Assembly: GCA_018238545.1 (NCBI GenBank)
Contig: JABCTC010000048.1
Location: 1 to 26,064 of the forward strand
DNA: 26,064 nucleotides
DNA from: Candidatus Heimdallarchaeota archaeon
Lineage (GTDB): Archaea; Asgardarchaeota; Heimdallarchaeia; Heimdallarchaeales; Heimdallarchaeaceae
Direction of reading: 5' to 3'
The notes beneath the pieces were generated by a model. That model was not told the DNA's origin, searched no databases, and saw nothing but the letters and a program-made list of their open reading frames with translations. A program made the position numbers and the translations under genes. Of this stretch, positions 1-26,064 are shown in pieces; the stretch's first letter is position 1, and each line of letters starts with the position of its first letter.

Positions 1-54
1 CTTTGAGTGAGGGTTGACAGCTACTTGTACTTTCTTTGTTGCTTGTGAGACCAT
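1..54 (-). CDS. 5' end of a gene running off the left edge (MVSQATKKVQVAVNPHSK...), product unknown
   Basis: ATG at 54-52 (minus), open to position 1; AGGTGA SD at 65-60 and TTTATATA box at 90-83 upstream. Absent from the ORF track because it is truncated. Confidence 0.75.
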   Translation of the reverse strand, partial: MVSQATKKVQVAVNPHSK

Positions 55-82
55 CGTCTTCACCTACTTATCCACAGAATGG

Positions 83-90
83 TATATAAA
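83..90 (-). promoter_or_regulatory. Archaeal TATA box (TTTATATA) for the left-edge gene
   Basis: Consensus TTTAWATA about 30 nt upstream of the ATG at 54. Confidence 0.6.
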
Positions 91-336
91 CGCGAAGAAA
101 ACTCAGCTAGGAGGAGCTTTCCCTATACTCCCTAACATATGCTCTCTTTATTATTATTGCTCAAAATTTTTTCCCCTCATTTTCCCTCATAACAAGATTG
201 GGTAAGTTTTTAATCATCAGTTGACTACGGTTATGTTTGGTTTGCTAATACGTTCGGTGAAATAATTCCATTTTCTTGGCATAGAGTATTAGATCTGGTA
301 ATTAATATTTTTATTATCATACATATTGCAATCGGT

Positions 337-1263
337 TTGAAGTTTTTAACGATAAGAAAGAAACTAAGAAAACAATGGGTTAATTATGCAATTGCTACTT
401 TAACTATCTTGCTTCTAATCGGTGCAATCTATCTTCAAATACCAAAGAACAATACAGGAATTCCTAATAATCCTGGGACTACTTCAGGAGAAGGTATGGT
501 TAAAATAACCATTGAAGGGACTCAATACGAATTTAACCCTCTCAATGTTACTACTACCCGTCCTGATATCTTCAAAGGGATACAGTTCTCTATGTTTGAT
601 GTTATAGTTCATCTAGATGAACTTGGAAAAGTGAACTTGGATTATCACTTCGATACTTCAATGAATACGTTTGTTATTGATTCATTGAAGGGAGAAACGA
701 ATTGGTGGTATAGAACTTGGTATTCTGGAGGATGGCCAGAAGAGAATGCTTTCAGAATGGATCATTATCCTTGGAAATTCGGGACAACACTTAGTTTCTA
801 TCAAGAAAGAGAAGCGTATTTAGAAGATGTTCATATAGCGTTTGCAGAAGAAATAATAAGGGAGGAGAGCAATGATGGAAAAGTCATTATTCCTGAAATA
901 ATAATCAACGGAGATACTGTCTTCAAAACCTTTACAGACATAGAAATTACTCCTCACAATCTTAGGAATGATATCTTTCAAAATGGTGTTATCACAGCAA
1001 TTGATGTCATCATGACTCTAGGTGATCTTGGGCTCATTACATACGAACTGCAATGGTACGATAGCATCGGTACTGCAAATTATGTTCGGAATTATTGGGT
1101 TAATGGAATCGATGAGGATTTAGCTGCTGGTACATGTGGTTTTGTTTATGAGTCTGGTTCTCGAGCCTTTCCTGGATTTCAAGGTAACCATATTCATCTT
1201 CCTCAAGATTCTCGAGTGATTAATAGTCCTGAATACTACAAAACTTTCTGGATTTGCTTGTAA
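337..1263 (+). CDS. Membrane-anchored exported protein with two tandem DUF4430-like (beta-grasp) domains
   Basis: Basic N-terminus plus one TM helix, then a G/N/T/P linker; internal duplication (RPDIFKG..FSMFDVIVHLDELG vs RNDIFQNG.ITAIDVIMTLGDLG); FVIDSL..NWWY and YWVNGID motifs resemble DUF4430. TTG start. Confidence 0.6.
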   Translation: MKFLTIRKKLRKQWVNYAIATLTILLLIGAIYLQIPKNNTGIPNNPGTTSGEGMVKITIEGTQYEFNPLNVTTTRPDIFKGIQFSMFDVIVHLDELGKVNLDYHFDTSMNTFVIDSLKGETNWWYRTWYSGGWPEENAFRMDHYPWKFGTTLSFYQEREAYLEDVHIAFAEEIIREESNDGKVIIPEIIINGDTVFKTFTDIEITPHNLRNDIFQNGVITAIDVIMTLGDLGLITYELQWYDSIGTANYVRNYWVNGIDEDLAAGTCGFVYESGSRAFPGFQGNHIHLPQDSRVINSPEYYKTFWICL

Positions 1264-1331
1264 TTTGTATCTTTTGAGACAACATTTTTAATCACTTAAT
1301 CGTATTGTTTACAATTTTATCAAACTAAAAA

Positions 1332-1901
1332 GTGGTTTCAATGAGTAATAAAGAAGATGGAAAAATAGAAATGTTCTTGTCACCTGAGGAATTGCTTCAG
1401 ATAATTGGTGATTGGTTTAAAGCAAAGAGAATTTATTATTCTGATGAAATGTTTTATGATTATAATAACATGGTAAAAGATAAAATATCTGAAACAAATG
1501 AAATGGTAGCATATCTCAATATTAAGATTCAAGAGAAAGTTTTCCAATGGTTAAGTGTTCATCATTCCAATAGGAAAGATATATATCAAAAAGTTGAGGA
1601 AAAGGATGAAGAACTCGTCCCTGCTTGGTTTTTGCAAGAGCGATTCAAGGAAATAGAAATGATGATCTCTTCTAAATTCTTCAGCTACGGTTTCAAAGAT
1701 ATAGCTATGGAATACGATAGTGTTTTGAAGCATTTTATTGTTTCTCTATTTTCAGATAAAGAAATGGATGAAATGTCTTTAAGTGTCCTTTCAAGTGATA
1801 TTCAAGCATATTTAGAAAATCAATTAACATTGCTAAAATTAGAAGAAACAAAAATTCTTGATGATAAACAAATAGAGCTAGCATTTTCTCTTATTTGGTA
1901 A
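1332..1901 (+). CDS. Hypothetical acidic soluble protein (start may be ATG 1341)
   Basis: 189-aa ORF with normal composition; no motif recognised. Confidence 0.7.
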   Translation: MVSMSNKEDGKIEMFLSPEELLQIIGDWFKAKRIYYSDEMFYDYNNMVKDKISETNEMVAYLNIKIQEKVFQWLSVHHSNRKDIYQKVEEKDEELVPAWFLQERFKEIEMMISSKFFSYGFKDIAMEYDSVLKHFIVSLFSDKEMDEMSLSVLSSDIQAYLENQLTLLKLEETKILDDKQIELAFSLIW

Positions 1902-1911
1902 AGAAAATACA

Positions 1912-2994
1912 TCACTTTGTATCATCTATTGTAATTTGTTGTTCAGCTATCTTAGTTTTTTCATTCTCTTTAGTGTTAATATAGGATAACATCGAAACTG
2001 TTACTAGTAAAATTCCCGCTCCGATTATTTGCATAACGGACAAAGCATAACCGAGGAAGAAATAATTTACAAAAATTGCTAGCAATGGAAAAGCTAACTC
2101 AGCAAGTCCTGCTATTGTAGCTTTTGATCGTTTTAATCCAAAGTAGTAGAGAGCTAGAGGTAAAACTCCTCCTGTTAACACTGCCGCATATGCCAGACAT
2201 CCAAGTACTGGCCATACCCAGTTAGAAACATTAGGAAATACTTCTATTCCAGTTAATAAGAACTCAAAGTATGTATTATTGTAAGTTAATAGTGCACCAT
2301 TGAAGATTAGAAGGAAGAAGAAACCTCCAGTATATCTAAGTAATGTTAAATCCCAATAGTCTAATTTTTCAGTCAATCTTCTTCCAAACACTGTTGATCC
2401 TCCCCACATTGTAGCAGCTGCTAATGAACAGAGGATTGCCATTAGTCCTACCCAATTGAATGGTTGACCAGATACTACTAATTCTTCAAAGATTATGAGG
2501 AACACACCTATTAGAGAGATTGAAAGAGCGATATAATACTGCCAAGTTGGTTTTTCCTTTAAAATAACAGCAGCAAAAGCCAATGTTATAAGAGGTTGAG
2601 TTTTTTGAAGAAGAATTGCTACAGTTGGATTACCCATCCCTAATGCTATTAGGAAGAAAAACAATCCTAGAGCTGATCCACCAATAGCTACATAAGATAA
2701 AGCAAACCAATCCTTTTTATCAAATTCTTTTAAGGTTTGGAAAATCTGCTTGTAACCTCTTCTAATGAGAATTATTGGAGCTAGAATAAGCATGCCGAAA
2801 AAGTGTTCAATTAAGCTTACAAATGCTGAAGCTCTTGGCATTGCTAAATAATTTGTTGTACCCCATGAAAATCCTGGAGCTTGAATAAGTAAAGGGTTTC
2901 TTACAGGTGCATCAAAAGCACGTGCAGAGTTTGCTAAAGAAACTATAGCTGGGCCAAACTTTTTAGCAATTTGCTCTTTTCCATCAGACATCAA
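1912..2994 (-). CDS. DMT/EamA family transporter
   Basis: About 10 TM helices in two EamA repeats; motifs AILLQKTQPL..AAVILKEK and GLKRSKATIAGLAELAFPL. Confidence 0.9.
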   Translation of the reverse strand: MMSDGKEQIAKKFGPAIVSLANSARAFDAPVRNPLLIQAPGFSWGTTNYLAMPRASAFVSLIEHFFGMLILAPIILIRRGYKQIFQTLKEFDKKDWFALSYVAIGGSALGLFFFLIALGMGNPTVAILLQKTQPLITLAFAAVILKEKPTWQYYIALSISLIGVFLIIFEELVVSGQPFNWVGLMAILCSLAAATMWGGSTVFGRRLTEKLDYWDLTLLRYTGGFFFLLIFNGALLTYNNTYFEFLLTGIEVFPNVSNWVWPVLGCLAYAAVLTGGVLPLALYYFGLKRSKATIAGLAELAFPLLAIFVNYFFLGYALSVMQIIGAGILLVTVSMLSYINTKENEKTKIAEQQITIDDTK

Positions 2995-3087
2995 TATTCC
3001 TCTTTTAATCTAAATTAATAATTGATTGTTTTGCTTGTGTAACATTTTTAAGTTTTATCATACAAAAATGAGTAAGAAAAAAATTAT

Positions 3088-4869
3088 TTAAGAAATTGAT
3101 AAGTCAGATAATAACATTTTATCATATACTTCTTGATACATCACACGAATAGATTCTGAAGTAAGATCCTTTTCAAACCTTTTCTTCATCCTTTCTTGTT
3201 CACTTCTTTGGGTTACAATTCTTTTTCCTATATTGTAGATAGATTTCAGAAGTGACCAAATAAGTAGTGGAACAAAGAGCAAAGCTTTCAGCAGAAACTT
3301 ACCGATTTTTTTGAAAATTTTCTTGAAGTCAACATCAAGATCTTCTTTGAAATTGAGCTTTCTTCCCCTTTTGGACACGTTTAAGTAAGTATCTGATAGA
3401 GTTGCAAATATTTCTAAAAATCTATGTTTAAAGAAACTTCCTGGTTTAAATTTACCTAAATCAACGAAAACTTTTCCAATCCTGATTAGTATGTGTTTTA
3501 TATAATTATAAATAGCAATGATCAAAGTGAAGAGGGGCATAGAGGGGGCAATAAAGAAGTAAGCAACCTTTTTACCAAATTTTTTGTACCATGGTTCAGT
3601 GATAAATTTGTCTTTCAAATATTGTTGAGCTCCTAAAGCTAATGCAATAGCTAATTTATTATATTCAACATCTGAGATGATTTGATCATATTTCTCTTCT
3701 TGTTGAGCTATGCCCTTAAGAGCTCCTGTAATCATAACAGAAGAGAATAAATCATGACTCAAATAACCTTCCTCTATTTTTTTCAATATTAGTTTTATGG
3801 ATTCTTTAGCTTCTCTCTCTGACATATTATTATCTTTAGCAAAACTTTCTAAGGCTTCATCTTTCCTCCATGGAAAGATTGATGATTCCTGCGACCAAAT
3901 CAACAAGGCAAAGGTTCGTGCAGTATCACTTTTAATTGTAGAAATGTCTAACTTATTAAGAGGAATTTCAGCTTTATTTAGTAAACTTTCCAATTGTTTT
4001 TTTGATCTTTCAGGTACAAATTTATTATCCAATGCTAATAAATCTTGAACCCTGTCTTTTATTTCGTCTAATTCTATCATTATTTCTAGTTTGAAGTCTT
4101 CATACGTTTCTGTAGAAATTGGTGGTGCATCAAAGAAACTAAATGACGATTTTGCTAAGAAATATGGTAGAGAAAAGAAATTCTCAATATCTCGATAGAG
4201 AGCGGCCCATCTATATGCACCCATTCTCATCATATTAAGACTACATTGATGGAACAGTGCATAAGTAGGTCCAAAAATAGTTGCTATCCAAGAAGCCATT
4301 AGAAGACCTGTACCAAACAATAGTAAAGAAACTACACTTACAGTGTCCGCTTGTACATTCATGAAACCCATTTGATGAGCTGTTTGTTCGACAAAATCTC
4401 CTAGTAATACTAAAAGATCCTCACCCCAAATGGCTGTAGGAATTAAGAAGAAAACAATAGGTGTAACAGCTAAATTGATAACCTCACCTAAACCACGTCT
4501 AATAGGATAGTTTTTGATCATTTTTGATTCTCTTACTCTGATGGCTTCTAGTTCCTTTGAAACTTCAAGAATTTCTTTTGATTTTTTCCCAGCTAAGAAT
4601 CCAGATGCTGTAACAAAATATTTTCTATACATTTGAAGTAGAGGAACTAGTTCTCTTAACCCTCTTGGAACTAAAATGTCAAACAAAGTTAGTAATAATC
4701 TCCCTAAAGCAGAAATAAGAGTGAATAAACTCGCTAATAGACCTAGAGCTACTTTCATTACTCCTGGAACTTGTTTTGCACTTTTCTTTTTGGTACTCTT
4801 TTTTACATCTTTCTTATTCTTCTCTTTCTTTTTAGATGTATTTTTTTTAGAGCCTCTTCTAGGTTCCAT
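3088..4869 (-). CDS. Uncharacterised multi-pass membrane protein, paralogue A of 22927..24615
   Basis: 593-aa ORF with Lys-rich N-tail and several hydrophobic or amphipathic helices; collinear motif identity with 22927..24615. Confidence 0.85.
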   Translation of the reverse strand: MEPRRGSKKNTSKKKEKNKKDVKKSTKKKSAKQVPGVMKVALGLLASLFTLISALGRLLLTLFDILVPRGLRELVPLLQMYRKYFVTASGFLAGKKSKEILEVSKELEAIRVRESKMIKNYPIRRGLGEVINLAVTPIVFFLIPTAIWGEDLLVLLGDFVEQTAHQMGFMNVQADTVSVVSLLLFGTGLLMASWIATIFGPTYALFHQCSLNMMRMGAYRWAALYRDIENFFSLPYFLAKSSFSFFDAPPISTETYEDFKLEIMIELDEIKDRVQDLLALDNKFVPERSKKQLESLLNKAEIPLNKLDISTIKSDTARTFALLIWSQESSIFPWRKDEALESFAKDNNMSEREAKESIKLILKKIEEGYLSHDLFSSVMITGALKGIAQQEEKYDQIISDVEYNKLAIALALGAQQYLKDKFITEPWYKKFGKKVAYFFIAPSMPLFTLIIAIYNYIKHILIRIGKVFVDLGKFKPGSFFKHRFLEIFATLSDTYLNVSKRGRKLNFKEDLDVDFKKIFKKIGKFLLKALLFVPLLIWSLLKSIYNIGKRIVTQRSEQERMKKRFEKDLTSESIRVMYQEVYDKMLLSDLSIS

Positions 4870-4924
4870 CTATTATACTAGGATAATAACCTAATTAATA
4901 AATTGTGATAGTGTCCGTTCATCA

Positions 4925-6898
4925 CTATTTCTTCAGATTTAGTTCTATATAGTCAGAAATATACTCAATTTCTTCTTTGTTACAACCATAGATTTGAAAG
5001 ATTTTGTCATCTATCAAATCATCTAGTTTCTGCTTCTTTTTGTTATCTGCTGAAGATAATATATCATTCACAAATTCACTGATTTGAATAATGTCTTCCG
5101 AAGATGGTACGAGAATTGGTAAATCATGAAGAAACATAGGTAAATAGTGTAGATACCGACCCATTATTTCGGTCCCAGCATACATAGTAGCGTAAAGGAA
5201 ACTGAACAATTTACTATTTAGTGTAGCTAAAATTAACTCTAAATTTACATTTGATTTGCCTGCTTTTTCTTTAAGATGTCCCAGTAGAAAAATATCTTTG
5301 CTAATGTAAGATTCTCGATCTATAGTAGCTCTAATTCTTAATGAGTGTTGACAAAGGAATATTTTTTCATCAGTAAAAAAATTGAGTTTTTGAAAATTAT
5401 TTCGTAATTCCTTAGCTTTTTCCCTATCATAATCTATCCAATAACCTCTCCAATTTATTCCATATCTTTCAACTTCTCTATTTCCTCCAAATTCCTTCCC
5501 TCCAATAAGTTTCATAGGATATTTGCCTTGAGGTTTTTGATATACAAACTTCTTTCTTAATCCTTTCCTGTGAAATGAAACGGACCATCTAAATCTTATC
5601 AAATCGTTCATGTTTAACTTTGAAACATCGAAAACTTTCTGAATGATTTGCAGTGATAAATTATCTAGAAAGAAAATAGTTTTGTTTATTGTTCTTTCAT
5701 AAGTACACGAACCTACAGAAATTTTCTTAGTATCAAGGGTTCCTCGAAGAATTTCATCTAATGAAACATCTGATATCATTTTTATTTGATCTTCATATTT
5801 CCGCTTTTTATCTAGAATTAATATTATTGGGTAAACTGCAGGTCTGAATACATTTTGATGAGCAAGATCAACTATTTGACTAATAATATTGTCTTTTAAA
5901 AATCTCTCCCTTAAGTTTTTGCCATACCTGGAAATTAGAAATTTGTTAGGTATAATGAAGCCCAGTTGTCCTTTATCGCTAAGTAGTTGTGAGCCGTAAT
6001 CTATGAAACAATTGTATAAATCAAAACTTCCCATTACAGCATCAGGAAAATTTGTTCTACAAATTTGCTTAGTATTTGCATCCATCCTTTTTGATTCGAC
6101 GTATGGTGGGTTACCTACCACATAATCAAATTTTGATAATTTTAGGCTTATGACCTCAGATGTGTCATTTCCAGACTTTCTTTCCAGCGAATTTGTTTGA
6201 TGAATTTTTAAATTAAGAACATGATTTTTTGGATATTTTTCTTTTAATTCCGATAGGATTGTTCTTGCAATATTAACCTTAGTTAGGAACACTGCTATAG
6301 GATCGATATCGAATCCATGTATTGTTTTTTCTATGTAGTTGATTATCCCTTGAGGTTCTAGTTGTAGGTGTTTTAATTGTTTTATTATTCTTTTAACGGC
6401 AGTTGTAAGAAAAAGCCCGGAACCACAAGCTAAATCAATCATTTTTCCAAAAGAAGTTAACTCTTCTGAATTTGGATATTCCATTTGAGTCAAAATATAT
6501 TCTATTACATCAACTGGTGTGAAAACAATTCCCTTTCTTTGTTTCATCGATTTTGTTAAAATATTTTGGTACATGCTTCCTAAAGGATCATCTTTCTCTT
6601 TCAATCCCTTTTTCAGTGGATAGTTATCAATAAAGCTATAGTAATTGGAAATTTCCTTTTGACTGCCGGCATCAAAACAGAAAGGGAAAAAACTGTGAAG
6701 TATTGCTAATTTATCTTCAAGTTGAAGATTACGTGATATCAGGTTAAATTCTTCCATTTCTTCCAATAATAAAGCAATGGAGAGAACTTGGAAATTCGTT
6801 TGGTTAATAAGATGTTCCTTTATTTTCAACTGCACACTTACTCTGTTAATCGCATTAAGAAGCATTTGAAAACTTGGTGTTTTTGACATCTTGATCAT
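4925..6898 (-). CDS. Gamma-class N6-adenine DNA methyltransferase (TaqI/Eco57I-like) with C-terminal target-recognition domain
   Basis: Motif X (KGIVFTP), motif I (MIDLACGSGLFL), GFDIDP, motif IV (VVGNPPY), GQLGFIIPNKFL, and a TaqI_C-like LATLNSKL..LPI tail. Confidence 0.9.
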   Translation of the reverse strand: MIKMSKTPSFQMLLNAINRVSVQLKIKEHLINQTNFQVLSIALLLEEMEEFNLISRNLQLEDKLAILHSFFPFCFDAGSQKEISNYYSFIDNYPLKKGLKEKDDPLGSMYQNILTKSMKQRKGIVFTPVDVIEYILTQMEYPNSEELTSFGKMIDLACGSGLFLTTAVKRIIKQLKHLQLEPQGIINYIEKTIHGFDIDPIAVFLTKVNIARTILSELKEKYPKNHVLNLKIHQTNSLERKSGNDTSEVISLKLSKFDYVVGNPPYVESKRMDANTKQICRTNFPDAVMGSFDLYNCFIDYGSQLLSDKGQLGFIIPNKFLISRYGKNLRERFLKDNIISQIVDLAHQNVFRPAVYPIILILDKKRKYEDQIKMISDVSLDEILRGTLDTKKISVGSCTYERTINKTIFFLDNLSLQIIQKVFDVSKLNMNDLIRFRWSVSFHRKGLRKKFVYQKPQGKYPMKLIGGKEFGGNREVERYGINWRGYWIDYDREKAKELRNNFQKLNFFTDEKIFLCQHSLRIRATIDRESYISKDIFLLGHLKEKAGKSNVNLELILATLNSKLFSFLYATMYAGTEIMGRYLHYLPMFLHDLPILVPSSEDIIQISEFVNDILSSADNKKKQKLDDLIDDKIFQIYGCNKEEIEYISDYIELNLKK

Positions 6899-6989
6899 CT
6901 ACTGCTTTACGTGTTTCTTAAACCTAATCAGTAAAAAATCTTTAGTATTTTGGAGAAGTTCTTATCAAATATTTCCAAATATAGTGCTT

Positions 6990-7481
6990 TTATATGTAAC
7001 GTATCTTAAGTCTCTGATATCTTATTTTACATATTTTGCATAATATAGAAGGTTTATGAATCAACCTTTCGAAGTTCTCAGATTCTCTCATTAAACAATC
7101 TTCAGAACATTCTTTTAATCCTAACACTTTTCCCACATGAAAAGCTACTTCTTTAGCTATCAAGGTCTTTGTTGCTAGTTTTGATGTGGTCACAATTGAA
7201 CCTTTCAGGGGTTCTGCATGTCCATACACGTTCTCTTGATTTACAATCAAAGGTTTATCAATTATCCAAGTAAAATATGTTATGCTATCCCTACCCATAT
7301 TACTTACCAAAGCCTTTGCATCAAAGGAATGTTTTGATTCATTCCAACAATTCTGTCTAGGAATTCTTACACCAACGATTCTAAAAGATATGTCAAATAT
7401 GTCGCTTAATAGCATTTCCACATGATCTACAATGTCATCTGGGACATTCTCACTGTGATAAATTTTAAACTCTCTTGGCAA
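6990..7481 (-). CDS. Archaemetzincin-like protein, predicted catalytically inactive
   Basis: KEVAFHVGKVLGLKEC..CLM..S...K...CKIC aligns with the archaemetzincin KEAVHELGHxxGLxHC..CVM..CxxC region. TTG start. Confidence 0.75.
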   Translation of the reverse strand: MPREFKIYHSENVPDDIVDHVEMLLSDIFDISFRIVGVRIPRQNCWNESKHSFDAKALVSNMGRDSITYFTWIIDKPLIVNQENVYGHAEPLKGSIVTTSKLATKTLIAKEVAFHVGKVLGLKECSEDCLMRESENFERLIHKPSILCKICKIRYQRLKIRYI

Positions 7482-7576
7482 TAGAATCTAATGCATATTT
7501 TCTTTTTATTGGCAATAAACTTTATGATAATATCGTCAGCAATTATCAGTGAAAAAATGCTTAAAACACGAAATAA

Positions 7577-8026
7577 TTAGCGTTTTTTAATATATTTCGC
7601 TTCGCTAAAAATTTTCTGTTTTTCACCCATCTTGAGTACAAATGTTAAGCTGTTGTTATCTTTACCTTGAGTTATTTCACGAACTATTTTCATGTTGGGA
7701 GGTAAATTGTACCCTTGATCAAAAACTATACTGAGCATCATTCTAGAATCTTCTGTTAATAACTCAACGTTACTTGATTCTACATATCCGTCGGTATTGA
7801 AAATAATACACTTAATTTGCTCTTTTGTTTTATCAAAGAAAAAGTATAAGCTCTCCAGAAGTTTCTCTGTTTTTCCAAGCGTTTTAGAAATTTCTAGAAT
7901 ATGCATATCAAAACCATAGGTTTTCCATATCATCCTTGATTCATATTCAATTTCATTTTCAGTTATTGTTCCGTGCCAAGTACCAAGGCACCATTTGAGT
8001 AACGTAATCGGATTATCAAATTCCAT
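7577..8026 (-). CDS. Calycin-type beta-barrel protein (nitrobindin/FABP/DUF1579-like)
   Basis: N-terminal LKWCLGTWHG matches the L.WL.G.W.G calycin signature; beta-strand pattern throughout; 149 aa. Confidence 0.55.
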   Translation of the reverse strand: MEFDNPITLLKWCLGTWHGTITENEIEYESRMIWKTYGFDMHILEISKTLGKTEKLLESLYFFFDKTKEQIKCIIFNTDGYVESSNVELLTEDSRMMLSIVFDQGYNLPPNMKIVREITQGKDNNSLTFVLKMGEKQKIFSEAKYIKKR

Positions 8027-8098
8027 CTTAAAAATCTACAGACAAATGTATTTAAAAACCCTACTTTGAACTAATTTTCAAGTTGTAGTGATAATTGT

Positions 8099-8815
8099 AT
8101 GGCAAACTTCGAAAAATCACTTCTAGAAGATTGGAAAGTTGAAAAAGGATTATTGGAAATAGCTTTTACTCATCCCAATCAAACCAATGAACATTCAAAT
8201 ATTGAAAATTTTGAACGACTAGAATATCTGGGAGATGCAGTTTTAAGTCTATTAACTGCAGAATGGTTGTATGAGAATATCAATGAAGAAGTCGGGATTC
8301 TCTCTATGTTAAGATCATTACTTGTACAAACAAACACCCTAGCTGATATCGGGAATGATTTAGGATTAAAGAAATACCTTATCACATCTCCAAAATATAA
8401 GGTAACAAAAACTGATATCGAAGACTGTTTAGAAGCAATCTTTGGAGCAGTTTATCAATCAACCAATATTGAAAAAACAAAAGAATTCTATTACTTTCTG
8501 TTTAAGCAAAGACTAGAACATTTCAAGAAAGAAATATCCACTGAAAAAGGTAAGAAGAAAATTCTAAAACAAACAGTATGTGAACAGAATCCAATTAATC
8601 AGCTACAAGAATATTTCCAAAAAAGGGGATTAGATTTACCTATATATTCACTTGATAAGAAGAAAGGCAAAGAACACGATCCTCTCTATTTTATTCGTTG
8701 CAAAGTAGTAATTAATGGGACTGAGTTTTCTACAATTGGTAAAGGAAGAAACCGTAAAAGTGCTAGAAAGAATGCTGCAGAAAAAGTATTGAAAAAAATA
8801 GGAAAAATAAAATAA
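8099..8815 (+). CDS. rnc: Ribonuclease III (RNase III domain plus dsRBD)
   Basis: Signature ERLEYLGDAVL, second acidic pair DCLEAIFGAVY, and C-terminal dsRBD (NPINQLQEYFQK..PIY..HDPLY..GKGRNRKSARKNAA). Confidence 0.95.
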   Translation: MANFEKSLLEDWKVEKGLLEIAFTHPNQTNEHSNIENFERLEYLGDAVLSLLTAEWLYENINEEVGILSMLRSLLVQTNTLADIGNDLGLKKYLITSPKYKVTKTDIEDCLEAIFGAVYQSTNIEKTKEFYYFLFKQRLEHFKKEISTEKGKKKILKQTVCEQNPINQLQEYFQKRGLDLPIYSLDKKKGKEHDPLYFIRCKVVINGTEFSTIGKGRNRKSARKNAAEKVLKKIGKIK

Positions 8816-8831
8816 TAAAATAAACGCTGTT

Positions 8832-9698
8832 TTATTCTATATGAGGTAAAACTGTTATTTGAATGCTATTTGCACCTAAAGAGTGAATTACAACTGGAGC
8901 AGTTTCCCAATATATAACATCCCTAATTTTCAATAAACTTTTCACTTTTTCTTCAGAATAATCAAAGAATTTTGTACTACCAGCTTTACATAAGATCAAA
9001 TCATATTCGATATCCTTATCCATTTTTTCATCTATTTTTGAAAAAGCTTTGTTGAGAGCACCTTTGAAACCAGAACTAGCACCCATACCTCTAGCTCCAT
9101 CATTCAGAACTATCTCAAACATTGGTTTGAGTCGCAATACTTTGGACATTACATTCAAACTTACTTTTTTCTGAATTTTACCAGTTTTGAATAACTCATC
9201 AAAAGAAGTTGAAGCTCCTACTGTATAGATGTGCTGTCTATATTTGTCCATCTGTTTTATGATATTTGTAACAGATTCACCTCTCTTAAGAAGTTTCGAA
9301 GCTAAGTAAATTAAAGCACCTTGACTTGCTCCAGCTAGGCCAGATTCATAAAGTGTAATTTTAATTTTATCCTTTAATTTCTTTGATGCAATTTTTGCTG
9401 AATTGATTTGACTTGAAAGTTTTGGAGAGACACCAATGTATAGAATCTCATTATGACCTTCTTCAATTACTTTTTCAAATACGTCCATTGCTTCTGAAGG
9501 ACTTCCGTACGCAGTTTTTGGGTAAGGTTTGAATTCGTTTAATTCTTTTATGAAGTCTTCTCGATTTATTTCAGTAAGTTCTTTGTAATCCTTGCCATCA
9601 TCAAAAACAAGTTTTTGTTGTAAATACGCTATTCCATCTTTATCCATATATTCCTTTGGAATACTTGCTGAGGAATCACCAACTAATTTGATTGTCAT
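8832..9698 (-). CDS. DegV family fatty-acid-binding protein
   Basis: IKLVGDSSASIP, PKTA..SP, GVSPKLSS, L.KTGKI, LRLKP, PVVIHSLG; 288 aa. Confidence 0.9.
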   Translation of the reverse strand: MTIKLVGDSSASIPKEYMDKDGIAYLQQKLVFDDGKDYKELTEINREDFIKELNEFKPYPKTAYGSPSEAMDVFEKVIEEGHNEILYIGVSPKLSSQINSAKIASKKLKDKIKITLYESGLAGASQGALIYLASKLLKRGESVTNIIKQMDKYRQHIYTVGASTSFDELFKTGKIQKKVSLNVMSKVLRLKPMFEIVLNDGARGMGASSGFKGALNKAFSKIDEKMDKDIEYDLILCKAGSTKFFDYSEEKVKSLLKIRDVIYWETAPVVIHSLGANSIQITVLPHIE

Positions 9699-9886
9699 AA
9701 ACTAAAATTACTAAACTTCTTTATAAGTTTTAATCAATATTTTATTGAATTATAATTGCATTTGTATAATGTTGGAAATAGAAACAATTAAACGTACAAC
9801 TTTAGAGAAACATGTGCATATTTCGAAAATAATGCGTGTTTTATCACGTCACATTTTTGCATAATACTTAAAACAATCTTTTCTAA

Positions 9887-10822
9887 TTGCCAGTGATGAT
9901 AATCGACGGACATACTGATGTTTTATATGCCTTATTCAGACAACAACGAGAATTTCATGTTGAATCACCTCATGGTCATGTTGACCTTCCTAGACTTAGG
10001 AAAGGAGGAGTAATAGCAGCTTTTTTTGCAATATTTCCTGCATGGAGTGATTATGATATTGCAAGAGGTGTAGATGCATGGTTCAATTTAGTAGAAAACC
10101 CTAATAATTCTCTTGTGCATATAAAGAAAGTTGAAGACATAGAAAAATGTAAAAATGAAGAAAAAGTGGGAGCCATTTTACATTTTGAAGGATCTGGGGG
10201 AATTGATGAGGACCTCTATAAACTAAGGTCATATCATCGACTAGGCTTAAGAAGCATGGGATTGAGCTGGTCTAATTTAAACAAATTTGCCACAGGAGTT
10301 GCTACAGGGGAGAAAGAACGTGGTCTTACTTATTTGGGTAAAAAATTGGTTATAGAGATGGAAAGGTTAGGTATCATAGTTGATGTAAGTCATCTTAATG
10401 AGAGATCCTTTTGGGATGTAGTTGAAGTTGCTAATAAACCATTCATAGCTTCACATAGTAATTCTTTTTCAGTAAGTAATCATGAACGTAACTTAAAAGA
10501 TGACCAGATTCTAGCAATAGGAGAGGCAAATGGAACGATAGGAATCAATTTTTGCGATCTCTTTTTATCAACTAAACTAAAAAATGAGGACATTGGTTTG
10601 GATACAATAAAAAACCATATTGACAAAATAGTTGAACTTGTAGGTATTAACCATGTAAGTTTAGGATCTGATTATGATGGTGCTTCAGTACCAAAAGTAG
10701 TGAAAGATATTAGTTACTATCCAGAACTTATAACATATCTAGAAGAGAATGGTTACAACAAACAAGAATTGGAAAAAATAACCCATAGAAACTTCCTTAG
10801 AATAATGAAGGAATGTTGGTAA
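9887..10822 (+). CDS. Membrane dipeptidase (peptidase M19, renal dipeptidase family)
   Basis: IDGHTD, HVDLPRLRKGGV, HFEG, VDVSHL, IASHSN, RNLKD, LGSDYDG, NFLR. Confidence 0.95.
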   Translation: MPVMIIDGHTDVLYALFRQQREFHVESPHGHVDLPRLRKGGVIAAFFAIFPAWSDYDIARGVDAWFNLVENPNNSLVHIKKVEDIEKCKNEEKVGAILHFEGSGGIDEDLYKLRSYHRLGLRSMGLSWSNLNKFATGVATGEKERGLTYLGKKLVIEMERLGIIVDVSHLNERSFWDVVEVANKPFIASHSNSFSVSNHERNLKDDQILAIGEANGTIGINFCDLFLSTKLKNEDIGLDTIKNHIDKIVELVGINHVSLGSDYDGASVPKVVKDISYYPELITYLEENGYNKQELEKITHRNFLRIMKECW

Positions 10823-10831
10823 CATTCCCCA

Positions 10832-11509
10832 CTAGACTGGAATTGTGAAATCGAGGTAACCAAAGAAATGTGGAAACATAATTTGTTGTTGCCATCTAAT
10901 TTGCATTTGTAAGGTCAAAAGAAGTTCTGTTTCTTCATTTTTATTAATTTGTAAATCTGTTGGGGCATTGTTATTCTTATTTGGGAAGAAAGGAATAGAG
11001 AAGAAATCACTTCCTTCAACATTAAAGGTTTTATTTACTACATTTGTTTCTGCAATGATCTCTCTTTCATAATAGAAATGTAAAGCAGAGTATTGACCCT
11101 CAGGTAGAACAAAGGCATCGAATAAATCAATGGTATTGTTTATAGCTTTCAAATCAATTGTTATGGGCTCATCTACTAGCTCAATTAGAGTGTTGGTGCC
11201 TTTTTGTTTAATCAATATTTTATCTATTGTTAGGTATATATGATAAATTTCATACGAAGGAGGAACGAGTTTTATCCCATCTAATGGTAAAACAGCTGAC
11301 TCATTCTCATACATGTCGCTTGTGATATATAAATGAAGATTCCCTTGATCTGGTATAGTTGGAGGTTCCCAAGTAAATGGATTATCTACGAAATTCTGAA
11401 AATCTGATATTATAGTGTCTGAGTCTTTAATTGTGATTAAACCAGCTATTATTGCACTTGAAATAATAATTGTTGATAGGATTATGGTAAGTTGATTCCT
11501 TTTGTGCAT
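10832..11509 (-). CDS. DUF4382-like exported, membrane-anchored protein
   Basis: N-terminal TM helix; GNLHLYITSD..IYLTIDKI..TIDL..LPEGQY matches the DUF4382 pattern. Confidence 0.65.
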   Translation of the reverse strand: MHKRNQLTIILSTIIISSAIIAGLITIKDSDTIISDFQNFVDNPFTWEPPTIPDQGNLHLYITSDMYENESAVLPLDGIKLVPPSYEIYHIYLTIDKILIKQKGTNTLIELVDEPITIDLKAINNTIDLFDAFVLPEGQYSALHFYYEREIIAETNVVNKTFNVEGSDFFSIPFFPNKNNNAPTDLQINKNEETELLLTLQMQIRWQQQIMFPHFFGYLDFTIPV

Positions 11510-11568
11510 TGAATTTATGACCTCTTATGTTTTATATTATTCTTGGGCTGTTTTTATTCTTCTTATTT

Positions 11569-11582
11569 AACTTTCTAAAGTT
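11569..11582. promoter_or_regulatory. Palindrome AACTTT-CT-AAAGTT, candidate operator of the DUF4382-like gene
   Basis: Reads ACTTTAGAA on the minus strand, the same 9-mer found twice at 12450-12471; abuts a TTAAATAA box (11570-11563, minus). Confidence 0.4.
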
Positions 11583-11594
11583 CATTTTGAAATG

Positions 11595-12413
11595 CTATAA
11601 AGTTATCATTAGATAGATATAATCTATTAATATCAGGATGAGACCTAATATTACAGATTGATATTTGTTACTTTTTGTAGACATGTTGATTCCTTGGATT
11701 ACAAACAGTGTTGAGTAAATCTTACAGATGATAAATACAATACTTAGGATTATGCCAATCCAGTTATCTGTAGGAGTATTAGTGTAATGTAAAATGCCTG
11801 TGGGAATCAAATATACAAAGTATGGGATTATACCAACGAATACACCTATCCACAGTTCTTTGAATTTGTACTCTAGTTTCATTATTTTGAGTGAAATGAA
11901 AATGATGAATAAGTAGAGATACCAGTGAACAAATGAGACTATCCCATTTACTATTGCTCCACCTGAAAGAATGGATTCTACTGAACTAAAATAGCTATTA
12001 GATACACCAAATAACCATGCTGTTATTAGGAGAAGAGCATTTAATTCTATCAGACTTCTTAATGGGTCACCAAAGAAGAAATAGAATAAATCTGGAAAAG
12101 TAAGCTTGTCGATGAACCACCCTTTCTTATCTTCAACAATTTCCGGAACTGCCACTTTGTGAATTAATTTATCAATAACTATTTTACCTTGGTCGCTCAA
12201 TTTATAGAAATTTTGACTGTCTTTTTCTAGAAGTTCGGTGAGGCTTTTCAGATGATAAAACAAACTACCATCAGTTAAACTCAATTCTTCTTTTATATGT
12301 GTAAACGAAATAGAACCTTGTTCTGATACTAATTTCAGTATTTTTTGCCTGATTGGGTTTGAAAGTACCTTCAAATATTTATTACTTCCAGTTTCCATAT
12401 CAGTAAAACTCAT
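11595..12413 (-). CDS. ArsR-like winged-helix regulator fused to a ~5-6 TM membrane domain
   Basis: KVLSNPIRQKIL..SFT.I..L.LTDGSLFYHLKSL..Y.LS..G followed by hydrophobic helices. Confidence 0.85.
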   Translation of the reverse strand: MSFTDMETGSNKYLKVLSNPIRQKILKLVSEQGSISFTHIKEELSLTDGSLFYHLKSLTELLEKDSQNFYKLSDQGKIVIDKLIHKVAVPEIVEDKKGWFIDKLTFPDLFYFFFGDPLRSLIELNALLLITAWLFGVSNSYFSSVESILSGGAIVNGIVSFVHWYLYLFIIFISLKIMKLEYKFKELWIGVFVGIIPYFVYLIPTGILHYTNTPTDNWIGIILSIVFIICKIYSTLFVIQGINMSTKSNKYQSVILGLILILIDYIYLMITL

Positions 12414-12449
12414 TAGAAAAATACTAGCTACCTCTAATATATAATTTTA

Positions 12450-12481
12450 ACTTTAGAACAATACTTTAGAAAATTAAAGTA
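12450..12481. promoter_or_regulatory. Candidate operator between the divergent regulator and surface-protein genes
   Basis: ACTTTAGAA at 12450-12458 and 12463-12471; inverted repeat TACTTTA-N6-TAAAGTA at 12462-12481. Confidence 0.5.
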
Positions 12482-12548
12482 AAAAATTCATAGAAGTAAA
12501 TAAACAGCTATTAAAAAACAGATGATTATTGTAAATTGGTGAAAAAAA

Positions 12549-13538
12549 TTGAATAGAAAAACCGCAATTATCGGATTAAGTGTTATAACTCTTATGTTAA
12601 TTAGTATGGGCGTTAATGCAGCACCAGACATTGGCATTGAGTATGAATATACAAATGGAATAGCAACAATAACAACTGCAAATATCACTGTAAGTGTAAA
12701 TGCACCTGGAAATGTTCCAACATTGCACTTCAAAACAGAATCAGGTTTGGAATATAATGTCATGTTTAAACAGCTTCTAGAATACGAAGATTCGAATGAA
12801 GATGGTGCATTTCAATACAATGAAACAATTGAAGGAACACCTATGGTATCTTTGACTAGCATCCAATGGTTATTCAGTGGTTTCGTAACTGACGAAGTTG
12901 ATGGAGCAATCCAAGCAATACACTTTAACTTCACATCTGATGAAATTGTAGGGATGATTAGTCCTGATTTGAAAGTAAACATTGCAATGCATCTTTATCT
13001 TGAGGATCAAATTATTGATGGATATGAACTTCTTGGTGGAGCAGAATTTAAGTTTGATTTGTTCATTAGTGGTTGGGAATGGGCTAACAATGACACACTT
13101 TTAGCTCTAAGATTTGATATAACTCCTGGTGAAGGATATGAAATCAAGAACCAAAATAACCAAACTGTAGATACTACAATAACTACAACTAATGAAGAAG
13201 AAAAAATTACTCCAGCAGCTGATCAAATTAAGCAAAGATTTAGTATAGAAAATGATGAGAATGGAGCTTTCTTTGGGTATGCTAACCAATCTAAAATAAT
13301 GAAAGAAGAGCAACTTAGCTATGGTTCTGTTAATGCTTCTATCTCTACAACAGGTGATGGTTCAATGCAATTATATCTAAGCTTTGAACAGTTTGATGAA
13401 TTGCATTACGATCCTTCTTTAGGCACAGATGATTCTGGTGAAGCAGATTCAGTTCCTATATCTTGGGTAGCCTTCATTACTTTACCATTAGTTGCAGCAG
13501 TAGCTTTATTGTTATCAAAAAAATCTAAAAAGAAATAG
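12549..13538 (+). CDS. Cell-surface beta-rich (glyco)protein with signal peptide and C-terminal membrane anchor
   Basis: Signal peptide ending ..GVNA; DSNEDG (DxNxDG) Ca-loop-like motif; many NxS/T sequons; YDP motif, acidic linker, TM helix and SKKSKKK tail. Confidence 0.85.
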   Translation: MNRKTAIIGLSVITLMLISMGVNAAPDIGIEYEYTNGIATITTANITVSVNAPGNVPTLHFKTESGLEYNVMFKQLLEYEDSNEDGAFQYNETIEGTPMVSLTSIQWLFSGFVTDEVDGAIQAIHFNFTSDEIVGMISPDLKVNIAMHLYLEDQIIDGYELLGGAEFKFDLFISGWEWANNDTLLALRFDITPGEGYEIKNQNNQTVDTTITTTNEEEKITPAADQIKQRFSIENDENGAFFGYANQSKIMKEEQLSYGSVNASISTTGDGSMQLYLSFEQFDELHYDPSLGTDDSGEADSVPISWVAFITLPLVAAVALLLSKKSKKK

Positions 13539-13542
13539 TCAT

Positions 13543-13560
13543 CTCTTCTTTTTTTTTTCT
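13543..13560 (+). terminator. Oligo-T archaeal terminator
   Basis: Pyrimidine run with T10 (13549-13558) just after the stop at 13538. Confidence 0.6.
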
Positions 13561-13564
13561 TAAA

Positions 13565-14032
13565 TTATTCTTCCTTTTCTTCTAATGGAACAATCTCTAT
13601 CTGTCTTCCATACCCCGAATCAATTTCTTGAATTATTCCCTCTTCAATCATCCTGTCAACTCTTTCTCTCACAATCCTCCTAGAAGCTGATCCCCTTTCT
13701 TTACGGACTTGATCTGTTAATTGAGATATATTCAACCTTTCTTTTCTTTCTAATGCAGCTAATATAGATTTTGAAATGTCATCATATTTCAAGTGAGGAA
13801 ATCTTTCCACTAATCTCTCTTTTAGGCTCAATGCTTGTGATAATACGGCAAAGGGGGCTTTTGTGACTTGTAAAGAAGTAGTGAGAATTTTTAGAAGCCC
13901 CATCATCTGTTTAAGTTCAGGATTACTATCTGAAACTTTATGCTGAAGATTATTAATCTGAAGGATAACATAATTGATTTTATCCTCTAATTCTGTCATT
14001 CTATTTTCTAAATGTTTATCTTCAGCCGACAT
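13565..14032 (-). CDS. Coiled-coil plus winged-helix DNA-binding protein
   Basis: N-terminal heptads; C-terminal wHTH (ILAALE..NISQLT..ASRRIVRERVDRMIEEGII). I place the start at ATG 14032 because the track's GTG 14041 lies within an AGGTGA SD (14043-14038). Confidence 0.8.
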   Translation of the reverse strand: MSAEDKHLENRMTELEDKINYVILQINNLQHKVSDSNPELKQMMGLLKILTTSLQVTKAPFAVLSQALSLKERLVERFPHLKYDDISKSILAALERKERLNISQLTDQVRKERGSASRRIVRERVDRMIEEGIIQEIDSGYGRQIEIVPLEEKEE

Positions 14033-14041
14033 TTGTTTCAC

Positions 14042-14356
14042 CTAGGTTGGGATAGCTATTGTAACTTCTTCTTTTTCTTTTCCAGTAGACTTCTTTCTTC
14101 CTCGTGATAATCGAAATAGCTTCATGCCTCTTCGAATGCTGAGTATTTTTACAGAATTGTTATAAGATCTTCTAGCTGCTCTCCTTATATCTCTAGGAAC
14201 ACCGCACTTCTTTAATTCTTTATTCACTTTTCTTTTGTTTATTTCTCGTTTTGTTGCATTGGATGAAAATAAAAAGACGAAATACCAGGGAAGAATAGTA
14301 ATCATATAAAGAATGTACAAAGACGACATGAAAATCGCCCATCCTTTAGTTGCCAT
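14042..14356 (-). CDS. Small basic membrane protein, hypothetical
   Basis: One TM helix then an R/K-rich region containing ELKKCGVP; GGTGG SD; tightly packed in a 3-gene operon. Confidence 0.7.
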   Translation of the reverse strand: MATKGWAIFMSSLYILYMITILPWYFVFLFSSNATKREINKRKVNKELKKCGVPRDIRRAARRSYNNSVKILSIRRGMKLFRLSRGRKKSTGKEKEEVTIAIPT

Positions 14357-14367
14357 TTTTCCACCGC

Positions 14368-14709
14368 TCAGTCGTCGTCTCTATCTTTTGCAACAGCTTG
14401 TTTTATCATATCTGAATCTAAGGCTTTTCCTACAATATTAAATGATTCTGAGAAATTCATTACGATTTCTTTAATCATATCTTCAGGTAAACCTTGTTCC
14501 TTCAACTGTTTGTAAAGAGCACCAACTCCCTTTCCAAAATTTTCTGCGATATCTGGATCATACAAAGCTGTGAATATATTCTTAACTAGAGCAGGAACCT
14601 CAGTTGATACAACTTGTAGTATCTCACGTATTTCTTCTGGATCCTCTCCATCAGTTTTAATTTTCTTCTTCTTTTTATCTTTCTTATCGATTTCTATATC
14701 AAAGTTCAT
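14368..14709 (-). CDS. Small acidic helical hypothetical protein
   Basis: GAGGTG SD; contains YKQLKEQGLPED; first gene of the 3-gene operon. Confidence 0.8.
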   Translation of the reverse strand: MNFDIEIDKKDKKKKKIKTDGEDPEEIREILQVVSTEVPALVKNIFTALYDPDIAENFGKGVGALYKQLKEQGLPEDMIKEIVMNFSESFNIVGKALDSDMIKQAVAKDRDDD

Positions 14710-14749
14710 TTTTTCGACACCTCATTATTAACTAAGTATTACTTTGTCC

Positions 14750-14797
14750 GGTCACAAGATTTTAAGCTACTGGCAAGAAGTGGCCAGAAAGTGACCA
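14750..14797 (-). promoter_or_regulatory. Candidate operator array around the TATA box of the 14709-13565 operon
   Basis: Plus strand TGGCAAGAAG-TGGCCAGAAAG-TGACCA (14771-14797, 10-11 bp period); inverted half-site GGTCAC at 14750-14755; CTTAAAA box (minus) between them. Confidence 0.45.
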
Positions 14798-14830
14798 TTA
14801 ACTCATTGAAAAATCAGTGTTTAGGCATAT

Positions 14831-16207
14831 TTAATCTTTATCCATTACCAAATCTCTCTCTTTTTCTTGGTTTTTTTTGAATAAGAACATCAAAAGAACT
14901 GATAGAAGGAAAACAGTTACTGAAAATCCTACCACAATATAAAACATGACGAATAAACCTCTAGATGAATGATCGGCAGCTAAACCCAAGATTAACGAAG
15001 ATGAAACAGCGCCCAATAAACCTATAGTGTTAAAGATTCCAAAAGCCGTTGCTCTTCTTTTTCTTTCCGTATAAGTACTAACTAAACCGTATAGAAGTAT
15101 ACTAAAAACCACATACATTGGAATACTGTAAACAATTAGACTGAGTACTAAATTTTCAGGAAATATTGCCATAGTAGAATATATTCCAACTTGCAAAAAT
15201 GTCATAATTATTAACATAAGAATCACTTTCTTACTCTTAGTAATTCTGCTAAAGACTAAAGAAAGGATAAAACCAATCGTTGTTACAACGATAAGAAAGT
15301 AACTGTACTGAACCCACAAAGCCCCTAACTCTTCTACAAAATAGTATGAAGAATATGCCCAAAAACCACCAGAACTTGCTTGTTGGAAGAAACCTATAAT
15401 AAATATTAAGATTAGAATAGGCAGGTTTTTGGAGAATTTGATTTTAGTTTCGTTACTCTCTATTTGTTCTGCTTCATACTCCCCATCTTCAGTCTTTTCA
15501 ATTCTTATATCGTTTTTCGCAAAACTAACAATTGTAAAAGAAACAAAGCATGCGATTACTGCAATAAATAGTTGAATCGCCATACCTGGATTTTCAACCA
15601 ATTGTGAGGATATGATACCTGAAGCTGAATCTAAGAATTGTCTCAAAAATTCTGGTTGATTTAGACTTGTTATATTGTCTTGGATTGTAGCTGCTATTGG
15701 ACTACCTACGAGCCAAGCCAAACTGAAACTTGCAGCAATCTCTCCTAATATTCTTTCTTTTTTCTTTGAAGTTGATAATGTAGCATAAGCATAGAAATTA
15801 GCTGTTTGAGCAGAAATGAAGACATTACCTATTAGAATTCCGATTAAGAAAGCTAGAGGTGTTTGAACAAACATTAACGCGAAATACATAGCTCCTGAAG
15901 CACCTATACCAAGTAAAACAAAAGGTTTTTTTCCGAATTTGTCCGCAAAAATTCCCCAAATCCAAGTTCCAAAAGCAATTACGAAACTAGGTATAGCACC
16001 GACGAAACCGATTATGAAGTAAGTATTAATTCCAAAAAGCTTTTTCAACCAGACTGGAGCGTACGGAGCAAACATAGCTGTTGACAAACCTAAGAAGAAG
16101 AAACTGACTATAATGAGAATCTCATTTCTAGAAAAATTTACTCTGGGAAACTTCTTCTTATCTTTTACCAGCTGATTTTCTGGTACAAACCCGTTTTCTC
16201 CAGCCAT
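14831..16207 (-). CDS. Major facilitator superfamily transporter
   Basis: About 12 TM helices; motif A (WGIFADKFGKK); RATAFGIFN in the C-terminal half. Confidence 0.92.
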   Translation of the reverse strand: MAGENGFVPENQLVKDKKKFPRVNFSRNEILIIVSFFFLGLSTAMFAPYAPVWLKKLFGINTYFIIGFVGAIPSFVIAFGTWIWGIFADKFGKKPFVLLGIGASGAMYFALMFVQTPLAFLIGILIGNVFISAQTANFYAYATLSTSKKKERILGEIAASFSLAWLVGSPIAATIQDNITSLNQPEFLRQFLDSASGIISSQLVENPGMAIQLFIAVIACFVSFTIVSFAKNDIRIEKTEDGEYEAEQIESNETKIKFSKNLPILILIFIIGFFQQASSGGFWAYSSYYFVEELGALWVQYSYFLIVVTTIGFILSLVFSRITKSKKVILMLIIMTFLQVGIYSTMAIFPENLVLSLIVYSIPMYVVFSILLYGLVSTYTERKRRATAFGIFNTIGLLGAVSSSLILGLAADHSSRGLFVMFYIVVGFSVTVFLLSVLLMFLFKKNQEKERDLVMDKD

Positions 16208-16314
16208 ACACCCTTGAATAATTCGGTTATTAATAATATTTCAGTTTTGGCTAAAAAGCGAAAAGTTGATAATGTTCTAATCCTAAAAGCTATTGAAAGA
16301 GTGTTCGATCATCA

Positions 16315-17487
16315 ATGAACGAAAATGAACCAACTAGTGTGAAAGATATTCTAATAGAAATGAAAACGCTATCTGAGATATGCGTTGATCTTGCTTTTGC
16401 ATCTTTACTATATTCAGATAAATTAGTAGCAGAACAAGTTTTGGTGATAGAAGAAAATATAGATTCTCTGTATAAAAAACTTCTAGACAGACTTTCAGTC
16501 TCAATTAAGAGTTTGAATCAAGCAGAACAATTGAGGATATATTATATCATAGGGGAAGCGAATAATATCATCTCAGATTCAGCTGCGGATATGGCTTCTT
16601 TAGTTTTCATGGATTATCAAATTGAGGATGAGATTAAACTCGTCCAACAACATATGGATCAATTAGTAGATTTAATAGAAGTTGACTCATCGTCAATTCT
16701 ATGTGGAAAATCAGAAGTTTCAGCAGATTTACATGATTTGATTGGAATAGATGTAATCGGAATCATTCGCCCTGAAATAGGTGTAATAACAAAATATGAC
16801 GAAGTAATGGAATGTGGGGATTTATTGATTTTCAGAGGTCCATTATATAGTGTGAACGAGTTTATAGCTTTAGCAAAAGGAGAAATTAAAACTGTCGAAG
16901 AGGCAAGAGCACATATCATAGAACAGGATGATACTAAACCTGATTCCAAGCTGAAATATCACCAAGATCTTCTTGTTACAATGAAGGAAACAGCTGAACT
17001 AATAGTAGATTTTGCTTATCTTTATGCTCTTGAGGATTTACCCGATGTTAAGAATCTCATAAGAATAAATGAAGACAAAATCGATAAATTGCAGTATGAA
17101 TTGATCGAGGAAGTACTAAGACTATTTAAACAGGATTTGATGGGTCAACAAACTTTGATGGCTTATCTTAGAATGGCAGATAGTTTTGAAGAGATAGCTG
17201 ATGCAGCTATCAAAATAGCATTTGGCGTAACAGCAAGGCATAAACCTTACACCTTACTCGAAGAAGTTGTTGATGATTCTTCAGAATCAGTAGATTACAT
17301 TCATGTAGCAAAAGATTCGGAATATGTAGGTAAGACTGTGAAAGAAGCAGAATATATGGATGATTTCTTCCAAATACTAGCTCTTAGAAAACGCGGGCAA
17401 TACTTCTTCTTTCCAAAAGATGATGTTAAAATAAATGTTGGAGATGGATTACTCATAAAGGAATACTCTAGTCCTGATGACGAGTAA
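16315..17487 (+). CDS. Tandem (PhoU-like + TrkA-C/RCK-C) x2 regulatory protein
   Basis: Two homologous halves (EMKTLSEICVDLAF..IISDSAADMA vs TMKETAELIVDFAY..EIADAAIKIA), each followed by an RCK-C domain (VIGIIR..GDLL; ILALRK..GDGL). Confidence 0.85.
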   Translation: MNENEPTSVKDILIEMKTLSEICVDLAFASLLYSDKLVAEQVLVIEENIDSLYKKLLDRLSVSIKSLNQAEQLRIYYIIGEANNIISDSAADMASLVFMDYQIEDEIKLVQQHMDQLVDLIEVDSSSILCGKSEVSADLHDLIGIDVIGIIRPEIGVITKYDEVMECGDLLIFRGPLYSVNEFIALAKGEIKTVEEARAHIIEQDDTKPDSKLKYHQDLLVTMKETAELIVDFAYLYALEDLPDVKNLIRINEDKIDKLQYELIEEVLRLFKQDLMGQQTLMAYLRMADSFEEIADAAIKIAFGVTARHKPYTLLEEVVDDSSESVDYIHVAKDSEYVGKTVKEAEYMDDFFQILALRKRGQYFFFPKDDVKINVGDGLLIKEYSSPDDE

Positions 17488-17490
17488 CTC

Positions 17491-18321
17491 TTACAAACGT
17501 TCTGTTATCCATTTTGTAACATCATTGAATGCTTTCTCTCTTATTTCTTTAATTTCTGTATAAACTTCATGTTTCGCGTTCTTATATACAATAAATTCTT
17601 TATCTTCTGTCTTTAGATCCTCAAAGAGCTCCTTCTCACCAATCATCATTACATCGTCACTTCCTTTTTGCATGAGAACAGGAATTTGTATTTTACCAAT
17701 CTCTTCCTTAATCTCTTTGTAATGATTCATCATAGCTATACCCATTCCAACAGTTCCATTCTTGTGATCTATCAAAGGGTCAGTTTTGTAATCTTCAACA
17801 GATTCTGGATCAGAAGAAATATTTTCTGGATTGATGCCAGCATCTCCTTTTAATTTAGGAGCAATTTTAACCATAATTTTTGCGAATATTTCTAATATTT
17901 TAGGGAAATCGGGAGGTGAAGTACCGCTTCCGGAAAGAATCAGTCCTTTTAACTCCTTTTGGAACTTAATTGCATATCTTTGAGCAACTAATGAACCCAT
18001 AGAATGACCAATCAGAAATAAAGGAATATTTGGATACTTCTTAAAGATTTTTTCAGTCAGTATGTGAGCATCCTCTGCAAATGTGCTCAGAGTTGTAATA
18101 TGATTTCGTGTTCCTTCGCTCTTCCCATGACCTTTATTGTCATGAATGAAAACTGCAAAATTTTCTTTAACCAAATGGTCAATAAGATTAGTATATCTTC
18201 CTGAGTGTTCACAGAACCCGTGCACAATTTGAACTACAGCTTTAGGTTTTTCTACAGCCCACGATTTATAAAACAAGTTATAATCGCCTATTCCTTGAAA
18301 ATAATCCTCTATCTGTTCCAT
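17491..18321 (-). CDS. Alpha/beta hydrolase, monoacylglycerol lipase/lysophospholipase (Hydrolase_4) family
   Basis: VHGFCEHSGRY, DNKGHGKSEG, nucleophile GHSMG, GSDD and HE triad residues. Confidence 0.92.
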   Translation of the reverse strand: MEQIEDYFQGIGDYNLFYKSWAVEKPKAVVQIVHGFCEHSGRYTNLIDHLVKENFAVFIHDNKGHGKSEGTRNHITTLSTFAEDAHILTEKIFKKYPNIPLFLIGHSMGSLVAQRYAIKFQKELKGLILSGSGTSPPDFPKILEIFAKIMVKIAPKLKGDAGINPENISSDPESVEDYKTDPLIDHKNGTVGMGIAMMNHYKEIKEEIGKIQIPVLMQKGSDDVMMIGEKELFEDLKTEDKEFIVYKNAKHEVYTEIKEIREKAFNDVTKWITERL

Positions 18322-18373
18322 AGTGAATAAAAAAAGTAGTAATCCTTAAAGATTTCCTACTGAATTACTTTGG

Positions 18374-19270
18374 TTAAATTTTTAGAAAGGATTTGATTTT
18401 TGCCGCTACACCTTTTATGGTTTCTTGAATTTCCTTTACATCATCACTATCATCTTCTATCTCAGAAACTGATAGTTTTTGTATCATAGCTGTGTTGAAA
18501 ATGTCATTATAGGGTATTTTTGCAATAACTGTGTTATTTCCTTGACAGAACTCCTCAATCTCTTGAGATACTTTTTCGTTCATATCAGATTTATTGATCA
18601 CGACATATCCAGGTATTCGAAATTGGATTAAAAGTTCTAAAATTCTCTTTAGATCATGAAGGGCAGAAATTGTCGGTTCAGTTACAACAACAGCTAAATT
18701 ACTCCCTGTTAGAGAACTAATTACTGGACATCCAATACCTGGCGAACCATCAATCAGAACAAGCTTCTTCTTCTCTTCTTTTGCAACTTCTTCTGCAATT
18801 TTTCGCACTTGAGCAACAAGAAGACCTGAGCTTTCTTCTCCTGGAATTAAGCGTGCATGAACCATTGTACCTATTCTTGTTTCAGATTTCATATAGTGTC
18901 CAGAAATCCTTGCATTCATTGAAATTGCTTTTTCAGGACAAACATGATAGCAAAGACCACAACCTTCACATTTGAAACTGTCTATCTTAATATCTTCAGT
19001 TATGGCATCAAATCGACAAGCATCTCTACACAATCCACATTTAGTACATAAATCTTCATCAATTTTGGCAAGTTTCAATCCCTCATATTCGTGTTTCTCC
19101 TTAACATCTGGAGTAAAGATGAGATACAAATCAGCTGCATCAACATCTGCATCTGCAAGGATTGTATAATCTTTCATTAAGTAAGCTAAAGAAGCTATCA
19201 ACGAGCTTTTACCTGTTCCACCTTTTCCGGAAATTACTGTGACTTGTTTAACATTAGTGCTTTCACTCAT
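18374..19270 (-). CDS. MinD-superfamily P-loop ATPase with inserted 2x[4Fe-4S] ferredoxin (COG1149)
   Basis: SGKGGTGKS, DADVDA, two CxxCxxCxxxC motifs, DGSPGIGCPV, EPT. Confidence 0.92.
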   Translation of the reverse strand: MSESTNVKQVTVISGKGGTGKSSLIASLAYLMKDYTILADADVDAADLYLIFTPDVKEKHEYEGLKLAKIDEDLCTKCGLCRDACRFDAITEDIKIDSFKCEGCGLCYHVCPEKAISMNARISGHYMKSETRIGTMVHARLIPGEESSGLLVAQVRKIAEEVAKEEKKKLVLIDGSPGIGCPVISSLTGSNLAVVVTEPTISALHDLKRILELLIQFRIPGYVVINKSDMNEKVSQEIEEFCQGNNTVIAKIPYNDIFNTAMIQKLSVSEIEDDSDDVKEIQETIKGVAAKIKSFLKI

Positions 19271-20105
19271 TTTTAACCATCTCTTCTATGTTTGAATATA
19301 AGTTCTGAAATTTACTTTCATACTCAGGAAATCCCTTAACCAGTGGAATACCTACAGAGTTTTGTTTAGCAATTTCCATATCAAATGGGATTTTCATTAA
19401 TATTGGAATTTCATTCTCTTTGCAAAACAATTCTAGTTCATTATTTCCTACGCCATCTTTATTGATTATTACACCAAATTTTGTACCAAGTTTAATAAGA
19501 GACTCAACAACTATTTTCATATCTGACAGCCCAAAAGGAGTAGGTTCTCCAGCTAAAATAACAAAGTCTGCACCATGTATTGCTTCAACCATGGGACAAG
19601 CAGATCCAGGAGGAGAATCAACGATTACTATCTTATCGTTTTTATCAATAGTTTTCATTAATCTACTAATGACTGGAGTAGCAAGTTCTTCTCCAACTAT
19701 TAGCTCACCATAATGAAATGTTATGTGTTCGTTTTTACCTTCGAATATGTAACCAAGAGGTTTGTCTACCTCAGTTATGGCATCCTCGGGACAAACGTAA
19801 CTACATACTCCGCAACCGTGACATATTTTATCAAACAGAAGAATCTGACCGGGAAGGTTTGCCAATGCGTTATACTCACAACTGTCACTACATTTCCCGC
19901 ACAGAGTACATAAGTCTGTATCTATATCTGGAATCGGAACTGTTGCGGTTGCTATCTTTTTTGTGTCTAAATCTAGGAAAAGTGAACAATTGGGTTCTTC
20001 AACATCTGCATCAAGTATATGAGCTCCTTCTAATGAAAGAGCTAAACTTGTTGCTATTAGTGTTTTACCTGTTCCACCTTTTCCAGATGCTACAGCTATT
20101 CTCAT
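19263..20105 (-). CDS. MinD-superfamily P-loop ATPase with inserted ferredoxin (COG1149), partner paralogue
   Basis: ASGKGGTGKT, DADVEEPN, two ferredoxin motifs, DSPPGSACP, EPTPFGLSD; overlaps the next gene by 8 nt. Confidence 0.92.
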   Translation of the reverse strand: MRIAVASGKGGTGKTLIATSLALSLEGAHILDADVEEPNCSLFLDLDTKKIATATVPIPDIDTDLCTLCGKCSDSCEYNALANLPGQILLFDKICHGCGVCSYVCPEDAITEVDKPLGYIFEGKNEHITFHYGELIVGEELATPVISRLMKTIDKNDKIVIVDSPPGSACPMVEAIHGADFVILAGEPTPFGLSDMKIVVESLIKLGTKFGVIINKDGVGNNELELFCKENEIPILMKIPFDMEIAKQNSVGIPLVKGFPEYESKFQNLYSNIEEMVKNE

Positions 20106-20123
20106 CTTGTATTATCCCTGATT

Positions 20124-20471
20124 TTAATGTGCACAACCATCATTTTGGTCGGCTCTTTTCAACTTTCCACTCTTTAGAAGATCTAATGTTTCTTGTATAG
20201 TACCAGCTGCTTCAACAAAAAGTGCTACGCCTAGTTGATTACAGAGTTCTATTGCTTTTCTTCCTATCCCTCTGCATATGATAGCTTCAGATTTAGTAGC
20301 TAAGAATTCTGCTGGCATACCAACACCACCAAAATGATTGCTTTCATTTGGTATTATTTCTAAGGTATCAGTTTCTTCATCCCAAATACCATAAAATGGC
20401 ACTCTTCCAAAATGTTCTCCAACTAATGAGTTTCTATCATTATTGTCAATTACTGGAATTGCATATTTCAT
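20124..20471 (-). CDS. NifB/NifX family Fe-Mo/Fe-S cluster-binding protein
   Basis: MKYAIP, EHFGR, ICRGIG, C-terminal CAH; AGGTGA SD. Confidence 0.9.
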   Translation of the reverse strand: MKYAIPVIDNNDRNSLVGEHFGRVPFYGIWDEETDTLEIIPNESNHFGGVGMPAEFLATKSEAIICRGIGRKAIELCNQLGVALFVEAAGTIQETLDLLKSGKLKRADQNDGCAH

Positions 20472-20480
20472 TTTATCACC

Positions 20481-20810
20481 TTATATTTTATTTAATTGAT
20501 TGTTTTTCCATTTTGCAACCAATTCCTTAGCAGAAATTGCTTCGCCTTGGAACGATTCAACATTTGCCCGCTTTAGAGCATTATCTGCATTTGGACCTAA
20601 ATTCGGAGCCACAACAGCTGTAACATCTTTTGAAATGAGAAATTGTACAGCTTGGACACCAGCTCCTCCTCGAGCATTAGAGGCAGGATTAGTGAAAAAT
20701 TCGTAAGTGTCAGCATCAGCATCGTAAATTGCATAATACACGCTTCGACCAAATCTTTCAGACATTATTGCATTTTCGTTATTATCGACTATAGGTATTG
20801 CTAATTTCAT
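20481..20810 (-). CDS. NifB/NifX family protein
   Basis: MKLAIP, RFGR, NP..ARGGAGVQA, NLGPNA; AGGTGA SD. Confidence 0.9.
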   Translation of the reverse strand: MKLAIPIVDNNENAIMSERFGRSVYYAIYDADADTYEFFTNPASNARGGAGVQAVQFLISKDVTAVVAPNLGPNADNALKRANVESFQGEAISAKELVAKWKNNQLNKI

Positions 20811-21139
20811 TTTTTCACCTTGAGTTTTTCCTCTTGTAATTTTTCTATCGGTTCTTTAACAAATAACAAAGCTTTAACATCAAAGAGCGCAGTAGCTATC
20901 TTTTTGTGAGCTAGAGCCAGATCACGACTGAAAGATGCTTGTGATATACCCATTAATTCAGCAGATTTTACTTGTCTATAACCTTCATAATCTGCGTAAT
21001 AGATAGCTGTGATTTCTTCTTTGGTTAAATTTACATACTCAATATCCTTCATAGGTATAGCTTGAGGTTTGAAAATATTGCCATCAAAATCAACACACTT
21101 TCGCTGTATCTTTCGCTGTATTTTTTGTTTTTGAACCAT
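20807..21139 (-). CDS. DUF134 family DNA-binding protein
   Basis: FKP.AIP, EE..AI..AD.EG..Q..SAELMGISQASFSR.L..AHKKIA.AL; first gene of the NifX/COG1149 operon. Confidence 0.88.
   Translation of the reverse strand: MVQKQKIQRKIQRKCVDFDGNIFKPQAIPMKDIEYVNLTKEEITAIYYADYEGYRQVKSAELMGISQASFSRDLALAHKKIATALFDVKALLFVKEPIEKLQEEKLKVKK
21098..21121. repeat. Perfect 12-bp tandem duplication (CTTTCGCTGTAT x2) encoding IQRK-IQRK
   Basis: Direct reading of 21098-21109 and 21110-21121. Confidence 0.85.
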
Positions 21140-21179
21140 TCAATTCAGTTTATTTAATTGATAATTTAAACATTTAGGT

Positions 21180-21195
21180 ATGAATAATTATTCAT
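21180..21195. promoter_or_regulatory. Perfect 16-bp palindrome ATGAATAATTATTCAT, candidate DUF134 operator
   Basis: About 40 nt upstream of the DUF134 start and about 10 nt upstream of its TTTAAAT box. Confidence 0.65.
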
Positions 21196-21272
21196 GGGGT
21201 CAAGAAAAAAGACATATAGAAAGTATCATAAATGCTTTGAGATTTATAGGTGTAGAAGAGTAGAGTGATTGC

Positions 21273-22280
21273 TTGTCGTTAAGGGGATATATTGTTAAAA
21301 GAGTGTTGTATATCGTGCCAGTAATGCTAGGCATAACATTGATGAATTTTACTTTAATTAATGTAAGCCCAGGAGATCCAGTAATAGTTCGTCTGGGACT
21401 AATACATTGTGAAACACCTGAATGTTACAACTCAGCGTATAACAGAGAAGCAATAGAAATGGGGCTACTAAACAATGATATGTATACTGTTCCATGGTTT
21501 GAAAGATATGTCTCTTTTGTAAATGATTTATTACATTTCGATTTTGGGCGATCGTGGTATAACACGCAAGCGGGTGAAGGGATACCTATATCAGAAATTA
21601 TTATGAACCATGCACCCTACACATTAATCCTGAATACTATTTCTTTCATCTTATCGCTATTAATGTCCACAGCAATAGGAGTGATATCAGCTACTAGAAG
21701 AAGAAGTATATGGGATAAAGGACTCACAATTGCAATGTTGTTTGGATACTCAATGCCACTTTTCTGGCTAGCGAAATTACTAATGTTACTATCATTTGAG
21801 TTGTTCAATTTTACAGGAGTTACAAACAAAGATGCGTTCGTAACACCTATACTTCTTAATCCAGCATTCTACAAATACTTGATACTGCCGACACTAGCGT
21901 TAACTTTAGGGCACCTGGTCTTCATGGCACGATTAATGCGCTCACAGTTGTTAGAAATATTAAGACAAGATTACGTGACAACGGCGAAAGCAAAAGGAGT
22001 ATCTAATAGAGGAGTAATTTACAAACATGCTTTCAGAAATGGGTTGCTTCCAATAGTAACAATAATCGGAAATTCACTGCCAGGATTGCTAGGTGGAAGT
22101 GTAATGGTGGAAAGCATATATGGTTGGCCTGGGCTCGGAACTATCTTTTTAGAGGGGGCCTTATTCAGGGACTACCCTATGATGATGGCGACAAATACAA
22201 TTTTTCCTTTCCTTTTTCTCGTAGCGCGTTTACTCACGGATATCACGTATGTCTTTATTGACCCGAGAATTAAATATTAA
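21273..22280 (+). CDS. dppB: Peptide/nickel ABC transporter permease (DppB/OppB family)
   Basis: YIVKR, PGDPV, DFGRS, P.FWL, EAA region QDYVTTAKAKG..HAFRN, GSVMVESIYGWPGLG, RDYP, DPRI. Confidence 0.92.
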   Translation: MSLRGYIVKRVLYIVPVMLGITLMNFTLINVSPGDPVIVRLGLIHCETPECYNSAYNREAIEMGLLNNDMYTVPWFERYVSFVNDLLHFDFGRSWYNTQAGEGIPISEIIMNHAPYTLILNTISFILSLLMSTAIGVISATRRRSIWDKGLTIAMLFGYSMPLFWLAKLLMLLSFELFNFTGVTNKDAFVTPILLNPAFYKYLILPTLALTLGHLVFMARLMRSQLLEILRQDYVTTAKAKGVSNRGVIYKHAFRNGLLPIVTIIGNSLPGLLGGSVMVESIYGWPGLGTIFLEGALFRDYPMMMATNTIFPFLFLVARLLTDITYVFIDPRIKY

Positions 22281-22609
22281 ATTCTCTTCTTTTCCTTTGT
22301 CCTTCACACCGTTCTATCTTTTTGGCTTGGGTTAGTAATACTCTTTATGGCCTTAGGACGTCTAGTGTTTATGGCTAGATTAATGCACTCACAGCTGCTA
22401 GGAATATTAAGACAAGATTACGTAACAACAGAAAGCAAAAGGAGTATCAATTTATGGTTGGTCAGGGCTAGGAACAATCTTTTTAGAAGGTACGCTTTTC
22501 TGTGATTATCCCAATGATGATGGCTACCAACACAATCTTTCCTTTAGTAATTTAGGTGCATCTACTCAATAATATTTTGTTTGTTTTCGTTGACCATCGT
22601 ATGACATGA
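22281..22609 (+). pseudogene. Degraded, internally deleted dppB-like permease paralogue
   Basis: Fragments FWLGLVIL, LGRLVFMARLMHSQLLGILRQDYVTT, (2-nt deletion) KAKGVS joined directly to IYGWSGLGTIFLEGTLFCDYP, (+1) MMMATNTIFP, stop, ..VFVDHRM, collinear with 21273..22280. The 5' boundary is uncertain (clear from about 22320). Confidence 0.85.
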
Positions 22610-22629
22610 ATTTTTTACAAATTCTTTAG

Positions 22630-22772
22630 AAGTGCCTGAGCACATAATGGGGACGCCACTTACCCTCCTACACCACCCACAGCTTCTTGCAAAGGTGCTT
22701 ACGGTTCGCTTTGAGGTTTCTGTTGGATGTAGCCCCGAGGATCACCATGGGACTAGTGCATAGCTACAATCC
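22630..22772 (-). ncRNA. Candidate structured small RNA (~143 nt), family not recognised
   Basis: 73/140 G+C at 22631-22770 in AT-rich flanks; no ORF in the track; helices with G-U pairs on the minus strand; TATA box 24 nt upstream. Confidence 0.65.
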
Positions 22773-22795
22773 TTCAAAGTATAATCTACACTACC

Positions 22796-22803
22796 TTATT
22801 TAA
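22796..22803 (-). promoter_or_regulatory. TATA box (TTAAATAA) for the candidate ncRNA
   Basis: Correct archaeal spacing to the G at 22772 that opens helix 1. Confidence 0.55.
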
Positions 22804-22926
22804 GCACCCAAAAAAATGCACAAAAAAGAATGTTATAAAACATTAGTACTCTTTCTTTTTTTATTTTCTTGTTTTTAAGTATCACAAGATTAAAAACAAT
22901 TCTTGCATAACTAATTTATTAGCATC

Positions 22927-24615
22927 ATGAAGCCTTTCTGGAATAAGCTTTACCACTTCTTTGTTAACCCCTTATTATTTGTTGTTGGCATAGTAATTTT
23001 TATTCTGGTAATTGTTGTTAAGTTTGTTTTTCTTGTTTATGAAACACTCATCCCTCGAGGTTTACGTGAAATTGTTCCTCATATGGTTTTATGGAGAAAG
23101 TATCTTCTTTATGTTTCCAATTTATTCGCTCCTCAAGAGGAGTTTGATGCTATCGAAGTCGAAGAAAAGGTTCATGAGTTGGTTAGCAAAGAGGACAAGA
23201 TTAACAAGGCTTATCCTATTCAGAGAGGTGTTGGTGAAACATACGACCATGTTTTGATTTTTGTTTTAATCATCGTAGTTTCTATTGTTGCTATTGGCAG
23301 TGCAACAACTAACTTTGATGAATTCGTTAACGATGTGCTTGAACTATTACATATTTCCAATCTAGAATGGTATGGGTATTTGCTTATCGGTGTTGTTTTC
23401 TCTACTGTTATGGGTATGTTATCAACAATTGCAACCATTTTTGGTCCAGTCTATGCAATTTTTCATAAGTCTAGTTTAAGAATGGTTAAGATGGGTGCTT
23501 ACAGCTGGGGAACAATTTACCAGAAACTAGAAAATCTTTTTTCCCTTCCTTATATTGCTTCAAAGGCCTCCTTCACTTTTTTTGACGCTCCCCCTATATC
23601 TGAAGAAACTTTCAAAGAATTCAGAAAAGATGTCATGGGTGATTTCGGGAAGATAACTAGCAGAGTTTCTTCGATTTTGAGCTCTTCCTCAATTTCTTTA
23701 CCTGTTCAAACAAGAGAACTCTACAAAGAACTGATGTCAACAGATTTAGAAGATAGACTTGATATGACAAAGATCACTGAATCAACTTCTAGAGCTTTCT
23801 CTTTACTTATCTGGCAAAGTGAAACAGCTGTTATACCATGGAGAAAGGAACCAGGTTTACTTGGTTTTGCTGAAAAAAACAATCTCAAATACAAAGATGC
23901 CAAAAACACTTTTATCTTTATAACTAACAAGCTAAAAGAAGATTTTGTCTCAAAAACATTCTATGATTCAATCCTTCTCACTGGAGCTCTAAAGGGAGTT
24001 ATCAACACTGAAACAAAATATGGTTTACAAATGGATGATCTAGAATATAGCAAATTGTCATTTGCTTTAGCATTGGGAACACAAAGATACATTTTAGATC
24101 ATTTTTCAAAAAATAAATTTAGCGTACGTTTTAAAACAAAAATAAGAAATGTTCTATTCGGGTTCATTGTTCCAGTAGTTGAACTAACTTCAATCTTTAT
24201 CTCCTATTTCAAACACATAGGAAATAGTTTCAAGATGAATTTTGCTAAGGGTTGGTCAAAGAAATTTGGGAGATTCTTCTATGAAAGATTCAAGGAGATA
24301 CAGACAGGATTAAGAGTGAAAGCATATGAGGAAAAAGATGAAGAAGAAAAAGAGTTTGAAAAGGAAGAGGAAAAAACTAGAAACATTTTCATAACAGGCT
24401 TGTTTTTCATATTGCAGGTGATCCTTGCACTACCTCTGAGTTTGTACTTCTTTGCAAAATTGTTCTATTTGATATTCCGAGAAATCTTTAGAAAGAAGAA
24501 ACCTGAAGAGGTAAAAAGGAAAAAATTCGAAAAGGAAATAGCAAAAGAATCACTAATAACCATGTATGACGAAATTTACACTAAATTGGTTTTAGATACT
24601 TTCTATTATACATAA
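22927..24615 (+). CDS. Uncharacterised multi-pass membrane protein, paralogue B of 3088..4869
   Basis: 562-aa ORF; shared motifs PRGLRE.VP, YPI.RG.GE, IATIFGP.YA.FH, FSLPY, FFDAPPIS, PWRK, TGALKG, ALALG.Q.Y. Confidence 0.85.
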   Translation: MKPFWNKLYHFFVNPLLFVVGIVIFILVIVVKFVFLVYETLIPRGLREIVPHMVLWRKYLLYVSNLFAPQEEFDAIEVEEKVHELVSKEDKINKAYPIQRGVGETYDHVLIFVLIIVVSIVAIGSATTNFDEFVNDVLELLHISNLEWYGYLLIGVVFSTVMGMLSTIATIFGPVYAIFHKSSLRMVKMGAYSWGTIYQKLENLFSLPYIASKASFTFFDAPPISEETFKEFRKDVMGDFGKITSRVSSILSSSSISLPVQTRELYKELMSTDLEDRLDMTKITESTSRAFSLLIWQSETAVIPWRKEPGLLGFAEKNNLKYKDAKNTFIFITNKLKEDFVSKTFYDSILLTGALKGVINTETKYGLQMDDLEYSKLSFALALGTQRYILDHFSKNKFSVRFKTKIRNVLFGFIVPVVELTSIFISYFKHIGNSFKMNFAKGWSKKFGRFFYERFKEIQTGLRVKAYEEKDEEEKEFEKEEEKTRNIFITGLFFILQVILALPLSLYFFAKLFYLIFREIFRKKKPEEVKRKKFEKEIAKESLITMYDEIYTKLVLDTFYYT

Positions 24616-24845
24616 ATGCGTTTCTGAGACATTTTTTTATATTTATTTTAATAAAAGTGGAAATTCATCTAGCAGAAATTTGAGATAAATTGAAAGAATA
24701 GTAATAACTTTTGTGATGGAAAATAAGAAACACTTTTAGTTTGAAAACGTAAAGTACATGATTCATAAATTTCGTTTGAATTAAAACAAAAGGAAAATTC
24801 ACTAGAAAGTGTGAAAAAATAAAAAAGAAAAAAACAAAAAAAAGA

Positions 24846-26064
24846 TTGTTTTTGAGTTTGAGTGTTATAATTGTTTTTTTATTAATAAGTACTTCTTTGA
24901 TTAACATAGTTAGCACACAAGCTCAACTAGAAACAAATGAGAATCAAAATAATATTGATTCCTTTGATAGAACTACTTGGGAATGGTCTATTACAGAAGT
25001 CGTTTCCACTGAAAGTACACAAAGTTCTTCTTCTTCTTCTTCTTCGATTGCTGTCGATGCTGCAGGGAATGTACATATAGCTTGGTATGATCGTACTGAT
25101 TATGCTGGAAGTGGAACAGATTCAGATATTTTCTATAAACACTGGGATGCTTCTACTTCCTTATGGATCATAACAGAGGTCATTTCAACAGAAAGTACAG
25201 GAACTTCTTCATCTCCTTCACTTGCTGTTGACACTTCTGGGAATGTGCATCTAGCGTGGGAAGATTTTACTAATTATGCTGGGAGTGGTACAGATTATGA
25301 TATTTTCTACAAACGCTGGGAAGCTTCCACCTCTGCTTGGACTACTACAGAAGTCGTGTCAACAGAAAGTACAGGTCATTCTTTTAGTCCTTCACTTGTT
25401 GTTGACACTTCTGGAAATGTACATCTAGCGTGGGAAGATTATACTGACTATGCTGGTGCAGGAATAGATGTGGATATTTTCTATAAACTCTGGGATGCTT
25501 CTACCTCTACTTGGATCATTACAGAAGTCGTTTCCACCGAAAGTACAGGAAATTCTTATGAGCCTTCTCTTGCTGTCGATACGTTGGGGAATGTACTTAT
25601 AGCTTGGTATGATCACACTGATTATACTGGAAGTGGAACAGATGTAGATATTTTCTACAAACGCTGGGATGCTTCTACCTCCTTATGGACATCCACAGAA
25701 GTCGTTTCCACCGAAAGTACAGGTGGTTCTTATAAGCCTTCTCTTGCTATAGATACTTTAGGGAATGTGCACATAGCTTGGTATGATTCTACTGATTATG
25801 CTGGATCTGGATCAGATTTTGATATTTTCTACAAACGCTGGGACATTTCTACCTCCTTATGGACCGCTACAGAAGTCGTTTCCACCGAAAGTATAAGAAC
25901 TTCTGATGATCCTTCTCTTAATATTGATGCTGCTGGAAATGTACATATAGCCTGGGAAGATGAGACTATTTATGCTGGAAGTGGAATAGATAATGATATT
26001 TTCTATAAACACCAGAACTCTTACACCTCTACTTGGTCCACTACAGAAGTAGTGTCAACAGAAA
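24846..26064 (+). CDS. Secreted tandem-repeat protein, probable beta-propeller; 3' end outside the window
   Basis: Frame open from 24780 (after TGA 24777) to the window end; first conventional start is TTG 24846; signal-like LFLSLSVIIVFLLISTSLINIVSTQA; then 58-aa repeats TEVVSTEST..PSLAVD..GNVHIAW.D.TDYAGSG.D.DIFYK.W. Absent from the ORF track. Confidence 0.9.
   Translation, partial: MFLSLSVIIVFLLISTSLINIVSTQAQLETNENQNNIDSFDRTTWEWSITEVVSTESTQSSSSSSSSIAVDAAGNVHIAWYDRTDYAGSGTDSDIFYKHWDASTSLWIITEVISTESTGTSSSPSLAVDTSGNVHLAWEDFTNYAGSGTDYDIFYKRWEASTSAWTTTEVVSTESTGHSFSPSLVVDTSGNVHLAWEDYTDYAGAGIDVDIFYKLWDASTSTWIITEVVSTESTGNSYEPSLAVDTLGNVLIAWYDHTDYTGSGTDVDIFYKRWDASTSLWTSTEVVSTESTGGSYKPSLAIDTLGNVHIAWYDSTDYAGSGSDFDIFYKRWDISTSLWTATEVVSTESIRTSDDPSLNIDAAGNVHIAWEDETIYAGSGIDNDIFYKHQNSYTSTWSTTEVVSTE
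24993..26064 (+). repeat. 174-bp coding tandem repeat, 6 full units plus the start of a 7th
   Basis: Units start at 24993, 25173, 25347, 25521, 25695, 25869 and 26043; the first unit is 180 bp because of (TCT)6 at 25026-25043. Confidence 0.95.

Follow-up and report, generated by a model that had tools for sequence, protein, structure and literature searches.

The window analysed here is a stretch of 26,064 nucleotides from Candidatus Heimdallarchaeota archaeon (contig JABCTC010000048.1, positions 1 to 26,064, forward strand). Two of its plus-strand ORFs (21273-22280 and 22927-24615) are separated by 645 nt, within which the GC content reaches 0.55 (22650-22749) as compared to 0.22-0.31 in the neighbouring intergenic flanks. 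The minus strand carries a TATA-like box, TTAAATAA, at 22803-22796, and a GC-rich island starts about 24 nt farther on, just as a sequence-only reading of the window had described. That reading took the island for a single RNA gene of ~143 nt that was not a tRNA, 5S, SRP or RNase P RNA and that might represent an undescribed archaeal ncRNA class, possibly an H/ACA-like guide or a tRNA-interacting RNA. No match to a known family emerged: ARAGORN recovered no tRNA or tmRNA at the locus, and Rfam returned nothing at the gathering threshold and, at E <= 10, only two chance-level matches, both outside the core of the element delineated below. This element, at 234 nt, is too short for a protein-coding gene and has no conserved ORF—those inside it encode only 38-43 aa, all on the opposite strand, and its copies differ by indels of 1, 3 and 4 nt. 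The folding energy of the single sequence has a z of about +0.5 on both strands, i.e., it is no more stable than shuffled sequence; hence, the support for a structure presented below comes from the comparison of copies and not from folding energy. Between the 335-aa gene and the element lies a further stretch, 22281-22599, which is missing at the orthologous loci of two other genomes (G002 and G016); within it, 22353-22448 is an 84% copy of an internal piece (21906-22003) of the 335-aa gene. This stretch looks like a pseudogene fragment or a partial duplication beside the element.

The supposed single RNA gene is a dispersed repeat with many copies. A search of the genome that carries the window (3.63 Mb in 128 contigs) yielded at least nine copies, which are 77-97% identical and of which two lie at contig ends; the copies are situated in short intergenic gaps between unrelated genes. 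A search of the genus listed some 80 more matches, full or partial, spread over 14 of the 23 other genomes, all from Candidatus Heimdallarchaeota, and none of 16 genomes from other genera of the order had a match. Similarly, an exact search with a 32-nt right-end pattern hit 37 contigs among 185,579 species genomes, and these come only from Candidatus Heimdallarchaeota MAGs, many of them cold-seep MAGs. The part common to the copies spans 22600-22838 with sharp ends; the element itself, whose ends are defined by the empty sites described below, occupies 22601-22834 on the minus strand, and its conserved unit continues to 22601. The unit thus amounts to ~175 nt plus flank, rather than ~143 nt. 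The same boundary is seen in public metagenome contigs: depth jumps from ~16 to 120-300 across 22600-22815, with loose ends at 22600 from which different flanks branch, and no joint spanning the element was seen among these DNA contigs. In two cases contigs start or stop within the element (G000:C37:1-106 and G000:C6:1-123), indicating that the repeat breaks assembly. Matches to the 3' part only in G011 and G023 were likewise set aside as merely contig ends.

The repeat has a weak match at the 3' end of a 405-aa ORF with OrfB_IS605 and Cas12f1-like TNB domains, which identify the product of this ORF as a TnpB. About 20 intact tnpB genes (with both PF01385 and PF07282) are encoded by the same genome, and a profile of four resident TnpBs matches the structures of ISDra2 TnpB and Cas12f with E = 2e-8; a search of PDB sequences with a single resident TnpB, in place of the four-sequence profile, gave no match. 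The motifs DLG, ExYTS and NADVNAA are invariant in the resident TnpBs. The RuvC D-E-D residues are also kept in these proteins (e.g., L052:206-1432), and the cysteines of the CxxC..CxxC zinc ribbon are apparently absent.

The homology of the repeat to these genes extends to both of its sides. On the 3' side, an nhmmer profile of the repeat aligns, in coding-strand orientation, with the final 70-90 nt of some 20 tnpB ORFs, up to the stop codon. A covariance model, built from the second (A2) of two alignments (A1 and A2) of 21 full copies from 11 genomes, scores the mini-copies at 133-204 bits and recovers about 20 tnpB 3' regions with E = 1e-12 to 1e-6. The matching segment of the window copy (22647-22736, minus strand) is a relic of the tnpB 3' coding end corresponding to the core of an omega RNA scaffold; it contains an invariant AAAGCGAACCGUAA, and its relic codons AVGGVGG-stop (22683-22660) correspond to the ..SVGGVGGY at the C-terminus of TnpB. 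The region 3' of tnpB and the mini-elements have in common a set of hairpins, a motif resembling CUAAAG, another hairpin in subterminal position and ..TCAT as the terminus. In the window copy, the right end (22601-22646, minus strand) comprises the fifth stem (GUGC/GCAC), UUCUAAAG, the subterminal hairpin GAAUUUGUAAAAAAUUC and a terminal ..CAUGUCAU with the TCAT end motif. On the 5' side, full-length elements start with TTAT(R)A..T-run and carry GGTGTTTTTATAG ~25 nt upstream of the tnpB start, and the repeat begins with TTATAAC..T-run followed by the box GGTGTTTAAATAG. Its left end proper (22805-22834, minus strand; AACAUU..T-run..TGTRCA palindrome..T-run) resembles the left ends of full-length tnpB elements and is partly inverted-repeat-like with respect to the right end; there are subterminal palindromes or hairpins near both ends, TGTACA at the left and GAAUUUGUACAAAAUUC at the right. 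The TATA-box-like candidate promoter (22796-22803, minus strand; consensus TTTAAATA) is near-invariant in the 21 copies and homologous to the tnpB box. Taken together, the 5' and 3' matches indicate that the repeat joins the left end and promoter of a tnpB element to the 3' end of tnpB and the right end, the gene in between having been deleted. The element is a non-autonomous member of the IS200/IS605 group, of the IS1341-like, TnpB-only lineage, and therefore of a known kind rather than an undescribed class of archaeal ncRNA. A full-length tnpB element with exactly the right end of the mini-elements was not found: none of the 37 right-end contigs has a tnpB upstream, all of these matches being mini-elements or contig-end pieces. 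The closest right ends are those of the TnpB of the C76 type and of related genes in G006 and G008.

The RNA fold of the element is under selection. RNAalifold predicts six helices from the 21 copies, in which 46 pairs are paired at 97.3% across the copies. Twelve of these pairs are compensatory as compared to 3.5 +/- 1.4 in shuffled alignments (0/500 as high) and 1-3 in slid controls, an excess that points to selection on the fold, and each helix holds at least one such pair. Helix 1 of the earlier reading (22772-22762 with 22734-22725) and its apical stem CACUA/UGGUG (22758-22754 with 22747-22743) are both present and show compensatory changes in other copies; with the predicted RNA 5' end (about 22775-22772) this module occupies 22725-22775 on the minus strand and accounts for 17 pairs, five of them compensatory. 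Pair counting over the copies also bears out the strand assignment by G-U pairs: several of these that are nearly fixed are compatible with the minus strand alone. Farther 3', the pairings backed by covariation are CCGU..GCAYCUU/AAGRUGU..GYGG (stem 3, 22704-22673), GGG/CCC (stem 4, 22665-22650), GUGC/GCAC (22643-22632) and GAAUUU/AAAUUC (22624-22608). They replace the earlier closures of domains 2 and 3, CCUC/GAGG and AAGUG/CACUU, neither of which other copies preserve. Both the 'hinge' and the apical-stem loop differ freely from copy to copy, and as a consequence neither the suggested CCCAU/GUGGG pseudoknot, whose loop lies in this freely varying part, nor the ACA box of the hinge is conserved (the hinge sequence is AACGAAC in 8 of the 21 aligned copies). 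A candidate tertiary pairing, UCCU/AGGA, might connect the internal loop of helix 1 with an invariant GGAGG, both sides being invariant. In the model alignments, stems 3, 4 and 6 and the TCAT end are common to mini-elements and full-length elements, with compensatory differences, and helix 1, a module specific to the mini-elements, has no counterpart in the full-length tnpB 3' regions and is present in a second mini-element family. Thus, the general proposal of the sequence-only reading is supported, in that the minus strand carries a structured RNA module preceded by a conserved archaeal promoter-like box of its own, even as its class assignment fell.

The most serious competing account is that the element is an inert transposon relic, mobilised now or earlier via its ends, with the RNA part a functionless leftover of tnpB and its omega RNA, and with the fold reflecting recent descent or a single-stranded DNA structure used in transposition. 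Copies do decay in place, as would be expected of such relics: one (C43) is 5'-damaged, and such decay means that the copies need not all be functional. Moreover, an orthologous pair of copies is 95% conserved, no better than its flanks at 95-97%, and the missing cognate tnpB among the 37 right-end contigs would also fit a relic. However, neutral decay would not be expected to leave compensatory pairs in every one of the six helices, 12 in total and many more than in either the shuffled or the slid controls; furthermore, the internal helices, and not subterminal hairpins alone, match the scaffold of full-length omega RNAs, and the promoter box is near-invariant. We accordingly consider it unlikely that the elements are inert. 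A separate instance of decay is G000:C45:48233-48324, a relic orthologous to an intact copy in G010:C139, in which the left end and scaffold core remain, and the promoter, the 5' strand of helix 1 and the right end are deleted.

The mode of insertion is apparent from sites with and without the element. Two precise filled/empty pairs (G007:C146 versus G009:C102, and G007:C35 versus G011:C78) show that TTAT runs straight into the right flank at the empty site, and that the filled site has the insert exactly 3' of TTAT and ending in TCAT. The TTAT is single in the empty sites and pre-exists the insertion, without any target duplication; two rougher empty sites in the genome of the window are consistent with these. 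Most copies have a conserved TTAT on their 5' side, as do the full-length tnpB elements, and in the window this motif lies at 22835-22838 (minus strand) as pre-existing host sequence directly 5' of the insert. Insertion 3' of TTAT without duplication is the IS200/IS605 mode. Consequently, an empty site has the form of a target motif adjoining a guide match, which is the geometry, in terms of sequence, of TnpB omega RNAs; the motif at this position in ISDra2 is TTGAT, in place of which the present elements have TTAT. The orthologous loci of G002 and G016 were considered as a clean empty site for the window copy and rejected, since 22281-22850 is missing there as a block.

These sites also decide on a second account, in which the element would be an ordinary MITE derived from a DDE transposon (IS630/Tc1-like), flanked by inverted repeats at its termini and a TA duplication, and would carry omega-RNA-like sequence by chance. 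The ends of the consensus are inverted-repeat-like (15 of 18 bases by eye), RNAalifold pairs the two ends with each other, and TA is found on both sides in over 90% of the copies; given these features, we tested a TA-duplicating MITE model and weighed it seriously. IS630-linked TnpB elements with symmetrical ends have been described (PMC10691335). Nevertheless, the precise empty sites rule out such duplication, as both TAs pre-exist in the TTAT-plus-flank sequence. Additionally, in the full-length relatives the left flank is fixed and the right flank varies, and no DDE_3 transposase was detected in the genome of the window; a DDE origin is thus very improbable. Of the MITE that the sequence-only reading had itself named as its contrary case, the many dispersed copies were found but not the target-site duplications, of which there are none at the empty sites.

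Least credible of all is a host-encoded, multi-copy ncRNA family, be it of H/ACA-like guides or tRNA-interacting RNAs, despite the promoter box and conserved fold of every copy and the CGAACC that is invariant among mini-elements and complementary to the T-arm motif: the ACA is not conserved (8 of the 21 copies have ACG instead), neither a K-turn nor a match to an H/ACA family (E <= 10) was found, the CGAACC is a relic of TnpB codons that read GCGATCCG in the full-length tnpB genes, i.e., with a CGATCC that is not complementary to GGUUCG, and the copies have transposon-like boundaries and differ in presence and absence at orthologous sites.

Hence, we propose, with a probability of about 0.85, that 22601-22834 (minus strand) is a tnpB-less mini-element that resembles a palindrome-associated transposable element (PATE) and bears a stand-alone omega RNA used in trans by a resident TnpB. 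Under this proposal, the promoter-bearing left end is joined to the tail of tnpB and the right end, and the latter two would jointly encode the omega RNA scaffold. The promoter would start the RNA near 22775, and the transcript would fold into the six helices and cross the right end (..TCAT, 22601) into the flank, the first ~16-20 bases of which would act as the guide. By analogy with TnpB omega RNAs, such a ~20-nt guide would be placed at 22581-22600 (minus strand), which is unique to the locus; among the flanks of eight copies examined, none had a second TTAT-adjacent match within its genome. The RNA would then be bound by a TnpB from a full-length element elsewhere in the genome, those with the C76-type right end being the most similar candidates, although the use of the mini-element RNA by a diverged TnpB is uncertain. 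Upon excision of the element, the rejoined site would consist of TTAT plus the flank, and cleavage by TnpB at this site, followed by repair from a sister copy, would restore the element. Thus, the RNA is probably a guide in the broad sense, as the sequence-only reading had surmised, even though the H/ACA-like form of guide it had in mind is not borne out. If so, the best candidate for an undescribed RNA in the window turns out to be the guide RNA of a mobile element, which removes a false lead.

Precedents for such an arrangement are available. PATEs are core-deleted derivatives of IS605/IS1341 elements (PMC3119063) and are said to 'often encode omega RNAs', for which TnpB from other IS elements would have to act in trans (PMC10055086). 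PMC10691335, with reference to Altae-Tran 2021, states that stand-alone omega RNAs proved functional in trans with compatible effectors. The Heimdall elements share with such stand-alone or PATE-borne omega RNAs (PMC10691335; Meers et al. 2023, PMC10055086) a short, protein-less and dispersed form, IS605-type ends, a scaffold beside the right end, a guide position in the flank and effector elements elsewhere in the genome. They differ from them in having the left-end tnpB promoter fused straight to the scaffold, in the 5' helix 1 that is absent from full-length relatives, and in that neither a tnpB parent with the same ends nor a Y1 transposase was found in the genus; further, they reside in a Heimdall (Asgard) archaeon. 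With haloarchaeal PATEs, such as HqIRS71 of Haloquadratum walsbyi (PMC3119063), they have in common the lack of a target duplication, a short targeting oligonucleotide and proliferation despite the scarcity of intact tnpA, but the host phylum and the sequences are different, and RNA structure and promoters are not part of that study. Finally, like the omega RNA of ISDra2-type TnpB (PDB 8H1J, 8EXA), the predicted RNA overlaps tnpB 3' end sequence, finishes at the right end and combines a multi-helix scaffold with a 3' guide from the flank, in keeping with the match of the resident TnpB profile to the ISDra2 proteins. Unlike it, the present RNA is not encoded within a tnpB gene. With its mapped ends, TTAT motif, promoter, covariation-backed fold and empty sites, the element constitutes a well-defined Asgard case of a proposed stand-alone omega RNA, and might be of use in testing whether TnpB can be guided in trans in archaea that are near the lineage of eukaryotes.

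A more far-reaching possibility, which we hold to be improbable, is that the mini-elements are dispersed guide-RNA genes for the resident TnpBs with roles beyond self-retention, or else that they and the TnpB-only elements move by an undescribed mechanism. Were they such guide-RNA genes, they might function in host regulation or in conflicts between elements, and helix 1 might be a new, mini-specific 5' module that makes the RNA independent of the context of the tnpB mRNA. As to movement, no Y1 transposase (PF01797) was detected in the genome of the window or the 23 other genomes of the genus (MAGs of 72-92% completeness), and beside this, both TnpB-only elements and mini-elements show clear insertion polymorphism between species. 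The combination restates the question of how TnpB-only elements and their mini-elements move. Seven serine recombinase genes are present in the genome of the window, and two of them adjoin ~648-aa TnpB-like ORFs of another family. These pairs (G000:C82:18288-20625 and G000:C71:12971-15306), each with a PF00239 gene beside the ~648-aa ORF, are IS607-like with an oversized TnpB. About 40 nt 3' of these ORFs lies a stretch of 85-97 nt, presumably the right end of that family, which recurs at no fewer than 27 places in the genome.

Two further loci extend the range of gene-less elements in the genus. At L023:1181-1505 (G012:C81), a mini-element copy is interrupted within stem 3 by an insert of ~315 nt, the final ~90 nt of which are the repeated stretch found just 3' of the large IS607-type TnpB ORFs; the insert is thus another kind of gene-less mini-element, lodged within the first. 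In a different species, L026:1340-1632 (G018:C71) represents a second, diverged family of tnpB-less mini-elements. It shares helix 1 and the scaffold core with the first family, but its apical stem differs, and its right end, ..AAAATCTCATCAT, is nearer to those of the full-length elements.
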